Shown: one piece after another, positions 1-64,000 of the stretch
Numbering within the stretch: position 1 is the first letter of the stretch
Layout: each line of letters starts with the position of its first letter
DNA from: Amylibacter sp. IMCC11727
GTDB lineage: Bacteria; Pseudomonadota; Alphaproteobacteria; Rhodobacterales; Rhodobacteraceae
Direction: 5' to 3'
Assembly: GCF_029854195.1 (NCBI RefSeq)
Contig: NZ_CP122960.1
Span: 510,984-574,983, forward strand
Length of the DNA: 64,000 bases
Notes under the pieces: generated by a model
The model's database searches: none
Seen by the model: only the letters and a program-made list of their open reading frames with translations
Told to the model about the DNA's origin: nothing
Made by a program: the position numbers and the translations under genes

Positions 1-2435
1 CAAGCCAAGCGCGAGTGGTGATTGTAGGTGGTGGTGTGATCGGCTGTTCGGTGGCCTATCACCTGACGAAACTGGGTTGGAAAGACGTGGTTTTGTTGGA
101 GCGTAAACAGCTGACGTCCGGCACGACGTGGCATGCGGCGGGGCTGATTGCGCAGTTGCGTGCGACGGCGAACATGACGAAGCTGGCGAAGTATTCACAG
201 GAACTTTACGGCAATCTGGAAGCGGAAACGGGCGTGGCCACAGGGTTTAAACGCTGTGGTTCCATCACGGTTGCGCTGACCGAAGAACGCAAAGAAGAGA
301 TTTTCCGTCAGGCGACCATGGCGCGCGCGTTCGGGGTCGAGGTGGAAGAGATTTCGCCAACCGAAGTGAAAGAGCGTTACGAGCATCTGAACATCGATGG
401 TGTGACCGCTGGCGTGTGGTTGCCCCTTGATGGGCAGGGCGATCCTGCGAACATCGCGCTGGCACTGGCCAAAGGTGCGCGCAACGGCGGCGCCAAGGTG
501 ATTGAGCGCACCAAGGTAACGGGCATAGCAAAAGAGGGCCGCAAGGTCACGGGTGTCGATTGGATCGACGAAAACGGCGAAGCTGGGCACACAAAGGCCG
601 ACATGGTGGTGAACTGTGGCGGTATGTGGGGCCATGAAGTGGGCCGTATGGCGGGCGTGAATGTGCCGCTGCATGCCTGTGAGCACTTCTACATCGTGAC
701 GGAAGCGATTGAAGGTCTAACCCAGATGCCTGTGCTGCGGGTTCCTGATGAATGTGCGTATTACAAGGAAGACGCTGGCAAGTTCCTTTTGGGTGCGTTT
801 GAACCGAATGCAAAGCCATGGGCCATGAACGGCATTCCTGACAATTTTGAATTTGACCAACTGCCAGAGGATTTCGATCACTTCGAGCCGATTTTGGAAG
901 CGGCCTGTGAACGTTTGCCGATGTTGGCAGAGGCGGGGATTCACACGTTCTTTAACGGGCCAGAATCTTTTACGCCTGATGATGCGTATCATCTGGGTCT
1001 TGCGCCTGAGATGGATAACTTTTGGGTGGCGGCTGGGTTTAATTCCATCGGTATTCAGTCCGCTGGTGGCGCAGGTATGGCGCTGGCGCAGTGGATGGAT
1101 GAGGGGCAAAAGCCGTTCGATCTGGGCGATGTAGACATCAGCCGAATGCAGCCGTTTCAGGGCAACAAGACCTATTTGTTTGAACGGTCCAAGGAAACGC
1201 TGGGTCTGCTCTACGCCGATCATTTTCCCTATCGCCAAAAGGCAACGGCGCGGGGTGTGCGGCGCACGCCGTTCCATCATCACTTTCTGGAACGCGGCGC
1301 GGTGATGGGCGAGATTGCAGGTTGGGAACGGGCCAACTGGTTTGCCCGTGAAAACCAAGAAGCCGAGTATCAGTACAGCTGGCAGCGTCAGAACTTTTTC
1401 GACAATGTGCGCGAAGAGCATATGGCTGTGCGTCAGAATGTTGGCATGTATGACATGTCGTCGTTTGGCAAAATCCGTGTGGAAGGACGCGATGCCGAAG
1501 CGTTCATGAACTATATCGGTGGGGGCGATTATTCGGTGCCTGTAGGCAAGATCGTTTACACGCAATTCCTCAACAATCGGGCGGGAATTGAATCGGATGT
1601 AACTGTCACACGCATGTCGGAAACCGCATATTTGGTGGTGACACCTGCGGCGACCCGTCTGGCGGATCAGGTTTGGATGGAGCGCAATCGGGGTGATTAC
1701 AATGTGGTGATCACCGATGTGACAGCTGGCGAAGGTGTGCTGGCGGTGATGGGCCCACGGTCGCGCGAATTGTTGCAAGCAGTCAGCCCGAACGATTTTT
1801 CAAACGAGGTGAACCCGTTTGGTACAGCCCAAGAAATTGAGATTGGCATGGGATTGGCGCGGGTCCACCGCGTGACCTATGTGGGCGAGCTTGGCTGGGA
1901 AGTGTATGTTTCTGCGGATCAATGTGGCCATGTGTTTGAAACGCTGGCCGAGGCTGGTTTCGATTTCGGTATGCGCCTGTGCGGGATGCACATGATGGAC
2001 ACGTGTCGTATCGAAAAAGGTTTCCGCCACTTTGGCCATGATATCACCTGCGAAGATCATGTTCTGGAAGCGGGGCTCGGTTTTGCGGTGAAAACCGATA
2101 AGCCAGAATTCATCGGGCGCGATGCCGTACTGCGCAAGAAAGAGGCGGGCCTGAGCCAGCGTTTGTTGCAGTTTAAGCTGAAGGATTCAGAGCCGCTGTT
2201 GTATCACAACGAAGCCGTCATTCGCGATGGTGAGGTGATCGGGTATCTGTCGTCTGGTGGGTATGGCCACCACGAAGGCGCAGCGATGGGCATGGGCTAT
2301 GTGCCTTGCGAAGGCGAGGCGCTGGCGGATGTTTTGGCATCGAACTATCAGATCGAAGTGGCGGGCGTGCGTGTGGATGCAGAGGTATCCAGCAAGCCGT
2401 TTTACGATCCAAAGGGTGAGCGAGCGAAAGCCTAG
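1..2435 (+). CDS. Dimethylglycine/sarcosine dehydrogenase-family FAD oxidoreductase with C-terminal GcvT-like aminomethyltransferase domain; the 5' end may lie upstream of the window
   Basis: FAD GGGxxG motif near the N-terminus (VIVGGGVIGCSVAYHL). Length about 800 aa with a two-domain layout. The ORF is open to base 1 with no upstream stop. Confidence 0.85.
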   Translation, partial: SQARVVIVGGGVIGCSVAYHLTKLGWKDVVLLERKQLTSGTTWHAAGLIAQLRATANMTKLAKYSQELYGNLEAETGVATGFKRCGSITVALTEERKEEIFRQATMARAFGVEVEEISPTEVKERYEHLNIDGVTAGVWLPLDGQGDPANIALALAKGARNGGAKVIERTKVTGIAKEGRKVTGVDWIDENGEAGHTKADMVVNCGGMWGHEVGRMAGVNVPLHACEHFYIVTEAIEGLTQMPVLRVPDECAYYKEDAGKFLLGAFEPNAKPWAMNGIPDNFEFDQLPEDFDHFEPILEAACERLPMLAEAGIHTFFNGPESFTPDDAYHLGLAPEMDNFWVAAGFNSIGIQSAGGAGMALAQWMDEGQKPFDLGDVDISRMQPFQGNKTYLFERSKETLGLLYADHFPYRQKATARGVRRTPFHHHFLERGAVMGEIAGWERANWFARENQEAEYQYSWQRQNFFDNVREEHMAVRQNVGMYDMSSFGKIRVEGRDAEAFMNYIGGGDYSVPVGKIVYTQFLNNRAGIESDVTVTRMSETAYLVVTPAATRLADQVWMERNRGDYNVVITDVTAGEGVLAVMGPRSRELLQAVSPNDFSNEVNPFGTAQEIEIGMGLARVHRVTYVGELGWEVYVSADQCGHVFETLAEAGFDFGMRLCGMHMMDTCRIEKGFRHFGHDITCEDHVLEAGLGFAVKTDKPEFIGRDAVLRKKEAGLSQRLLQFKLKDSEPLLYHNEAVIRDGEVIGYLSSGGYGHHEGAAMGMGYVPCEGEALADVLASNYQIEVAGVRVDAEVSSKPFYDPKGERAKA

Positions 2436-3760
2436 GCCAACAAAGCACTCACTGTGGCGGCGGCGCGCAAACCTTCTTTGTGCGCCCCCGAAACCGTTCC
2501 TTGCTCGCCGATGCTGGTGGCTTCACCCGCAAGGAAAATACGGTTCGCGATGGGGGTGCGCAGGGCGCTGCGGGTGTTTGCTTTGCCAGGAATAGTGCCG
2601 GAGTAAGAGCCGAGAACCGTTGGTTCATACCCCCAGCGGGAGGCGTGGCCTTTGATAAAGCCGTTTTTGATGTCGTGGCCGAAAACATCGCTCATTTCTG
2701 ACAGCGCAAAGTCGATCATTGCCTGTTCCCCTTGGGATTCGAGCCAGTGGCCAAATCCGCCGCCGATTTCGAAATAACACAGCCCTGTGCCACCTGAATT
2801 GGTGAGGACTGCGCCGCCTTTGGGGCTGCCGTTATGGCGTTCTGTCAGGTGATAGCCGACCCAAGTGTCCGCTGGTGTGTCGATGGTGCCGTGACTGAAT
2901 TGCAGCGCGATGTGGTTGTAGCTGCCAAGGGTGATATCGGAAATGGCCGACACCAGTGCGCTGTCCATTTTTGGACGAATGTCCAATGTGCCGCTGGCAA
3001 GAACACCTTGGGACACGGTGAGGATCATGGCCTTGGCACGGATAGGGCCACCGCTGGTTTGCACGGTGACGGTATCACGATCTGCGTCGATGGATGTGAC
3101 GGTGGTGTTTAGCGTTACAGGCACATCCGCCCAGTGATGCGCGACCAGCGTGCCAAACCCTTGTTTGCAAAACCAGTCTTCGCCTTCTTCAGCAATGTAC
3201 CAATCCAGATCGGACACGTTTTCCAAATCCCGCGCCATGGACAAGGAGCCGATCATGGCTTCGCTGGTGAGGGTCCATTCGGTTTGGGGCTGTCTGATAT
3301 AGGTTGCGACGCGGTCGTTGCCTGCTTGAGCAGAGTCAAACAAGGCTTTGAACATGCGGGCGTGTTCGGTTTCAAGCGCGATGGTGTCAGTGGGATTTAG
3401 CGGTTTGCCCTTGTAATAGGCCTGCATGTCGTCTGGCTGTTTATACATCGTGAACCCGTGGGATTTTCCGATATCCACAAACGGGTTGAGCGCGATGTGA
3501 TGCAGCCAATGTGCGCCAAGATCATAGGGCACGCCAAAGGTTGTGGTGTCGGTAAACACCCGCCCGCCAATGCGATCCATGGCTTCGATACAGACCACTG
3601 AATGCCCCGCACGCATCACCGCATCTGTGGCGGCCAATCCTGCTGCCCCTGCGCCAATGACGATAACGTCTGTGTCCGTGGTTTTTGCTGTTGTGCCCGT
3701 ACCGACCAGCGCGGCGGTGGCCAAAGCGGAGTGTGTGAGTGTGCGTCGGGTCATTGTCAT
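2432..3760 (-). CDS. Flavin-containing amine oxidase with a twin-arginine (Tat) signal peptide
   Basis: N-terminal MTRRTLTHSALATAALVG looks like a Tat signal. A VIVIGAGAAGLAA dinucleotide-binding motif follows. The 3' end overlaps the stop of the convergent dehydrogenase gene. Confidence 0.7.
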   Translation of the reverse strand: MTMTRRTLTHSALATAALVGTGTTAKTTDTDVIVIGAGAAGLAATDAVMRAGHSVVCIEAMDRIGGRVFTDTTTFGVPYDLGAHWLHHIALNPFVDIGKSHGFTMYKQPDDMQAYYKGKPLNPTDTIALETEHARMFKALFDSAQAGNDRVATYIRQPQTEWTLTSEAMIGSLSMARDLENVSDLDWYIAEEGEDWFCKQGFGTLVAHHWADVPVTLNTTVTSIDADRDTVTVQTSGGPIRAKAMILTVSQGVLASGTLDIRPKMDSALVSAISDITLGSYNHIALQFSHGTIDTPADTWVGYHLTERHNGSPKGGAVLTNSGGTGLCYFEIGGGFGHWLESQGEQAMIDFALSEMSDVFGHDIKNGFIKGHASRWGYEPTVLGSYSGTIPGKANTRSALRTPIANRIFLAGEATSIGEQGTVSGAHKEGLRAAATVSALLA

Positions 3761-3863
3761 GAGGCATCTTTGCATGGGTCCAACAGGAGCTTAGCTGGGG
3801 TCATGTCATATTGCCAGCGGTGGTCTGCTTTCCCTTTCGGAGCAATCCCGTTAAGTCAGCCCT

Positions 3864-4535
3864 ATGCGTCAGCCGTTTGTATATACGCCGCCCACAGGGC
3901 CGATTGTCATATTGCATGAAACCGATACGGTTTTGTTTGTGGACAAGCCTGCTGGATTGTTGTCCGTGCCAGGGCGTTTGCCCGAACACAGGGACAGTTT
4001 GCTGGGGCGGCTAGAGGCGCAAATGCCCAACATTCGCCTAGTCCATCGGTTGGATATGGACACGTCTGGCGTGATGGTTTTTGCGAAATCAGATCAGGCA
4101 CAGCGCGACATAAATCGGCAATTTGAACAACGTAGTGTGCGCAAAACCTATTTGGCTGAAGTGTCGGGGCAGATCGCTGATGCGGGAACCGTTGATTTGC
4201 CGTTGATGGCCGATTGGCCAAATCGTCCACTGCAAAAAGTAGATGCTGCGGGTAAGCCATCTGTCACCCATTGGCGGGTGCTGGCGCGGCGGGACCAAAG
4301 TTGCATTGTAGAACTGACGCCCGAAACAGGTCGCAGTCATCAGCTGAGGGTTCATATGGCAGCGCAGGGGCACGCGATTGTAGGGGATGTGTTTTACGCC
4401 AGCTCAGATGTGGCGGCGCGGTCTGATCGGTTGATGTTACATGCGCATTGTTTGGGTTTAAAGATGCCAGGTGACGATGCGGTTTTTAGTGTCTCAGCGT
4501 CGTGTGAATTTTTTGCGACGGAACAGATACCGTGA
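3864..4535 (+). CDS. RluA-family pseudouridine synthase
   Basis: Catalytic HRLDMDTSGVMVFAKS motif, about 220 aa. Confidence 0.8.
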   Translation: MRQPFVYTPPTGPIVILHETDTVLFVDKPAGLLSVPGRLPEHRDSLLGRLEAQMPNIRLVHRLDMDTSGVMVFAKSDQAQRDINRQFEQRSVRKTYLAEVSGQIADAGTVDLPLMADWPNRPLQKVDAAGKPSVTHWRVLARRDQSCIVELTPETGRSHQLRVHMAAQGHAIVGDVFYASSDVAARSDRLMLHAHCLGLKMPGDDAVFSVSASCEFFATEQIP

Positions 4536-4574
4536 TCCCGTATCACGCGCGTAAAACCATAGCAGGGACAGATC

Positions 4575-5345
4575 ATGAAAAAATCACTTACCATAACAAC
4601 GTCAATTTTTGCTTTTGCCGCGCTCACTTTGATTTTGGCCGGAGCCTCTAAGCCCAATCGTGTGTCCATAAAAGTAAAAGGGGATGAACGGTGTATTACG
4701 TCAAACGGATCGCCTAATCACGCCATTGGGCAGTTTCCAAACAAGGGCAATCCACACCGATTTAAAGCGCGCAAAGTATCGCTTTGCATGGATGCTACAC
4801 CTGCATTGACAGGGCGCACCGAAACCCGTGTTCCCATGTCGGGTGTAACGCTTACGGGTATTATCATCCGCCCGGGGACCGCGGATTGGTATGATGCCAG
4901 CAAACCGCGTGGTCACAGCCGCAACCGTGCCTCTGGTTGGAACCTAGAGGCGATGGGCAGTTCTGAAAAACTGGGGCTTGATGCGAACAATGCGCATGTG
5001 GATCATCGCGGCGTGTATCATTATCATGGGATGCCAACGGCACTCATCAACATCAACGGAAGCTCATTGATGGGATATGCGGCGGATGGATTTGAAATTC
5101 ACTATGTCGGGAGCAAGGCTACATCGTCTTATGTGCTGAAATCTGGGACGCGGTCAACGGCCCCAAGGGGGCGTTATGATGGCTCTTATGTTGAGGACTG
5201 GCGTTTTGCCAAGGGTGCGGGAAATTTGGACGAATGCAATGGTGGCATGGTGAATGGTCGCTACGTCTATTTTGCTACGGACAGCTATCCGTTCTTTCCG
5301 CGCTGTTTCAAAGGCACGGTGAGCCGTGATTTTACGCGCCGCTGA
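4575..5345 (+). CDS. Secreted YHYH-motif protein
   Basis: Signal peptide MKKSLTITTSIFAFAALTLILAGA. Internal HRGVYHYHG motif. GC is lower than in the neighbouring genes. Confidence 0.65.
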   Translation: MKKSLTITTSIFAFAALTLILAGASKPNRVSIKVKGDERCITSNGSPNHAIGQFPNKGNPHRFKARKVSLCMDATPALTGRTETRVPMSGVTLTGIIIRPGTADWYDASKPRGHSRNRASGWNLEAMGSSEKLGLDANNAHVDHRGVYHYHGMPTALININGSSLMGYAADGFEIHYVGSKATSSYVLKSGTRSTAPRGRYDGSYVEDWRFAKGAGNLDECNGGMVNGRYVYFATDSYPFFPRCFKGTVSRDFTRR

Positions 5346-5396
5346 CTTGCGGCGGGGGATGGGGCGCGTTACCTCTGGCGGCAAAGGAGCTTTGCC

Positions 5397-6548
5397 ATGT
5401 CACATACCCCGATTGATGCCGAACGCCTGACCGCTGATTTGATTAAATGTGCCTCCGTTACGCCCACCGAAGGCGGGGCGTTGGTGCTGTTGGAGCAGGT
5501 GTTGTCGGACGCTGGCTTTGTCTGCACGCGCGTTGATCGCGGTGACGTTTCAAACCTGTTTGCCCGCTGGGGGCAGGGGGCCAATGGGCGCACGTTTGGG
5601 TTCAACGGGCATACGGATGTTGTCCCTGTGGGCGATGAAGATGCGTGGACGGTGGACCCGTTCGGAGCTGAGGTCAAAGATGGTTTCATGTACGGTCGCG
5701 GCGCGACAGATATGAAATCGGGCGTTGCGGCGTTTGCGGCGGCGGCCATTGATTTTGTGAAAATGACACCGCCTGATGGGTCGATTGTTTTGGCGATCAC
5801 AGGGGATGAAGAGGGTGTCGCGGTGGATGGTACGGTTGCGCTGCTCGACTGGATGGATGCGAACAACGAACGGATGGATCATTGTTTGGTGGGGGAGCCA
5901 ACAAGCCCGAACACCATGGGTGAAATGATGAAGATCGGGCGACGTGGGTCCATGACCGCGTATTTCACGGCAACGGGGGTGCAGGGGCATTCGGCCTATC
6001 CGCATCGCGCGAAAAACCCGCTGCCAGCGATGGCGCAGTTGATGGCCACCTTGGCGGCCCATGAACTGGACGAAGGGACGGAGCATTTTGATCCATCGAC
6101 GTTGGCGGTGACAACGATTGATACGGGCAACCCTGCCAATAATGTGATCCCAGCGCAGTGTCGTGCAACGGTGAATATTCGGTTCAATGATACTTGGACA
6201 TCGGATGCGTTGATCAATTGGTTGACCCGCGAAATGCAGGGTGTGGCCAGCCTGTTTGATATCGAAATTGATATGAAAACGCAGGTCAGCGGCGAGAGCT
6301 TTTTCACGCCACCTGGTGAATTGTCCGCACTGATTGGTAAAGCGGTGAAGGCGGAAACGGGGGTTCAGCCAGAGCTGTCCACAACGGGTGGCACATCGGA
6401 TGCGCGGTTTGTGAAAAACCACTGTCCTGTGGTGGAGTTTGGGCTGGTTGGGAAGACCATGCACCAAGTGGACGAACGGGTTGAGGTGGCGCAGATTCAT
6501 CAGCTGAAGGCGATCTATTCGCGCATTCTGGCCGATTATTTCGCGTGA
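5397..6548 (+). CDS. dapE: Succinyl-diaminopimelate desuccinylase
   Basis: M20 peptidase family with a typical DapE N-terminus ([23 protein letters not shown]) and about 380 aa. Confidence 0.85.
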
Positions 6549-6565
6549 GGCGTCAGCTTTACATC

Positions 6566-7135
6566 ATGGTGAAAGAACCCCATCCAGGCCGTGTGAAAAC
6601 GCGGCTGGGGCGGGATTTGGGCCTGACCCGTGCGGCGTGGTGGTTTCGCCATCAAACACGCCGCCTGATCCGTACTTTGGCGCGTGATCCGCGCTGGGAT
6701 ACTGTATTCGCAGTTTCCCCAGATATCGAAGGCTTGCAAAGCCGCGTTTGGCCTGCAGGAGTTATGCGACAGCCCCAAGGCACAGGAAATTTGGGTGATC
6801 GGATGGCGCGGATTTTTCGATCTGCCCCCAGTGGTCCCGTGGTGATTATTGGTGCGGATATTCCAGATGTGACCCCGCGTCTGATTGCCAAAGCCTTTGC
6901 CGCGCTTGGGGATCATGATGCGGTTTTTGGGCCCGCGCCTGACGGTGGGTTCTGGTTGATTGGGTTGAAGAACACAAAGCCCGCGCCCCGAGATCTGTTC
7001 AAAGATGTGCGCTGGAGCAGTGAATATGCTCTAGGTGATACGCTGAAAACGCTGGGGCATTTTCGGGTGGCGCAGATTGATACGTTGCAGGACATCGACA
7101 CGATTGATGATCTAAATACCACAGGGACTGTGTAA
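6566..7135 (+). CDS. DUF2064 / TIGR04282-like glycosyltransferase-fold protein
   Basis: N-terminal KEPHPGRVKTRLG motif typical of DUF2064. It directly abuts or overlaps the dapE stop. Confidence 0.6.
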   Translation: MVKEPHPGRVKTRLGRDLGLTRAAWWFRHQTRRLIRTLARDPRWDTVFAVSPDIEGLQSRVWPAGVMRQPQGTGNLGDRMARIFRSAPSGPVVIIGADIPDVTPRLIAKAFAALGDHDAVFGPAPDGGFWLIGLKNTKPAPRDLFKDVRWSSEYALGDTLKTLGHFRVAQIDTLQDIDTIDDLNTTGTV

Positions 7136-7232
7136 ATTTGTCTCATACATAAGTAATTTAGTCATAAATAACTTGAAGCGGGCAGAAGCGCCCTAATTAA
7201 GGTTCTAATGAACGCCAAAAATAGGAGAGATT

Positions 7233-8414
7233 ATGGCTACGCGCGTATTTGGGATGTCAGCAGAGGTCGCGGGGGGTGTTGCCCTTGCGATGGGTGCTTT
7301 GCTTGGACTGTTCTTTGAAAATGTTGGTTTTCTTGCGCCCATTTATGATGCGTTGCTGAACCTGAAAACAACGGTGGCCATTGGGGATTTCAAAATTTCG
7401 AAGCCCTTGTTGTTGTGGATCAACGACGGTTTGATGGCGATCTTTTTCTTCCTCGTGGCGTTAGAAATCAAACGTGAAGTTATTCGCGGGGCTCTGTCCA
7501 CATGGTCGCGTGCGGCGCTGCCTGTGTATGGCGCGGTTGGGGGCATTGTGTTTCCCGCGCTGATCTTTATCGGCATCGTTGGTATCGACAGTGCAGAGGC
7601 GAACGGGTGGGCCATTCCGGCGGCCACCGACATCGCGTTTGCGCTGGGCGTGTTGGCGTTGCTGGGAAATCGTGTTCCGTCTGAGCTGAAAACGTTTTTG
7701 TTGGCGCTGGCGGTTGTGGATGACTTGGCCGCGATCATGATTATTGCGGTTTTCTTTACATCATCCTTGTCGATGTATGCGTTGACCATTGCGGCCATGG
7801 CGCTGGCAGGGTTGGTGATTTTGAACCGTTCAGGCGTCACAAAAGGTGCGCCTTATATTATTCTTGGTTTGATCCTTTGGGCATCGGTTCTGAAATCTGG
7901 CGTTCACGCAACACTGGCGGGTGTGGCGCTCGGTTTTGCGATTCCGCTGGCGCCTGGCAAAGATGGCCGTTCGTTGTTGCAGGACTATGAACATGCGTTG
8001 CACCCTTGGGTAGCGTTTATGATTATGCCTGTGTTTGCCTTTGCCAACGCGGGCGTGCCCCTGTTCGGCTTTAGCTGGTCTGACCTGTGGCAGCCGTTGC
8101 CGCTTGGCATTGCGGCTGGCTTGTTCATCGGTAAGCAAGTCGGTGTGTTTGGCGTTGCGTGGGTGGCGATCAAAACTGGTTTGGCGATTAAGCCTGACAG
8201 CATCACCTATCGCAAACTGTATGGGGCATCGCTGTTGGCAGGTATCGGTTTCACCATGTCGCTGTTTATCGGTGGCCTTGCGTTCGAAGATGTGGAGCAT
8301 CAGAACCTTGTCCGTTTGGGCGTTCTGGTTGGGTCCATCTTGTCTGGTGTGCTGGGTGCCATCGTCTTGGCCTATAGCCGCGAAAACGCCAAAGTAACGG
8401 TGAGCGAGGCGTAA
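7233..8414 (+). CDS. nhaA: Na+/H+ antiporter NhaA
   Basis: About 390 aa polytopic membrane protein with characteristic NhaA N-terminal and LVALEIKRE motifs. Confidence 0.9.
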   Translation: MATRVFGMSAEVAGGVALAMGALLGLFFENVGFLAPIYDALLNLKTTVAIGDFKISKPLLLWINDGLMAIFFFLVALEIKREVIRGALSTWSRAALPVYGAVGGIVFPALIFIGIVGIDSAEANGWAIPAATDIAFALGVLALLGNRVPSELKTFLLALAVVDDLAAIMIIAVFFTSSLSMYALTIAAMALAGLVILNRSGVTKGAPYIILGLILWASVLKSGVHATLAGVALGFAIPLAPGKDGRSLLQDYEHALHPWVAFMIMPVFAFANAGVPLFGFSWSDLWQPLPLGIAAGLFIGKQVGVFGVAWVAIKTGLAIKPDSITYRKLYGASLLAGIGFTMSLFIGGLAFEDVEHQNLVRLGVLVGSILSGVLGAIVLAYSRENAKVTVSEA

Positions 8415-8471
8415 ATTCGCCCCTTGCACGATTGGCAATGACCTTTCATGCCCCCCGTGATATCTGGGGGC

Positions 8472-10700
8472 ATGAAACAATTACCGACCAAAGAACAGGT
8501 TCTTGACTGGATCAAGGACAACCCGACCAAAACCAACAAGCGCGATGTAGGTCGTGCATTTGGGATCAAAGGCAGCGCGCGGATCGAGCTGAAGCGGATC
8601 CTGAAAGAGCTGACCAATGAAGGTCACATTCAAAAGAAACGCAGAACGTATCACAGCGCTGACGAATTGCCGCCCGTGTCTGTGTTGTTGGTGCTGCCTC
8701 CTGATGCCAACGGCGATATGACCGCCGCGCCGATGGAATGGAAGGGCGAGGGCGATGCGCCGCGCATTCTGATCATGCCATCAAAGGGTGATGTGACCTT
8801 GGGCGCGAACGACCGTATTCTGGCGCGTTTGTCGCCATCTACGGAAGAAGATTTCAAATACGAGGCACGGGTGATCCGCAAAATTGGATCAGGGCCGCAG
8901 CGTATTTTGGGGATTTATCGCGTTGGGTCCGAAGGCGGGCGATTGGTTCCCGTGGACAAGAAATCAGACCGCGAGATGATCGTGCCTGCGGGTGAAACAG
9001 GCGGGGCAAAAGACGGCGAGCTGGTCGAGGCCGAGAGCCTGGGCAAACAGCGGCAAGCGGGTCTTGGCCGTGTGAAAATCGTCGAGGTTCTGGGCGACCC
9101 GATGGCGCCGAAATCCATTTCCCTGATTGCGATCCACGAACATGGCATTCCCGATCATTTCCCCGATGATGTGATCGCAGATGCCGAGGCAGCCAAGCCT
9201 GTGCCGCTGGGGGATCGTACTGATCTGCGTGATTTGCCGTTGTTTACGATTGATCCGTCCGATGCGCGGGATCACGACGATGCCATTTGCGCGATTCCTG
9301 ATGAGGATAAAAAGAACGCAGGCGGCCACATCGTTTGGGTGGCTATTGCGGATGTGGCCCATTACGTGCGGCCCAATTCACCGCTGGACAAAGAGGCACG
9401 CAAGCGGGGGAACTCCAGCTATTTCCCGGATCGTGTTGTGCCGATGTTGCCAGATGCCTTGTCTGGGGATTTGTGTTCGTTGCACGAAGGTGTGGATCGC
9501 GCCTGTGTGGCGTTGCGCATTGTGCTGAATTCCGCAGGCAAACGGTTGGAGCATGAATTTCATCGTGGCCTGATGCGATCCCCTGCCAGCCTGTCCTATG
9601 AGCAGGCGCAAGCGGCGGCGGATGGCACATATGACGACGCGACAGAGCCGTTAAAAGGGCCGATTGCGGACTTGTTCGCGGCCTATGCCAGTGCCGTTAA
9701 GGCGCGCAATGAACGCCAGCCCCTGAACCTTGACCTGCCAGAACGCAAGATTGTTCTGTCTGACGAAGGTGTGGTCACAAGTGTGGCGTTCCGTGATCGG
9801 TTTGATGCGCATAAGTTGGTCGAAGAATTCATGGTCATGGCAAATGTTTGTGCGGCGGAAACGTTAGAACAGAAACAGCGCCCGTTTCTGTATCGTATCC
9901 ACGAAGAGCCAAGCCAGGAGAAGCTGGATGCCCTGCGTGAAACAGCGGATAGTGTTGGATTGCAATTGGCCAAAGGGCAGGTGTTGAAAACCATGCACCT
10001 GAACAAACTGCTGGATGCGGCCGCAGGAACGGATGATGCTGAAATTATCAATATGACCGTGCTGCGATCCATGACGCAGGCGTATTATGGCACGGGGAAC
10101 ATGGGGCATTTCGGGTTGAACCTGCGCCGCTATGCGCATTTCACCTCGCCCATTCGCCGCTATGCGGATTTGATCGTACATCGTGCGCTTATCACGGCGC
10201 ATGGCTGGGGGGATGACGGATTACAGCCAGTGGATATGGACCAAATGCAAGACACGGGCGAATGGATTTCCCAGACCGAGCGGCGATCCATGCTGGCTGA
10301 ACGCGATACCACGGATCGATATTTGGCAGCGTTTTTGGCAGAGCGTGTTGGCAATGAGTTTTCGGGCCGTGTGTCTGGTATTGCCAAGTTCGGGCTGTTT
10401 GTGAAGCTGGATGAAAGTGGTGCGGATGGGATGATCCCGCTGTCATCGCTTGGGCGGGAGTATTGGGTTTATAACCACGAGGCAAAGTCGCTGACGGGGG
10501 ATAAATCGGGCCGCGTGATTTCCGTTGGGATGCCCGCCACTGTGCGATTGGCCGAAGCTGCGCCGTTGACAGGTGGGTTGCTGTTGGAACTGCTGGATGT
10601 GGATGGCAAACCGTTGCCAAAATCATCTGGCGGCAAAAAGCAATCGACCAAACGCAAGGGGCGACGTGTGGTCAAGGGACGCCGGCGCAAGAAGAGTTAA
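8472..10700 (+). CDS. rnr: Ribonuclease R with lysine-rich C-terminal tail
   Basis: HTH, cold-shock, RNB and S1 domain order. The C-terminus is basic (KRKGRRVVKGRRRKKS). Confidence 0.9.
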   Translation: MKQLPTKEQVLDWIKDNPTKTNKRDVGRAFGIKGSARIELKRILKELTNEGHIQKKRRTYHSADELPPVSVLLVLPPDANGDMTAAPMEWKGEGDAPRILIMPSKGDVTLGANDRILARLSPSTEEDFKYEARVIRKIGSGPQRILGIYRVGSEGGRLVPVDKKSDREMIVPAGETGGAKDGELVEAESLGKQRQAGLGRVKIVEVLGDPMAPKSISLIAIHEHGIPDHFPDDVIADAEAAKPVPLGDRTDLRDLPLFTIDPSDARDHDDAICAIPDEDKKNAGGHIVWVAIADVAHYVRPNSPLDKEARKRGNSSYFPDRVVPMLPDALSGDLCSLHEGVDRACVALRIVLNSAGKRLEHEFHRGLMRSPASLSYEQAQAAADGTYDDATEPLKGPIADLFAAYASAVKARNERQPLNLDLPERKIVLSDEGVVTSVAFRDRFDAHKLVEEFMVMANVCAAETLEQKQRPFLYRIHEEPSQEKLDALRETADSVGLQLAKGQVLKTMHLNKLLDAAAGTDDAEIINMTVLRSMTQAYYGTGNMGHFGLNLRRYAHFTSPIRRYADLIVHRALITAHGWGDDGLQPVDMDQMQDTGEWISQTERRSMLAERDTTDRYLAAFLAERVGNEFSGRVSGIAKFGLFVKLDESGADGMIPLSSLGREYWVYNHEAKSLTGDKSGRVISVGMPATVRLAEAAPLTGGLLLELLDVDGKPLPKSSGGKKQSTKRKGRRVVKGRRRKKS

Positions 10701-11446
10701 GCAAGCATCAATCGCGCGATCAGCGTGGTTGCGGCAATGGCTGAAAGGGCGAGCGCGTAGGGACGCAGTGTGTGGCGTTCCATGCGGTGGGCCAACGGCA
10801 TTGAAACCGCAAGACCAAGGGCGATGGCGGGGAGCAAACTGCCAGCGAAGATCAGGTGTTTTGCGGTTATCAGTCCTTGCCAAGCTAGGGCTAAAACCGA
10901 TGAACACATGCCCCAAAAGAAAAACGCATTCTGCATGGCGCGGGCGCGTTTTGCGGGTTCGTGTTGATACAGCAGCGCCATGGGGGGTGCGCCAACGGCG
11001 GTGATGGTTCCCATGAGGCCTGCTGCGATGCCAGCGGTGACAAGGGTGGTTGATTTGATTGCAACGCGTAAGCCCGACAGGCTGAGCAGGATGCCGATCA
11101 AGACCGCGACACCTGTTAGCCCCGCGATCAGGTTCACATTCGTGATGGATGCAGCAACCATGGCGGCGATGACTGCGCCGAGGGCTCGGCCAAAGAAGCC
11201 TGGGATAATTTCAGCGCGGGTGAGGGCGGAGAAGTCCACTGCGATAGACGTGAGGCCAACTGTGATGCCAAGAAGGAGCAATCCTGCAGGCAAAAACTGT
11301 GGTGCGACAAGCGCGATCAGCGGGGCGGCGACAATGCCAAAGGCTTGGCCCGAGAGGCGTTGAATGCCTGAAGATAAGAGCACCGCACCAAAACACGCAG
11401 ACCAAACGGCAAAGCTGATGTCGAGGCGGGCGAAGAGATCAGTCAT
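10697..11446 (-). CDS. TauE/SafE-family (sulfite exporter-like) membrane protein
   Basis: About 250 aa polytopic membrane protein with the TauE/SafE repeat pattern. It overlaps the rnr stop. Confidence 0.7.
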   Translation of the reverse strand: MTDLFARLDISFAVWSACFGAVLLSSGIQRLSGQAFGIVAAPLIALVAPQFLPAGLLLLGITVGLTSIAVDFSALTRAEIIPGFFGRALGAVIAAMVAASITNVNLIAGLTGVAVLIGILLSLSGLRVAIKSTTLVTAGIAAGLMGTITAVGAPPMALLYQHEPAKRARAMQNAFFFWGMCSSVLALAWQGLITAKHLIFAGSLLPAIALGLAVSMPLAHRMERHTLRPYALALSAIAATTLIARLMLA

Positions 11447-11834
11447 AGATCGAAATTTCGATCAGGTTTCGATCGGGGTCGCGGATGTAAAGGGATGTGA
11501 TCGGGCCTTGTGCTCCTGTGCGCGATACGGGGCCGTCGATTACGGAAACGCCTGCTTTGGCAAGGTGGGATTGCCATGTGGCCAAAGGATCATTTGTTAA
11601 CAAACACAGATCGGCGCTGCCTGTAGTGGGTTTTTCTGCGTGGGGTTTAAACGGGGACGCGGCGGCGTGCAGGTTGATCTTTTGCGCGCCGAATTTCAAC
11701 GCAGTGCGCGTGCTGCCGTCTGCCACGGGGAATGTTTCGACGGTCATGCCAAGCACATCGCGGTAAAATGCGGCGCTGCGTGAAATATCGGCGACCGTTA
11801 AAACCAAATGATCGAGCGCGGTGACGTTTACCAT
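11439..11834 (-). CDS. VOC (glyoxalase/bleomycin-resistance) family protein
   Basis: LDHLVLTVADISRSAAFYRDVLGM VOC motif. The ATG at 11834 is the preferred start. Confidence 0.7.
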   Translation of the reverse strand: MVNVTALDHLVLTVADISRSAAFYRDVLGMTVETFPVADGSTRTALKFGAQKINLHAAASPFKPHAEKPTTGSADLCLLTNDPLATWQSHLAKAGVSVIDGPVSRTGAQGPITSLYIRDPDRNLIEISIYD

Positions 11835-11893
11835 GTTTTCCTCTGCATAATCTGCCTTGCGTATACCGTGCGATCCGTTCCAAGAATAGCCAT

Positions 11894-12718
11894 ATGACTG
11901 CGATTGGAAAAACCAAAGACATTTCGGACATCTTGGACCCTGCACGCGCGGCGGCCCTGCATGTAACGCTTGATCTGGCGGGGCCAGCGCCCGCGCATGG
12001 GGATCCGCTGCCGCCGTTTTGGCATTATGCGTATTTTTGGGAAAGCCTACCGCCTGCGGGGTTGGGGCGGGATGGGCATCCGCGCACAGGGGATTTCATT
12101 CCTGATCTGGGGCTGCCACGGCGCATGTGGGCGGGGGGCAATTTGGCGTTTCTTGCACCCCTTTTGATTGGGCAAGCGGCGCAGAAGAAAACCAAGATTG
12201 TCGATGTTGTGCGCAAAGTTGCGCGATCTGGACCGTTGGCTATTGTCACACTGCGCCACGAATTTTCTCAAGATGGCCGCCTGTGTGTGACCGAAGATCA
12301 GTCGTTGATTTATCGGGCCGAAGCGGCGGGGGGAGGTGAGAAGCCAGTACCCCCTGTGGCGCCGACGGATGAAGCTGTGAAGCAATCGCGCAGGTTTTCA
12401 TCCACGGATTTGTTCCGCTATTCCGCGTTGACGTTCAATGGCCACCGCATTCACTATGACCGTGACTATGCACGAGATATCGAAGGGTATGACGGGTTGA
12501 TTGTGCATGGCCCGTTGTTGGCGCAGGGACTGTTGAATTTGGGGCAGAGCCTGTTGGGTGATGTAAAGACATTCCGCTTTCGCGCCACGGCACCGCTGTT
12601 TGACCATGAAGAGGTTACGTTTTGCGCCAAGCCAGAGGCCGAGGGCGTTTCCCTGTGGGCGCGTGGCCCAGATGGGCGCATGTGTTTGACGGCAACGGCA
12701 ACGGCGACGGCTACTTAG
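11894..12718 (+). CDS. MaoC-like hotdog-fold dehydratase (N-terminal FAS1-like half plus C-terminal MaoC half)
   Basis: C-terminal MaoC signature (NGHRIHYDRDYARDIEGYDGLIVHGPLL). Length about 275 aa. Confidence 0.6.
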   Translation: MTAIGKTKDISDILDPARAAALHVTLDLAGPAPAHGDPLPPFWHYAYFWESLPPAGLGRDGHPRTGDFIPDLGLPRRMWAGGNLAFLAPLLIGQAAQKKTKIVDVVRKVARSGPLAIVTLRHEFSQDGRLCVTEDQSLIYRAEAAGGGEKPVPPVAPTDEAVKQSRRFSSTDLFRYSALTFNGHRIHYDRDYARDIEGYDGLIVHGPLLAQGLLNLGQSLLGDVKTFRFRATAPLFDHEEVTFCAKPEAEGVSLWARGPDGRMCLTATATATAT

Positions 12719-13787
12719 CCATGTGCCAATCAAGGGTGAAGCTGTCGGGGATTTCGACGGGGTCATTATGGATTTGCGCCGCAACAACCTCGCCGATTTT
12801 ATGGGACAGACCAAAACCGATTTTGAATGCGCCAAGGGCCGTGTAAATGCCGCGCAGGTTTGGCACGGGGCCAAGCATTGGGTCACGGCGGCGGGCCTTG
12901 GGGCGGATGCCAGACCAGCGGTGTAGGATGGGCGCATTCGCAAGGATCGGGCAGATCGCGCGGGCTTTTGCGACCACTGTGTCGAGTAGATGATCCGTGC
13001 CGTCCACCGTCCATGTGTTTTCGGATGTGGAGCCGACTGCAACCGTGCCATTGGAGTGGGGGATGATGTAGACGCCATCGGCATAGATTTGCGGGTGATC
13101 GCCCATGTCAGCGTCAAGCAGGGCGGCTTGCCCTTTGACCCCTGATCCAGGATTCAGCGCGGTGTGTGGGGCGATAAGGTCAAACCCCGAAACCCCTGCG
13201 GACACGATCACGGCGTCTGCTTTCGCGATGCCCCAAGGTCCCGAAACGCCATGGTCTGACAAGGCTGTCACGGGGTGGTTTTCCAAAATCGTTACGCCAA
13301 GAACCTGACACGCCAAGGCCAGTGATGCGGTGGCCTTTGCGGGGTTTATGCGGGCCGACAGTGTGTCGCGCACCACGCCCAAGGGGGCGGTGTCTGAGGC
13401 CATGGTTTCTGGGCGATCTTCCACCTGCCAGTGATATTTCCCCTGCCACACATCCAATGCGGATTGGGATCGGGCTGCGGCCAAGGCCAGTGCTTTTTGG
13501 GATAAAATCGGCTGTAATCGACCAATGCGGCCATAGCCTGATTGCAAGCCAGAGGCCGCATCCACATCGCGCCAGAACCTATGGGCGGTGTCCAAGGCTT
13601 CGAATTGGAATTGCTTTTTGGGGTTCCATTGATCGGGCACATGGGGGGCGAGCGCGCCGACGATGCCGCCGCTCGCCCCTGCGCCAACGGTTGCCGCGTC
13701 ATACACCGTTACCTTGTCGCCACGGCGTGCGCAGGCATAGGCACAGGCCAATCCCCATATTCCAGCGCCAATTACGATCACTTGCAT
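12711..13787 (-). CDS. FAD-dependent oxidoreductase, MnmC C-terminal-domain-like (glycine/D-amino-acid oxidase fold)
   Basis: MQVIVIGAGIWGLACAYA dinucleotide-binding motif. It is divergent from the MnmC methyltransferase-like gene, 43 bp away. Confidence 0.65.
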   Translation of the reverse strand: MQVIVIGAGIWGLACAYACARRGDKVTVYDAATVGAGASGGIVGALAPHVPDQWNPKKQFQFEALDTAHRFWRDVDAASGLQSGYGRIGRLQPILSQKALALAAARSQSALDVWQGKYHWQVEDRPETMASDTAPLGVVRDTLSARINPAKATASLALACQVLGVTILENHPVTALSDHGVSGPWGIAKADAVIVSAGVSGFDLIAPHTALNPGSGVKGQAALLDADMGDHPQIYADGVYIIPHSNGTVAVGSTSENTWTVDGTDHLLDTVVAKARAICPILANAPILHRWSGIRPKARRRDPMLGPVPNLRGIYTALGAFKIGFGLSHKIGEVVAAQIHNDPVEIPDSFTLDWHMAK

Positions 13788-13830
13788 TGCGGCTTCCTTT
13801 CGTCTGGTTTCTGACCTAGAGCATTGGGCC

Positions 13831-14508
13831 ATGAGCGACCAGAATGAATATGCGGCCCTTGAATGGCGGGATGGGAAAATTCCCATCGCAACACGGTTTG
13901 ATGACCCGTATTTCTCGCTCGATAATGGAATGGCAGAAACGGAGTATGTGTTTCTGGCGGGCAATGGATTGCCGGATCGGTTTGGCACGGGGTTTCACAT
14001 TGCAGAATTGGGGTTTGGCTCTGGCCTAAACCTGTTGTGTGCATGGAAAGCGTGGCGGAGTGCGGGACAAACCAGCGCGTTGCGGTTTACAAGTTTTGAG
14101 GCATTTCCAATGGCCCCTGCGGATATGGCAGCGGCCCAGGGGGCCTGGCCCGAGTTGGCGGATGAAGTGGCGGAGTTTGCGCAGATTTGGGATGCAGCGG
14201 CGGGGCGTGCCATTTGCGATACGCTGGATGCGCGGGTGATTTATGGGGATGCGCGTGTAACGCTGGCCAATTGGGATGGGGTGGCGGATGCGTGGTTTCT
14301 GGATGGATTTTCCCCTGCAAAGAACCCCGAATTATGGGAGCCTGATTTGATGGGCGCGGTTGGAAAACACACAGCGGTTGGTGGAACCTTTGCCACATAT
14401 ACGGCGGCAGGGCATGTGCGTCAGTCGTTGGCGGCAGCAGGGTTTGATGTGGAGCGGATCAAAGGGTTTGGGCGCAAACGCCATATGACACGCGGGGTGT
14501 TGGCATGA
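13831..14508 (+). CDS. mnmC: tRNA mnm5s2U34 methyltransferase, MnmC N-terminal (DUF752) domain-like
   Basis: ELGFGSGLN SAM-binding motif and a DGFSP motif, about 225 aa. Confidence 0.7.
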   Translation: MSDQNEYAALEWRDGKIPIATRFDDPYFSLDNGMAETEYVFLAGNGLPDRFGTGFHIAELGFGSGLNLLCAWKAWRSAGQTSALRFTSFEAFPMAPADMAAAQGAWPELADEVAEFAQIWDAAAGRAICDTLDARVIYGDARVTLANWDGVADAWFLDGFSPAKNPELWEPDLMGAVGKHTAVGGTFATYTAAGHVRQSLAAAGFDVERIKGFGRKRHMTRGVLA

Positions 14509-15374
14509 CGCAACAAAACGCGCGAGCGGGCATTTGGCTGATGGTGGTGGCGACCTTTGTGTTTGCCACGCAGGACGGAATTTCGCGACATCTGGCCGAG
14601 AATTACAACGTGTTTATGATCGTGATGATCCGCTATTGGTTCTTTTTGCTGTTTGTTGTGAGCGTTTCGAAGATGCGCACGGGCAGTGTGGGGGCAACGG
14701 CACGCACCTCGCAACCGTGGTTGCAGTTTTTTCGTGGGGTGCTGTTGGCCTGTGAAATTCTGGTTACGGTGATTGCGTTTACGTTTCTGGGGTTGATCGA
14801 AGCACACGCCATATTCGCAGTTTACCCGCTGATTGTTGCGGCCCTGTCTGGCCCGATCTTGGGCGAAGCGGTGGGCTGGCGGCGCTGGGCGGCGATTTCA
14901 GTGGGCTTTGTTGGAATGCTGATCATTCTGCAGCCGGGCTTTAAGGTGTTTTCACCCTATTCACTGATCGCGGTTGGCGGCGCGTTTTTGTTTGCGCTTT
15001 ACAATCTTCTGACTCGATTGGCGGCGGCCAAAGACACGGCAGCCACCAGTTTCTTTTGGACGGGTGTTGGTGGGTTTGTGATTATGACAGCCATTGGTCC
15101 TTTTTTTTGGGAACCCATGAGCGGCACAGATTGGCGGTGGATGGCGTTGTTGTGTGTAACGGGTGCAACGGGGCATTACCTGTTGATCAAAGCCTATGAA
15201 AAGGCCGAGGCCAGCACCGTGCAACCATTCGCGTATTTGCAGCTGGTGTTTGCATCGATGATTGGCGTTTCGGTTTTTGGCGAGTCGCTGCCGATGTCCA
15301 CCATAGGGGGCGCTGGATTGATTGTGGTGGCTGGTATTTTCACGCTGTGGCGTGAGCAGGTGGCCAAATCCTAA
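14505..15374 (+). CDS. EamA/DMT family transporter
   Basis: Ten-TMS membrane protein with two EamA repeats. Confidence 0.8.
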   Translation: MTQQNARAGIWLMVVATFVFATQDGISRHLAENYNVFMIVMIRYWFFLLFVVSVSKMRTGSVGATARTSQPWLQFFRGVLLACEILVTVIAFTFLGLIEAHAIFAVYPLIVAALSGPILGEAVGWRRWAAISVGFVGMLIILQPGFKVFSPYSLIAVGGAFLFALYNLLTRLAAAKDTAATSFFWTGVGGFVIMTAIGPFFWEPMSGTDWRWMALLCVTGATGHYLLIKAYEKAEASTVQPFAYLQLVFASMIGVSVFGESLPMSTIGGAGLIVVAGIFTLWREQVAKS

Positions 15375-15438
15375 GGCCCCGTTCTGTACATCGGACGCAT
15401 TTCGGCGCGTCGTTGTACTTTAAAACACAAAAGACGTT

Positions 15439-17385
15439 TTAGCCACGCGTTAGATCGCGGGTCAGGCGAATGGGTTCCACTTCGCCGCTGAGGCGCATCC
15501 GATAAACGTGCAGGGATTCAATGACGCGCATCACATAGTTGCGGGTTTCGCGGTAGGGAATGTGTTCGATCCAATCCACTTGGTCGATCAAACTGTCGCG
15601 GGGATCGCCGTAGGTTTCGATCCACTGATCCACACGATTTGGCCCTGCGTTGTAGGCGGCAAAGGCCAGCACATAGGAGCCTTCGTAAATTTCCAGCAAA
15701 CCGCCCAAATACGCCGTGCCAAGTTTGGCGTTATAGCGCCAATCGGATGTGAGGCGGTTTTTGGAATATTCCACACCGATGTCGCCAGCCACTTGTCGTG
15801 CAGTGGCGGGCATGACTTGCATCAATCCACGCGCGCCAACGGGGCTGACGGCTTCGGGATTCAGTTCGCTTTCGCGTCGTGCGATGGCCATGGCGACTTC
15901 GGGGTCTACGTCCACGGAATAGCGGGCCAGTTCAGTGACAGGGAAATAGCTTTTGGGAATGACAAAGCCGCGTTTTGCGGCCTCTTTCGCGACGCCAAGG
16001 GCAACGAACGGGCGGTCATATTCAAGCGCGAGTTCTGCCAGTTGCGCGGTTTCCACTTCGTTTGTGGTTTCGGCCACATGAGAAAAGAACCACCGCATGA
16101 GATTTTGTTCTTGGGCGTGGTGTAGCAAAATTCCTGCGCGAACGACGCTGGAGTTGGCCAAGCGGCCTTCGCGCCAATCGGGCACTGTGATTTTGCCTGT
16201 CAGGCGTTCATCGGGTTCTGCACCGAGCCGTTCTGCGGAGAGTTGGCCATAAAAGCTGGTTTGGTATTTTGCGCTGAGGTTGAACGCATCAACGGCGGCG
16301 TCAAAATCTGATCTGCGTTCTTCGGCGCGACCAATCCAATAGCCAGCACGACCAAGGCTGACGGGTGTTTTCACTGCATCGCGATGATTGCGGAAATGAA
16401 TCACGGCCTGTTCGGGGGCGTCCAGTTTCGTGAGGGATATAAACCCTGCCAACCATTCCAAATCAGCGTAATCTGCACCAGATTTCAAACCGTGCTGACT
16501 GGCGAGCCAATAGGCCAATTCTGTATCGCCCATGCGCATGGCGCGGCGGGCAAACCCACGGCGGCGCGGGCCCCATTTTTCTGGAATGCCCAATGTCGCC
16601 GTGTTGGTGGATTGTTCAACCAACAGTTTCTGCGCGTCATCCCAGCGGCCTTTCTTTACACGCCATTGGAACCGATCATAAGCCAGCCCGCCATCTGATT
16701 GCAGGGCTTTTGGAACCTCGGCGATGACGGCGTCCACGCCTTTACTGGCCCGTTGCAAAGCGATGCGCGCTTGGGCAAGTTTTTGTTGATCAGGTGTGAT
16801 CAGCGGTAACATGCGGCCTGCTTCGCGGGTGTGGCCGCCCCATAAAAGGAAATCCATGCGGCGCTGATGGTAGCGCGACAGACTGCCCGCAAATTTATTT
16901 AAAAGCCCCGTCATTTCGTGTTGTTGCAGGGTCAGTGTGGTCCAGGCCCGAATGGCTTCGGCGCGGGCATCTGCCGTGCGGCCTTGGGCGGCAAATGCTT
17001 CGGCGAGGCGCAGCGAACCGGTTCCTGTCTGGGGCAGTTGATCGCGAAAATAAGCGCGCACTTCGGCGGCATTGTGATTGGGCGGGATCGCGGCCTCTCC
17101 ACGGCGGCGCAGCCGTTTCAGGCCGGGCCAATCGGGGTTGTCGCGCAAAAATTCGGTGTATTCTTCCCAATGTCCTTCGCCGCGGCGCAAGCGTTGCCAT
17201 GTGACAAGGGTGCTGCCCACGGGATCAGACATCTGGCTGGCGTAATGGTCTGCGGTGACCCAATCTTCGGATGCGACAGCGCTAAAGGCGGTTGCCAACA
17301 GATCGCCGTCTTCCTCTTGAGCGGTTGCGCCAAGGGGCAAAAGGGCAAAACACCCTATCCATCCAGCTGTAAGCAGTGACCGCAA
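15439..17385 (-). CDS. slt: Soluble lytic murein transglycosylase (Slt70 family)
   Basis: Signal peptide, a superhelical N-terminal region, and a C-terminal SLT domain (ESELNPEAVSPVGARGLMQVMPATA). Confidence 0.85.
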   Translation of the reverse strand: MRSLLTAGWIGCFALLPLGATAQEEDGDLLATAFSAVASEDWVTADHYASQMSDPVGSTLVTWQRLRRGEGHWEEYTEFLRDNPDWPGLKRLRRRGEAAIPPNHNAAEVRAYFRDQLPQTGTGSLRLAEAFAAQGRTADARAEAIRAWTTLTLQQHEMTGLLNKFAGSLSRYHQRRMDFLLWGGHTREAGRMLPLITPDQQKLAQARIALQRASKGVDAVIAEVPKALQSDGGLAYDRFQWRVKKGRWDDAQKLLVEQSTNTATLGIPEKWGPRRRGFARRAMRMGDTELAYWLASQHGLKSGADYADLEWLAGFISLTKLDAPEQAVIHFRNHRDAVKTPVSLGRAGYWIGRAEERRSDFDAAVDAFNLSAKYQTSFYGQLSAERLGAEPDERLTGKITVPDWREGRLANSSVVRAGILLHHAQEQNLMRWFFSHVAETTNEVETAQLAELALEYDRPFVALGVAKEAAKRGFVIPKSYFPVTELARYSVDVDPEVAMAIARRESELNPEAVSPVGARGLMQVMPATARQVAGDIGVEYSKNRLTSDWRYNAKLGTAYLGGLLEIYEGSYVLAFAAYNAGPNRVDQWIETYGDPRDSLIDQVDWIEHIPYRETRNYVMRVIESLHVYRMRLSGEVEPIRLTRDLTRG

Positions 17386-17541
17386 TTATCCCCCCAAAAC
17401 GCGAATTTAACGCAGCTTGTACCCTATTTCATTTCGCCAACGGATCAATTCAATTTTTCGTTGCTCTGTTTGGCGTTTCGTTTTGGTAAATTCCCTGTTA
17501 TCTGAACATTGAATCAACCCACCCAAATCGGAGGCAATGCC

Positions 17542-18414
17542 ATGTTCAAAGGGTCCTACGTCGCGCTTATCACCCCGTTTGCTAACGGTAAGGTGGACGA
17601 CAAGGCGCTGAAACAGCTTGTAGAGTGGCATATCGCTGAAGGGACACACGGTATTGTGCCTGTGGGAACTACGGGTGAAAGCCCGACGCTGAGTCATGAA
17701 GAACACGATCATGTGGTGAAAACTGTGGTCGATACTGCGGCGGGGCGTGTGCCTGTGATCGCGGGTGCTGGATCAAACAACACAGCAGAATCGCTGCGTT
17801 TGACAGAATCAGCCAAGGCCGCTGGTGCAGATGGTGCGCTGGTGGTGACGCCGTATTACAACAAACCAACCCAGCGCGGTTTGATCGCACATTTCGAAGC
17901 AGTGGCAGAAGTTGGCATCCCCATCATCATCTATAACATCCCGCCGCGTTCTGTGATTGATGTGGTTCCAGAAACCATGGGTCTGCTGGCGAAGCACAAG
18001 AACATCGTGGGCGTGAAAGACGCCACAGGCGATTTGGCTCGTGTGTGTGCGCAGCGTCTGCACTGCGGTGAAGACTTTATCCAGATGTCTGGCGAAGATG
18101 CCACAGCACACGGGTTTAACGCCCAAGGTGGTGTTGGCTGTATTTCCGTGACGGCAAACGTGGCCCCAAAATTGTGTTCCCAGCTGCAAGAAGCAACGCT
18201 AGCAGGGGATTACGCCACGGCGCTGAAAATTCAGGACAAGCTGATGCCATTGCACGGTGCGGTGTTCACAGAGCCAGGGCTGGTTGGCGCAAAATACGGT
18301 GTGTCCGAATTGGGCCATTGTTCTGATGAGGTTCGCTTGCCACTGACGACCCTAACGGATGAGACAAAGGCCAAGATGGACGCTGCAATGCGTCATGCGG
18401 GCCTTAAAAACTAA
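17542..18414 (+). CDS. dapA: 4-hydroxy-tetrahydrodipicolinate synthase
   Basis: Typical DapA N-terminus ([13 protein letters not shown]...GTTGES). Confidence 0.9.
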
Positions 18415-18417
18415 GCC

Positions 18418-18930
18418 ATGAAAACACCCACATACGACATACACCTTGTGTGTGGGTGTACTGGCGCGGGGAAATCCACGTATTCTTTGCGTTTGGCCGA
18501 AGACCTGCGCGGGGTTCGGTTTGCCATTGATGAATGGATGCAGCGTTTGCACAACGCGGACAAACCAGACGAACTGCGGTTTGAATGGTTTTATGAGCGG
18601 GTGCAGCGCAATTGTTTGCAAATGCGAAAAATGGCGCAGCAGATTGTGCCGCTGGGCACGCCGTGCATTTTCGACTGTGGCTTTACCAACAGCCATGAGC
18701 GGGCAATTTTCACCAATTGGGCCGAGGAGCATGGATTTTCGATCCAGCTCCACTATGTAGACGTCCCAAAGGACATACGCTGGCAGCGGGTGCTCAAGCG
18801 AAATGCAGAACAGGCGGAAACCTTTCAATTCGAAGTGACCCGCGAAATGTTTGACGGCATTGAAACCATGTGGGAACCGCCCAGCGAGAAAGAGATGCAC
18901 CAATTTCATGGTGTAAGAATTGAAGACTAA
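18418..18930 (+). CDS. P-loop NTPase / predicted kinase (AAA_33-like)
   Basis: Walker A motif GCTGAGKST. It sits 3 nt after the dapA stop, and its stop overlaps the smpB start (TAATG). Confidence 0.55.
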
Positions 18931-19412
18931 TGGCTGCGAAGAAGAAAAAAGCTGATCCAAACAACAAGCTGATCGCTGAAAATCGGCGGGCGCGGTATGA
19001 CTATGCCATCGAGGATACGGTGGAATGTGGCATGATGTTGATGGGGTCCGAGGTGAAATCCCTGCGCGATGGTGCGGCCCACATCACCGAAAGCTATGCC
19101 GCGATTGAAGACGGAGAATTGTGGCTGATCAACAGTTACATCGGGCTTTATGCGCAGGCAAAAACATTTGGCCACGAAGAACGCCGTCGTCGTAAATTGC
19201 TGGCCTCCAAACGCGAAATTGCGCGGATGTGGCAGGGGATTGGCCGCAAAGGGATGACGTTGGTTCCATTGAAATTATACTTCAATGACAAAGGGCGCGC
19301 GAAGCTGTTGCTGGGTCTGGCCAAGGGTAAAAACCAAGCCGACAAACGCGAAACCGATAAGAAACGCGATTGGGCTAAGCAAAAGAACCGTCTGCTGCGC
19401 GATCACGGTTGA
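18930..19412 (+). CDS. smpB: SsrA-binding protein
   Basis: About 160 aa with conserved SmpB motifs ([16 protein letters not shown]). Confidence 0.9.
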
Positions 19413-19484
19413 ACAGAAAAACACCCACCAGCCTTTGGGAGGTACTGATGGGTGTAATAGGGCGGCGGTGAACCAATGGGTTGG

Positions 19485-19691
19485 TTATGCGCCCCGATTG
19501 TGTGTTTTTGCATAGAGTTTTGCGACTGTTTTGCTGGCTGTTTTTTCGCACAGGCAAGGGATCAACGCATGAACAAGTGCCGCACCTGCGGCAACCATGA
19601 GCGTGGCGGCAAATTTTGTCGCGAACAGTAGGTGTTCAAAGTAAGTTTCATCAACGGATGCAGGGTGGTCTGTAAAAATCTTAGCAATCAT
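19485..19691 (-). CDS. Small hypothetical membrane protein (68 aa)
   Basis: A strong SD (aaggag) sits 8 nt upstream of the ATG, with one predicted TM helix. It is the C-terminal part of a longer spurious ORF. Confidence 0.45.
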   Translation of the reverse strand: MIAKIFTDHPASVDETYFEHLLFATKFAATLMVAAGAALVHALIPCLCEKTASKTVAKLYAKTHNRGA

Positions 19692-19923
19692 GGCGTGTCT
19701 CCTTTGATACAAAAGTACCGTCAATTTGCATGTATGCGGTCCCAATGTTGCAAGATTTTGGTAAATATTTGTGACTTCGTCCCTAATTATGAAATTTAAA
19801 TAGAAAATTGTCCCTATAGGTATTATTGAACATATTTTGCGCGCAAATTCTTGAAAATCGCTTGGCCTTATCCAAGTAGGAGTTACGACAACGCACGATG
19901 CGTTGCAAAAACAGGGGAAAATT

Positions 19924-20190
19924 ATGGATCTTACAGGAATTCTAGTACAAGTCGTCGCGGGTGCCGTTGGTGGTAACGCGGCGGGTGCGGTTTTGAAAAA
20001 CTTTAACCTTGGCTTGGTCGGCAACACGATTGCTGGCCTTGTTGGCGGTGGTCTCGGCGGGCAGATTATTTCTGCGGTTGCTGGTGGCAACCTAGACGGT
20101 ATCGCAGGGGACATTGCTGGCGGTGGTGTTGGCGGTGCGGTTGTTTTGGCCGTGGTTGGCATGATCAAATCGGCCATGAACAAAGGCTAA
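19924..20190 (+). CDS. GlsB/YeaQ/YmgE-family stress-response membrane protein
   Basis: Glycine-rich repeats (GAVGGNAAGAV...GGGLGGQI), about 90 aa, with an AT-rich promoter region upstream. Confidence 0.75.
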   Translation: MDLTGILVQVVAGAVGGNAAGAVLKNFNLGLVGNTIAGLVGGGLGGQIISAVAGGNLDGIAGDIAGGGVGGAVVLAVVGMIKSAMNKG

Positions 20191-20343
20191 GGTCTTTGGT
20201 TTCGGTTCTGGGCTGACCCAAAGCCCAAAGGTGCACAAAAGCGCGTTTTGGTAAAAGCCAAAGCGCGTTTTCTTGTTTGACTGGCCCTTGAATCCTGCGG
20301 CGTGCGGGGCTAATGCGGGATAAACTCCTAATAGGTTGTGGTT

Positions 20344-21195
20344 ATGTCGCGAACTGATCTCAAAACGCTCGTATCAACGGACTGGTTGGCGGATCAGATC
20401 GGAGAGCCTGATCTGCGTGTGTTGGATGCGTCATGGTATCTGCCTGCGCAAAATCGCGACCCCAAGGCAGAATACGCAGAGAGCCATATTCCAGGTGCGC
20501 GGTTCTTTGACATTGATGCTGTGTCTGACAGCAATTCAGATTTGCCCCATATGGCCCCGCCTGTTGAAAAATTCATGTCGCGGATGCGTGCGCTTGGCGT
20601 TGGGGACGGGCATCGTGTGGTTGTTTATGATGGCGCTGGATTGTTTTCTGCGGCCCGCGTGTGGTGGTTGTTCCGCCATATGGGCCAAGACAACATTGCG
20701 GTTCTGGACGGGGGCTTGCCGAAATGGATTGCCGAAGGACGCCCTACCGAAAGCACTGCACCGGTTATTCGGGATCGTCACATGACCGCCACGCGCAATC
20801 CCGCGCTGGTGAAAGATGTTACGCAGGTTGCATTGGCATCAAAGTTGAACCAAGCCGAAATCATTGATGCGCGCGCCGCAGAACGGTTTCGTGGCGATGC
20901 GCCAGAGCCGCGCCAAGGGTTGCGGGCAGGACATATTCCCAATTCCAAAAATGTGCCGTTCACCACGTTGTTGAACGAAGACAAAACGATGAAATCCCCC
21001 TTGGAATTGGCCAGTATTTTCGAAGCCGCTGGCGTTGATCTGGATCGCCCGATCATCACGTCTTGCGGATCAGGAGTGACGGCGGCGGTACTGTCGCTTG
21101 CGCTGGAAATTATCGGCCATCGGGATCACGCGCTCTATGACGGGTCGTGGACCGAATGGGGCAGCTATGACGATTTAAAAGTGGAACAGGGTTAG
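20344..21195 (+). CDS. sseA: 3-mercaptopyruvate sulfurtransferase (tandem rhodanese)
   Basis: Two rhodanese domains, with the active-site Cys in CGSGVTA. Confidence 0.85.
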   Translation: MSRTDLKTLVSTDWLADQIGEPDLRVLDASWYLPAQNRDPKAEYAESHIPGARFFDIDAVSDSNSDLPHMAPPVEKFMSRMRALGVGDGHRVVVYDGAGLFSAARVWWLFRHMGQDNIAVLDGGLPKWIAEGRPTESTAPVIRDRHMTATRNPALVKDVTQVALASKLNQAEIIDARAAERFRGDAPEPRQGLRAGHIPNSKNVPFTTLLNEDKTMKSPLELASIFEAAGVDLDRPIITSCGSGVTAAVLSLALEIIGHRDHALYDGSWTEWGSYDDLKVEQG

Positions 21196-21236
21196 TGCTT
21201 GTTACTAAGGTACACGCCCGCAACTAGGATAAAGCA

Positions 21237-22421
21237 ATGCTTGAAAACCTCACGCAGCAACCACCAGACAAAATCATTCAGCTGAGCGGCATGTTCCGCG
21301 CAGATGAGCGGGATACGAAAATCGACCTTGGGGTTGGTGTGTACAAAGACGCAAACGGCAACACGCCGATCATGCGGGCCGTTAAAAAAGCCGAACAGTT
21401 GCTGTGGAATGAAGAAACCACGAAATCCTATACCGCGTTGGTGGGCGATGGCGCGTTTCACAAGGTGATGGCCGATTTGGTTCTGGGTGACAGTGTTTCA
21501 TCCGATCGTTTGGCGTTTGCCCATGCTCCAGGTGGCACGGGTGCGATCCGCCAGATTTTGGAACTGATCAAAGTGGCGAGCCCTGATGCAACCGTTTGGA
21601 TGTCTGATCCAACGTGGCCAAACCACCCTGCGATGGTTAAAGGTGTGGGCATTCCGATGCGCACTTATACCTATCTGAACATGGAAACCCGCACCGTAGA
21701 TTTTGACGGCATGATGGAAGATTTGGCGCAGGCAAAGGCAGGGGATATCGTGATCCTGCATGGGTGTTGTCACAACCCAACGGGCGCAAACCTGAACCAG
21801 ACACAGTGGGGCGAAGTGGCCGATCTGTTGGTGGCTAAGGGAGCGGTTCCGTTTGTGGATATCGCGTATCAAGGGTTTGGCGATGGCCTGCAAGAAGACG
21901 CGTTTGGCGTGCGGTTGTTGGCGCAGCAATGCCCAGAGATGCTGATTTCGGCGTCTTGTTCCAAGAACTTTGGCATATACCGCGAACGCTGTGGACTGGT
22001 GATTACTGTGTCCAAGGATGCGGATAACACGGCGCTGGCACAAGGGATGTTGTCGAGCCTGAACCGTTTGAACTTTTCCTTCCCGCCAGATCACGGGGCG
22101 CGGTTGGTGACGATGGTTCTGTCCGATCCAGAGCTGCGGGCCGATTGGGAAGCGGAACTGGAAGAAGTGCGCACAGGCATGTTGAAACTGCGTAAGCAGT
22201 TGGCAGATGCGCTGCGAGCGGAAACCGGCTCTGATCGCTACGGGTTTATCGCGGAGCATCGCGGCATGTTTTCCCGCCTTGGTCTGAGCGAAGAACAGGT
22301 CGTCAAACTGCGCGAAGATCATGCGATTTACATGATCGGGGACAGTCGTTTCAACGTGGCTGGCCTGAACGAAAAGTCCATTCCTGTGATCGCCAAGGCG
22401 ATTGTTGCAGTTGGTGGGTAA
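21237..22421 (+). CDS. Aromatic/aspartate aminotransferase (class I PLP)
   Basis: About 394 aa with conserved AspC/TyrB motifs (DLGVGVY, SCSKNFG). Confidence 0.85.
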   Translation: MLENLTQQPPDKIIQLSGMFRADERDTKIDLGVGVYKDANGNTPIMRAVKKAEQLLWNEETTKSYTALVGDGAFHKVMADLVLGDSVSSDRLAFAHAPGGTGAIRQILELIKVASPDATVWMSDPTWPNHPAMVKGVGIPMRTYTYLNMETRTVDFDGMMEDLAQAKAGDIVILHGCCHNPTGANLNQTQWGEVADLLVAKGAVPFVDIAYQGFGDGLQEDAFGVRLLAQQCPEMLISASCSKNFGIYRERCGLVITVSKDADNTALAQGMLSSLNRLNFSFPPDHGARLVTMVLSDPELRADWEAELEEVRTGMLKLRKQLADALRAETGSDRYGFIAEHRGMFSRLGLSEEQVVKLREDHAIYMIGDSRFNVAGLNEKSIPVIAKAIVAVGG

Positions 22422-22476
22422 ATCATCCAAGTGTGAAAAATTTGAACCGCGCCTGCCTTTGGTTGGCGCGGTTTTT

Positions 22477-23268
22477 TTATGACACCATCGCTTGCATTTG
22501 CACCGCGTTCAACACTTTGGGTGCAGGCACGTTGATGAGGCGTTCGGGTGTCAATTCGACACCGCTGAGCAGCCAGTTTTCCACGATTTTTGTGCCAATG
22601 GTGTGCCCAAGCCAGCGGGGTTTGTCGCCCGTGCCTGAAAACCATTCGCCGTGGTCAAATTTTGTGGTCATTAGGGTGCGTTGATCGGGCCACATCGCAC
22701 CCAGCACATCATCTGATAGAGCTTGGTCCCAGGGTTCGGGTTGGCTGTCAAACACCAGTCGTACGAATTGTGCGGCCAATCCTTCGCTGACCATCGCGCC
22801 GCCCAAAGTAAAGCCGTAACCAGGGCCAGCGGCCCGCATGGCACGATGCGCTGTGTTGACCATCTGACGTTTGACCAAACCGCTTTTGAGGGTTTGAGAA
22901 AAATTTTCGTTGTAGGGATCAAACACCAGCGTGGCCAAATTCGGCCGTGCAATTTCGGCGCGCATGCCTGTTTCGGGGGTGACGTTTTCATTGCCCCGTT
23001 CAATCAGGATATCCATGGCGTCAGGGCGCACGAAAGGTGACATCAGGCGATGGGCATCGTTGATTTGCGCGGTGATCCGATCTTGCCAAGCGGTCAGATC
23101 GCCCGTTGCTTCGAGCCAGTGTAATGTCCAACGCGCCAAAATGGCCCCCAAGAGAATTAGAATCGTACCCCGCATCATAGAAAGCCGCGCCCTTGTGCCA
23201 AGAGTGTTGCGCAACATCACCATCCCCCGTTTCATGGATGCAACAACTTGGCGGTTGTCCCTTGTCAT
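22477..23268 (-). CDS. Hypothetical membrane-anchored protein
   Basis: Long ORF with N-terminal TM segment (ILILLGAILARW). No recognised family. Confidence 0.45.
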   Translation of the reverse strand: MTRDNRQVVASMKRGMVMLRNTLGTRARLSMMRGTILILLGAILARWTLHWLEATGDLTAWQDRITAQINDAHRLMSPFVRPDAMDILIERGNENVTPETGMRAEIARPNLATLVFDPYNENFSQTLKSGLVKRQMVNTAHRAMRAAGPGYGFTLGGAMVSEGLAAQFVRLVFDSQPEPWDQALSDDVLGAMWPDQRTLMTTKFDHGEWFSGTGDKPRWLGHTIGTKIVENWLLSGVELTPERLINVPAPKVLNAVQMQAMVS

Positions 23269-23347
23269 TCCTGCGCGTGCGAGCTATCCCGCGCCAGCCT
23301 GACATCAGGCGAAAGTGTCCGCTACCTTTTCAAAACGGAGTAATGAA

Positions 23348-23977
23348 ATGTCTCGTGGTTTGGTCATTGGCGTTCTCGCCATGGCGGCGGTTGTCGTCGC
23401 GTCGAATATTCTTGTGCAGTTCTTGTTGGGCGATTGGCTCACGTGGGGTGCATTTACCTATCCCATTGCGTTCCTTGTCACTGATGTGATGAACCGCGTT
23501 TACGGTGCGCCGATGGCACGCAAGGTTGTTTTTGCGGGCTTTGTGGTTGGCATCATCTGTTCGTTTATCGGTACGCAAATCATGGGCGAATTTGGTCCGC
23601 TGGTGACATTGCGCATCGCGATTGGGTCTGGCACCGCGTTTTTGGTGGCGCAATTGGTTGATGTGTTCGTATTCAACCGTCTGCGCAGTGGTGCATGGTG
23701 GCGTGCGCCGCTCGCATCTACCCTTATCGGGTCATCGCTTGATACTGCCATTTTCTTTACGCTCGCGTTTTCGGCCAGTTTTGTATTTCTGGAGCCGATG
23801 AACGATGTGAGCTGGTCTTGGGAAGTTCTGCCGATCCTTGGTCTGGGGCCAGAGGCACCATTGTGGGTCAGCCTTGGGATTGCGGATTGGTTGGTGAAAC
23901 TGTCACTCGCGCTGATCGCGCTTATTCCGTTTCGTGTGTTGGTTTCACGTCTGTCGCCCACAACAAACGCGGTCTGA
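23348..23977 (+). CDS. yhhQ: Queuosine-precursor transporter (YhhQ / VUT family)
   Basis: About 210 aa membrane protein with the YhhQ/DUF165 pattern. The ATG at 23348 is preferred over the upstream GTG. Confidence 0.75.
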   Translation: MSRGLVIGVLAMAAVVVASNILVQFLLGDWLTWGAFTYPIAFLVTDVMNRVYGAPMARKVVFAGFVVGIICSFIGTQIMGEFGPLVTLRIAIGSGTAFLVAQLVDVFVFNRLRSGAWWRAPLASTLIGSSLDTAIFFTLAFSASFVFLEPMNDVSWSWEVLPILGLGPEAPLWVSLGIADWLVKLSLALIALIPFRVLVSRLSPTTNAV

Positions 23978-24104
23978 TTCCGCCCTTTGCCCACAAAATA
24001 TTGTGTGAAATGCAGAAAGTTCTTTGCGTTTCACACAAGACGTGGCACGATTCTGATGTGGATCACATGATCTGCGCTTTGAACAATCAGAAAGGAGGTG
24101 CCAA

Positions 24105-24161
24105 TGATTATTGGGAAACAGGAGCAGCTGGTTAAGGTTACACGCGAGGTGCGCGTTTAGG
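24105..24161 (+). CDS. Candidate 18-aa small ORF (MIIGKQEQLVKVTREVRV) with a near-perfect SD
   Basis: aaaggaggtg lies 5-6 nt upstream of the ATG. An inverted repeat sits upstream and a hairpin terminator downstream. No homology support. Confidence 0.25.
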
Positions 24162-24233
24162 GGGCAGCCCTTCTACTCACGAGCCTGGCTTCGGGATCTT
24201 ATGATCTTGCTTGCCACCTCCAAATCTCGAGAA

Positions 24234-24270
24234 GAGCCCCGACAGATTTGTCGGGGCTCTTTCCGTTTTT
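24234..24270. terminator. Rho-independent terminator hairpin (agccccgaca/gtcggggct) plus T-run
   Basis: GC-rich 9-bp stem followed by tttccgttttt. It lies at the 3' end of the sigma-factor gene and after the small ORF. Confidence 0.6.
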
Positions 24271-24734
24271 CAAATCAATTCACGCAATTTGCTGCGGGCG
24301 CGACTGATGCGTGACATGACCGTGCCGATGGGCAGGTTTAGCCGATCCGCCATATCTGAATAGGACAATCCCGCATTCACCCTCAGGCGCATGACTGTGC
24401 GGTATTCTTCGGGCAGGCGGCCAATGGCAGCCAGAGTTTCCACGCAAGCCAGTTCCGCAAAGGCATCCGCGGTTAGGTCCGCAGGCTCGTGATCTTCTAT
24501 GGGGAGCATGGACGGTGCCCGCCCCCGTTTGCGGGTCTGATCCAAAAACAAGTTGCGCAAAGTGCGCGCCATATAAGCGCGGGGGTTTTCCACATCTGAC
24601 AGACAGGCATCACGGCTGAGGATGTGCAACACAACGTCTTGCACCAAATCCTCTGCCTGTTCACGATTGCGGGTCAGGTGGTGCGCGTAGATCAGCAAAT
24701 CTTCGAGGTGATCGAACAATTTATCAGGGTTCAT
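24270..24734 (-). CDS. ECF-type RNA polymerase sigma-70 factor
   Basis: Region 2 (LVQDVVLHI) and region 4 (LSYSDMADRLNLPIGTVMSRISRAR) are present. Preferred start is MNPDKLF at 24734. Confidence 0.8.
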   Translation of the reverse strand: MNPDKLFDHLEDLLIYAHHLTRNREQAEDLVQDVVLHILSRDACLSDVENPRAYMARTLRNLFLDQTRKRGRAPSMLPIEDHEPADLTADAFAELACVETLAAIGRLPEEYRTVMRLRVNAGLSYSDMADRLNLPIGTVMSRISRARSKLRELI

Positions 24735-24960
24735 GGGGTGGCTCCGAAAGGGTGAGGGATGGATCGACCATAGAGGCTCTGCGTCCCAAGCCGTTAGGTC
24801 AGAACCCGCCCACAGCCAATTTCCGCTCGCCCTAGGGGTGTGACGCGGCAGGTTTCTGCCATCTAAAATCGTGCAGGGAATATCATCCCCCGTTTTTTCG
24901 TCTTTAGGGTCAGAGGGCGCAATCTGCGGGCCTCGTAAACAACACGAATAGGAGAATTCT

Positions 24961-25203
24961 ATGCGTAAACTGGTTTTGACTCTGGCAACATTGGCTGCCA
25001 CCGCATCTTTTGCCACTGCAAAAGAGATGTCCGAAATGGACGTAAACGAAGATGGCGTGCTGAGCGTTGAAGAGTTTGCGGCAGGTCACAGCGAAGTGGA
25101 CCCAGCGGTATTTGCCGCAATTGACGCAAATGAGGATGGATTGATTGATCCATCCGAATACGAAGCCGCAACTGGCGAGGGCGGTGTTTTGGCAGAAGGC
25201 TAA
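24961..25203 (+). CDS. Secreted EF-hand calcium-binding protein
   Basis: Signal peptide plus two EF-hand loops (DVNEDGVLSVEEF, DANEDGLIDPSEY). Confidence 0.7.
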   Translation: MRKLVLTLATLAATASFATAKEMSEMDVNEDGVLSVEEFAAGHSEVDPAVFAAIDANEDGLIDPSEYEAATGEGGVLAEG

Positions 25204-25336
25204 ACATGTGTTCCATTAGGTTTGAGCCATGTAAATAAGGTGTTCAATTGGAGTGCGCTGGTCCCAGTTAAGGACCGCTGCAAAGGCCAAGGGCACCGAT
25301 GGGTCAGACTTTTGGAATGTGCCTAAAAACGAGAAA

Positions 25337-25369
25337 GGGCCAGCAGGTGACGCTGGCCCTTCCTTTTTG
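25337..25369 (+). terminator. Rho-independent terminator after the EF-hand gene
   Basis: gggccagc...gctggccc stem followed by ttcctttttg. Confidence 0.6.
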
Positions 25370-25508
25370 CGCGTCATCTACGGGGACTGTAGGGCCGCAC
25401 AAAATTGGAGATACCCCTGTTTAACGCAGCAATGATGCAAAGCGAAAACACATTGCATCGCGGTTCTGTGAGAGCCTGTGACAGGCCTGCGTTCTGTGTT
25501 AAAATCCC

Positions 25509-25931
25509 ATGATTATGCGGATTAACGACGACATCACCCTAGAGGATTGGGAACTGAGTGAGAGCTTTCACCGCTCCTCTGGCCCAGGTGGTCAGCATGT
25601 GAACAAAACGTCCAGCGCCGTAGAACTGCGGTTCGAGGCGGCTCGTTCGCCAAACCTGACCCCAGCCGTAAAGGCGCGGTTAAAACGGCTCGCTGGCCGC
25701 CGCTGGACCAAAGACGGGGCAGTGATCGTCACATCCGAAGCACACCGCAGCCAACTGATGAACCGCGAACTGGCACAAGAAAAACTGGCAGAGTTAATCC
25801 GCGCGGCACTTGTGGTTCCAAAGCGGCGGATCAAAACAAAACCCACGCTTGGCAGCAAGCGACGGCGGCTTGAGGGTAAAAAACAACGCGGCGAAGTGAA
25901 GAAGCTGCGCGGTAAGGTGACGGGGGATTAA
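25509..25931 (+). CDS. arfB: Alternative ribosome-rescue factor ArfB (peptidyl-tRNA hydrolase)
   Basis: GGQ motif ([12 protein letters not shown]) and a basic C-terminal tail. Confidence 0.85.
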
Positions 25932-27220
25932 ACCTCCACCTCGATCTTTTCCTGATCGCCGACACCAAACACGCGTTTGTAGCGGGTGATTTGATCTTGT
26001 GGGCCCATGGCTTTGTTGGGGTTGTCGCTGAGTTTCACGGTGGGGTGGCCGTTGGCGGCGACCGCTTTGCAGACCAGTGAAAACGGGGCGAGTGCATCAT
26101 TTGGAACGAGCCCGCGGAAATCGTTTGTGAGTTTTGTGCCCCAGCCAAAGCCGGTGCGTACGCGGCCTTCGAATTGTTTGAACAGGTCCATGATTTTGGT
26201 GTCATCGAGACCGTCTGAAAAGATGATCAGCTTTTCGCGGGGGTCTTGGCCGCGCGCGGTCCACCAGTCAATTGCAGTTTCTGCGGCGATGGCGGGGTCG
26301 CCGCTGTCCACGCGGATACCTGTCCAATCGGACAGCCAATCAGGCGCGTTATCAAGAAAACCTTTGGTTCCATAGGTGTCGGGCAGAATGATCAGCAGGT
26401 TACCATCGTGTTCATCCTGCCAGTCTTGCAAAACCTGATAGGGGGCTTGGGCCAGTTCTGCGTCATCCTTGGCGAGTGCGGAGTAGACCATGGGCAATTC
26501 GTGGGCGTTTGTGCCGATGGCTTCGACTTCGCGGCGCATGGCAATCAGGCAGTTGGACGTGCCTGTAAAGCTGTCACCGAGTCCTTCGCGCATGGCTTGA
26601 ACACACCAATCTTGCCACATGAATGAATGGCGGCGGCGTGTGCCGAAATCTGCAACCCGCAGGTTGGGCTCTTGGCGCAGGCGTTCGATCTTTTCCCAGA
26701 GTTTGGTCATGGCGCGGGCGTAGAGCACTTGGAGTTCGAATTTCCCCATGTCTTTCAATACAGCACGCGAGCGCAGCTCCATGATAATGGACAGTGCGGG
26801 GATTTCCCACAACATCACCTCTGGCCATGTGCCCTCAAACGTGAGTTCGTATTGCCCGTCGACCTTTTCAAGGTGATAGGCGGGCAGGCGCAAATTCTCA
26901 AACCACTCCATGAAATCGGGGCGGAACATCTGACGTTTTCCATAGAATGTGTTGCCGCGCAGCCATGTGCTTTCACCCCGAGAGAGGGAGAGGGAGCGCA
27001 CGTGATCCAGTTGTTCGCGCAGCTCGCCTTCGTCAATAATGTCCGCAATGCGCAGGGTTTTGGTGCGGTTGATCAAGCTGAACGTGACATTGGCGTCTGG
27101 TTTGTTGCGAAACACCGATTGGCACATCAGAAGTTTGTAAAAATCTGTGTCGATCAGGGACCGCACAATCGGGTCGATCTTCCATTTGTGATTGTACACA
27201 CGGGTAGCGATATCGACCAT
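25928..27220 (-). CDS. pncB: Nicotinate phosphoribosyltransferase
   Basis: About 430 aa with a conserved PncB N-terminus ([17 protein letters not shown]). Confidence 0.9.
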
Positions 27221-27280
27221 GATGCGGCCTTTCGAATTGGGTTAACCGAGTTAAAGCAGGGGTTTATTCGGTTGTCCAGC

Positions 27281-27876
27281 TAGGCGAGTTTTACCCCAGC
27301 GGATTGCATTTCCGCAAGCGCGGCCGCGAGTGAGCCGCCAAGGTCAATGCCGCGGCAGGCGGATTCGATGACGGTGACGTCTTAGCCGAGTTTTGCGCCG
27401 TCGATGGCCGAGAATTTCACGCAGAAATCGGTGGCGAGGCCAACCATGGTGAGGGCGGTGACACCGCGTTCTTGAAGATAGCCGTGCAGGCCCGTTTGGG
27501 TTTTGTGATCGTTTTCGAAAAACGCAGAGTAGCTGTCGATTGCGGGATTGTAGCCTTTGCGCACGATCATATCGGCGCTGTCGGTGTTAAGGCCCGATTT
27601 GAACGCTGATCCCGTGGTGCCGATGACGCAGTGGCGCGGCCAAAGGACTTGGGTGCCATAGGGCATTTCGGTGGTGGAGTAGGGTTCTGCGCCATCGTGA
27701 TTGTCGGCAAAAGACGAATGGTTTGAGGGGTGCCAATCCTGTGTCAGAACCTTGACCGCAAAGTCATCCTGCATGGCGTTTACGGGGGCGATAATTTCAT
27801 CGCCACCGTCCACGGCCAGTGCGCCGCCGGGGCAGAAATCGTTTTGAATGTCGATCATGATGAGAGCTTGGGTCAT
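27281..27876 (-). pseudogene. pncA: Nicotinamidase/pyrazinamidase interrupted by an in-frame TAA at 27382-27384
   Basis: The upstream part carries the catalytic D, K and C context (IDIQNDF...TDFCV). The reading frame continues past the stop for 33 more conserved codons (DVTVIES...LAEMQSAGVKLA) to a TAG at 27281-27283. Confidence 0.65.
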
Positions 27877-27951
27877 GGGTCTGTTCCTTATGGTTAAGGA
27901 TTTATGGGCCGTAGTCTGGTATTTTGCAACGGCGGGGGCTATATCGCCGCC

Positions 27952-28860
27952 ATGTCACAGATTGTTGTTGCCGCTCTTTATCATTTCACCCGTTTTGAGG
28001 ACCACAAGGCCCTGCAAGGCCCGCTTCAGGCTGTTTGCGATGCAGGGGGTGTGAAGGGGTCGTTGTTGCTGGCGTTTGAGGGGATCAACGGCACCATTGC
28101 GGGACCGCGCGCAGGGATTGATGCGGCCTTGGCGGCCATTCGGGCGTTGCCTGGGTGTGCGGATTTTGAGCACAAAGAAAGCTTTACCGACGAGATGCCG
28201 TTTTTGCGCATGAAGGTGAAGTTGAAGAAAGAAATCGTCACCATGGGGCAGCCGCAGGTGGACCCGACGGCCAATGTTGGGAACTATGTTGAGGCCGAGG
28301 ATTGGAACGATCTGATCGCACGCGACGATGTGGTGGTGATTGATACGCGCAACGATTACGAGGTTGCGATTGGCACGTTTGAGGGGGCAGTTGACCCCAA
28401 GACGAAATCCTTTGGCGAGTTTCCTGCGTGGTGGGAAGAAAACAAAGATCGCTTTCACAACAAGAAGGTGGCGATGTTTTGCACGGGAGGGATTCGGTGT
28501 GAGAAATCAACGAACTATCTGCTCGGTGAAGGGGTGGATGATGTGTATCACCTGAAGGGTGGTATCCTAAAATACCTTGAGAATGTGCCCGAGGAAGACA
28601 GCACGTGGGACGGGCAGTGTTTCGTTTTCGACAGCCGTGTGTCCGTTGGGCACGGGTTGAAAGAGGGCGAGTACGAGCTGTGTTTTGCCTGCCGTATGCC
28701 GCTGGCCCCAGCGGATTTTGATCGGCCTGAATATGAGCATGGCGTGACGTGCCATCAGTGTTTTGACCAGCATTCAGAAGAGCGTAAAGAGCGGTTCCGC
28801 GAACGGCAAAAACAGATCGCGTTGGCGGCGAAACGTGGGACGCAGCATATCGGGGGTTAG
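27952..28860 (+). CDS. trhO: Rhodanese-domain tRNA U34 hydroxylase TrhO (YceA/UPF0176)
   Basis: Rhodanese Cys loop ([10 protein letters not shown]) and a C-terminal Cys-rich region. Confidence 0.8.
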
Positions 28861-30125
28861 GCGGGTGCAGCCCTGAGCGGGCGTTCCCTGATGGGCAAAT
28901 GGAGTATGGCCGACAGTGCGCCGACGCCGATGCCGACCCACCAGACGATGGTGTATGTGCCGTAAAGATCATAGAGCGCGCCACCGAGCCAGACGCCCAT
29001 AAAACCGCCGAGTTGATGGCTGAAGAAGACGATTCCGTACAAGGTTCCCATGTAACGCAGGCCGTAGATGTGCGCGATCAGGCCTGATGTGAGCGGCACT
29101 GTGGCGAGCCAAAGAAGGCCCATGAGGAAGCTGAAAATCACCACGGTTGTGGGGGTGACAGGGGTCATGATGAACCAGATGGATACGAGCGTTCGACCTG
29201 TGTAAATCATTGCCAATAAATACTTTTTCGGGAAGTGTTTGCCGAGCATCCCTGCGCCCACAGTCCCGATGATGTTGGCCAAACCGATGATGCCGATCGC
29301 CACGCCGCCAAGGACTGTGGTGGTGGAAATGCCGATGGTATCAAGCAGGCTGCCCGAGGCGATGGGGCCGCAGATTTCGGTGATGAAAGCCGGGAAGTGC
29401 GCGGTGATGAAACCGAGCTGATAACCGCAGGAAAAGAAGCCAAGGAAGATGAGCGAATAGGTCGGGTCTTTGAATGCTTTGAACAGCATTTGGGACATGG
29501 TTTCTTCGAGCTCTGCCTTGGTGGCGACAGGTTCGCCCTTGAGCAAAGGCAAAAGGAAGATGACGCTGAGAATGGCAGCCGCGAAAATGAGGAAGACGCT
29601 GGACCAGTTCATTTGAGTGAGCAGGGCGGCGGCGATTGGGGGGCCGATGACTTGGCCAAGGGAGCCTGATGCGGTGGCAATGCCGAGAACGAGAGAGCGG
29701 TTTTCATCACTGGCGGCACGGCCAACGATGGCGAGGATGACGCCAAAACCTGTTCCTGCGATACCGAATCCCACAACAATTTCAAGAAGTTGATGTGCGC
29801 CCGGTGTGGTGGCAACGGAGGATAGAACAAGGCCAGCGGCGTAGGTGAGCGCACCAAGGAAGATGGCGCGACGGTCGCCGAATTTTTCGGCGATGGCAGC
29901 GAAAATCGGTTGGCCGATGCCCCAAGCGAGGTTCTGTATCGCAATGGCGAGCGAGAATTCGGAGCGTAGCCAGCCGAACTCTGACGCGATCGGGATTTGG
30001 AACACGCCAAAGGACGCGCGAATGGCAAAGCCTGTCATCAAGATCAGGCAAGATGCGATCAGGATGGGTGTGAAGATTTTTGATTGCGCGGTCATCAGGT
30101 CGGCCTTTGTTGCGGGCAGTGCCAC
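28857..30125 (-). CDS. MFS transporter
   Basis: Twelve-TMS pattern with MFS signature loops. Confidence 0.8.
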
Positions 30126-30181
30126 GAGTTGTTAGGAAACTCTGACCAAAGAACACACAAATGCGCAAGGTTTTATCGGTG

Positions 30182-31252
30182 ATGACCACCCTAACGGAAT
30201 TTTATGAAGACCGCGTTAAGCGGGGGGACTTGCTTCGTGACCCTGCACAAGTTGCGGTGCTGGGGCTGTTTGATGGTGTTGCTGAACGGATGCAGAAACC
30301 TGTGAAAAAAGGGCTGCGCGGATTGTTTGGAAAGTCTGCCGATCCTGTGAAGGGCTTGTACCTTTATGGCGGGGTTGGGCGTGGGAAATCCATGCTGATG
30401 GACATGTTTTTTGACGGGGTAGATGAACCGCGCAAACGACGGGTGCATTTTCATGCGTTTATGCAAGAAATTCATGCGCTTATGCACAAGGCGCGGCAAA
30501 AGGGTGTTGAAGACGCGATTGTGCCTGTGGCGGAGGAGGTGATTGAGTCCTCCCGACTGTTGTGTTTTGACGAGATGCAAATCACCGATATCACCGATGC
30601 GATGATTGTGGGGCGGTTGTTTGAAAAGCTTTTCGCGGCAGGTGTTGTGATTGTTACGACTTCGAACAGGCATCCTGATGATTTGTATAAGGATGGGTTG
30701 AACAGGAACCTGTTTTTGCCATTTATTTCAATGATTAAGGAGCGGATGGAGGTTTATAACCTCGACAGTGAAACGGACCATAGGCAGAACCGATTGCAAG
30801 GACATAAGACGTATTTCGCGCCCATTGATGAAGCGGCGGAAATGGCGATTCAGCGGGTTTGGACGGATGTGGCAGGGGGCAAACGCGAACCCCTGATCCT
30901 GCACCATAAATCGCGCGAGATTGTGCTGCCTGCGTTTCACAATGGGGTGGCGATGGCCACGTTTCGCGAACTGTGTGGTCAGCCGCTGGGGCCAGGGGAT
31001 TATCTGGCCATTGCACAGGCGATTAGGGTGCTGATCTTAAAGGATATTCCACGACTAAGCCGTGAAGGGCAGAATGAGGCGAAACGGTTTGTGACACTGA
31101 TTGATGCGCTGTACGAAGCGCGCGTGAAGCTGATCGCAAGCGCGGCGGCAGAGCCAGAACAGTTGTACGAAGCAGGCACAGGGGCGTTTGAGTTTGAACG
31201 CACGGCCAGCCGTTTGCGGGAAATGATGTCTGCTGATTGGGGTGCGCAATAG
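30182..31252 (+). CDS. zapE: Cell-division protein ZapE (AFG1-family ATPase)
   Basis: Walker A motif in LYLYGGVGRGKSMLMD. Typical AFG1 family length. Confidence 0.8.
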   Translation: MTTLTEFYEDRVKRGDLLRDPAQVAVLGLFDGVAERMQKPVKKGLRGLFGKSADPVKGLYLYGGVGRGKSMLMDMFFDGVDEPRKRRVHFHAFMQEIHALMHKARQKGVEDAIVPVAEEVIESSRLLCFDEMQITDITDAMIVGRLFEKLFAAGVVIVTTSNRHPDDLYKDGLNRNLFLPFISMIKERMEVYNLDSETDHRQNRLQGHKTYFAPIDEAAEMAIQRVWTDVAGGKREPLILHHKSREIVLPAFHNGVAMATFRELCGQPLGPGDYLAIAQAIRVLILKDIPRLSREGQNEAKRFVTLIDALYEARVKLIASAAAEPEQLYEAGTGAFEFERTASRLREMMSADWGAQ

Positions 31253-31429
31253 GCACCGTTCGCGCCGTTAAGGTCACACTGCGTGGCAGTTTTGCCGAAA
31301 AAAGCAAACCACCCAGAAACAGGGGTCCCGCAGGTATGGGTTGTGTGTTGCGATTTTGAAAAGCGCATTGGTTAACGGCAGAAGGGCAACACGCAACGGG
31401 CGAGATCCGAAGATCCCGCCCGTCACCTT

Positions 31430-32575
31430 TTAATCGGTCAGTTTGACCAAGTCGGTCATCAAACCTTGGGTCCCGTTGTGGACTGTCAGTTTGTCGACTT
31501 TGCCTGCAACGACTTCGAGAGCTTCCAGCTCTTTCAATCGCAACATGACGGGGTTTTCCGCCATCACTTTTGCGGTGTTCAAAAGCGAACGCGTTGCGTT
31601 CGTTTCTTCACGCCGACGGATGACGTTTGCTTCCGCCTCTTTTTGGGCCGCTACAACCGTGTTCAGGATGTCGCGCATTTCGCCAGGCAAGATCACGTCT
31701 TTCAACGCGATGTCGCCCACTTCGACGCCCAGTTTGATCATCTCGGTACGCACAGCGGCGGCTGCCTCTGCGCTGATGGCGGCTTTGTCGCCCAGCAATT
31801 CATCGAGGGTCTTGGTCCCCAATGATTTCCGGAACGCCAACTGCAATGACCGGTGCAACGTTTCGACAAAGTCGTTGGTTGCGGTGGTCGCAAGAACCGC
31901 GTCAGTGACGCGGAACTCCGCAGAGAGGTTGACCCGAACCGTCACGCGATCCCGCGTCAGGATTTCCTGACCCGTTACCTCGTGTGTGCGTTGCCGCATA
32001 TCGACGGTTTTCATCGTGGTCACGCGGCCTGCTTTCCAGAACCAATGTGACCCCGCGTCGAGCGTGCGATCAAATGCGCCATCCACGAAGAGCAAACCAA
32101 CCATGCCTGTGTCCACTTTGAACGCAGTCAATGCGAGGGTTTTGCCTGCTTGCATCAACCGCATCGCAAGGGTGCGATTAACGGCCAAATCACCAGAGAC
32201 GTCGATGCGATCCGTGACCCAAGGGCCCGCGTCTGTCCACAACACGAGGCGGGTGCTAGGCATAACAACATGCGTGACCTGCCCGTTGCGAGACACGACA
32301 ACCAGTTCGGTGTCGGTCGCGGTGACCTCTGTCAGGTGGGCGCTTGCCAGTGCAGGGTTGGCGCGGAACAAGGGCTTTTCATGTTCGGATACGAAACGGC
32401 CATCGGCCAAATCGAACCAGTTAAAAAGCGTCCCGCGCCGCTTCACAGCATGGCGGCCAGCGGTCAGGATATCGGTGAAGATACCGTCGCGCGTCACCAA
32501 AACACGGTGGTTTTCTGTTACGGTCAGATGGGTTTTACCCATCAGCCGTTCGAACAATTCTTTCATTTGCATCAT
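31430..32575 (-). CDS. SPFH/band-7 (slipin-family) protein with about 150-aa N-terminal extension
   Basis: The C-terminal half has a coiled-coil and the SPFH pattern (QKEAEANVIRRREE...). Confidence 0.6.
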   Translation of the reverse strand: MMQMKELFERLMGKTHLTVTENHRVLVTRDGIFTDILTAGRHAVKRRGTLFNWFDLADGRFVSEHEKPLFRANPALASAHLTEVTATDTELVVVSRNGQVTHVVMPSTRLVLWTDAGPWVTDRIDVSGDLAVNRTLAMRLMQAGKTLALTAFKVDTGMVGLLFVDGAFDRTLDAGSHWFWKAGRVTTMKTVDMRQRTHEVTGQEILTRDRVTVRVNLSAEFRVTDAVLATTATNDFVETLHRSLQLAFRKSLGTKTLDELLGDKAAISAEAAAAVRTEMIKLGVEVGDIALKDVILPGEMRDILNTVVAAQKEAEANVIRRREETNATRSLLNTAKVMAENPVMLRLKELEALEVVAGKVDKLTVHNGTQGLMTDLVKLTD

Positions 32576-32975
32576 AGTCTCCAGTTCATTTGCTAACGCA
32601 TGTGCGAAAGTCTCCTTTAAGGTTTGTGGTTGCGCCGTTTGTGGCGCGGGTTGCGCACTGCGTGGTGCAGCGCGGTTTGGGCGGGATTGCCCAAATGGCG
32701 GGGCGCTGTTGCCAGCGCAGGTGTAAGGTGGACACCGAAACCAGCCTGCCGTTTGGCGTGGCGGACGTGCGGATCAGGGGCGTCTGGCGAAGGTGGGTCG
32801 GGCGGTTTGATCGAAATCAAAACGCCGTCTTCCGCCATTGGCAGAACGCATGACCAACACGTCGGCCGCCCCAAAGGACAAGACATGCTGTTCCAGCCTG
32901 TTGCCGTGCAAGCACAACATCAGCTGGGCGAGTCTGGCTTGCGACCAGCCTCGGTATCCGAAAAACTACGACCAA

Positions 32976-33000
32976 AACGTAGTGAGGACTCGAACCTCGC
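32976..33000 (-). other. tRNA 3'-end-like fragment (T-arm plus acceptor)
   Basis: The minus strand reads gcgaGGTTCGAGTCCtcac tacgtt, a T-stem/loop consensus without the rest of a tRNA. Confidence 0.4.
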
Positions 33001-33019
33001 CCTTTGCAGGGTTTCCAGG

Positions 33020-33092
33020 GTTTGAAGGGTGGACTTGAACCACCAGCCAATAGATTAAGAATCTACTGCTCTACCGTGTGAGCTACATCAAC
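33020..33092 (-). tRNA. tRNA-Lys(CUU)-like gene with a mismatched acceptor stem (possible pseudogene or element-borne tRNA)
   Basis: Minus strand reads gttgatg-ta-GCTCacacggtaGAGC-a-gtaga-ttCTTaa-tctat-tggct-ggtggTTCAAGTccacc-cttcaaa. The D, anticodon and T arms are canonical. Acceptor pairs 1-72 and 6-67 are mismatched, and no CCA is encoded. Confidence 0.5.
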
Positions 33093-33094
33093 GA

Positions 33095-33122
33095 TGGTGC
33101 ATATGTCTGGATTCGAACCAGA
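33095..33122 (-). other. tRNA 3'-end-like fragment ending in ACCA
   Basis: Minus strand reads tctgg-TTCGAAT-ccaga-catatgc-a-cca. Upstream sequence does not fold into D or anticodon arms, and the heptamer gcgtatg occurs twice. Confidence 0.4.
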
Positions 33123-33360
33123 AAAGACCTGTTCCATACGCGATCCCGCAGATTGATCCAGCTTTGGCATACGCGGCGGCAGAGCCGTGCGCACCGAAGG
33201 TTTTCGCGAAAACCTGTCGTTAAAGTCTGTCCCTTGTAAGCGGGAGTTGCCGTTTACGCAGGGGCAGGATTCGGTTCAACAGTTAATTTTTGGATTTGTG
33301 CTGATTTGAAGATTGTTGCTGCATTGCAGCATTGCGTGATAATTGGGTCACGTTGAATCA

Positions 33361-33396
33361 CGGGCCCCGGCGCGGGGCCGGGGCGGTGGTTTTTGG
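33361..33396 (+). terminator. GC-rich hairpin plus T-run
   Basis: gggccccggcgcggggcc followed by ggtggttttt. It lies just beyond the 3' end of the mltB-family gene. Confidence 0.5.
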
Positions 33397-33402
33397 GGGG
33401 AA

Positions 33403-34665
33403 TTAGCGGACGCGGCTGCGGAGGAATTTGAGCGCGGCTTTGTCGGCTTTGCCCGATGGCTGGACGCCTGCTTTGATTTGCATGTCAGACAGGGCGTCGA
33501 TGGTTTTGGGGCCGATGATGCCGTCCACATCGCCAATGTCGTAGCCTGCTTTCAAAAGCAGTTCTTGTACTTCGATCTTTTGGGGCAGTTTCAGGGCGTT
33601 GGGGCCACGGGGCCATTCGCGGACAAATTCACCGCCGCCGTTGATTTTATCGGCCAAATGGCCAACCGCCATCGCGTAGGAGTTGGCGTTGTTATAGCGT
33701 TTGATAACGAAGAAATTGTTGAACACGGCAAAGGCAGGGCCATCCGCGCCAGCGGGCAGCAGGATCGCGGCCTTACCTTTGTTTGGGATGCGTTTGCCGT
33801 TCACTTGGACCACGCCCAATTCGGCCCAGCGGGCAGGCGTTGCTTTGACCTTGAGGGACGCGTTGCCGTAATTGAAGCCCTTGGGCAGTTTTACTTCGAC
33901 GCCCCAAGGTTGGCCTTTGGTCCAGCCGTTGCGTTTGAGGTAATTGGCGGTAGAGGCCAATGCGTCATCGGGTTTGCGCGGGTTCCACACATCGCGTTTG
34001 CCGTCGCCTGTGAAATCCACGGCGAGTGCGTCAAAGGAGGTGGGGATGAATTGGGTGTGACCCATCGCGCCTGCCCATGAGCCGAGCATACGATTTGGGG
34101 TGATGTCGCCTTTTTGGATAATCTTGAGCGCGGTCAGAAGTTGGTTTTCACCGAATTTCTGGCGGCGGCCTTCGTAGGCGAGTGTGGCGAGGGCTTCGAC
34201 GATGTTGATGTCGCCCATGTTGGACCCGTAAGAGGATTCGAGCCCCCAGATGGCGACAACCACGGACCATTCCACGCCGTAGGTGTTTTCAATGCGGCGC
34301 AGCAGTTTTTTATGTTTTTTCACCATCGCCTTGCCGTTTTTCACGCGCTTGGGGGATGTGGCCGTGTCGAGGTAATCCCAGATTTGGCGGGAAAATTCGG
34401 CCTGTTTGCGATCTGATGCGATGACGCGGGTGTTGAGTTTCACGCCTTTGAATGCGCGGTCATAGGTGCGGGCGGAAATTCCACGCGCCAATGCTTTGGC
34501 ACGGAAGGATTTGACCCATTGTTCGAATCCAGCCTGCGTTTGCGCGACTTCGATGCCTTGGTATTTTGGCGTTGTGGGGGTTGGTGCGTCTGTCACGGTG
34601 GCGGCTGCCTGTGCAAATACGGGGGCGAGCGCCAGGGTGACGCCCAGTGTGAATTTTTTAAACAT
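33403..34665 (-). CDS. Lytic murein transglycosylase (MltB family) with C-terminal peptidoglycan-binding domain
   Basis: Signal peptide, SLT_2 motifs (ESSYG, GHTQFIP) and a PG_binding_1-like C-terminus. Confidence 0.85.
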   Translation of the reverse strand: MFKKFTLGVTLALAPVFAQAAATVTDAPTPTTPKYQGIEVAQTQAGFEQWVKSFRAKALARGISARTYDRAFKGVKLNTRVIASDRKQAEFSRQIWDYLDTATSPKRVKNGKAMVKKHKKLLRRIENTYGVEWSVVVAIWGLESSYGSNMGDINIVEALATLAYEGRRQKFGENQLLTALKIIQKGDITPNRMLGSWAGAMGHTQFIPTSFDALAVDFTGDGKRDVWNPRKPDDALASTANYLKRNGWTKGQPWGVEVKLPKGFNYGNASLKVKATPARWAELGVVQVNGKRIPNKGKAAILLPAGADGPAFAVFNNFFVIKRYNNANSYAMAVGHLADKINGGGEFVREWPRGPNALKLPQKIEVQELLLKAGYDIGDVDGIIGPKTIDALSDMQIKAGVQPSGKADKAALKFLRSRVR

Positions 34666-34740
34666 GCGATGCTCCTGCTCTGATCGCCTTTTATTATTGG
34701 AGTGGAGTATACTTGGGATCGCGCAGCGGCAAAAGCAAAT

Positions 34741-35448
34741 TTATGTGTTGGTTTTGTCGGCGGAATCATGCGCTTGGAGTTCGGCCAAGAAATCGCGCAG
34801 CAGGGAGGTGCGATGGGGGCGGAAGGATTGATCGGTGGGGGTCAACTTTGTGATCCGATCAGCGCGAAAGGCGCGGAACCCTTGGCGCAATTGGCATTTG
34901 GCGAGCAGCATGAGCGTGTGGTCCATAAAGACGAGAGACAGGGGCCAGATGATGCGTTCGGATTGCGCCCCTTTGGCATCAGCGTAGTGGATGTGGACCG
35001 CCTGTTCGTTACGGGCGGCCATGCGCAAGGCGGCCACGTCTATCGTGATCTTTGGCCGCTCGTGGAATCGTTTGGCCGATAGAACCGAGTTTTGCATTTG
35101 ACGCGAGAGGCGGTCCGGTAGGGAAGCAGCGAGTTTGGCGAGGGCATTTCGGGCGGCGTCTGCCAAAACAGGATCGGCCACTTCGATCACTTCGCGCAGC
35201 CCCAGAACGAGCGCTTCGGTTTCGTCTGTGTTAAACAGCATCGGCGGCATGGCGGTGTCTTCGACAAGGGAGTAGCCATAGCCTGCGGCCCCGTCGATAA
35301 TTGCGCCTGACGCGCGCAGACTGTCTATATCGCGGTAGATGGTGCGCAGCGAGACATTGAGTTCTTCTGCCAATTGGGACGCCTGTACCGGAGGTGACAA
35401 GAGCCGCATGAGTTGCATAAGTTGTAGGAGTCGTTCTGATTTAGCCAT
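34741..35448 (-). CDS. YafY-family transcriptional regulator (HTH plus WYL domains)
   Basis: N-terminal HTH (SQLAEELNVSLRTIYRDI) and a WYL-like middle region. Confidence 0.75.
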   Translation of the reverse strand: MAKSERLLQLMQLMRLLSPPVQASQLAEELNVSLRTIYRDIDSLRASGAIIDGAAGYGYSLVEDTAMPPMLFNTDETEALVLGLREVIEVADPVLADAARNALAKLAASLPDRLSRQMQNSVLSAKRFHERPKITIDVAALRMAARNEQAVHIHYADAKGAQSERIIWPLSLVFMDHTLMLLAKCQLRQGFRAFRADRITKLTPTDQSFRPHRTSLLRDFLAELQAHDSADKTNT

Positions 35449-35524
35449 GATGTAAGCATAGTATAAGCTGCTGACACAAAATGACAGTAGGCGTGAGCTA
35501 GGGTTGGGAAAAAGGAGACACGTT

Positions 35525-36226
35525 ATGATGAAATTGTCGGTTTATCCCGCTGGGTTTGGTGAAATTTCGGGGAGTCCGTTCGCGGCCAAGGCGATTGCGT
35601 TGATGGAGCTGTCGGGTCAGGCCTATGCGTTGGATGTAAACCCTGATCCGCGCAAATCCCCCAAGAAGAAGTTCCCGGTGTTGCAAGATGGAGCGCAGGT
35701 GATCCCTGATAGTGACCAAATTCGCGATCATCTGGAATCTGCCTATGGCGTGGATTTTGAAGCGGGGCTGAGCGAGGCGCAAAAGGCGGTGTCGCGAATG
35801 GTTATCCGTACGTTTGAGGAAAATGTGTATTTCGCGATTTTGGCGAGCCGTTGGATGAACGACGATCATTGGGCGCTGGTGAAAGAGGAGTTCTTTAGGG
35901 GAATGCCCCCCGTGATTGGTGGGTTCATCGCCAATGCTGTGCGCAAAGGGGTTGTGCGCCAATGTATCGGCCAAGGCATGGGACGCCATTCAGAAGAAGA
36001 ACAAGTGGCGCGTGTGGAAAAGGATATTGCAGCGTTTTCGGTGTTGTTGGGGGATAAGCCGTTTTTGCATGGGGATGCGCCGACGGGCGCGGATGCCAGC
36101 GTGGTGCCGATGTTGCGGGCGATGGCGGCGTTTCCAAAGCAAAACAGCCTGAGCGATTTGGTGCTGAAAGACCCAGTGCTGATGGCCTATATCGCGCGGG
36201 GCAAAGAGACGATGTATCCGTCATGA
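35525..36226 (+). CDS. Glutathione S-transferase family protein
   Basis: Thioredoxin-like N-terminal domain and GST C-terminal helices. Confidence 0.65.
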   Translation: MMKLSVYPAGFGEISGSPFAAKAIALMELSGQAYALDVNPDPRKSPKKKFPVLQDGAQVIPDSDQIRDHLESAYGVDFEAGLSEAQKAVSRMVIRTFEENVYFAILASRWMNDDHWALVKEEFFRGMPPVIGGFIANAVRKGVVRQCIGQGMGRHSEEEQVARVEKDIAAFSVLLGDKPFLHGDAPTGADASVVPMLRAMAAFPKQNSLSDLVLKDPVLMAYIARGKETMYPS

Positions 36227-36591
36227 AACCAGAGATTAAACGTGCGTTTGATGCGGTTGAAGCGCCAGAGCGGGAAACGTTATTGGCGGCGCGGGATCTG
36301 ATTTTCGATTGCGCGGGGGACATCGCGGTTGAGGAGTGTTTGAAGTGGGGGCAGCCGTCGTATGTTGCGCCCAAGGGTTCAACGCTGCGGTTGGGGGTGA
36401 CCAAGGCAGGGCAGGCGGCGATTTATGCCCATTGTCAAAGTTCGATTGTGTCGGATTTTGCCGCGCAATTTGGAGCGGATTTTGAGATTGAGGGCAACCG
36501 TGCCGTGATGTTGGGGGATTTCACGCCAGAGGATCAGGACAAGCTGCGTGCCCTGATCCGTCATGGACTTACCTACAAAGTTAAATCGTAG
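36223..36591 (+). CDS. DUF1801 domain protein
   Basis: KWGQPSY motif, 122 aa. Confidence 0.55.
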   Translation: MKPEIKRAFDAVEAPERETLLAARDLIFDCAGDIAVEECLKWGQPSYVAPKGSTLRLGVTKAGQAAIYAHCQSSIVSDFAAQFGADFEIEGNRAVMLGDFTPEDQDKLRALIRHGLTYKVKS

Positions 36592-37108
36592 ACTTCAGCT
36601 TTTCCATCAGGCCATCGACCGCGTTTTGATAGCTTTCTTCTTTGAGCGAGCCATCATCGTTGAATGCTGCGTAGCTGGCCGCGACCGCCACAAGGGGGCC
36701 GTGCAGCAGACGGGGCTGAAATGCGGTGAGGCAGAGGCGCAGAGAGTTGAGCGCCATAACGCCGCCTGCACGACCCGCAGTTGCGGACATGATTGCGACA
36801 GGTTTGTCGCCCATTGGCATGGGTTTGATGCGGCTGATCCAATCGAGCGCATTTTTCAGAACACCCGACAGGTTGCCGTTGTATTCGGGCGTAGAAATAA
36901 GGATCGCATCCGCGCCTTGTACCTGATCGTAGAGCGTTTGAACCGCGGCAGGGATGCCTTCGTTTTCTTCGATGTCACCATCGTAGAGAGGCAAGTTCAG
37001 GTCTGCGAGCGTGTAGTCGCCCCCGAAGGATTTCGCAGCAGCGGCAAGCAAAAATGTGTTGTGGCTGTTTTTGCGAAGGGAGCCAGAAATACCAAGAAGT
37101 TTTGTCAT
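36581..37108 (-). CDS. NADPH-dependent FMN reductase
   Basis: LGISGSLRKNSHN flavodoxin-like motif. Confidence 0.8.
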   Translation of the reverse strand: MTKLLGISGSLRKNSHNTFLLAAAAKSFGGDYTLADLNLPLYDGDIEENEGIPAAVQTLYDQVQGADAILISTPEYNGNLSGVLKNALDWISRIKPMPMGDKPVAIMSATAGRAGGVMALNSLRLCLTAFQPRLLHGPLVAVAASYAAFNDDGSLKEESYQNAVDGLMEKLKSTI

Positions 37109-37374
37109 GAGATGTGCCTTTGAATGTTGAAGTTGTAACAAAGCTAGGCCGAATGTTGGCGACTTCCAAGGCAATCCGTGCCGAACAAACTGTTCGTTTG
37201 CGTATACGCAATTTTAAACTTCGGGAGTGTAACGTGCCTTATTGCCACAAAAATCGGCTTTTTGTTTCCAAATCGCGCACAATCGTTGTGAAACAGGCTG
37301 TGGGTGCGTATGGTTCTGGAAAAACAACAAACGGCACGCGGATCAAGCGTGCAAAGTAAATCGAGGGTAGTGAC

Positions 37375-39015
37375 GTGGCAGGCAAAGAGTATCAAATCGC
37401 AGCGTTGTGGATGGAAGGAAGCCTGAGCTTTCTGGAGCAGTTGTGTCTGAAATCCTTTGTGGATGCGGGGCACCATGTGAAGCTGTATCACTATGGCCCA
37501 TTGCAAAACGTGCCAGATGGGATGGAATTGGCAGATGCGTCTGTGGTTTTGCCGCGAACGGATTTTCTGGCCCATGCGCGCACAGGCTCCCCTGCGCTGC
37601 ATTCTGACTTGTTCCGCTATAAAATGCTGGAACAGGAGAAAGACACGATTTGGGCGGATACGGATGCCTATTGCATGAAGAAATTTGAAACGCCGAACGG
37701 GCATTTCTATGGCTGGGAATCCGAAAAGCACATCAATGGTGGGGTTTTGGGTCTGCCGTCTGATTGTGACACATTGGGGGAGTTGCTGGAGTTCACATCC
37801 GATGAATTCGCGATCCCGACGTGGTACGGCGATGAATACACGCGCGAGTTGGAAGAAAAGCGGGATGCAGGAGACCCCGTTCATGCGTCCGAGCAGCCCT
37901 GGGGTGTTTGGGGGCCACATGCGGTGACGCATTTCCTGCACAAAACGGGCGAGGCGAAATACGCCCTGCCGCAAGAGGGTTTGTATCCTGTCACCTACAA
38001 AGATCGCCGCAACATGTTGAAGCGGAATTTCGACATGACGCCGTATATCACGGAAAACACGTTTTCTGTGCATTTGTACGGCCGCCGTATGCGAGCGCGT
38101 TTGGTTGAGAAAGAGGGCGGTGCGCCCCATCCCAAGAGCCTGTTGGGGCAGTTGATTAAGAAGCACGACATTGACCCAGAGGCAGCCCCGTTGCCCCCGT
38201 CACGGGCGCAGAAAGCGGCCGCCGAGGGCCGCGTTGAAGAAAAGACGCCAAAGGTAAAGGTGCCAAAGGCGGCCAAGTCGAAGCCTGTGATCACGGTGCC
38301 CAAAGTTGCGCCGATTGATCAATCGGAACGGGCGGGCATTGGACTAGTGAACCTGACCGATATTGCGGACAAGTATGAGGTGGATAAGGGCAGCAAGCGG
38401 CATCGGTATACGGACATGTATCAGATGCTGTTTTCACCCCTGCGCACCCGCAAATTGAATGTGATGGAAATGGGCCTGCAAGATGGTGGGCCAGAGCATG
38501 AGTTCCCAGTGAATCGCAAAACCACGGATGCGCCGAGCATTCGCATGTGGCTGGAGTATTTCCCAAAAGCCGAGGTTTTTGGTTTGGATGTGTGCGATTT
38601 CAGCTGGTTGAAAGAGGATCGGTTCACGTTTGTGCAGTGTGATATGGACGCGCGTGAAAACATCGCGACCGCCGCAAAAGACCTGCCAAAGATGGATATC
38701 ATCGTGGATGACGCGAGCCACGCATCGCATCATCAGCAAAACGCGTTTTTGGAGTTGTTTCCAAAGATGGCATCTGGCGGGATTTATGCGATTGAGAGCC
38801 TGCGCTGGCAGCCAAAGCATATGGAGACCAAAGGGTTCACCAAGACCGCCGATCTGTTTTATGGATATCAGAAAGACGGTGCCTTTTCCCATTCTGACAA
38901 AGAGATCGAAGCAGAGCTGAACGGCCTGCGCAAACATATCTCGGGGTGTTTCATGTATCAGGTGGGATATGACAAATCCCGCAAAGATCAGTTCATGGTT
39001 ATCCAGAAACGATAA
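37375..39015 (+). CDS. Bifunctional protein: N-terminal GT32-like glycosyltransferase (DXD) plus C-terminal class I SAM-dependent methyltransferase (CmcI/Methyltransf_24-like), joined by a Pro/Lys-rich linker
   Basis: N-terminal LWMEGSLSFLEQLCLKSF and DLFRYKMLEQEKDTIWADTDAYCMKKF match the Gly_transf_sug pattern. The linker is PKVKVPKAAKSKPVITVPKVAP. The C-terminus has DKGSKRHRYTDMY...GLDV...IIVDDASHASHHQQNAFLELFPKMASGGIYAIESL. GTG start. Confidence 0.7.
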   Translation: MAGKEYQIAALWMEGSLSFLEQLCLKSFVDAGHHVKLYHYGPLQNVPDGMELADASVVLPRTDFLAHARTGSPALHSDLFRYKMLEQEKDTIWADTDAYCMKKFETPNGHFYGWESEKHINGGVLGLPSDCDTLGELLEFTSDEFAIPTWYGDEYTRELEEKRDAGDPVHASEQPWGVWGPHAVTHFLHKTGEAKYALPQEGLYPVTYKDRRNMLKRNFDMTPYITENTFSVHLYGRRMRARLVEKEGGAPHPKSLLGQLIKKHDIDPEAAPLPPSRAQKAAAEGRVEEKTPKVKVPKAAKSKPVITVPKVAPIDQSERAGIGLVNLTDIADKYEVDKGSKRHRYTDMYQMLFSPLRTRKLNVMEMGLQDGGPEHEFPVNRKTTDAPSIRMWLEYFPKAEVFGLDVCDFSWLKEDRFTFVQCDMDARENIATAAKDLPKMDIIVDDASHASHHQQNAFLELFPKMASGGIYAIESLRWQPKHMETKGFTKTADLFYGYQKDGAFSHSDKEIEAELNGLRKHISGCFMYQVGYDKSRKDQFMVIQKR

Positions 39016-39020
39016 ACGGT

Positions 39021-39965
39021 ATGGCGTCCGACACGGAGCACATGGAAGACGAGCCGCTGGAGCGGGAAGTTGAAACAGGGATTATCCCTGATTGGTATCG
39101 TGACATTTATCCTGACGGTGAGCGGGATGGGTTTTACGAAAAGATCGGCGCGCATTCGTTGTGCTATGTGGAGCGCAATCTGAGCCAGTTGGTGATCACG
39201 TTTGATAACCTTGCCGAGGCAGGGCACGAAGGGTACGATCGCGAGGCCTGGGCATCAGGGTTTTGCAATTACAACAACTGGTCCCACATGGGGATTTTCG
39301 CGCAAGGGCCCACGTGGTTTCGCGATGAACGATTGATCCGCCGATTGGAAAAGCTGCGTGACGATGGGTTTTTTGAGCAATTCGGCTATGTCGCGTTGGC
39401 AGGGGCATCTATGGGCGGGTTCGCCGCCATGGTGTTTAGCGCGTTGATACCAGAAGCCACCGTGATTGCGTTTAGCCCCCAGACGAGCCTGAGCCGAGAC
39501 ATTGTGCCGTGGGAAACGCGATTCAGAAAAGGACACGGAGCGGATTGGACATTGCCCTATTCCGATGCGGTGCCCTGTATTGAAAGCGCCAACAAGGTTT
39601 ACATCGTGTATGACCAGTTCGAAAAGCTGGACAATGAACATGCCAAGCGGTTGTCAGGGGACAATGTGATCCATCTGCGTGCCCCTGCGTTTGGGCATCG
39701 TACATCGCTGTTTTTACGCCGATTGGATGTGTTGAAACCTGTGATGGGCGAAGGTGTTCTGGGGACGTTGGATGCAGCACGGTTTAGCGAGATGATCCGT
39801 GATCGGGGCAAAATCTGGCTGTATCGCACGGTGATGGAGCATCATCTGTTGCAACGGGGTTTAGACGATTGGGTGCCGATTATGCAGGACGCATTCAAGC
39901 ACCGCCGTTGGAAGATTAAGCAGGCGGAAAAACGGGCCGAGCGCCGTGCGGAGAAACGCGCATGA
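39021..39965 (+). CDS. Hypothetical protein, possibly alpha/beta-hydrolase-like
   Basis: GxSxGG-like GASMGGFAAMVF followed by a beta-strand-like VIAFSP. It sits 6 nt after the upstream stop. No recognised family. Confidence 0.5.
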   Translation: MASDTEHMEDEPLEREVETGIIPDWYRDIYPDGERDGFYEKIGAHSLCYVERNLSQLVITFDNLAEAGHEGYDREAWASGFCNYNNWSHMGIFAQGPTWFRDERLIRRLEKLRDDGFFEQFGYVALAGASMGGFAAMVFSALIPEATVIAFSPQTSLSRDIVPWETRFRKGHGADWTLPYSDAVPCIESANKVYIVYDQFEKLDNEHAKRLSGDNVIHLRAPAFGHRTSLFLRRLDVLKPVMGEGVLGTLDAARFSEMIRDRGKIWLYRTVMEHHLLQRGLDDWVPIMQDAFKHRRWKIKQAEKRAERRAEKRA

Positions 39966-40990
39966 TTTTAGGTGTGACCTGTTTGCGCAATGAAGGGCCG
40001 TATGTGGTTGATTGGATCGCGCATCATTTGGCGGCTGGGTTTGATCACATGCTGGTGCTGACCCACGATTGCGATGATGGCAGTGCGGAATTGCTCAATG
40101 CGCTGAGCGCGGATGATCGCATCACGCATCTGCCGTTTGAATTTAACGCAGACAAAACCGTGCAGTGGCAGGCGTTGAATATCGCCAAGAAACATCCGTT
40201 GGTGAAGGATGCGGAATGGGTGATGTTTTTCGATTGTGATGAATACATGAACCTGCCCGAAGGGAACGTGAAAACGCTGGTGGCCAGTATGCCGGAGGCG
40301 GAGGCGATTGCCTTTCCGTGGCGATTGTTTGGGGCAGCGGGGCAAGAGGTGTATGACACTGCGCCAGTAACGGAGCGGTTTCGCATGTGCGCGCCCCATG
40401 GGATGAATTATCCATTGTCGTGCCTGTTTAAGACGTTGTTTAAACCATCAGCGTTTCGCCAAATGGGGGTGCATCGTCCGCGCAACAAAAAAGATCAGGT
40501 GGCGGTTTGGTATGCGTCGAACGGGCAAAAGCTGCCCGATCAAATTGTGCAGCAGGATAAGGCGATTTCGCTGATGAATGCGGTGCGGTTTGATGAAGAC
40601 ATGGCGTATATGAACCATTATTCGGTGCGGTCTGCGCAAGAGTTCATGCTGAAATCTGTGCGCGGTTTGCCCAACCACATGGATCGCAGAATTGATCTGT
40701 CCTACTGGGCGGAGCGGAATTTCAACGTGGTCGAAGACACGGCGATTGATCGAATGGCAGATGCCACAGTTGTGGTCCGTGGTGAATTGTTGGCGCTGCC
40801 TGATGTGGACATTCTGCATACGGGCAGTTGTGAAGAGCATAAACGGCGGATTGCTGTGATGCTGGACGATCTTGAAAATGTGCGTCTGATCTGGCGGTTG
40901 GGATTGCTGGCAAGCAGCACGCCGCCACCGATGGATCGGGCCATGCGGTATATCAAAACTCAGATTCGGATGAAAAAATACAATGGCTAA
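39962..40990 (+). CDS. Glycosyltransferase (Glyco_tranf_2_4 / GT92-like fold)
   Basis: CLRNEGPYVVDWIAHHLAAGFDHMLVLTHDCDDGS and DCDEY motifs. 4-nt overlap with the upstream gene. Confidence 0.7.
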   Translation: MILGVTCLRNEGPYVVDWIAHHLAAGFDHMLVLTHDCDDGSAELLNALSADDRITHLPFEFNADKTVQWQALNIAKKHPLVKDAEWVMFFDCDEYMNLPEGNVKTLVASMPEAEAIAFPWRLFGAAGQEVYDTAPVTERFRMCAPHGMNYPLSCLFKTLFKPSAFRQMGVHRPRNKKDQVAVWYASNGQKLPDQIVQQDKAISLMNAVRFDEDMAYMNHYSVRSAQEFMLKSVRGLPNHMDRRIDLSYWAERNFNVVEDTAIDRMADATVVVRGELLALPDVDILHTGSCEEHKRRIAVMLDDLENVRLIWRLGLLASSTPPPMDRAMRYIKTQIRMKKYNG

Positions 40991-43244
40991 GTCTGAGAAA
41001 AACGAATTACATCGCCGCCATATGAATGTGGTTGAGGCCGAGGGGATTGTCCTGTTGGACGCTGTTTCGGTGGTGCGGGATGACAAACGGATTGTGCATC
41101 TGTTTTTCCATTCTGATGCAGATACGTTGCGGGTGTTTCCCGGCAAAGATTTGTCGGTATTGGAAACGCGCAGCATTGGCGGGGCCACGTGGTGGACGTG
41201 TGAAACCTCTAAGTTGGAGGGGCCGCTGAAGATGGTGTTTGAGGACACCGCAGTCAAGATTGATCCTAATGTGGCCGAGTTGGACCTGTTTGCAGGCAAG
41301 AATTGTTTCGTGTCTGTGCGCAGTGGTGAAAGTGCCGAGGTGGTTCTGAGTTGGCTTGACTACCACATCCAGCATCATGATTTGCAGGGCGCGGTGATTT
41401 TGGATCGTGCGGAGCCAGGCACGGACAAGGGATTTATGCGCCGATTGCGCAAGGGTTTGAACAAATTGTCTGGTCCGTGTGAGGTGGTGTTGCTGAATGC
41501 GGAAACACCATTGGGGGATCCGAAACTGCCCCCCGAAGCGCACCCGTTTAATGCCCCTGATGCGCCGGGCAAAGACCGCATGGATATCCCTGACCCTGAT
41601 GCTTGGGCATCGCCGATTTCACAGGTGATGATTTACGAGTTGATCCGCAATCGGTTCCTTGGGACCGCGCGCGCCGTGGCGAATATTGATGTGTATGATC
41701 TGATGATCGAAGGCCATGACACCAGCCTGTTTGATGCGGCGGTGGCCGCGGATACTGGGTTGATCCCGCTGGGTGGGCGGCATGTGTATCCGTGGCGCAC
41801 GCGCAAAAATCGCCCTGCGGAATTTGGCGATCATATCTGTGTTCAGTTTGATGTGAAAAAAATGAAGGCGCGGTGGTGTATTGCGCCTGATGTGGCATCG
41901 GACGCGGCTATTTGGCGGCTGATCCGTGTGGGCAATGTGAATGCAAATGTGGATGATGCGCGGCTGTTTTATCGGTTCATGTCGTTGCGTCACCCCACGC
42001 CATCTGTGTCCAAGATCGTGCCAAAATCGAGCCTAGTGGAACATAAGCCGCTGATTGAATTGGCGCAAAAACGGTTTGGCGAAAAACCCGTGCGCATGCC
42101 TGTGATCAAGGCGGATTTAGACAACGGGCGCGGGCGTGCCTGTATCATGACCTGTATGAAAAACGAGGGGCCGTTCATTTTGGAATGGGTCGCGTATCAC
42201 AAGGCAATCGGGTTCGACGATTTCATCGTTTACACAAACGACTGCACCGATGGCACGGATACGCTGTTGGATAAACTGCAGGAACGGGGGATTTTGCAGC
42301 ATCGGGACAATCCGTACCGCGACGTAGATATGAAACCACAACATGCTGCCATGCACGCCGTTGACGACGAAGAGATCGTGCAAAAAGCCAGTTGGGTGGT
42401 GAACATGGATGTGGATGAATTCGTCAACATCAAGTGTGGGGATGGAACGCTTGATGCGTTGTTTGCAGCCGTGCCAGAAGCCAATATGTTTGCGATGACG
42501 TGGCGGTTGTTTGGCAATGGCGATGTGGAAGAATACAAAGACGAGTTGTTGGTGAAACAACTGACCCGCTGTGCGCCAGAGTTTGCCAATAAACCGCATC
42601 AAGCGTGGGGGTTTAAAACCCTGTACCAGAACAACGGGTTTTTCAAAAAGATGGGGGTGCATCGCCCCAAAGGATTGAACCCGCAATTGTGGGAGCAAAT
42701 CCACTGGGTCAATGGATCGGGTGTGAAACTGCCCAAGGAAATTTACCGCAATGCGTGGCGGTCCACCACACAGACCTATGGCTATGATCTGGTGCAGCTG
42801 AACCATTATGCGGTGCGCAGTGCGGAGAGCTTTCTGGTGAAACGGGATCGGGGCCGCGTGAACCACGTGGATCGAGATCAGGGGCTGGCGTATTGGTTTC
42901 GGATGAACAACAACGCGGAGGAGGAAACCTCTATCCAGCGGATGATCCCGAAATTGCAGGCGGAATTGGACAAGCTGATGGCGGATGAAGAAATCGCGGC
43001 CATTCACCACGAGGCCGTGCGCCGCCACCGTGCCAAGATTGATGAGCTGCGGGCCACGGAAAAATACACTGCATTTTATGCGGATTTGATCGGGCCGCGT
43101 TTGCGCAAACTGTCCCGTCTGCATTCGCATTTCGGATCGAACGTGTTTTTGTCAGGCCCTGATGTGATCCCAGATGAGGTGGTGGATCAGGACCCCGCAT
43201 CTGATTTCTTTTTCACGGTGGAAAAGGGCGAAACGAACCATTAA
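40983..43244 (+). CDS. Tandem-domain glycosyltransferase (two GT92-like domains, the N-terminal copy being divergent)
   Basis: The C-terminal half has MKNEGPFILEWVAYHKAIGFDDFIVYTNDCTDGT and VDEF, paralogous to the 39962 gene. The N-terminal half keeps a weaker SWLDYHIQHHDLQGAVILDR motif. 8-nt overlap with the upstream gene. Confidence 0.7.
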   Translation: MAKSEKNELHRRHMNVVEAEGIVLLDAVSVVRDDKRIVHLFFHSDADTLRVFPGKDLSVLETRSIGGATWWTCETSKLEGPLKMVFEDTAVKIDPNVAELDLFAGKNCFVSVRSGESAEVVLSWLDYHIQHHDLQGAVILDRAEPGTDKGFMRRLRKGLNKLSGPCEVVLLNAETPLGDPKLPPEAHPFNAPDAPGKDRMDIPDPDAWASPISQVMIYELIRNRFLGTARAVANIDVYDLMIEGHDTSLFDAAVAADTGLIPLGGRHVYPWRTRKNRPAEFGDHICVQFDVKKMKARWCIAPDVASDAAIWRLIRVGNVNANVDDARLFYRFMSLRHPTPSVSKIVPKSSLVEHKPLIELAQKRFGEKPVRMPVIKADLDNGRGRACIMTCMKNEGPFILEWVAYHKAIGFDDFIVYTNDCTDGTDTLLDKLQERGILQHRDNPYRDVDMKPQHAAMHAVDDEEIVQKASWVVNMDVDEFVNIKCGDGTLDALFAAVPEANMFAMTWRLFGNGDVEEYKDELLVKQLTRCAPEFANKPHQAWGFKTLYQNNGFFKKMGVHRPKGLNPQLWEQIHWVNGSGVKLPKEIYRNAWRSTTQTYGYDLVQLNHYAVRSAESFLVKRDRGRVNHVDRDQGLAYWFRMNNNAEEETSIQRMIPKLQAELDKLMADEEIAAIHHEAVRRHRAKIDELRATEKYTAFYADLIGPRLRKLSRLHSHFGSNVFLSGPDVIPDEVVDQDPASDFFFTVEKGETNH

Positions 43245-43288
43245 CTCTGACAGAGCAAATGTGATGGTGACTGCGTAAGGGGTGGACA

Positions 43289-44179
43289 TTGAAGTTTCGG
43301 ATTTTCTTTGGCGCCCATCGGGCCGCGCAAGAGCATTTGGCCGCACAGTTGGGTGCGAACCGTGATCTGTTGGAGGCGAACGGCATTCTGTTGCCAGCAG
43401 AGGACGAGATGGAAGCGGCCGTTTGGCCTGCTATTCGTGCCATGCGTCGCAACAATGCGGATGAAAATACGCTGCCCAAGATGATCAAGAAACTGACGGG
43501 CGGCAAGGATTACAAAACCATTTTGATTGTGCGCCCGTCGATCAGCGGGTCCCCCCTGCGCCCGATCAAGGATGATATCATTTACCCGCGCGGCAGTGCC
43601 ACGGTGGCACATTTGATCAAATTGATTGGGCAAGACGATGTGGAATTATTCTGTGCGCTGCGCAATCCTGCGAGCTTTCTTCCGTCTTGTTACAACGTGG
43701 CCTATATGAATGAGCCGACGCAAAGCTTGCAGGAGTTTGTGACGGTCAGTGATCCGTTTGCGCTGCGGTGGTCGGAATATTTGCACCGCGTGCAAGGGCG
43801 CGAGAGCGAGCTGCCGCTGACGGTTTGGACGTTTGAAGATTACCCTTATATCTGGCGCAGCGTGGCGCAGGCGTTTGCGGGTTTGCCCAACAAAGAGGAT
43901 TTGGTTGCGGTGGATCATCCGCTGGATCAGGGGATGTCGTTAAAGGGTTTGTTGTTGATGCAAGAATACCTGAAACAGCATCCCGCCGAAACGGCATCAA
44001 AACGCAATCAGGTGGCGCAAAAATTTGAAGAGCGGTTTCCACCTGTGGCAGGAGAAGTGATTCCCGATCAGTGGCCCGAAGATTTGGTTAGCACACTGAG
44101 CGACAGCTATGATGATGACCTGTATTACATCGAGCGGATGGAAAATATTCACCTGATAAAACGCCCGATTTACAGGTGA
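43289..44179 (+). CDS. Sulfotransferase-family paralog with a degenerate PAPS-binding (5'-PSB) loop
   Basis: It aligns with the 46794-47480 protein (MKFRIFFGAHRAAQEHL versus MKKALIHIGPHKTGSTYI), but K/TGST is replaced by R/AAQE. A 3'-PB-like RNPASFLPSCY is retained. Confidence 0.55.
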   Translation: MKFRIFFGAHRAAQEHLAAQLGANRDLLEANGILLPAEDEMEAAVWPAIRAMRRNNADENTLPKMIKKLTGGKDYKTILIVRPSISGSPLRPIKDDIIYPRGSATVAHLIKLIGQDDVELFCALRNPASFLPSCYNVAYMNEPTQSLQEFVTVSDPFALRWSEYLHRVQGRESELPLTVWTFEDYPYIWRSVAQAFAGLPNKEDLVAVDHPLDQGMSLKGLLLMQEYLKQHPAETASKRNQVAQKFEERFPPVAGEVIPDQWPEDLVSTLSDSYDDDLYYIERMENIHLIKRPIYR

Positions 44180-44326
44180 TTTAGCGGCTTTTCATCCCTC
44201 AGAGTTTACAAATTTTCCTGCGAAGGATAAAGGTGAACATGATAAGTAATTGTTTTTAAACAATTAATTGACAGGTCCATTTCTTAGTCATACGTTAAGG
44301 TTACATTAACGTTTGGAGTACCCTTT

Positions 44327-44455
44327 TTGAAAAACCTCATCATAACTGCCATCTTGGCTTTGACTGTATCTCTCCCTTATCAGGCCATTGCCCATTCAGG
44401 TGGCACAAACGCCGCTGGCTGTCATGCTGGGTCCAAACCCTATCACTGTCACTAA
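44327..44455 (+). CDS. Small secreted His/Cys-rich peptide (mature HSGGTNAAGCHAGSKPYHCH)
   Basis: TTG start 10 nt after ggag. Signal peptide KNLIITAILALTVSLPYQAIA, then a 20-aa HSGG...GCH...YHCH motif. It lies in an AT-rich intergenic region and is below the 60-aa ORF cutoff. Confidence 0.5.
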   Translation: MKNLIITAILALTVSLPYQAIAHSGGTNAAGCHAGSKPYHCH

Positions 44456-44460
44456 TGCGT

Positions 44461-44556
44461 CCCGAGTGAAGGTGTACTGAGTTGGGGTGTACCGAGTGAA
44501 AACGTACTGAGTTCATGCTTACCGAGTGTCGGCGTACTGAGTTTCTCCCAAGTGAA
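44461..44556 (+). repeat. Three to four imperfect direct repeats (ccgagtgNNNNcgtactgagtt) with 25-33 bp spacing
   Basis: cccgagtgaaggtgtactgagtt, ccgagtgaaaacgtactgagtt and ccgagtgtcggcgtactgagtt, plus a partial cccaagtgaagacgg, all read directly from the sequence. Confidence 0.6.
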
Positions 44557-44557
44557 G

Positions 44558-44600
44558 ACGGGTTGAGGTGGAATGTCCCCCTCAACCCGTTTTCTTTTTG
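44558..44600 (+). terminator. Strong rho-independent terminator
   Basis: 11-bp stem acgggttgagg/cctcaacccgt, then ttttctttttgcggttcgtttttt. Confidence 0.7.
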
Positions 44601-44614
44601 CGGTTCGTTTTTTC

Positions 44615-44640
44615 GCCTGCTGCCCATGACGGGTTCAGGG
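44615..44640 (+). terminator. Second hairpin plus T-run
   Basis: acgggttcagggacccgt followed by ttttag. Confidence 0.45.
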
Positions 44641-44700
44641 ACCCGTTTTTAGATACAGATTGGAGACCCCCGATCAAGTCGGGGGCAATTGGCGGATGGA

Positions 44701-45309
44701 TTAAAACTCCACCCCAATCTGCGCTTTGATCCCTGACCTAAATGGATGTTTCACCAGTTCCATTTCTGTCACCAGATCGGCGATTTCGATCAGTTCTTCT
44801 TTGGCGTTGCGGCCCGTTAGGACCACGTGGGTCATTTCGGGTTTTTCTTCGACCAGAAATTCCACCACGTCGTTGATGTCGATGTAGTCATAGCGCAGGG
44901 CGATGTTGATTTCGTCTAGCAGCACCATTTTGTTGCTTTCGTCGCGGATCAGTTCTTTGGCCTTTTCCCATGCGGCTTGGGCCATTTCGGTGTCGCGGGT
45001 TTTGTCTTGGGTTTCCCAGGTGAAGCCCTCGCCCATGGTGTGGAAGGCGCATTTGTCGGCGAATGTGCCAAGGATGAGGTCCCGTTCGCCCGTGGACATG
45101 CCGCCTTTGATGAACTGCACCACGCCGCATTTCATGTCGTGGGCAATGCAGCGAAAGATCATGCCAAACGCGGCGGATGATTTGCCTTTGCCTTTGCCGG
45201 TGTTGACGATCACGAGGCCCTTTTTATCGGTCTTGGTGGCCATGATCTTGTCACGTGCGGCCTTTTTCTTGGCCATTTTCATTGCGTGGCGTTCGGTATC
45301 TTCGGTCAT
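44701..45309 (-). CDS. cobO: Cob(I)yrinic acid a,c-diamide adenosyltransferase (CobO/BtuR type)
   Basis: KGLVIVNTGKGKGKSSAAFG P-loop. Start taken at MTEDTE (45309). Confidence 0.85.
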   Translation of the reverse strand: MTEDTERHAMKMAKKKAARDKIMATKTDKKGLVIVNTGKGKGKSSAAFGMIFRCIAHDMKCGVVQFIKGGMSTGERDLILGTFADKCAFHTMGEGFTWETQDKTRDTEMAQAAWEKAKELIRDESNKMVLLDEINIALRYDYIDINDVVEFLVEEKPEMTHVVLTGRNAKEELIEIADLVTEMELVKHPFRSGIKAQIGVEF

Positions 45310-45401
45310 GGCTTTCTCTTTCTTTTGTGCAGAAATACTTCCGCCGGAGGCAAATCGCCCTGTTAAGGGCTTATGGGGTGACGCGTGAGCGTCGCTTTTG
45401 G

Positions 45402-46277
45402 TTAACGGGTTGGGACAGGGAAATCCCCGCGGTAATCGTAAAAGCCGCGTTTGGTTTTGCGGCCGAGCCAGCCCGCTTCGACGTATTTGGTTAACAACGG
45501 ACACGGACGGTATTTTGTGTCTGCCAGCCCATCGTGCAGCACGTTCATGATGGCAAGGCAGGTGTCGAGCCCGATGAAATCCGCCAGTTCCAGCGGCCCC
45601 ATGGGGTGGTTTGCGCCCAGTTTGAGCGAGGTGTCGATGCTTTGAACGTTTCCGACCCCTTCGTACAGGGTGTAGATCGCTTCGTTGATCATCGGCATCA
45701 GAATGCGGTTCACGATGAAGGCGGGGAAATCTTCGGCGGTGGAGGAGGTTTTGCCGATCTTTTCCACGACCGCATTTACGGCGTTATAGGTTGCATCATC
45801 CGTGGCGATCCCGCGGATCAATTCCACCAGTTGCATGATCGGTACGGGGTTCATGAAGTGCAGCCCCATAAACCGTTCGGGGCGATCCGTGCGTGAGGCA
45901 AGCCGTGTGATGGAAATGGAGGATGTGTTCGAGGTCAGGATCGTATCCTTGCCGATATGGGGCAGGATGTCTTCGAAGATGGCCTGTTTGATCGTTTCGC
46001 GCTCGGTGGCGGCTTCGATGACCAAATCCACGGTGCCGCATTCTGCCAGTGTGGTCACGGGTGTGATGTTGCCAAGGGTGCGGGTTTTGTCGGCTTCGGT
46101 GATTGTGGACCGGGCGATGGCGCGGTCCAGATTTTTGATGACGGTTGCGATACCTTTATCAAGCGCGTCCTTGGAGATATCGTACAGGCGCACTTCGAAA
46201 TCGGCGCCTGCAAAGACTTGAGCGATGCCGTTGCCCATTTGGCCTGCGCCGATCACGCTTACAGATTTGATGTCCAT
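45402..46277 (-). CDS. hbd: 3-hydroxybutyryl-CoA dehydrogenase
   Basis: VIGAGQMGNGIAQV NAD-binding motif and 3HCDH C-terminal domain. Confidence 0.85.
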   Translation of the reverse strand: MDIKSVSVIGAGQMGNGIAQVFAGADFEVRLYDISKDALDKGIATVIKNLDRAIARSTITEADKTRTLGNITPVTTLAECGTVDLVIEAATERETIKQAIFEDILPHIGKDTILTSNTSSISITRLASRTDRPERFMGLHFMNPVPIMQLVELIRGIATDDATYNAVNAVVEKIGKTSSTAEDFPAFIVNRILMPMINEAIYTLYEGVGNVQSIDTSLKLGANHPMGPLELADFIGLDTCLAIMNVLHDGLADTKYRPCPLLTKYVEAGWLGRKTKRGFYDYRGDFPVPTR

Positions 46278-46337
46278 TGAAATATCCTGATGCTGTTGTC
46301 TTGCAACCTACACCTTGTGACGCCGCCTTCAAGGGAT

Positions 46338-46748
46338 TTACCCGAAATTCGCAGTCCCTTCTAATTCGTGATGAGGGATCAGGCGGCTGTCTGCCACGGC
46401 GGCTTGGCGGTGAAAAACGATGGCTTGATAGGCGGGATCCATAACCATGGCGAGGAAGGCGTTGAGCGATGGATAGCGGGCGATGAAGGCCACATCCCAT
46501 GTTTCATCTGATGGGCCGATCAGCATGGATTTGGGATCGCCGCGCCAGATGATTTCGCCGCCCACACCGGCAAATATGGGGCCGCTTTCTGTGCCGTAGG
46601 CTTTGTAGGCGTCTGCCCCTGTGCCGCCGCGCCCGTCTTTGTATTTCGCGGTGTCGTTCAGTTTTACAAGGTTCAGCATGTTCAATGGCTGCTCTCGGTC
46701 GAGCGATTTGAAGGCGGCGAATTGTTCAGGGGTCGGATCAATGTGCAT
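46338..46748 (-). CDS. DUF1330 domain protein
   Basis: PEQFAAFKSLDREQPLNMLNLVKL pattern. Confidence 0.55.
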   Translation of the reverse strand: MHIDPTPEQFAAFKSLDREQPLNMLNLVKLNDTAKYKDGRGGTGADAYKAYGTESGPIFAGVGGEIIWRGDPKSMLIGPSDETWDVAFIARYPSLNAFLAMVMDPAYQAIVFHRQAAVADSRLIPHHELEGTANFG

Positions 46749-46793
46749 TGTAGGCTCCTTTTCGCGGTCAGCTTAGGCAGAGGAGGGCTTCAA

Positions 46794-47480
46794 TCAAGAC
46801 CGACGTGGCGAAACATTCACCGGTTCGATCCAGTCCATGTGATCAAGAACCGCATCGGGAATGCCGAAATAGCGGAACATATCCGCGCCTAACCGCCCTG
46901 ATACGGCATCCGTTTCGTAGCTGCGGAACACAACGGCGTCTTTGCCAAGGGCGGTGTACATGGTTTCGGTGAAGGTGTCCCATGCGAAGGGCAGGCCATT
47001 GGCGCGGCTGAATTTGCGCGGGGCAAAGGTGCGTTTTTTGTCGCGGAATTTATGGGCATGAACCGAGCGCAGCCAATCCTGATATTCGCGGATGTAGCAA
47101 AAGAACTGGGTTTCGACCTCGGCATCATCAAAGCCTGCTTGGATGGCGGGTAAGGTCAGGTGCAAAAACGGATAGAGCCCGTAAATTTTGGCCAGTGTGG
47201 GCACGGGGCCGAGCAGGTCTTCGCTGCTGATGAGGGTGTTTGGGGCGGTCAGGCTGCGGCCCAGTTCATAGGCGGTTTGGTGGATGGTCTGCAAAGAATT
47301 GGTCGCATCCTCGGAATTATGAACGCCAAGAGTAAACCGTTGAAGTGCATCAAACAGCGGGTCAGATTTTGGGAAAAACTGATGCGAGGGGGCCAGCAGA
47401 TGCGCGTTGGTCTGCATCATCTTTTGAATATAGGTGGAGCCCGTTTTATGGGGGCCGATATGAATAAGCGCCTTTTTCAT
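46794..47480 (-). CDS. Sulfotransferase-family protein (canonical PAPS P-loop)
   Basis: IHIGPHKTGSTYIQ 5'-PSB motif. Confidence 0.7.
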   Translation of the reverse strand: MKKALIHIGPHKTGSTYIQKMMQTNAHLLAPSHQFFPKSDPLFDALQRFTLGVHNSEDATNSLQTIHQTAYELGRSLTAPNTLISSEDLLGPVPTLAKIYGLYPFLHLTLPAIQAGFDDAEVETQFFCYIREYQDWLRSVHAHKFRDKKRTFAPRKFSRANGLPFAWDTFTETMYTALGKDAVVFRSYETDAVSGRLGADMFRYFGIPDAVLDHMDWIEPVNVSPRRS

Positions 47481-47556
47481 AGCCCATTCTTATCGTGGCT
47501 TTGCGCAAACAAAAAGCCCGCCAAAAGGCGGGCTTTTCAAAAAAATTGATAGAGGC

Positions 47557-48483
47557 TTAGAGTGCTTCTGTCAGAGCAGGAACTGCATCGAACAGGTCAG
47601 CAACCAGACCGTAATCCGCAACTTGGAAAATCGGTGCTTCTTCGTCTTTGTTGATGGCGACGATGACTTTGGAGTCTTTCATACCAGCGAGGTGCTGAAT
47701 CGCGCCAGAGATACCCGCAGCGATGTAGAGGTCAGGTGCAACCACCTTACCTGTTTGACCCACTTGCCAATCGTTTGGTGCGTAGCCTGAATCAACGGCT
47801 GCGCGGGATGCGCCAACCGCTGCGTTCAGTTTGTCAGCCAAGGCTTCGATAATTGCGAAGCTTTCTTCGGACCCAACGCCACGGCCACCAGATACAACGA
47901 TTTTCGCAGATGTCAGTTCTGGGCGATCAGAGGCCTGAACCTTATCTTCGATCCATGTGGACAGATCGTTTGCGCCAGCGGCTGCGATGTTTTCCACAGA
48001 AGCAGAACCACCTTCGGCAGCGGCGTCAAAGCCAGCGGTCCGAATGGTTGCAACCTTTGTGCCGTCAGAAGATTTGACAGTCTGGATCGCGTTGCCTGCG
48101 TAGATTGGACGTTCGAATGTATCGCCATCCACAACGCCTGTGATGTCTGAAATGACCATCACGTCGAGCATCGCTGCCACGCGTGGCATGATGTTTTTCG
48201 CATCTGTCGTGGCAGGCGCCACGATGTGGGAGTAATCCCCCGCAAGAGATACGATCAAGTCAGATGTGACCTCTGCCAGGCGGTGGCCGTATTGTGCATC
48301 TTCGGCGCACAGTACTTTGGACACGCCAGTGATTTTTGCAGCTTCAGCGGCGGCATCGGCACACGTTGCGCCACAGGCCAGAACAGTTACATCACCGAGG
48401 TTTGCACATGCGGACACAGCCTTGGCTGTTTGGTCCATGGACAATTCGCCATCGTTGATTTCAGCTAGAAGAAGAACAGCCAT
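47557..48483 (-). CDS. etfA: Electron transfer flavoprotein subunit alpha
   Basis: About 308 aa with a conserved FAD-binding C-terminal domain. Confidence 0.9.
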
Positions 48484-49244
48484 TAGATAACCCCCGCTTC
48501 GTCTTTGAGTTTCGCGACCAATTCGGCCACATCCGCCACTTTGATACCAGCCGCGCGTGCAGCAGGTTCCGCAGTGCCCACAACTGTCAAGCGTGGGGAT
48601 ACATCGACGCCATAGTCAGCAGCTGTTTTTTCATCCAGCGGCTTTTTCTTGGCTTTCATGATGTTTGGCAGGGACGCGTAGCGCGGCTCGTTCAAACGCA
48701 GATCAACGGTGATGATGGCTGGCATCTTCACTTTGATGGTTTGCAAACCGCCGTCCACTTCGCGTGTGACTGTGGCTGTGTCGCCGTCCACGTCCAGTTC
48801 AGAAGCGAATGTGCCTTGGGCCCAACCTGTCAGCGCTGCCAGCATTTGGCCTGTTGCGTTCATGTCGTTGTCGATGGCTTGTTTGCCAGCGATCACCAGA
48901 CCAGGCTGCTCTTCGTCGATCACACCCTTGAGGATTTTCGCAACGGCCAGTGGCTCGATGTCGTTGTGAACATCATCCGCAGCAACCACGAGGATCGCGC
49001 GGTCTGCGCCCATTGCCAATGCTGTACGCAATGTTTCTTGGGATTGTTTTACGCCGATGGAAACCGCAACGATTTCCTCTGCTTTGCCCGCTTCTTTCAG
49101 ACGGATCGCTTCTTCTACTGCGATTTCGTCAAACGGGTTCATGGACATTTTGACATTCGCCAGATCAACACCGCTGCCGTCCGCTTTAACACGTACTTTC
49201 ACGTTATAGTCGATCACGCGTTTGACAGGCACCAAAACCTTCAT
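48483..49244 (-). CDS. etfB: Electron transfer flavoprotein subunit beta
   Basis: [20 protein letters not shown]-terminus. Confidence 0.9.
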
Positions 49245-49522
49245 TGCGTCTCTCCTGACATAAATTGTCCCGTTGGTGGGACAGGTTAGAATCTCGTCCT
49301 TCGCGTCTACAAAAATCTGGGGGGCGTGAATAGAGTTAAATCGACGCGGGATAGCGCTATGACGTCAAGTTATGGGGGTTTTTCTGGTTGGAATGGGTTT
49401 TTGAGAGAAATGTAACTTGTGTTGGCGGTTGGGGATGGTTTTTGGGATTCGCTGAAGGTGGGGCAAGGTGATGGCGTGGCTGTTCACAGGGGGGCGAAGT
49501 TGGGACAGTGGCGCGTTTCACC

Positions 49523-50233
49523 TTAGATCAATCGGAGGATCGCATTTGCTTTGCTCGAGAGTTCAGCGTCGTCTGAATGTTGTGCGGCATATTCTGTGAT
49601 GTGGTTACGAAGCTGGTTGCTGTGATACCACTCCATGACCTGCTTCGCTTGCATGGTTTTTTCATCCCAAAACGCGGTGCGCCAGATTGAAGGTTTTCCC
49701 CATCTGACCCAATCTTTGTGGAGTATCTCGATAAGATCTCGTGGGTTCCAGCCCAAAAGTCTATCGGTCAGAGATGTTGGGTCAAATCCTGCATTCACAA
49801 ACATACATAATACATCGTCCAGCATTCGCCCTTTGTCGTTGATTAAGCTATCAAGATAAGCGCATTTGAAATCTTCGAGAGTAGCATTTTGTGTCTTGGA
49901 CCAACGATCCGTAAGTCCTGCGCCCAATCGCTCCAAAACGACTTCTTCTCCGACAGTTGCTGGGTCTTTGCCTTCGGCAAGTAGTTCCAAAACCCGAGGC
50001 ATTACAAACTCGGAAATACCTTTATGCGCTACAACACCACCCGCCGCAGTAACTGCAGCGAAATACCAGTCAGATATGTAGTTTGCTCGAAGATCGCGGG
50101 GATTGTGGTTGAGAAAATCATCCTCAATCCACTCTTCCATACAGCAACGATGGCAGACGCCAAGGTCTTCTGGCGGGAGACATTTGAACGCTACGTAAGC
50201 CGCCTCGACTGTTCGAGCAAGTTCGGGCGTCAT
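49523..50233 (-). CDS. Hypothetical protein, low GC, N-terminal Cys cluster (CLPPEDLGVCHRCC)
   Basis: ATGA start/stop overlap with the upstream PduO-type gene. GC is visibly lower than in flanking genes. No family recognised. Confidence 0.5.
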   Translation of the reverse strand: MTPELARTVEAAYVAFKCLPPEDLGVCHRCCMEEWIEDDFLNHNPRDLRANYISDWYFAAVTAAGGVVAHKGISEFVMPRVLELLAEGKDPATVGEEVVLERLGAGLTDRWSKTQNATLEDFKCAYLDSLINDKGRMLDDVLCMFVNAGFDPTSLTDRLLGWNPRDLIEILHKDWVRWGKPSIWRTAFWDEKTMQAKQVMEWYHSNQLRNHITEYAAQHSDDAELSSKANAILRLI

Positions 50234-50802
50234 CTGTTCGCGCCTGGAACCCACAAGATATCGTCTGCGCCGTTGTTGTTGGCGACGCGGCCTGCGACGA
50301 AGAACCAATCTGACAGGCGGTTGAGGTATTTTACGGCGGCGGGGTTTACGGATTCGAGGGTGGAGAGTTCCACTGCGAGGCGTTCGGCGCGGCGTGATAC
50401 GGTGCGGCAGACGTGAAGGTGTGCCGCGAGTGGGGCGCCGCCTGGCAGAATAAAGCTGCGCAGGGGGGAAAGATCGGCGTTCATGGCGTCAATTTCGCTT
50501 TCGAGCCGTTCTACCTGAGCATCGTTCACACGCAGGGGCGGGTATTCGGCGTTGGCGTCCTCTTCCATATTGGGGCGGCAGAAATCAGCGCCCAGATCAA
50601 ACAGGTCGTTTTGAATGCGGGACAGTGCATCCGCCATATCGCCGTTTGCGTGCAGGCGGGCCATGCCAACGGTGGCGTTGGTTTCATCCACTGTGCCATA
50701 GGCTGTCACACGGGCAGAGTGTTTTGCCACGCGGTCCCCATTGCCAAGAGCCGTATCGCCAGCATCTCCTGTGCGGGTGTAGATTTTGTTGAGTACGACC
50801 AT
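50230..50802 (-). CDS. ATP:cob(I)alamin adenosyltransferase, PduO/MMAB type
   Basis: IYTRTGDAGDTALGNGDRVAKHSARVTAYGTVDE N-terminal signature. Confidence 0.8.
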   Translation of the reverse strand: MVVLNKIYTRTGDAGDTALGNGDRVAKHSARVTAYGTVDETNATVGMARLHANGDMADALSRIQNDLFDLGADFCRPNMEEDANAEYPPLRVNDAQVERLESEIDAMNADLSPLRSFILPGGAPLAAHLHVCRTVSRRAERLAVELSTLESVNPAAVKYLNRLSDWFFVAGRVANNNGADDILWVPGANR

Positions 50803-50803
50803 G

Positions 50804-51004
50804 TTATCCTCCTGCGCCGCGCAGAGCGACAAAAATCAAGATCAACGCAATGGCGACGGCTTGGCCGATAATCCGATAGCGCATCAGTTTATTGGCATAT
50901 TTCTTGTTGAACTCGCCCCCCGTTGTAAATGCGCCAAGGCCGATCATAAGAACGACCAAAACCGCAAGGATCGCGAAAATAACTAGGTAATAGAGTGCGC
51001 TCAT
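50804..51004 (-). CDS. Twin-transmembrane-helix small protein
   Basis: 66 aa with two TM helices separated by a GGEFNKKYANKLMRYR loop. Confidence 0.55.
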   Translation of the reverse strand: MSALYYLVIFAILAVLVVLMIGLGAFTTGGEFNKKYANKLMRYRIIGQAVAIALILIFVALRGAGG

Positions 51005-51064
51005 CAGGAACCGCCTTTCGTTTCCCCTGACATAAGTGTGTTGTCAAAAAGGGCCAGCATTTTC

Positions 51065-51895
51065 TTAGAAACGGACAAAAATTGCGTCAGACCAGCGGGT
51101 GGGCAACAACCGCCGCAGGGTGCTGGTGAGGCGCGTTGGCCATGTCACGAAATAGCGTGGGTTTGGGTTTGGGGATTCGATGGCTTTGATGAGGGCGGCG
51201 GTCACGGCCTCTGGTCCGAGTTCGCCGGGGTCTTTTTTGGTACCGACCTTTTTCAATTTATCAAGCAGGGTCGATTCATAGTGATCGCGCAAAAGGGAGT
51301 TTTCCCAATCGACCCATTTATCAAACTGGATGATCGCGTTTTTGCGGAAATCGGTTTTGATGGGGCCGGGTTCAATCAGGATTGGTTTGATGTCTGTGCC
51401 ACGTAGTTCCAGACGCAGGGTATCTGTCATGGCTTCGAGCGCGAATTTGGTGGCGTTGTAAGAGCCACGATAGCGCAGGGCGGTCATGCCCAGCAGGGAA
51501 GAGCATTGCACGATGCGGCCGTGGCCCTGTTCGCGGAATGTGGGCATGAGTTGGTTGATCAGATCGAAGTAGCCGAAAAAGTTGGCTTCAAAAATCGTGC
51601 GCAGGGCATCACGGCTGAGGTCTTCGACGGGGCCAGGAATGGCGTAAGCACCGTTGTTGAACAAGGCATCAAGCGTGCCGCCCGTGGCATCCAAGGTGGT
51701 TTTGACAGCGGCTTTGATGCTGGCTTCGTCTTCGTAATCGAGCACGAAACTGGTCAGGCCTTCGGCGGTTAGTCTGTCGCAGTCTTTTTGCTGGCGGCAG
51801 GTGGCGAACACGCGCCAGCCGCGTTTTTGCAGTGTGTGTGCTGCGTCATAGCCGATGCCAGTGGAACAGCCCGTCAAAAGAATAGATTTCGCCAT
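51065..51895 (-). CDS. SDR-family oxidoreductase
   Basis: TGCSTGIG Rossmann motif. Confidence 0.8.
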   Translation of the reverse strand: MAKSILLTGCSTGIGYDAAHTLQKRGWRVFATCRQQKDCDRLTAEGLTSFVLDYEDEASIKAAVKTTLDATGGTLDALFNNGAYAIPGPVEDLSRDALRTIFEANFFGYFDLINQLMPTFREQGHGRIVQCSSLLGMTALRYRGSYNATKFALEAMTDTLRLELRGTDIKPILIEPGPIKTDFRKNAIIQFDKWVDWENSLLRDHYESTLLDKLKKVGTKKDPGELGPEAVTAALIKAIESPNPNPRYFVTWPTRLTSTLRRLLPTRWSDAIFVRF

Positions 51896-51973
51896 AAGAA
51901 AACGCCCCGAATTGATTGACCCTTGAGGGACAGCAATTCGCGGCGTTTTGCAAGTGTTGATTGGGTGTTTTGC

Positions 51974-52459
51974 TTATTCTGCTTCGTCTGCTGGCAGCGC
52001 GTTCAATTGCCCAAAGTTCTGTTCGCCAATGCGATCATGCAGTTCAAGTTGTGTTTCGAGGAAGTCGATATGGCCTTCTTCGTCTGTGATCAGGCTTTCA
52101 AACAGGTTTTTAGACACATAATCGCCAACCTTGTCGCAGTGATTGCGGGCTTCGATGTATAGGGTGCGGGCATCGTGTTCCCCCGCCAAGTCACATTCCA
52201 TAGATTCGCGCACGTTTTCACCGATGCGCAGGGGATCGAGGTGTTGCAGGTTTGGATGACCCCCCAGAAAGATGATACGATCAATCAGGGTGTCGGCGTG
52301 GTTCATTTCTTCGATGGATTCTTCGCGGGATTTCTTCGCCAGACGACCATAGCCCCAATCTTGTTGAAGACGGTAATGCAGCCAATATTGGCTGACGGCG
52401 GTGAGTTCAGACCGAAGGGCCTTGTTCAAATATTCAATGACTTTTGCGTCGCCCTTCAT
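51974..52459 (-). CDS. bfr: Bacterioferritin
   Basis: [31 protein letters not shown]-terminus and ferroxidase residues. Confidence 0.85.
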
Positions 52460-52500
52460 GGGTGCTTGCTCCTTATTTTTGCTAGCATTTAAATCGAAAA

Positions 52501-52740
52501 TCACGCGGTTTTATTGAGATCAGCGCGTAAATTACACAATTCACGTGGAACACTAAGACTAGGGTTTGACCGCATATTAGCAACAAAAAGTTTCACGCAG
52601 CCGCCGCATGTCGGCTTTTTGCCGAGGGCGCGATAAATGCGTCCTGGGGTGATGACGACGTGCTCGTCCGAGGCGCGCATCCAGTCGATGGCGTTGTGGA
52701 TGTCGCGGTCGGTTACGTGGGCGCAGCTGCAAATAATCAT
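52501..52740 (-). CDS. bfd: Bacterioferritin-associated ferredoxin
   Basis: CxC...CGGC 2Fe-2S-type Cys pattern (MIICSCAHV...TCGGCV). It lies directly upstream of bfr. Confidence 0.7.
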
Positions 52741-52798
52741 TTGAGTCGGTCTTCGTGTTGGCGTTGACCAATTAGTTGAGTATTTTACTCAGTATGTC

Positions 52799-52823
52799 AA
52801 TTCCGATTATTTTAGTCGGAATT
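52799..52823. promoter_or_regulatory. Perfect 8-bp inverted repeat with 9-bp spacer (aattccga-ttattttag-tcggaatt) upstream of bfd-bfr
   Basis: Read directly from the sequence. It sits in the AT-rich promoter region of an iron-storage operon and is a candidate iron-responsive operator. Confidence 0.4.
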
Positions 52824-52888
52824 TTGCTACAGCGTTTGAGCACCCCAAAAGTGCGTAGTCGCGTGGTGATTGTTAACAGGTCTGCGTT

Positions 52889-53419
52889 TTAGGACTGTTG
52901 GGTTAGAAAATCAGAGTGCATCCAAACGGATTGGCCTGTTTCTTCGACAATCACTTCGGCCCAGTCCCCATCAGAGTTGCCTGTTGGGACAACTTCGGTT
53001 CCACGGCGCAGTTTTGCCAGAACTTGAGATTGCGTTGTGGGTTCAGAGCGGGCGTTCACGATTTTGCCCGCGACGATCATTCGTGCGGTTTCGGGTTTCT
53101 CGATCACCGGTGTTTTGGTCAGTTTTACTGTGCGGATCAGAGTGCTGGCGGCCAAACGTTGCGCGGTGAAACGGGATTTGATCGCGTCTTTCTCGGCCTT
53201 GGTCAGGGCGTTGATATGGGCGGTTTTGACGGGTTGTTGCGGATCGTCAATGAGGACCTTTGCAACGGCTGGTGTGACAGCAACGGTTTGAACCTGTGCT
53301 GCGGCAACAGGTTCGGAACGCACCACAGATGAGCCTGCGTTTGCGCCAAACCCATCGGTTTGGACATAGATGATGCCACCGAGCAGAAATAGGATAGTGA
53401 AATTTAAAATACGTGACAT
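52889..53419 (-). CDS. SH3-domain protein with N-terminal membrane anchor
   Basis: TM segment ILNFTILFLLGGIIYV and a C-terminal bacterial SH3-like region. Confidence 0.55.
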   Translation of the reverse strand: MSRILNFTILFLLGGIIYVQTDGFGANAGSSVVRSEPVAAAQVQTVAVTPAVAKVLIDDPQQPVKTAHINALTKAEKDAIKSRFTAQRLAASTLIRTVKLTKTPVIEKPETARMIVAGKIVNARSEPTTQSQVLAKLRRGTEVVPTGNSDGDWAEVIVEETGQSVWMHSDFLTQQS

Positions 53420-53590
53420 GTGACCCCCCACATTTTGCGGCGCGATGATCTGCGCCAACCCCCAAGTTGACGGGTAGGTAAGCATGGAATCCTGTTGTTC
53501 AATGGGGGGAGGGAGATTCTTTTGCAGAAAATTCTACCGCATCCAACTGTGCCCTAGACGGCCCTAATATGCTCGGTTATCACACGATCT

Positions 53591-55912
53591 ATGGCAGATC
53601 AGATAGAAGACCCCAATTTGAGCGATGATGGTGGCATGACCACTGTTGAAACCCTGCGCCGTGCGATTGGCGATAGGTATCTGACCTATGCGTTAAGCAC
53701 AATTATGCACCGTGCCTTGCCTGATGCGCGGGATGGGTTGAAGCCCGTGCATCGGCGGATTCTATATGCAATGAACCGCCTGAAGCTGGCATCGAACGGG
53801 AAGTACCTAAAATCCGCCAAAATCAGCGGCGACACGATGGGGGATTTCCACCCCCACGGGGACGCGGCGATTTACGATGCGATGGCGCGTTTGGCGCAGG
53901 ATTTCAACGTGCGCTATCCAATGGTGGATGGGCAGGGGAATTTCGGCAACATCGACGGGGATAACCCTGCGGCGGCACGATATACCGAAGCGCGCATGAC
54001 AGGCATTGCCGAAGCGATGCTGGAGGGTTTGGAAGAAGACTCGGTCGATTTTCGCGATAACTATGACGGGCGTTTGACGGAGCCTGCGGTTTTGCCCGCA
54101 AGCATTCCGAACCTGTTGGCAAACGGGTCCACGGGGATTGCGGTGGGGATGGCGACGAACATTCCGCCCCACAACATTGATGAGTTGTGTTCTGCCGCGA
54201 TTAAGCTAGTGAAGAACCCCAACACCAAAATCGAAAAGCTGATGCAGTTTGTGCCAGGGCCGGATTTCCCGACCGGTGGCATTTTGGTGGAGCCGCAGGA
54301 AAATATCTTGCAGGCCTATTCCACGGGGCGTGGATCATTTCGGGTGCGGGCCAAGTGGGAATTGGAAGAGCTGGGCCGCGGGCAGTGGCAGATTGTGGTT
54401 ACGGAAATTCCGTATCAGGTGGCCAAATCCAAGCTGATCGAAAAGATTGCCGAACTAATCAATGCGAAGAAAATTCCGATTTTGGCGGATGTGCGAGATG
54501 AAAGTGCGGATGATATTCGCCTTGTGTTGGAACCCCGTGCCAAGACGGTTGATCCAACGGTTTTGATGGAAACACTGTTCCGTCAATCCGATCTGGAAAC
54601 GCGGTTTAGTTTGAACATGAACGTGTTGATTGACGGGCGCACGCCGAAGGTGTGTTCGTTGCGTGAAGTGTTGAAAGCGTTTGTGGATCATCGCCGTGAA
54701 GTATTGCAGCGCCGTTCGCAGTATCGCGTTGATAAGATCGAGCGACGGTTGGAGGTTTTGGAGGGCTTTATCCTTGCGTTCCTGAACCTTGATCGTGTGA
54801 TTGATGTGATCCGTTACGACGAAGACCCCAAAGAGGCGTTGTTGCGTGAGGATTGGTCGCTGGATCATCCCAAAGCCACATCGGAGGCGGATTATCGGTC
54901 GCCGTCTGATGTAATTGCGGCGGGTGCAGAGCAATTGACCGAAGTGCAAACCGAAGCGATTTTGAACATGCGATTGCGGTCTTTGCGCAAGCTGGAAGAG
55001 GTCGAGCTGCGCAATGAACGGGATGCGCTGTGGGCTGAGCTGGATGAATTGGAGACGCTGCTGGGGTCCGAAGATTTGCAGTGGCAGCGCATCATCGGCG
55101 AGTTGAAAGAAACCCGCGCGAAATTTGGTAAGAAATCCGTCGGCGGTGAGCGGCGCACAGAATTGGCCGAAGCGCCCGAATTTGAAGAGGTGCCGCTGGA
55201 GGCGATGATCGAGCGCGAGCCGATTACGGTTGTGTGTTCGGCCATGGGCTGGATTCGTGCCATGAAGGGGCACATTGATCTGAGCCAAGAGTTGAAGTTC
55301 AAGGATGGAGATGGGCCACGGTTCATTTTCCATGCGGAGACCACGGATAAGCTGTTGTTGATGGGGGCAAACGGGCGGTTTTACACGCTTGGGTGTTCCA
55401 CATTGCCCGGTGGGCGGGGTATGGGGGAACCTGTGCGCCTGATCGTCGATTTGCCCAATGAAGCGGAAATGGTCGCGATGTTCTTGCACAAACCAGGGCG
55501 CAAGTTGCTGGTTGCAAGCTCGGCTGGTGATGGGTTTGTTGTGGCTGAAGATGACGTGATTGCGCAGACGCGAACGGGCAAACAGGTGCTGAACGTGAAG
55601 GGGGATGTGAAAGCCTCCATCTGCACCCCAGTTGCGGGGGATCACGTGGCCTGTGTGGGTGAAAACCGCAAAGTGCTGGTGTTCCCAATCGAAGAACTAC
55701 CTGAAATGGGACGCGGCAAAGGCGTTCGGCTGCAAAAATACAAAGATGGTGGGTTGAACGATGCCACCACATTTGTGCGGGCCGAGGGACTGAGTTGGTT
55801 GGACCCAGCGGGGCGGACGCGCACAGAAACAGAGCTGGACGAATGGACCGGTAAACGGGCCAGTGCGGGGCGTATGGCACCGCGTGGGTTCCCCAGAGAT
55901 AATAAGTTTTGA
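53591..55912 (+). CDS. parC: DNA topoisomerase IV subunit A
   Basis: GyrA/ParC N-terminal DNA-breakage domain (DGLKPVHRRILYAM, catalytic Tyr region), about 773 aa, with no GyrA-box. Confidence 0.85.
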   Translation: MADQIEDPNLSDDGGMTTVETLRRAIGDRYLTYALSTIMHRALPDARDGLKPVHRRILYAMNRLKLASNGKYLKSAKISGDTMGDFHPHGDAAIYDAMARLAQDFNVRYPMVDGQGNFGNIDGDNPAAARYTEARMTGIAEAMLEGLEEDSVDFRDNYDGRLTEPAVLPASIPNLLANGSTGIAVGMATNIPPHNIDELCSAAIKLVKNPNTKIEKLMQFVPGPDFPTGGILVEPQENILQAYSTGRGSFRVRAKWELEELGRGQWQIVVTEIPYQVAKSKLIEKIAELINAKKIPILADVRDESADDIRLVLEPRAKTVDPTVLMETLFRQSDLETRFSLNMNVLIDGRTPKVCSLREVLKAFVDHRREVLQRRSQYRVDKIERRLEVLEGFILAFLNLDRVIDVIRYDEDPKEALLREDWSLDHPKATSEADYRSPSDVIAAGAEQLTEVQTEAILNMRLRSLRKLEEVELRNERDALWAELDELETLLGSEDLQWQRIIGELKETRAKFGKKSVGGERRTELAEAPEFEEVPLEAMIEREPITVVCSAMGWIRAMKGHIDLSQELKFKDGDGPRFIFHAETTDKLLLMGANGRFYTLGCSTLPGGRGMGEPVRLIVDLPNEAEMVAMFLHKPGRKLLVASSAGDGFVVAEDDVIAQTRTGKQVLNVKGDVKASICTPVAGDHVACVGENRKVLVFPIEELPEMGRGKGVRLQKYKDGGLNDATTFVRAEGLSWLDPAGRTRTETELDEWTGKRASAGRMAPRGFPRDNKF

Positions 55913-55974
55913 TATTTTAGAGCTTTGGGCGCATGATCGCGCCCAATAAAAAAGAATAATATTGAGGGCAGATC

Positions 55975-57267
55975 ATGAGCAGTGATTTTTCCAACGACCC
56001 GTTTGCGCGATTGCGCCAATCAGATACGCGTGTGGCAGCGCCATCGAGCCCGCCGATGGAGCTGGAGTATCGGGGGGAGCAGGGGCCGCTGTTTTGGTTG
56101 GCGTTGAAGACGGCGTTGCTGACGTTGGTCACGCTGGGATTTTATCGGTTCTGGGCCAAGACGCGCATTCGCAAATATTTCTGGTCGGCCACGGCGCCCG
56201 GTGGGGACCCGATGGAATACACAGGCAATGGGTTGGAAAAGCTATTGGGCTTTTTGATTGCGGTGGCGTTTTTGGCAATTTATCTGGGCTTGTTTCAAGT
56301 GTTGTTGTCGTTTGTGGGCATGTCCGTTTTGTCAGGTGGGGATGGCCCTGAGGCTCGCGCGATGCAAGTTCTGTTGGGGCAGGCCACATTGTTGGCGGTG
56401 ATCCCGTTCATCTTTTACGCGCAGTACCGCGCACGGCGATATATCTTGTCGCGTACCCGTTGGCGCGGGGTTCGGTTTGGCGTGGATGCGGCCGCATGGG
56501 GATATGTGTGGCGGGCGATAGTGCATTCGATCATCACCATTCTGTCGTTGGGATTGTTGCTGCCGCGCCAGACGTTTTGGCTCGAAAAGTATAAGATTGA
56601 TCGCACGTGGTATGGCAACACAAAGTTCGTTCAAGGGGGCAAGTGGACAAACCTGTATCCCGCCATGAAACACTATTTCATTGCGGCGGCATTGATTGTG
56701 GGCCCTGGGCTGTTGGTGGTGCTGCAAGACCAATTTGTGTGGCTGTTCTTTACCTTTATCGGGGCGGCGTGGTTTTATTATGCTTTTGCCTATTATCGGG
56801 TTGAGAGCTTTCGCATTCTTGGGGATCAGAAACGGTTGGGTGATCGGGTGGGATTTATCACCGCCCCGCGCGCGGCCAAGGTGTTTTGGACCTATGTTTT
56901 GGGGGCGTTGCTGGCGTCTACTTGTGCGGGTCTGGTGTTTTCTGCGTTTTCGCTGGTTGCGTCGAATTTCATGGGTTTGACCACGCTTGATCTGTTGGCG
57001 CTGGGGGATCAGTTGTTTGATCCCAACAACCTGAGCGTGGCGTTTTTTTTCGGGGCGGCTTTGTTTGTGATCGGCTATATTGCGATGCTGCTGAGTTATG
57101 GTGTGTTTGGCATCATTTTTGTCAGCCAGCCCGTTTTGGAACACTATGTGGTGGAAACCAAAATTCTGAATTCCGATGCGCTTGATGATATTCAGCAACG
57201 TTCGCGCGATGAAATGGTTGAGGCCGAAGGCTTTGCTGATGCGCTCGATGTTGGGGCCGCGATTTAA
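55975..57267 (+). CDS. YjgN/DUF898-family membrane protein
   Basis: Polytopic membrane protein with the characteristic DUF898 repeat architecture. Confidence 0.7.
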   Translation: MSSDFSNDPFARLRQSDTRVAAPSSPPMELEYRGEQGPLFWLALKTALLTLVTLGFYRFWAKTRIRKYFWSATAPGGDPMEYTGNGLEKLLGFLIAVAFLAIYLGLFQVLLSFVGMSVLSGGDGPEARAMQVLLGQATLLAVIPFIFYAQYRARRYILSRTRWRGVRFGVDAAAWGYVWRAIVHSIITILSLGLLLPRQTFWLEKYKIDRTWYGNTKFVQGGKWTNLYPAMKHYFIAAALIVGPGLLVVLQDQFVWLFFTFIGAAWFYYAFAYYRVESFRILGDQKRLGDRVGFITAPRAAKVFWTYVLGALLASTCAGLVFSAFSLVASNFMGLTTLDLLALGDQLFDPNNLSVAFFFGAALFVIGYIAMLLSYGVFGIIFVSQPVLEHYVVETKILNSDALDDIQQRSRDEMVEAEGFADALDVGAAI

Positions 57268-57274
57268 GGAGAGT

Positions 57275-58396
57275 ATGATGCTGCAATCCGCACCCGCAGA
57301 GGGCAAGTATTTCGATGGGAAATCCGCGCGGCAGTTGCCTGTTGGGGTGTTTGCCGATCAACGGCATGGCAGCCAAGTTCTGGTGATCCAACCGGTGAAT
57401 GCCGCCGAGATTATCTGGCCGTTGGACGAATTGCGCGAGGTGCGCGAACAGGCGCGGGGCGAAGGTATTGTTCTGAAGCTGGGGCAAGAGGGTATCGCGC
57501 GGTTGATTTTGGTGCATGACGAGGCCGCAGAATTTGTGCGTGCCGCTGCGCCGAATTTGGGCAAGGTGCGGGTGCAGAAATCCAAGTTGCGGCAATTGGC
57601 GGTTTGGTCCGGGGGGGCCGTGGCATCGGTTTTGCTGATTATGTTCGTGATCTTGCCTGCCTTATCAAACCAATTGGCTACCATGATCCCTGTGGAACGT
57701 GAGGCGGCCATTGGCCAAGCGGCGATGACGCAAATTCATACGTTTCTGGGGGGCAGCGAAGAGAAAGATTTGACCTGTCGCAATCCTGACGGGCTGCGCG
57801 CGTTGCAAAAGATGACAAGGCGGATCGTGGGAGACACCGAGATCCCGTATGATTTGCAGGTCAAAGTGTACAAACACAAGATGATCAACGCTTTCGCCGT
57901 GCCAGGGGGCAATGTGGTGTTGTTTGAAGGATTGTTAGATGCGGCCCGATCCCCTGAAGAGGTGGCAGGTGTGCTGGGTCATGAAGTGGGCCATGTGGTG
58001 AACCGTGATCCCATGCGTTTGACCCTGCGGTCTGCAGGATCGGTGGGTATTTTGGGCATGGTGTTTGGCGATTTTGCGGGCGGGTTTATGGCGCTGGCGC
58101 TGACGGAACGGTTGATTTCGGCGCAATATGCACAGGATGCGGAATCTGGTGCAGATGAGTTTGCCCATGAATTGTTGGCGGATGCTGGATTGCCAGCCGC
58201 GTCATTCGCAGAGTTTTTCGTAACCTTGAAGGACAAGCACGGAGATCAGAAAGGGTTGATGTCCCATTTGGCATCGCACCCCAATCTGGACGGCCGTGCC
58301 GCCGCTGCGGTGGCCGCAGATGTGATTGGGGATGCGGAATATGAGCCGGTTTTGACCCCTTTGGAATGGCGCGCGTTGCAAAAAATCTGCGACTAG
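57275..58396 (+). CDS. M48-family zinc metallopeptidase
   Basis: HEVGHV HExxH motif. The start lies 8 nt after the DUF898 stop and is preceded by ggagag. Confidence 0.8.
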   Translation: MMLQSAPAEGKYFDGKSARQLPVGVFADQRHGSQVLVIQPVNAAEIIWPLDELREVREQARGEGIVLKLGQEGIARLILVHDEAAEFVRAAAPNLGKVRVQKSKLRQLAVWSGGAVASVLLIMFVILPALSNQLATMIPVEREAAIGQAAMTQIHTFLGGSEEKDLTCRNPDGLRALQKMTRRIVGDTEIPYDLQVKVYKHKMINAFAVPGGNVVLFEGLLDAARSPEEVAGVLGHEVGHVVNRDPMRLTLRSAGSVGILGMVFGDFAGGFMALALTERLISAQYAQDAESGADEFAHELLADAGLPAASFAEFFVTLKDKHGDQKGLMSHLASHPNLDGRAAAAVAADVIGDAEYEPVLTPLEWRALQKICD

Positions 58397-58448
58397 GGTT
58401 GTCGTTTTTAAGGTAGCGGGCAGGGAAACTTGGACGCAGGTTTGAGGG

Positions 58449-59231
58449 ATGAAAGATATCCTAGACCTGTCCCGTTTCCCGATTGATCAAACTGGATCTG
58501 CCCCGTGGCATGATTTGGTTGCCCGATGTCGCGCTGATTTGGCCGCAGAAGGCATGTTCAACCTTGATGGTTTGTTGCGCCGCGAGGTTGCCGAAAAGAC
58601 CGCAGCAGATTTGATGCCAAAGTTTGATAGCGAGAGTTTTTCGCATGTGCGGCAGCACAATATTTATTTCAAGAAGTCCATCCCAGAGCTGGACGATGAT
58701 CATCCTGCATTGGTGATGCGTGAAACGTCAAACCGAACGCTGTGTGCCGATCAACTGGGGCAGGGGGCGTTGATGCGGTTATATGAATGGGAGCCGTTCA
58801 TCGTGTTTTTGGCGGCCTGCATGGAAAAGCCCGTGTTGCACACGATGGGTGATCCCTTGGCGCGTGTGAATGTGATGGCGTATACTGATGGGCAGGCGTT
58901 GAATTGGCATTTTGACCGATCCGAGTTCACAACCACATTGTTATTGCAAGCGCCCGATCAGGGCGGCGCGTTTGAGTATTGTTCCGATTTGCGCCGTGAT
59001 GATGATCCGAATTATGACGGCGTGGCCAGATTACTGCGGGGTGCGGAACCGACCAAACAGATTGATCTGTCCGCAGGGACGTTGAATGTGTTTGCGGGTA
59101 AAAACACGGCCCACCGTGTGACCCCTGTGATCGGGAATACGCCCCGTATGATCGCGGTGTTTTCGTATTACGAAACCCCTGATGTGATGTTTTCCGAGGA
59201 AGAGCGCCTTGGGTTTTATGGGCGGGTTTAG
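58449..59231 (+). CDS. 2OG-Fe(II) oxygenase-like protein
   Basis: HFD...(about 70 aa)...AHRV facial-triad-like spacing. Confidence 0.5.
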   Translation: MKDILDLSRFPIDQTGSAPWHDLVARCRADLAAEGMFNLDGLLRREVAEKTAADLMPKFDSESFSHVRQHNIYFKKSIPELDDDHPALVMRETSNRTLCADQLGQGALMRLYEWEPFIVFLAACMEKPVLHTMGDPLARVNVMAYTDGQALNWHFDRSEFTTTLLLQAPDQGGAFEYCSDLRRDDDPNYDGVARLLRGAEPTKQIDLSAGTLNVFAGKNTAHRVTPVIGNTPRMIAVFSYYETPDVMFSEEERLGFYGRV

Positions 59232-59275
59232 CCGCTGCATGTGCAGCAGATCGCGTAAAAAACCAGTGTGGGCGT

Positions 59276-60640
59276 TTAAACGGGCGTCACCTTTAGCGGA
59301 ACGCCGCCTTCGGGGCGGAGTGTGACAACCAGAACGGGTTTCGGATCTTTGCCTGGGATGCGTTCAAATTTAAAGCGCGAGATCAGGGTTGAGAGAATGA
59401 TTTGTGCTTCGATCATGGCAAAATGGCTGCCGATGCAGACGCGGGGGCCATCGCCAAAGGGCAGCCAACTGAAGCGGTCATACTCTGCGCCTTTGCCAAA
59501 GCGATCTGGATCGAACGTATCGGGGTCGTCCCACAGCAATTCGTTTCGGTGCAGTGCATAGACCGGCAGCATAACGGTGTCTTTGGGTTTGATATTGCGA
59601 CCGCACAATGTGTCTGCGTCTTGGGCGGTGCGTGACAGGAATGCAGCGGGGGGATACAGGCGCAGTGTTTCTTTGATCACCTGTTCGCAGTAGGGCATTT
59701 TCGTCACGTCGTCGTATGTGGCGGTGCGCCCGTTCAAAACCGATTGAGACTCAGCGCGGAGTTTTTCCTGCACCTTTGGGTCAAAGGCACAGAGGTATAA
59801 AGCCCAGCCGAGGGTCAGGGCGGTGGTTTCATGCCCTGCTACGATAAACGCCAACAGGTTATCGCGCAGTTCGGATTGGTTCATTTGACGGCCCGATTTC
59901 GGGTCTTCCCCTTCCATCAGCAGATCGAGCAGGTCGGGGATGTCCTTGGGGCCAGAGGCGCGGCGGGCGTTGATGCTTTGATCTGCGATCTCTTTCATTT
60001 TGGTGAGGGAGTTTGGCCCGAATAGGCGGGATAGGCGTGGCACCCATGTGGGCACGCCCATAATGTCAAACAGCGACACGCGGGCAGTTTGGTCGATATA
60101 GGCATCAATGGCGCGGTGGACGGCATCAGGGTCCATGGCGCCTGATCCTGAAAAGGTTACGTCTGAGATGACTTCGAATGTGGTGCGCACCATTTCATCA
60201 AAAACGTCTGCTTCGCCATTCGCCGCGGCAAGACGATCGCTTGCGGCTTGGGCACGGGCGGACATGATGGGGGCAAGAGCGGCGATGTTGCGGTGGGAAA
60301 ACACAGGGGCAGCGGCGCGACGTTGCCAGCGCCAGTGCGCCCCTTCGGCAATGAACATGCTGTCGCCAATGGCGGGGCGCAGGATGTTTTTGGTCACATC
60401 GGATTTTGGATAGATGTCGAGCTTGTCTTTTAAAATGCGGCGGTTGGCGGTGGGGTCCATGACCATATGCCAACGGATGATTCCCGTTTTACCCGTGACG
60501 ATGGGTTGCTTTACGGCCACTTGCGGGATGATCGCGATCAGGTTTTTTCGCGCAAGTTGCAGGGTTTCCCAGATCGACATGATCCGCGTGACCAATTCAA
60601 CCTTGGGCGGCTGTTCGCGTGTCATCTGTCCATCGGGCAT
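59276..60640 (-). CDS. Cytochrome P450
   Basis: Heme loop FGDGPRVCIG and ETLRLYPP motif. Confidence 0.85.
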   Translation of the reverse strand: MPDGQMTREQPPKVELVTRIMSIWETLQLARKNLIAIIPQVAVKQPIVTGKTGIIRWHMVMDPTANRRILKDKLDIYPKSDVTKNILRPAIGDSMFIAEGAHWRWQRRAAAPVFSHRNIAALAPIMSARAQAASDRLAAANGEADVFDEMVRTTFEVISDVTFSGSGAMDPDAVHRAIDAYIDQTARVSLFDIMGVPTWVPRLSRLFGPNSLTKMKEIADQSINARRASGPKDIPDLLDLLMEGEDPKSGRQMNQSELRDNLLAFIVAGHETTALTLGWALYLCAFDPKVQEKLRAESQSVLNGRTATYDDVTKMPYCEQVIKETLRLYPPAAFLSRTAQDADTLCGRNIKPKDTVMLPVYALHRNELLWDDPDTFDPDRFGKGAEYDRFSWLPFGDGPRVCIGSHFAMIEAQIILSTLISRFKFERIPGKDPKPVLVVTLRPEGGVPLKVTPV

Positions 60641-60912
60641 TCTGTTTCCAATCGCGATAAATGTCTTGGACTAACTATAGGTGGATTTGTTGGTTTAACC
60701 AGTTACAGACACGAGTTTTGGCATTTTGCGCCTGAGGCGCAGATTTTCGAGACAAACTGCCCCAAAGCCCAATAATACTGGTTGATTTTTAAGCCAAGGC
60801 GCATTACGTGGCACGCATCTATTATAGGGGTGCAGATGCACCGCTGTCGGCCCATAGATCGGGCCAAGCAACACGGCGTAACACCGCGCCAAAGATAACG
60901 GAGGCCAGCGAT

Positions 60913-62091
60913 ATGGCAAAAGAGAAGTTTGAACGTAATAAGCCGCACGTAAACATCGGCACGATTGGCCACGTTGACCACGGTAAGACAACGTTGACAG
61001 CTGCGATTACAAAGCAGTTTTCGAATGAGTTTAAAGCCTACGACGAGATCGACGGCGCGCCAGAAGAAAAAGCCCGTGGGATCACCATTTCCACAGCGCA
61101 CGTTGAGTATGAGACTGAAGGTCGTCACTACGCCCACGTTGATTGCCCAGGCCACGCTGACTATGTGAAAAACATGATCACGGGTGCGGCGCAGATGGAC
61201 GGCGCGATCTTGGTTGTGAACGCGGCTGATGGCCCTATGCCACAAACACGCGAGCACATCTTGCTGGGTCGCCAGGTTGGCATCCCGCACATGGTTGTGT
61301 TCATGAACAAAGTGGACCAAGTGGACGACGAAGAGCTGCTGGAACTCGTTGAAATGGAGATCCGTGAGCTGTTGTCCGAGTACGATTACCCAGGTGATGA
61401 TATCCCAATCATCGCGGGCTCTGCTCTGGCTGCTTTGGAAGACCGCGACGACAACATTGGTAAAGACAAGATCGCTGAGCTGATGGCGGCTGTGGATGAG
61501 TACATCCCGACACCCGCCCGTGCGGTTGACCAGCCGTTCCTGATGCCAATCGAGGACGTGTTCTCAATCTCTGGCCGTGGTACAGTTGTAACAGGCCGTG
61601 TAGAGCGTGGCGCGATCAACGTTGGCGACAGCATCGAGATCGTTGGTATCAAAGACACGACAACAACCACATGTACGGGTGTTGAAATGTTCCGCAAGCT
61701 GCTGGATCGCGGTGAAGCAGGCGACAACATCGGCGCGTTGCTGCGTGGTGTTGACCGTGATGCGGTTGAGCGTGGTCAGGTATTGTGTGCGCCGGGTTCT
61801 GTGAACCCACACACAAAGTTCGAAGCTGAGGTTTACATCTTGACCAAAGAAGAGGGTGGCCGTCACACGCCGTTCTTTGCGAACTACCGTCCACAGTTCT
61901 ACTTCCGTACAACGGACGTGACAGGCACAGTTGAGCTGCCATCTGGCACAGAAATGGTGATGCCGGGCGATAACCTGAAGTTCAACGTTGAGCTGATCGC
62001 CCCAATCGCGATGGAACAAGGCCTGCGCTTTGCGATCCGCGAAGGCGGCCGCACAGTGGGCTCCGGTGTTGTGTCCAAAATCAACGAGTAA
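60913..62091 (+). CDS. tuf: Elongation factor Tu
   Basis: [28 protein letters not shown], 392 aa. Confidence 0.95.
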
Positions 62092-62133
62092 GTTGATTTT
62101 CGCCCGTTAATCCGGGCATCGAAATTTCAAGAA

Positions 62134-62162
62134 CCCCGCGCAGTTTTGTGCGGGGTTTTTTC
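62134..62162 (+). terminator. Rho-independent terminator of tuf
   Basis: ccccgcgcagttttgtgcgggg followed by ttttttc. Confidence 0.75.
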
Positions 62163-62303
62163 GTGGCAGGTTTGACAAATCGGCAACCATCCCAAAATGA
62201 ATTTTGAATTTACGTTTGGTTCAACACGTGGGTCGGTTGTCTTGCCTATGCAATTCCGTCATTCTGGCCGCACACTTATCGCGTGTGTTTTGGGGGGCGT
62301 ATG

Positions 62304-63332
62304 TCGCGTCGAAAGAAAATTCTGGTTACAGGCGGGTCTGGGTTTATCGCCAAGCATATCATTTTGCAGTTGTTGAATGACGGCTTTGAGGTGCGGGCGT
62401 CTGTGCGGTCTTTGGATCGGACCCCTGAAATTATGGATGCAATGGTTCAGCATGCCAAAGACACGCGCAATTTGGAAAAACGGCTGACATTTTGCCAACT
62501 TGATCTGATGTCTGATGATGGATGGTCCGAGGCGTTGGAAAATTGCCAAGCGTTGATGCACACCGCATCACCCTTTCCCATGGAACAGCCCGACAATGAA
62601 GACGATGTGATCAAGCCTGCGGTGGATGGCACGTTGCGTGCGTTGCGCGCAGCCCAAGCGGCGGGTGTTGAGCGTATTATTCTGACATCATCTGTGGTGT
62701 CGATTTACAACAAACGGTTGGCGGCAGGGCGTAATCGGTATGATGAAACCGATTGGTCTGAAAACAATTCGCCCATGGCCACGGCTTATTCCAAATCCAA
62801 AACACTGGCGGAAAAAGCGGCGTGGAATTACGTGCGCGAGCATCCTGAGTTGAAACTGACGACGATTTGCCCTTCGCTGGTGTTAGGGCCGCCGCTGGAT
62901 GAAACAATTGGCACATCGTTGAAGGTGATTGCGCGTCTGTTGTCTGGCAAAGATCCGATGGTACCCAATCTGGGCATGGCTTTGGTGGATGTGCGCGATG
63001 TGGCGCAGATGCATGTGCGTGCGTTGCAGCGGCCCGAAAGTGCAGGCAATCGGTATATCGGGTCTGAACGGTTTATGTGGATGCGCGACATCGCATTGGT
63101 GTTAAAGGCGGAGTATCCTGATCGGAAAATTCCGATGCGCGTCGCGCCTGATTGGCTGATGCGGATCATGGGGATGTTCGACAAAACGATTAAGAGCATT
63201 TTGCCATCCCTTGGGCATGAAGTGCCTTTGGACAATTCCGCCGCTGCCGAAGTGTTAGGTATTGAATTCATCGAGGCGCGGCAGGCCATTCGGACATCCG
63301 CATCGAGCCTGATCCGCGCAGAGATTGTGTGA
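62304..63332 (+). CDS. NAD-dependent epimerase/dehydratase (extended SDR, cinnamoyl-CoA-reductase-like)
   Basis: ILVTGGSGFIAKHI Rossmann motif and YxxxK (YSKSK). Confidence 0.8.
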   Translation, partial: SRRKKILVTGGSGFIAKHIILQLLNDGFEVRASVRSLDRTPEIMDAMVQHAKDTRNLEKRLTFCQLDLMSDDGWSEALENCQALMHTASPFPMEQPDNEDDVIKPAVDGTLRALRAAQAAGVERIILTSSVVSIYNKRLAAGRNRYDETDWSENNSPMATAYSKSKTLAEKAAWNYVREHPELKLTTICPSLVLGPPLDETIGTSLKVIARLLSGKDPMVPNLGMALVDVRDVAQMHVRALQRPESAGNRYIGSERFMWMRDIALVLKAEYPDRKIPMRVAPDWLMRIMGMFDKTIKSILPSLGHEVPLDNSAAAEVLGIEFIEARQAIRTSASSLIRAEIV

Positions 63333-63447
63333 TTTTACCGCCGATCTGTGGCGATTAAGACTCAGACCCAGAAGCAAGCGACCCTGACGCGGTGCGGCGG
63401 GTTCGGATCGCTTGATTTTGCGGGGCAACCGCGTGAAAACTGCGGCC

Positions 63448-64000
63448 ATGGTAACAAATACACACTCCGCCAATCTGTTATGGCTTAAACGTTTGGTCAT
63501 TTTGATCTTTGGGCTGGCCATTTTGCAAAATCTGCTGCCGCCCAACGGGTTTTCAGGCACGGTTTTGATCTTTGACTATGAATTCGGGTTGATGCGCCGT
63601 GGCTTGATCGGGGAATTGGGCAATTTTTACTGGGGCGACACGGCGTCCGCCGCCGAGGTGTTGGCGGTGTCTGCCATCATGTCGTTGTTCGGTTTGGTGT
63701 GTCTGTTGGCCCTGATGGGGATGCGGCTGTTTTCGGGGCAAACGACGTTGTGGCTGGCGTTGCTGCTGGTCACGTCTTTTGCGTTTAAGGCGATTGTCGG
63801 GTTCACGGGTTATATGGACATGATCCTGATCGGGTTGACGGCGCTGGCGGCAATGACGCCTGCGCAGCGGCTGATCGGGATTGTGGCGCGCACGCTGGCG
63901 GTGATTGTGGGGATGTTCTGCCACGAGATCATGCTGGCGTATTTTACCGTGTTTTTGTGTGTGGATTTGTGGATTGGGCGAGGGCACCGCATCACTTTGC
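63448..64000 (+). CDS. Hypothetical polytopic membrane protein, 3' end beyond window
   Basis: ATG at 63448 opens a frame with no stop up to the window end, encoding several hydrophobic helices. The antisense R/Q-rich ORFs were rejected. Confidence 0.45.
   Translation, partial: MVTNTHSANLLWLKRLVILIFGLAILQNLLPPNGFSGTVLIFDYEFGLMRRGLIGELGNFYWGDTASAAEVLAVSAIMSLFGLVCLLALMGMRLFSGQTTLWLALLLVTSFAFKAIVGFTGYMDMILIGLTALAAMTPAQRLIGIVARTLAVIVGMFCHEIMLAYFTVFLCVDLWIGRGHRITL

Follow-up and report, generated by a model that had tools for sequence, protein, structure and literature searches.

Gene Content and Surroundings of the Locus

The window, a 64,000-nt stretch of the Amylibacter sp. IMCC11727 genome, contains five plus-strand ORFs (37375–44179; Table 1), designated here g1 to g5, which are translationally coupled, co-directional genes. 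An intergenic stretch of 5 nt separates g1 from g2, g2 and g3 overlap by 4 nt, g3 and g4 overlap by 8 nt, and 44 nt lie between g4 and g5; an earlier reading, which was made from the sequence only and had placed five genes at the same positions, gave gaps of 6, −4, −8, and 45 nt, values that differ from ours only in counting convention. Because the database contains proteins 100% identical to g1 (P0001, Amylibacter sp. IMCC11727) and g5 (P0121), and because Amylibacter and Neptunicoccus loci carry orthologs of all five genes in the same order (53–88% identity), we regard g1 to g5 as real genes. No TM-like segment was found in any of the five proteins (maximum Kyte-Doolittle 19-residue mean of 1.77, located in the nucleophile-elbow strand of g2) and their N-termini are polar, consistent with the earlier claim that TM segments and signal peptides are absent; all five proteins are acidic.

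The flanking genes are an FMN_red gene (E = 4.6e-37) and a CobA/CobO gene, which were correctly proposed before as an FMN reductase gene and cobO. The same reading had stated that export, priming, and nucleotide-sugar genes are missing next to the cluster, and we indeed found neither exporter nor polyprenyl-phosphate transferase nor nucleotide-sugar genes within about 8 kb of g1–g5. The AT-rich islet with a tiny secreted-peptide gene that it had placed after the cluster could also be recognized (44000–44499, GC 0.446), and the mature part of the encoded peptide is kept in another Amylibacter genome. A recent foreign insertion was rejected as an origin of the cluster, since its composition (GC 0.533, GC3 0.62–0.64) is similar to that of the rest of the window (GC 0.545). 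While all five genes of the proposed five-gene system were recovered, the system may not be limited strictly to five, as a sulfotransferase-fold paralog is encoded 2.6 kb downstream.

Table 1. Genes, domains, and neighboring features of the cluster (positions within the window).
Feature	Coordinates	Strand	Size	Description
FMN_red gene	36581–37174	−		cluster flank
g1	37375–39015	+	546 aa	GTG start
g1, domain A	37375–38190	+	residues 1–272	GT32-like DXD glycosyltransferase domain; SDLFRY...IWADTDAYC
g1, linker	38191–38340	+	about residues 273–322	Pro/Lys/Ala-rich; variable in length and sequence
g1, domain B	38341–39015	+	residues 323–546	MycE/TylE-type SAM-dependent sugar O-methyltransferase
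g2, domain C	39021–39965	+	314 aa	probable alpha/beta-hydrolase-fold serine enzyme; G128-A-S130-M-G132, D198, D204, H207, H226
g3, domain D	39962–40990	+	342 aa	single GT92/GT2_4 GT-A glycosyltransferase; DXD = D91-C-D93-E94
g4	40983–43244	+	753 aa
g4 N-half, domain E	40983–42122	+	residues 1–380	beta-sandwich (about residues 8–93) and divergent GT92-like GT-A domain
g4 C-half, domain D	42138–43244	+	residues about 386–753	GT92/GT2_4 glycosyltransferase
g5, domain F	43289–44179	+	296 aa	TTG start; sulfotransferase-fold protein, degenerate 5′-phosphosulfate-binding loop GAHRAAQE
Small ORF	44327–44455			signal peptide
CobA/CobO gene	44701–45504	−		cluster flank
G-type paralog	46794–47480	−	228 aa	possible sixth component; sulfotransferase-fold paralog, canonical GPHKTGST loop

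Predicted Functions of the Encoded Proteins

The assignment of the N-terminal half of g1 as a GT32-like DXD glycosyltransferase, made in the sequence-only reading, is supported through a homolog but not by a direct Pfam match, as domain A matched no Pfam family even at E ≤ 10. Domain A aligned with Acinetobacter baumannii WP_000987455.1 (hhalign probability 99.95, E = 2e-37, 240 columns), a protein that passes the Pfam cut-off for Gly_transf_sug PF04488 (26.4 bits; cut-off 23) and also weakly matches Gb3_synth and Caps_synth; D95-T-D97 is invariant in 89 sequences. The linker that follows shows no conservation and numerous indels in an alignment of 18 homologs, and in Roseovarius-group loci domains A and B are encoded by separate genes. 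Domain B had been described as CmcI/Methyltransf_24-like; it is a SAM methyltransferase as proposed, but scored only 16.2 bits (sub-threshold) against Methyltransf_24 and is closer to the macrolide sugar methyltransferases TylE (PDB 8ia9, E = 9e-27) and MycE (PDB 3ssm, E = 1.5e-26), which a sequence search of the PDB matched over about 150 residues; the aligned region spans the SAM-binding core, and the DDxSH motif falls within it. Unlike domain B, which is fused to a glycosyltransferase and would presumably act on some glycan, MycE and TylE act on a macrolide, and the alignment begins about 155–180 residues into these enzymes, whose N-terminal region has no counterpart in g1. Amylibacter g1 (E474-S475) carries Ser where MycE, TylE, and most homologs carry, in a conserved IEDL stretch, an Asp that we take to be a metal ligand in MycE. 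A relative of domain B with 45% identity adjoins nodU on Bradyrhizobium symbiosis plasmids and may be the Nod-factor fucose 2-O-methyltransferase NoeI.

The g2 protein is probably a Ser/His alpha/beta-hydrolase, in line with the earlier description; the signals are sub-threshold but consistent. It matches Pfam Esterase weakly at the nucleophile elbow (E = 0.0013), many other members of the domain C family weakly match the same Pfam clan, and S130 and H226 co-vary, being missing together in the identical 5 of 38 paralogs. This family comprises 1698 representatives at 50% identity, with frequent fusions to GT domains.

Both g3 (Glyco_tranf_2_4, 64.6 bits with a cut-off of 27.5; Glyco_transf_92, 35.6 bits with a cut-off of 23) and residues 393–510 of the g4 C-half (75.8 and 37.1 bits, respectively) exceeded the Pfam thresholds, as expected from their earlier designation as GT92-like. 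D91, D93, E94, H171-R-P, and H219-Y of g3 are conserved across 119 sequences, and g3 and the g4 C-half share 34% identity in a 300-residue alignment (E = 1e-54). The N-half of g4 was modeled as a beta-sandwich plus a GT-A domain with the plant galactan synthase GalS1 as its nearest structure; the description of g4 as a tandem GT92 protein therefore holds. However, domain E and GalS1 (GT92, PDB 8d3t) share only 9% sequence identity, domain E has D-V-Y-D in place of the canonical DXD, and the g4 proteins are bacterial and soluble without a membrane anchor, whereas GalS1 is a Golgi membrane protein. We know of no characterized bacterial GT92 enzyme.

The g5 protein has the fold of the sulfotransferase paralog that it had been called, but sulfation by g5 is doubtful, as its sequence is missing the canonical PAPS 5′-phosphosulfate loop; it is about 10% identical to heparan sulfate sulfotransferases/NDST, whose PKxGTT loop it does not share. 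The G-type paralog downstream is related to the g5 family (hhalign probability 93, E = 3e-7; family-level E = 1e-30 between F and G) and has the same relative position in loci L004 and L005. In other genera, the cluster itself contains a related H type (G versus H, E = 4e-32) with a conserved PKTGTT, in many cases as a fusion with domain C.

Conservation of the Module in Rhodobacterales

We found the module in 349 species representatives and compared the best 80 hits, all related Rhodobacterales loci. We judge the distribution to be patchy, since the genera represented by these 80 hits do not group together within the order; cross-genus orthologs are 48–88% identical. In the 48 Rhodobacterales loci where the sequence extends 6 kb or more to each side of the g1 homolog, domain D was present in 42, domain C in 35, domain E in 32, and a sulfotransferase-fold domain in 27. 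The domains co-occur in most of the 80 loci, with order and genomic context shuffled between genera, and fusions (AB, AD, ADD, ADC, AAADC, CD, HC, ED, and CC) connect every domain type; up to five to seven GT domains were found per locus. Seven related clusters include an RTX-repeat sulfatase, which is intact and has a CxPxR motif, and four related loci (three of them shown as clusters) include a GT25 gene.

No protein with three or more TM-like segments is encoded inside any of the 80 clusters, and wzm/wzt, kpsMT, wzx, wzy, or phosphoglycosyl transferase genes were near none of them; homologs embedded in LPS or capsule loci with exporters, which the sequence-only reading had named as evidence against itself, were thus not encountered. 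Where transporter genes flank these clusters, they belong to unrelated systems for uptake or ion transport (uptake ABC, TRAP, P-type ATPase, SulP, MATE, MFS, and TrkH). A literature search found no publication or experiment on any cluster member; this is a conserved module for which no description was found, built from enzyme superfamilies that are all known already.

Proposed Product and Acceptor

Translational coupling, domain co-occurrence despite shuffled order and context, and fusions linking all domain types suggest that these genes form one system. With a little less than even confidence, we tentatively propose that they act as an operon-like module by which a heteroglycan is built and modified at the cytoplasmic face of the inner membrane. 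The model that fits best is an LOS/LPS outer-core-type locus served by MsbA; the most likely acceptor is a lipid-linked envelope glycoconjugate flipped by housekeeping machinery. The sugar specificities, order of action, acceptor, and final location given here are those that we infer. The module would use only soluble or peripheral enzymes, with the acceptor and the export step encoded outside it. Four GT-A modules, one GT32-like and probably retaining and three GT92-like (g3 and both halves of g4) and probably inverting, would transfer sugars from nucleotide-sugar donors supplied from outside the module, while the GalS1-like beta-sandwich at the N-terminus of g4 may hold the growing chain. 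The MycE-like domain would O-methylate a sugar hydroxyl, probably, given its fusion to the GT32-like domain, on the residue just added by domain A, and g2 may remove or transfer an ester- or amide-linked group, for example acetyl. Sulfate would be added by the sulfotransferase-fold proteins, with the downstream paralog the likelier catalyst and g5 perhaps a degenerate partner. RTX repeats are a mark of type I secretion, and the RTX-repeat sulfatase hints at a surface or extracellular product. A surface or LOS-type reading also fits the GT25 gene of four related loci and the 48–88% identity of cross-genus orthologs, since O-antigen and capsule loci vary far more.

The sequence-only reading had taken the cluster, with its missing exporter, for a system acting on a cytoplasmic acceptor rather than a conventional capsule or O-antigen locus, and did not consider that this absence is also normal for LOS/LPS outer-core (OC) loci. 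Lipooligosaccharide outer-core loci typically have this shape and likewise lack export genes; they contain neither an exporter nor an initiating transferase because the lipid A-core is the acceptor and is flipped by MsbA. The OC loci of A. baumannii, which like the g1–g5 cluster are compact, combine glycosyltransferases, including Gly_transf_sug (GT32-like) and Glyco_transf_25 enzymes, with tailoring enzymes (deacetylases, an acylhydrolase, and an acyltransferase) (PMC4172580). WP_000987455.1, the closest Pfam-validated relative of domain A, adjoins a GT25 gene in A. baumannii; this link consists of a single homolog (32% identity), and the 3.5-kb record that carries it is possibly a fragment of an assembly. 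The connection of the cluster to LOS is putative, and we know of no OC locus in which GT92, MycE-type methyltransferase, or sulfotransferase-fold proteins are encoded. Unlike OC loci, the cluster adjoins no recognized lipid A, Kdo, heptose, msbA, or ligase gene (the flanks are mostly unannotated and genus-specific), and the tandem GT92 protein, the GalS1-like acceptor-binding domain, and five to seven GT domains per locus look more polymerase-like; to our knowledge, MsbA does not flip long polymers. The degenerate PAPS loop of the in-cluster sulfotransferase and the patchy distribution of the module also argue against the proposed scheme.

An intracellular product, which corresponds to the non-protein part of the earlier proposal, is less probable, though it deserves some weight: the cell would make and retain in its cytoplasm either a free oligo- or polysaccharide that is methylated and perhaps also carries sulfate or acyl groups, or a small molecule or lipid with sugars attached, analogous to mycobacterial methylmannose and methylglucose polysaccharides. 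Soluble, acidic enzymes, the absence of exporter, initiating phosphoglycosyl transferase, and carrier genes in or beside all 80 clusters, and a GalS1-like chain-binding domain suited to polymer elongation on a soluble primer are consistent with this product; the RTX-repeat sulfatase and the GT25 "LPS biosynthesis" gene found in some clusters argue against it, and we know of no cytoplasmic sulfated glycan in bacteria. The methylmannose polysaccharide (MMP) cluster provides a precedent, as this small exporter-less cluster produces a methylated cytoplasmic glycan by means of a glycosyltransferase, sugar O-methyltransferases, and a hydrolase needed for biogenesis (PMC9883506). However, the enzymes show no homology: ManT is a GT-B enzyme and MmpH a glycoside hydrolase (endomannosidase), in contrast to the probable serine hydrolase fold of g2 (PMC9883506). 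The MMP system has no sulfotransferase and is confined to Actinobacteria.

Glycosylation of a cytoplasmic acceptor protein, also proposed earlier, is unlikely; here an O- or N-linked glycan bearing methyl or sulfate groups would be built on a later-secreted protein, for example an adhesin, flagellin, or a substrate of the RTX/type I kind. A cytoplasmic acceptor, whether a protein such as flagellin or a small molecule, was not supported. In the 80 loci, whose contexts are genus-dependent, no gene for a flagellin, pilin, adhesin, or other possible acceptor recurs consistently beside the cluster, and a CtrA box was found upstream in 0 of 79. The RTX protein might have been such a substrate, but as an intact sulfatase with a CxPxR motif it is more likely a pathway enzyme, and we know of no bacterial cytoplasmic protein glycosylation system with as many as four to seven GT domains and a chain-binding module in addition.

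Least probable is that the cluster supplies only the synthesis genes of a classical capsule or O-antigen pathway, whether ABC-transporter- or Wzx/Wzy-dependent, with export and priming genes elsewhere in the genome: ABC-transporter-dependent O-polysaccharides (WbdA/WbdD) are typically made by multi-domain soluble GT-A polymerases together with a terminal methyltransferase, and sulfated O-polysaccharides have been reported in marine Rhodobacteraceae, but the export and priming genes normally linked in known systems are absent from all 80 loci across many genera, and O-antigen and capsule loci are hypervariable, far more so than the 48–88% cross-genus orthology observed here.

Organization and Surroundings of the Cluster

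The five co-directional genes proposed by the sequence-only reading (g1 to g5) were all found, on the plus strand and exactly at the expected positions (see table); in gene order, they are separated by 5 nt, overlap by 4 nt and by 8 nt, and are separated by 44 nt. The window is from Amylibacter sp. IMCC11727, whose hypothetical protein P0001 is 100% identical to g1; an exact search for g4 in the contig collection gave no match. All five proteins are acidic, none presented a TM-like segment in a hydropathy scan, and none matched NCBIfam. Upstream lie genes for a lytic transglycosylase, a WYL regulator, a GST, a DUF1801 protein, and the FMN reductase noted earlier; downstream, the likewise expected cobO is followed by genes for a 3-hydroxyacyl-CoA dehydrogenase and a DUF1330 protein, an unannotated 228-aa ORF, and ETF genes. 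A foreign-island origin was rejected because GC and GC3 of the cluster are like those of the rest of the window, and a phage or viral origin was also rejected, with no relative in IMG/VR. Rfam and tRNA scans gave no match in the cluster or adjoining it, and promoter and terminator scans did not rise above shuffled background. A regulatory tie to motility, through a CtrA box or otherwise, was rejected as well; TTAA-N7-TTAA occurred in 0 of 79 upstream regions, and no convincing common motif was found.

Features of the cluster in the window and in related loci (L, locus; P, library protein)
Feature	Source	Positions	Strand	Remarks
FMN reductase	window	36581-37174	-
g1	window	37375-39015	+	domains A (GT32-like) and B (methyltransferase)
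g2	window	39021-39965	+	domain C
g3	window	39962-40990	+	domain D
g4	window	40983-43244	+	domains E (residues 1-380) and D
g5	window	43289-44179	+	domain F
42-aa ORF	window	44327-44455	+	TTG start; signal-peptide-like N-terminus, mature part HSGGTNAAGCHAGSKPYHCH
42-aa ORF counterpart	L001	13102-13227		uncultured Amylibacter
228-aa paralog G	window	46794-47480	-	remote g5 paralog (hhalign probability 93); canonical GPHKTGST PAPS loop; no Pfam match
g2 paralog lacking S130/H226	L014	6398-7396
g2 paralog lacking S130/H226	L065	11553-12521
g2 paralog lacking S130/H226	L068	11546-12502
g2 paralog lacking S130/H226	L069	8196-9173
g2 paralog lacking S130/H226	L078	11557-12531
Domain C plus ~400 residues	L014	13737-15947	-
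Domain C plus ~400 residues	L028	14625-16709	+
Domain C plus ~400 residues	P0229
Domain C plus ~400 residues	P0231
Domain C plus ~400 residues	P0235
~712-aa sulfatase	L014	11599-13740
~712-aa sulfatase	L016	11599-13740
~712-aa sulfatase	L017	11622-13760
~712-aa sulfatase	L018	12522-14657
~712-aa sulfatase	L028	12465-14603
~712-aa sulfatase	L008
~712-aa sulfatase	L049
SulP permease with STAS domain	L008	557-2356
SulP permease with STAS domain	L041	6837-8495
232-aa hypothetical protein	L087	8007-8705		Bradyrhizobium guangxiense symbiosis plasmid
Plasmid cluster	L085	11977-24663		Pontibrevibacter nitratireducens, NZ_CP049814.1
Plasmid cluster	L086	6671-13355		Phaeobacter inhibens P78

Enzymes Encoded by the Cluster

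The N-terminal 272 residues of g1 had no Pfam match, PF04488 (Gly_transf_sug) included, even at E ≤ 10. The GT32-like assignment is supported only transitively, by the clear homology of this half with the Acinetobacter baumannii glycosyltransferase WP_000987455.1 (hhalign probability 99.95, E 2e-37), which passes PF04488 (26.4 bits; cut-off 23) and has weak Gb3_synth and Caps_synth matches. The motifs H76-S-D78-L-F-R81-Y and I92-W-A-D95-T-D97-A-Y-C were invariant or nearly so in sets of 18 and 89 homologs, and the g1 N-terminal half carries SDxxRxxxL followed by DxD, which we take to be the signature of GT32-like DXD glycosyltransferases. For the C-terminal 220 residues, Pfam gave a sub-threshold methyltransferase signal and nothing else for g1; in profile searches of the PDB, however, residues 307–462 matched the class I SAM-binding core of TylE (8ia9; E 9e-27) and MycE (3ssm; E 1.5e-26), with the DDxSH motif inside the aligned stretch, so that the predicted SAM methyltransferase can be placed as MycE/TylE-type. 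The alignment begins approximately 155–180 residues into MycE/TylE, and the N-terminal auxiliary domain of MycE has no counterpart in g1, where the glycosyltransferase domain occupies the N-terminus instead. The g1 methyltransferase domain shares 45% identity with a 232-aa hypothetical protein encoded approximately 1 kb upstream of nodU on a Bradyrhizobium guangxiense symbiosis plasmid; this protein may be the Nod-factor fucose 2-O-methyltransferase NoeI.

The g2 protein presents a nucleophile elbow (G128-A-S130-M-G132) followed by D198/D204 and H226, and therefore both G-x-S-x-G and the Ser/Asp/His order of an alpha/beta-hydrolase, as had been suggested; the supporting HMM matches, however, stayed sub-threshold, with 19 bits on Pfam Esterase (cut-off 22) at the G-A-S-M-G elbow, weak Abhydrolase_1, Abhydrolase_6, Hydrolase_4, and Peptidase_S9 matches at the same place in many relatives, an E of 0.07 in a profile search of the PDB, and nothing useful in a direct PDB sequence search. 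S130 and H226 were lost together in the same 5 of 38 aligned paralogs, which retained D198, D204, and H207; this joint loss points to a catalytic Ser/His pair in g2, a putative enzyme, and the five paralogs are likely pseudo-enzyme copies adjoining intact ones.

Domain C, represented by g2, had 1698 relatives at E ≤ 1e-3 in a library of 1.84 billion proteins clustered at 50% identity. Long members that were sampled are fused to GT92, GT2, GT61, and "Rhamno_transf" domains, and domain C is therefore a general accessory domain of glycosyltransferases; cluster members of distant relatives (Ketogulonicigenium, Gluconobacter) are named only "hypothetical" or "glycosyltransferase". In five proteins of approximately 700–750 aa, an N-terminal domain C is followed by approximately 400 residues that matched neither Pfam nor the domain models made here and thus form another uncharacterised domain of the system. 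The module brings to light a large uncharacterised serine-hydrolase-like family whose recurrent fusion partners are glycosyltransferases from four or more families.

Both g3 and the C-terminal half of g4 passed the Pfam thresholds of PF01697 (Glyco_transf_92; 35.6 and 37.1 bits, respectively; cut-off 23) and PF13704 (Glyco_tranf_2_4; 64.6 and 75.8 bits; cut-off 27.5), and D91-x-D93-E94 of this domain (D) is kept across 119 sequences. The N-terminal half of g4 (380 aa; domain E) had no Pfam match, neither g4 itself nor the domain E profile found a useful PDB sequence match, and a local hhalign comparison of domains E and D matched 37 columns with a probability of 5%. Its AlphaFold2 model (pLDDT 94.5) presents a beta-sandwich and then an alpha/beta domain. 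The fold is GT-A, and the layout, with the beta-sandwich ahead of the catalytic domain, is GalS1-like; D236-V-Y-D239, conserved and non-canonical, stands in the place of the DXD. The description of g4 as a tandem GT92-like protein thus proved right, by Pfam thresholds for one half and by structure prediction for the other, where sequence was insufficient. This architecture looks like that of a polymerase. No description of bacterial GT92 enzymes was found in the literature.

While g5 had no Pfam or PDB sequence match, its predicted structure has a sulfotransferase fold. The fold upholds the earlier assignment as a sulfotransferase paralog, but the 5′-phosphosulfate loop is degenerate (G8-A-H-R-A-A-Q-E); the residue at the Lys position varies across the F family, and g5 lacks a PKxGTT-like loop with a catalytic Lys. 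Compared with the 3′-phosphate-binding motif (R ... S) of PAPS-dependent sulfotransferases, R125-N-P-A is invariant in the g5 family, and the downstream Ser133 of the window protein is Ala in most relatives. A canonical PKTGTT loop is conserved in the related family H, which is fused to domain C in 17 loci. The 228-aa paralog G, parted from the cluster by cobO and the 3-hydroxyacyl-CoA dehydrogenase and DUF1330 genes, is kept at the same place in two related loci (L004 and L005).

Conservation of the Module and Absence of Export Machinery

Scanning a single genome for each GTDB species, we identified relatives of g1 in 349 species, and the 80 best matches were almost all from Rhodobacterales. 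The module is present in at least 349 species representatives, essentially all of this order. We built HMMs for domains A, B, C, D, E, and F/G/H and mapped them on these best 80 loci. The flanks of the window are common only to the Amylibacter/Neptunicoccus group; outside it, the same domains occur in other orders, on other strands, and in other genomic contexts. In the 48 loci that extend for 6 kb or more to either side, the g1 homolog was accompanied by domain D (42/48), C (35/48), E (32/48), and a sulfotransferase-fold domain (27/48), counts that are lower bounds because the gene caller was crude. The fusions AB, AD, ADD, ADC, AAADC, CD, HC, ED, and CC were all seen, while A and B are separate genes in Roseovarius-group loci. 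This recurrent, order-shuffled co-occurrence, together with the many fusions, is strong evidence that all domains of the module work on one product.

Occasional extra members include a GSCFA protein, a GT25 "LPS biosynthesis" glycosyltransferase, an NAD-dependent epimerase, and, in seven clusters, a sulfatase of approximately 712 aa. The latter begins with a sulfatase domain (CxPxR motif; Pfam Sulfatase 1.3e-37; weak SGSH_C match) and ends in RTX calcium-binding repeats; it lacks a signal peptide and is, to judge from these repeats, probably type I secreted. Two clusters have a SulP-family sulfate permease with a STAS domain in their flanks, either by chance or perhaps as a weak connection to the supply of sulfate. 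On Rhodobacterales plasmids, A-like and B-like domains recur in different clusters with many glycosyltransferases and methyltransferases. In L085 they are accompanied by a 1115-aa GT2 protein, a GSCFA protein, an acyl carrier protein, and KAS III; in L086, an FkbM methyltransferase and a GT2 protein take the place of these. Neither cluster contains an annotated polysaccharide exporter, and the ABC transporter adjoining each is substrate-binding-protein-dependent.

None of the 80 clusters contains an ORF with at least three TM-like segments, indicating that the absence of an exporter is a conserved property; the export machinery that the sequence-only reading did not find is thus lacking inside these related clusters as well, and they are not embedded in exporter loci, which would have spoken against that reading. 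Ten flanking membrane proteins were checked (an uptake ABC permease, a P-type ATPase, a SulP permease, a MATE protein, a branched-chain amino-acid permease, an Mrp antiporter, two TRAP transporters, an MFS protein, and TrkH), and no Wzx, Wzy, Wzm, or Kps component was among them. The linked flippase/polymerase or wzm/wzt/kpsMT, with an initiating phosphoglycosyl transferase, that mark a classical capsule or O-antigen locus were not found in these loci.

Possible Product of the Module

The analysis shows a conserved module in which soluble glycosyltransferases of predicted GT-A type are combined with a sugar O-methyltransferase, a probable serine-hydrolase-fold enzyme, and sulfotransferase-fold proteins. 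We infer that these assemble a heteroglycan at the cytoplasmic face: the fusion of a GT32-like domain with a methyltransferase would add one residue and then methylate it, the GalS1-like beta-sandwich would keep hold of the acceptor chain, and hydrolase and sulfotransferase would act as a pair, one after the other. The fusion of domains H and C seen here recalls the deacetylate-then-sulfate logic of NDST.

The lack of an exporter had been read as a sign of a cytoplasmic acceptor; this does not follow, as LOS/LPS outer-core loci are also exporter-less and have exactly this shape. We tentatively lean towards a surface or lipid-linked product. Soluble glycosyltransferases and tailoring enzymes without exporter or primer, as in outer-core-type loci, are what the module contains; the A. 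baumannii homolog of domain A adjoins a GT25 gene, and A. baumannii OC loci combine glycosyltransferases, Gly_transf_sug and GT25 included, with deacetylases, acylhydrolases, and acyltransferases (PMC4172580). The probably secreted RTX-repeat sulfatase of seven clusters also suggests an exposed product. Three observations count against LOS in particular: in the loci examined, no lipid A or core genes were seen in linkage, the distribution among taxa seems patchy, and the polymerase-like architecture of g4 weighs against it.

A truly intracellular glycan or glycoside, for which the mycobacterial MMP system is a functional, non-homologous precedent, is a less likely alternative. ManT is a GT-B enzyme and MmpH an endomannosidase (PMC9883506), whereas the enzymes of the module are predicted to be GT-A, MycE-like, and of serine-hydrolase fold; no chain of the MMP cluster was matched in PDB sequence searches with g1, g2, g4, and g5, and no homologs of ManT, MeT1/MeT3, or MmpH were found, so that the likeness to MMP/MGLP-type systems is functional only. 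It is also conceivable, although unlikely, that Golgi-type families (a GalS1-like GT92 polymerase, a GT32-like domain with a sugar O-methyltransferase, and an NDST-like hydrolase-sulfotransferase pair) make an as yet unseen methylated and sulfated galactan- or glycosaminoglycan-like glycan in many marine Rhodobacterales without a dedicated exporter, either as a cytoplasmic polymer or as a surface-displayed mimic of algal sulfated galactans. These would then be the first functional bacterial GT92 enzymes and, for a cytoplasmic polymer, the first polymethylated-polysaccharide-like system outside Actinobacteria. Protein glycosylation we judge quite improbable. A classical pathway with unlinked exporters is very improbable; the cross-genus ortholog identity (48–88%) argues against a hypervariable capsule or O-antigen locus.

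No publications on this cluster were found in literature searches covering bacterial GT92, sulfated polysaccharides of Rhodobacteraceae, Poseidonocella, and NoeI. Every component is from a known superfamily, and exporter-less glycosyltransferase clusters are an already known kind; what is above routine is the breadth in marine Rhodobacterales, the GalS1-like bacterial tandem GT92 protein, the glycosyltransferase-methyltransferase and sulfotransferase-hydrolase fusions, and the large uncharacterised domain-C family. Rhodobacterales are a dominant group among marine and alga-associated bacteria. Should the product be a surface glycan that is methylated or sulfated, it would be relevant to recognition by phages and grazers, to algal-bacterial attachment, and to the cycling of marine sulfated carbohydrates; soluble bacterial GT92 enzymes with GalS1 architecture may also be tractable models for plant and animal GT92.

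A Putative Small Peptide Gene Downstream of the Cluster

The AT-rich islet expected behind the cluster was recovered between g5 and cobO (GC 0.446), together with its tiny gene, a 42-aa ORF with no Pfam match. The ORF is absent from Neptunicoccus loci; its mature 20 residues are almost identical at the same position in an uncultured Amylibacter, a second genome of the genus, where the signal part has diverged. It appears to encode a genuine, short secreted peptide that is rich in Cys and His and may bind metal, and it has no relation to the glycan cluster.

Follow-up and report, generated by a model that had tools for sequence, protein, structure and literature searches.

In Amylibacter sp. 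IMCC11727 (marine strain; genome 3.45 Mb), two convergent genes of housekeeping or glycosylation type flank a self-contained small-gene cassette at positions 44180-44650 of the analysed stretch of DNA (the window, 64 kb in all), and a periodic repeat array lies behind the 42-codon gene of this cassette. The question raised by this locus is what the gene encodes, and whether the array is retained for a function or is a by-product of slippage. The peptide family is known (NF033223, including a named NCBI protein); the periodic array behind the peptide gene was seen in one strain cluster. ETF, hbd, cobO and glycosyltransferases neighbour the cassette. Related contigs (metagenome loci, L-numbered below) were reached using cobO as anchor, and the features of the locus are collected in Table 1.

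Table 1. Features of the cassette and its 3′ border, in window coordinates
Feature	Position	Strand	Remark
AT-rich promoter and leader of the peptide gene	44180..44326	+	begins after the stop of a 296-aa gene
Perfect 20-bp palindrome TAATTGTTTTTAAACAATTA	44247..44266	.	abuts the -35 hexamer; candidate operator
Putative sigma-70-like promoter	44268..44296	+	read from sequence
CtrA-type box GTTAA-N7-TTAAC (predicted)	44294..44310	.	overlaps the -10 and start region
Shine-Dalgarno GGAG	44315..44318	+	8 nt upstream of the TTG start
Gene for 42-aa pre-peptide MKNLIITAILALTVSLPYQAIA / HSGGTNAAGCHAGSKPYHCH	44327..44455	+	YHYH_alt family
Periodic motif array	44459..44548	+	six 15-nt units (10-nt core + 5-nt spacer)
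Seventh, ancestral unit: CCCAAGTGAAGAC + ascending terminator arm GGGTTGAGGT	44547..44571	+	read from sequence
Intrinsic terminator of the peptide transcript (predicted)	44554..44599	+	15-bp stem 44554-44594, then TTTTCTTTTT
Second hairpin ACGGGTTCAGGGACCCGT + TTTTT	44629..44650	+	shortened copy of unit 7 and terminator
Hairpin CCCCCGA-N5-TCGGGGG	44667..44685	-	15 nt past the cobO stop

The AT-rich islet and its promoter region

GC content over 44200-44340 was 0.31-0.32 at a window mean of 0.545 (sd 0.05), this being the lowest-GC 140-nt window within the 64 kb; the strongly AT-rich stretch of about 140 bp described in an earlier inspection of the letters (the sequence-only reading) is borne out. 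A second spot in the window, at ~19700-19860, is as AT-rich.

Promoter and leader are made up of conserved blocks common to the window, L126, L133 and L141, with scrambled sequence in between. The putative promoter combines a -35 hexamer TTGACA (44268-73), a 17-nt spacer and a -10-like TACGTT (44291-96), and both hexamer regions are kept in relatives; with a -10 hexamer that fits the consensus at only 3/6 positions, it was passed over by a consensus promoter scanner. The palindrome has a single occurrence in the window even at 3 mismatches (0 expected); L126 has an identical copy and L133 one with 2 changes, whereas L141 has lost it. TTAA-N7-TTAAC was found once in the 64 kb (0.11 expected), with half-sites invariant in five haplotypes and a variable N7; by its sequence it is a predicted box of a CtrA-regulated promoter. 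With its -35/-10 elements, palindrome and CtrA-type box, the cassette promoter is apparently regulated. Around the Shine-Dalgarno, TTTGGAGT was kept in every lineage with the gene.

The 42-residue peptide and the YHYH_alt family

The ORF was recovered as proposed, with its TTG start and GGAG, and the peptide sequence quoted for it was exact; the statement that it is unannotated fails, since an identical NCBI protein exists ("YHYH domain-containing protein [Amylibacter sp. IMCC11727]"). The pre-peptide consists of the signal peptide MKNLIITAILALTVSLPYQAIA, judged by eye (K2, hydrophobic core, A-I-A), and the 20-residue mature part HSGGTNAAGCHAGSKPYHCH. In L133 and L141 the start codon at the same position is ATG. 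Comparison of the mature part with L126, L133 and L141 gave 4-7 synonymous and 0-1 non-synonymous codon changes, and the signal part had 6-13 non-synonymous changes; these counts indicate purifying selection on the mature peptide in the three sister lineages. Together with the family match reported below and the ATG starts, they argue that the 42-codon ORF is a genuine gene for a secreted His/Cys mini-protein. The product would be exported and cleaved after A-I-A, leaving a 20-residue peptide with an N-terminal His. Its invariant pattern, H-x8-CH-x5-YHCH (H1, C10, H11, Y17, H18, C19, H20), makes metal binding plausible, and a metal-binding mini-protein of the periplasm or the extracellular space is the most likely identity of the peptide; the invariant N-terminal His and the Cys/His cluster render such a role directly testable.

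The family search suggested along with the sequence-only reading assigned the peptide to NCBIfam NF033223 (YHYH_alt) with 32.7 bits at a curated cutoff of 30 bits (E = 6.8e-8; residues 20-42 spanning all 25 profile positions). In an alignment of 20 members, H23, G25, G26, G31, C32, H33, G35, Y39, H40, C41 and H42 were invariant and A22 nearly so. YHYH_alt proteins carry a signal peptide followed by AHSGG[TL][DN]xxGCHxG..YHCH, placed N-terminally after an AxA-type signal-peptide end, and stand-alone forms of ~40 aa are common; the peptide shares this placement, has all 11 invariant residues and shows the H..GG....GCH.G...YHCH pattern directly after its signal peptide. In sequence it does not depart from the family; it is a minimal member, whose AGSKP loop is shorter than xxxKTGx, the form seen most often in phages. 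In all, the family forms 304 clusters at 50% identity, with the module N-terminal or stand-alone. Relatives were found at 73 viral loci, the gene ended directly after YHCH in 39 of 52 parsed viral genes, one homolog adjoined ParB/RepB, resolvase and SNase genes, and prophage and viral contigs frequently showed the ~40-aa promoter-ORF-terminator design. As a module, the 20-residue HSGG...GCH...YHCH occurs widely and is often phage-borne, with dozens of prophage copies. A literature search on the motif and on YHYH_alt returned no relevant paper, a PDB sequence search returned chance zinc-finger linker similarity only, and Pfam gave no family for the peptide even at E <= 10.

The link that had been drawn to the larger secreted YHYH protein encoded at 4575-5345 did not survive. 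That protein is a true member of Pfam PF14240, the "YHYH protein" family with a ~190-aa domain, a predicted Zn hydrolase (PMC7824862). The peptide had no Pfam match, and BLASTP against the PF14240 protein was not significant (E = 0.79). The common ground is a short Y-H-x-H string and secretion only, and by these comparisons the two proteins belong to different families.

The periodic array and the terminator region

The array is non-coding and lies between the stop codon and the strong intrinsic terminator. Cores of A-type (GTACCGAGTG) and of B-type (GTACTGAGTT) follow each other in strict alternation and make up three 30-nt units; in all there are six GTACYGAGTK cores, followed by a seventh, degenerate copy (CCCAAGTGAAG) at 44547. 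The repeat seen earlier is real, yet its supposed irregular spacing is not: copies start at 44462, 44492 and 44522, exactly 30 nt apart with a sub-period of 15 nt, and the unit given then (N4+c) has to be replaced by CCGAGTG-N5-GTACTGAGTT. In the tandem repeat ranking of the window, the array came first (TRF score 97; runner-up 59). Corrected for TA depletion, GTAC is only mildly depleted in the window (O/E 0.70), and GTAC clustering as a restriction-related signal was rejected on account of this mild depletion.

Identity was 93% among same-type cores and 27% among spacers. Across the three 30-nt units, which share about two-thirds of their positions (20/30), 12 columns varied, including 10/10 spacer columns and 2/20 core columns (p = 2.5e-5, permutation over all phases, drawn from three 30-nt units only). 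The five spacers contain zero indels. Had the copies arisen after the split from L126, a spacer identity of at least 61% would be expected, based on a 4-fold K of 0.29-0.55 to this array-less sister.

Both the strong terminator and the second hairpin anticipated by the sequence-only reading were located, each with its T-run (Table 1). The 44554-44599 segment has the make-up of a Rho-independent terminator, as which it is predicted; it is conserved in L126, and the fold including it reached -58.1 kcal/mol (z = -4.1). The seventh unit is homologous to array unit CCGAGTGAAAACGTACTGAGTT (16/23 positions) and is represented in L126 by a single-copy ortholog, CCCAAGTGATAACGGGTTGAGGTGG. The second hairpin is absent from L126, and a direct repeat, D3 (GACGGGTTGAGG / GACGGGTTCAGG), links it with the stretch of unit 7 and terminator. 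Further downstream, the minus-strand hairpin is probably cobO's own 3′ hairpin, outside the peptide unit. These homologies show the array to be of local origin, from the 5′ flank of the terminator, and not imported.

The full islet was present in the window and in 7 independent metagenome contigs, with 6 cores in all 7 and array copy number therefore constant across the 7 assemblies. A peptide-only islet, array absent, was found in L126, L133, L134 and L141; in L135, L139 and L140 the islet is absent and a 7-8-nt gap stands in its place, and in L142-L152 the locus is different. Counted in 30-nt units, L126 has 1.5 and IMCC11727 3.5, and the other relatives with the peptide gene have about 1.5 or none, so that among the contigs compared the array is confined to the strain cluster of IMCC11727. 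In the orthologous single copies, the B-like core differs from lineage to lineage (ACTGAGTT, GATTAGTT, CTTAAGTT); conservation of the motif across species is therefore excluded. The earlier suggestion that remnants of a small mobile module are present holds in half. It fits the cassette, which is present or absent among relatives and whose family is phage- and plasmid-borne; it does not fit the array, which was built on the spot.

Outside the array, the exact core was not found in the 64 kb, 1-mismatch occurrences were at chance level, and the related contigs (~100 kb) held no motif copy outside the locus. Compared with REP/BIME elements, the array unit is not palindromic and has no dispersed copies within the window or the ~100 kb of related contigs. 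A genome-collection scan for three in-phase ACYGAGT motifs was dominated by unrelated perfect tandem repeats of 15 nt (more than 120, mostly in coding sequence); conserved cores with free spacers did not occur among them. The strict alternating three-unit pattern had one match in the metagenome scan, L124, which was judged unrelated (units inside a 58-aa ORF, …AEWVDTEWIGAE*; locus not alignable with the window). Viral scans gave only two-copy perfect duplications, and blastn of the islet against plasmid and phage collections gave no match. Beside other YHYH_alt mini-genes, downstream arrays were absent from L001-L003 and from 52 viral loci, and a repeat array as general companion of such genes was rejected.

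Of the earlier suggestions, a regulator-binding array may hold, whereas a structured RNA element was not upheld. Neither the array (z = +0.91) nor the 30-mers folded better than shuffles, and the best matches in Rfam 15 (E 0.57-8.7) were far below gathering scores and mostly on the terminator hairpin. The full-transcript fold had no special structure and no array-SD pairing; partial anti-terminator pairing was put down to leftover homology only, the terminator winning in every fold. A CRISPR array, which requires repeats of at least ~23 nt and unique spacers of at least ~26 nt, was ruled out by the 10-nt cores and 5-nt spacers.

Readings of the array and comparison with known systems

Cores and phase are kept and spacers randomised, which suggests that the array has been retained as a recognition platform. 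We tentatively prefer, with somewhat less than even confidence, a moron-like cassette whose 3′UTR gained an amplified array that was kept as a multivalent, single-stranded RNA recognition platform. The AT-rich promoter would drive the 42-codon gene, whose exported peptide would bind metal; transcription would stop at the strong intrinsic terminator, so that the array would be transcribed as 3′UTR. The ~30 nt before the terminator (5′ flank and ascending arm) exist in three extra tandem copies, which form six 15-nt sub-units, and the terminator is partly duplicated as hairpin 2; the platform could have grown by strand slippage, as with the pseudo-ToxI repeats of phage phiTE. As RNA, the array could then serve as decoy, sponge or stability element, its target being a complementary RNA or a protein that binds RNA in a sequence-specific manner. 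We infer where transcription begins and ends, selection on the cores, action at the RNA level and the existence of a partner. Against a platform count its restriction to one strain cluster, the differences among the orthologous single cores, the polymorphism and search results given under the next reading, and a statistic obtained from three 30-nt units.

The main rival is a functionless slippage by-product, neutral 3′UTR filler in one lineage, and it has a real though lesser claim to be right. It would account for an array in a single strain cluster whose nearest same-gene relatives have ~1.5 units or none, for the homology of the units with the adjacent terminator flank, for a second local duplication (hairpin 2) in the same lineage, and for a motif that is not kept in orthologous single copies. 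Polymorphism in the array was not significantly reduced either (two array-bearing haplotypes; changes at 1/90 positions vs 9/247 in flanking non-coding DNA, p = 0.30), and the collections searched yielded no binding partner, second motif copy or related array. Neutral copies should, however, diverge evenly, and the variation is concentrated in the spacers; spacer identity is at saturation despite the moderate neutral distance to the array-less sister; the phase is exact, free of indels, and the copy number is stable in all 7 assemblies.

A narrower version of the recognition platform, namely a young selected RNA decoy that titrates a sequence-specific RNA-binding protein (e.g. an endoribonuclease or defence toxin, as pseudo-ToxI does) or a regulatory RNA, is considered unlikely. 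If it were true, the six in-phase sites of 10-11 nt would be an orphan decoy RNA observed just as it emerges, while a sister lineage still has the ancestral state of 1.5 units; its carrier would be the mRNA of a secreted mini-protein that binds metal and has been spread by phages.

Direct-repeat binding sites at the DNA level (operator, roadblock, iteron-, centromere-like or recombinase arm-type sites, perhaps as relic of a mobile element) are less probable again. Fixed-spacing 10-bp cores with free spacers have the look of protein-binding arrays, the super-period of 30 bp nearly matches three turns of the helix, and the cassette is an indel among relatives with a family that travels on phages and plasmids. 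Binding-site arrays are usually spaced at 10-11 or 21-22 bp, however, and with a period of 15 bp adjacent sites come to lie on opposite helix faces. Moreover, rep, par, integrase and transposase genes are absent nearby, where ETF, hbd, cobO and glycosyltransferases are found instead, the plasmid and phage collections gave no match, the array derives from the local terminator flank, and its placement between stop codon and terminator favours a role as RNA.

Translation of the array, either by read-through of the TAA or as part of a 95-aa minus-strand ORF (NSVxx/HSVxx repeats), is close to refuted: the peptide frame is open to 44563 (the product would be C-VPSEG-VLSWG-VPSEN-VLSSC-LPSVG-VLSFS-QVKTG), each 15-nt unit would correspond to 5 codons, for three conserved residues and two variable ones, and the antisense ORF had been listed, yet third-codon positions within the cores are invariant in every frame and therefore exclude protein-level selection, of which invariant synonymous positions beside saturated spacers are the opposite, relatives stop at the same codon without an array, and the minus-strand ORF has no SD, is antisense to a conserved gene and has ACG for its start ATG in a sister haplotype.

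If the pattern reflects selection, L126 (1.5 units) and IMCC11727 (3.5) form a rare natural before/after pair, from which the origin of a multivalent RNA (or DNA) platform in a terminator flank could be learned; if it does not, the array is a strain-specific tandem repeat of little consequence.

Among known systems, multi-motif decoy or sponge RNAs include CsrB/RsmZ with GGA motifs and CrcZ with A-rich motifs. The array resembles them in carrying several copies of a short motif on one transcript with a strong terminator at the end. In Rhodobacterales, the repeat sRNAs CcsR1-4 are co-transcribed with a DUF1127 small ORF (PMC8034643), a layout (small ORF, then repeated RNA modules) and a bacterial order that they share with the present locus. 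The decoy and CcsR motifs lie in hairpin loops of structured modules conserved across genera, whereas the array motif is 10-11 nt long, unstructured, in strict 15-nt phase and limited to one strain cluster.

Type III antitoxin RNAs and pseudo-ToxI (PMC3401426; PMC3475682) are likewise non-coding tandem repeats of ~30-36 nt that run up to an intrinsic terminator, and each array unit would, as there, bind one protein copy. The pseudo-ToxI of phage phiTE, an orphan, protein-binding RNA repeat, grows by slippage from 1.5 to 4.5-5.5 copies (PMC3475682), and this growth from ~1.5 copies resembles the difference between L126 and the window. Type III antitoxin units are near-identical, however, and the 30-nt units here share two-thirds of their positions. 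A type III toxin-antitoxin locus (ToxIN/CptIN/TenpIN) was rejected: no toxin gene lies downstream, where cobO converges and no plus-strand ORF follows past 44600, and the array gave no Rfam antitoxin match at E <= 10 and no predicted pseudoknot or hairpin. Plasmid iterons or a partition centromere were rejected as well, no rep or par genes being found within 8 kb and no plasmid match being obtained.

Phage morons are autonomous promoter-ORF-terminator cassettes inserted between genes. The islet is likewise a compact unit between convergent genes; it brings an AT-rich promoter and an intrinsic terminator of its own, some close relatives have it and others do not, and prophage contigs often carry members of its gene family. 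It differs in lying in a chromosomal housekeeping context and not in a prophage, and neither flanking repeats nor scars of integration were observed. By this analogy, the behaviour of the cassette may be described as moron-like.

Peptide gene, promoter and flanks

The features of the cassette and of loci compared with it are collected in the table. The sequence-only reading had described the AT-rich stretch, the 42-codon ORF with TTG start and ggag SD, the terminator and the second hairpin correctly; its irregular repeat spacing and its label 'unannotated' did not hold, the latter because NCBI lists for Amylibacter sp. IMCC11727 a 'YHYH domain-containing protein' that is 100% identical to the 42-aa product. 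CobO is identical to that of this marine Rhodobacterales strain too, so the window stems from it or from a near-clone.

Features of the islet, its flanks and compared loci (window coordinates)
Feature	Position	Strand	Remarks
Secreted 256-aa protein	4575-5345		full Pfam PF14240 YHYH domain, E = 7.5e-41
Second AT-rich spot	~19700-19860		GC 0.29; ordinary divergent promoter region
95-aa Gly-rich membrane protein gene	19903-20190		fronted by the second AT-rich spot
296-aa gene	43289-44179		upstream of islet; no Pfam or NCBIfam match
AT-rich stretch	44200-44340		GC 0.31-0.32
Perfect 20-bp palindrome TAATTGTTTTTAAACAATTA	44247-44266		touches -35 hexamer; found once in window
CtrA-type box GTTAA-N7-TTAAC	44294-44310		overlaps -10 and start region of peptide gene
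Peptide ORF	44327-44455	+	TTG start; GGAG 8 nt upstream
Array	44459-44548		six 15-nt units
Intrinsic terminator	44554-44594		15-bp stem, then TTTTCTTTTT
Second hairpin (hairpin 2)	44629-44650		with T-run
GC hairpin CCCCCGA-N5-TCGGGGG	44667-44685	-	just past cobO stop; no clear U-tract

The peptide gave no match in Pfam and passed the cutoff of NCBIfam NF033223 'YHYH_alt' (32.7 bits, cutoff 30). An exhaustive HMMER search returned 304 clusters of YHYH_alt relatives at E ≤ 1e-3, in which the module, a signal peptide followed by AHSGG[TL][DN]xxGCHxG..YHCH, either stood alone or formed the N-terminus of proteins of 40-390 aa whose tails were unrelated. Eleven residues were invariant in the family alignment, including the His at position 1 after the predicted A-x-A cleavage. 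Codon changes between sister lineages were 4-7 synonymous vs. 0-1 non-synonymous in the mature part and unrestrained in the signal part, and the related contigs L133 and L141 carried ATG in place of TTG at the same start codon. The peptide gene is genuine and adds a new member to a known family, one that has been named but not studied. Possible metal binding is suggested by the arrangement of His and Cys and by the His at the N-terminus; nothing on it was found in the PDB or the literature. The larger YHYH-motif protein that had been set beside the peptide is a genuine PF14240 protein, related to it in name only.

Relatives of the peptide were encoded at 73 loci on IMG/VR viral contigs (L153-L225), with YHCH directly before the stop in 39 of the 52 parsed viral genes. 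Stand-alone genes of ~40 aa (signal peptide, HSGGT[DN]xxGCHxxxKTGxYHCH, stop) were common on prophage and viral contigs, and no PHROG family covers these viral YHYH_alt mini-genes. A homolog with 69% identity (P0002) was encoded on L001 (1-3646) together with a serine recombinase, two ParB/RepB genes and a convergent SNase (thermonuclease) gene, which is a plasmid or mobile-element context. No array was seen downstream of mini-gene homologs elsewhere, on L001-L003 or at 52 viral loci.

The AT-rich stretch before the ORF is the lowest-GC 140-nt segment of the 64 kb (window mean 0.545). Since a second spot in the window is equally AT-rich, AT-rich intergenic promoters are not unique to the islet. 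The palindrome, a candidate operator, is intact in L126 (sister lineage with the gene, without the array), decayed in L133 and gone from L141. TTAA-N7-TTAAC occurred once in 64 kb (0.11 expected), at the CtrA-type box, whose half-sites were invariant in five haplotypes and whose N7 was variable. Together, these conserved elements suggest that the peptide gene may be regulated.

Periodicity, coding and folding of the array

The array was the best TRF match in the window. Read in register from 44459, each unit is a 10-nt core followed by a 5-nt spacer, the cores being, in order, GTCCCGAGTG, GTACTGAGTT, GTACCGAGTG, GTACTGAGTT, TTACCGAGTG and GTACTGAGTT, and the spacers AAGGT, GGGGT, AAAAC, CATGC, TCGGC and TCTCC. 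Two core types alternate strictly, giving a 30-nt super-period without indels, so that the repeat had been mis-described as irregular. Identity was 93% among same-type cores and 27%, as at random, among spacers; all 10 spacer columns and 2 of the 20 core columns were variable (p = 2.5e-5 over all phases). The final spacer base is always a pyrimidine, and the motif is therefore effectively 11 nt.

The array lies in frame with the peptide ORF beyond its TAA stop. Third-codon positions inside the cores were invariant in every frame and the spacers were saturated, which excludes protein-level selection. Relatives have their stop at this codon too and carry no array, and a 95-aa antisense ORF has lost its start in the sister haplotype (ATG to ACG); translation of the array can all but be dismissed.

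The array folded no better than shuffles (z = +0.91), and its 30-mers in all registers folded like shuffles. In the whole-transcript fold the terminator alone was robust and no array-SD pairing was seen; Rfam gave no match. A structured RNA element, as had been proposed, is thus not supported.

Distribution and origin of the array

Contigs anchored on cobO were compared. The full islet with six cores was found on seven metagenome contigs from different samples, which with the window form two haplotypes whose sole array change is TTAC to consensus GTAC. L126, with a 100% identical CobO protein and a 4-fold-site distance of 0.29-0.55, retains the promoter blocks, the peptide gene and the terminator, lacks hairpin 2, and holds only TAACGAGTACGATTAGTTCCCAAGTGATAACGGG (~1.5 units) between stop and terminator. 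L133, L134 and L141 have the gene, with its tail shorter still and the terminator missing; in L135, L139 and L140 the islet is absent and both flanking genes lie 7-8 nt apart; L142-L152 have other neighbours. Given these full, peptide-only and empty states, the cassette is an indel between closely related lineages; the array, present in the window and the seven contigs and not in other relatives, is confined to one strain cluster. The 296-aa gene lies beside GT92-type glycosyltransferase genes and is conserved in all close relatives. The sequence of the GC hairpin differs in L126; the cobO 3' end is thus also variable.

The core was not found elsewhere in the related contigs, nor beyond chance elsewhere in the window. 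A scan of the genome collection for the motif was dominated by perfect 15-nt repeats of unrelated kinds, searches of viral, plasmid and phage sequences gave nothing or trivial matches only, and a strict metagenome scan gave one match, L124, inside a small ORF and probably unrelated. There (146-540), an Arg-rich ORF of 58 aa carries three in-phase core-like units (CCGAGTG / TACTGAGT / CCGAGTG) within its 3' end and closes with AEWVDTEWIGAE and a stop, with a terminator after it and a PEP-CTERM protein gene adjoining; the ORF matched no family and L124 does not align with the window. In the whole window, CCGG was the most depleted of all 4-nt palindromes (48 observed vs. 279 expected from trinucleotides, O/E 0.17), which suggests restriction avoidance; O/E of GTAC was 0.70.

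The array unit CCGAGTG-AAAAC-GTACTGAGTT matches CCAAGTG-AAGAC-GGGTTGAGGT, made up of the seventh unit and the ascending terminator arm and single-copy in L126, at 16 of 23 positions. The array is therefore local, formed by tandem amplification, and not imported. Hairpin 2 repeats the unit 7 and terminator-arm segment in shortened form (direct repeat D3).

Interpretation and known systems

The data best fit a moron-like small-gene cassette with a 3' UTR in which an in-phase motif array was locally amplified in one lineage. It would combine a regulated AT-rich promoter, a gene for a secreted His/Cys mini-protein and an intrinsic terminator. The earlier interpretation is partly supported: the secreted-peptide gene stands, PF14240 kinship and structured RNA do not.

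The array matches no known kind and is lineage-restricted, and its function is one that we infer. The favoured reading, a tentative one, is that it has been kept as a platform of single-stranded RNA for multivalent recognition, serving as decoy, sponge or stability element. For copies younger than the L126 split a neutral identity of at least ~61% is expected; the spacers show 27%, whereas the cores, their type and their phase have all been preserved. The array may be old, with separate collapses in the other lineages, as happens readily in tandem repeats; otherwise something besides drift must have shaped its spacers. Under either history, cores and spacing look constrained. The main rival, a functionless slippage product, is a doubtful but serious reading. 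Against long-term constraint count the orthologous single B-like cores, which are unlike between lineages (ACTGAGTT, GATTAGTT, CTTAAGTT), and the changes between the two array-bearing haplotypes (1/90 in the array vs. 9/247 in flanking non-coding DNA, p = 0.30), a reduction that is not significant. A DNA-level binding-site array is improbable, given that rep, par and recombinase genes are missing from the neighbourhood and that a period of 15 bp suits duplex binding poorly.

Membership in the type III toxin-antitoxin systems was rejected, as there is no toxin gene, the units are not near-identical, no fold is predicted and Rfam gave no match. For array growth by slippage, a documented precedent is pseudo-ToxI of phage phiTE, an orphan protein-binding RNA repeat that expanded from 1.5 to 4.5-5.5 units (PMC3475682).
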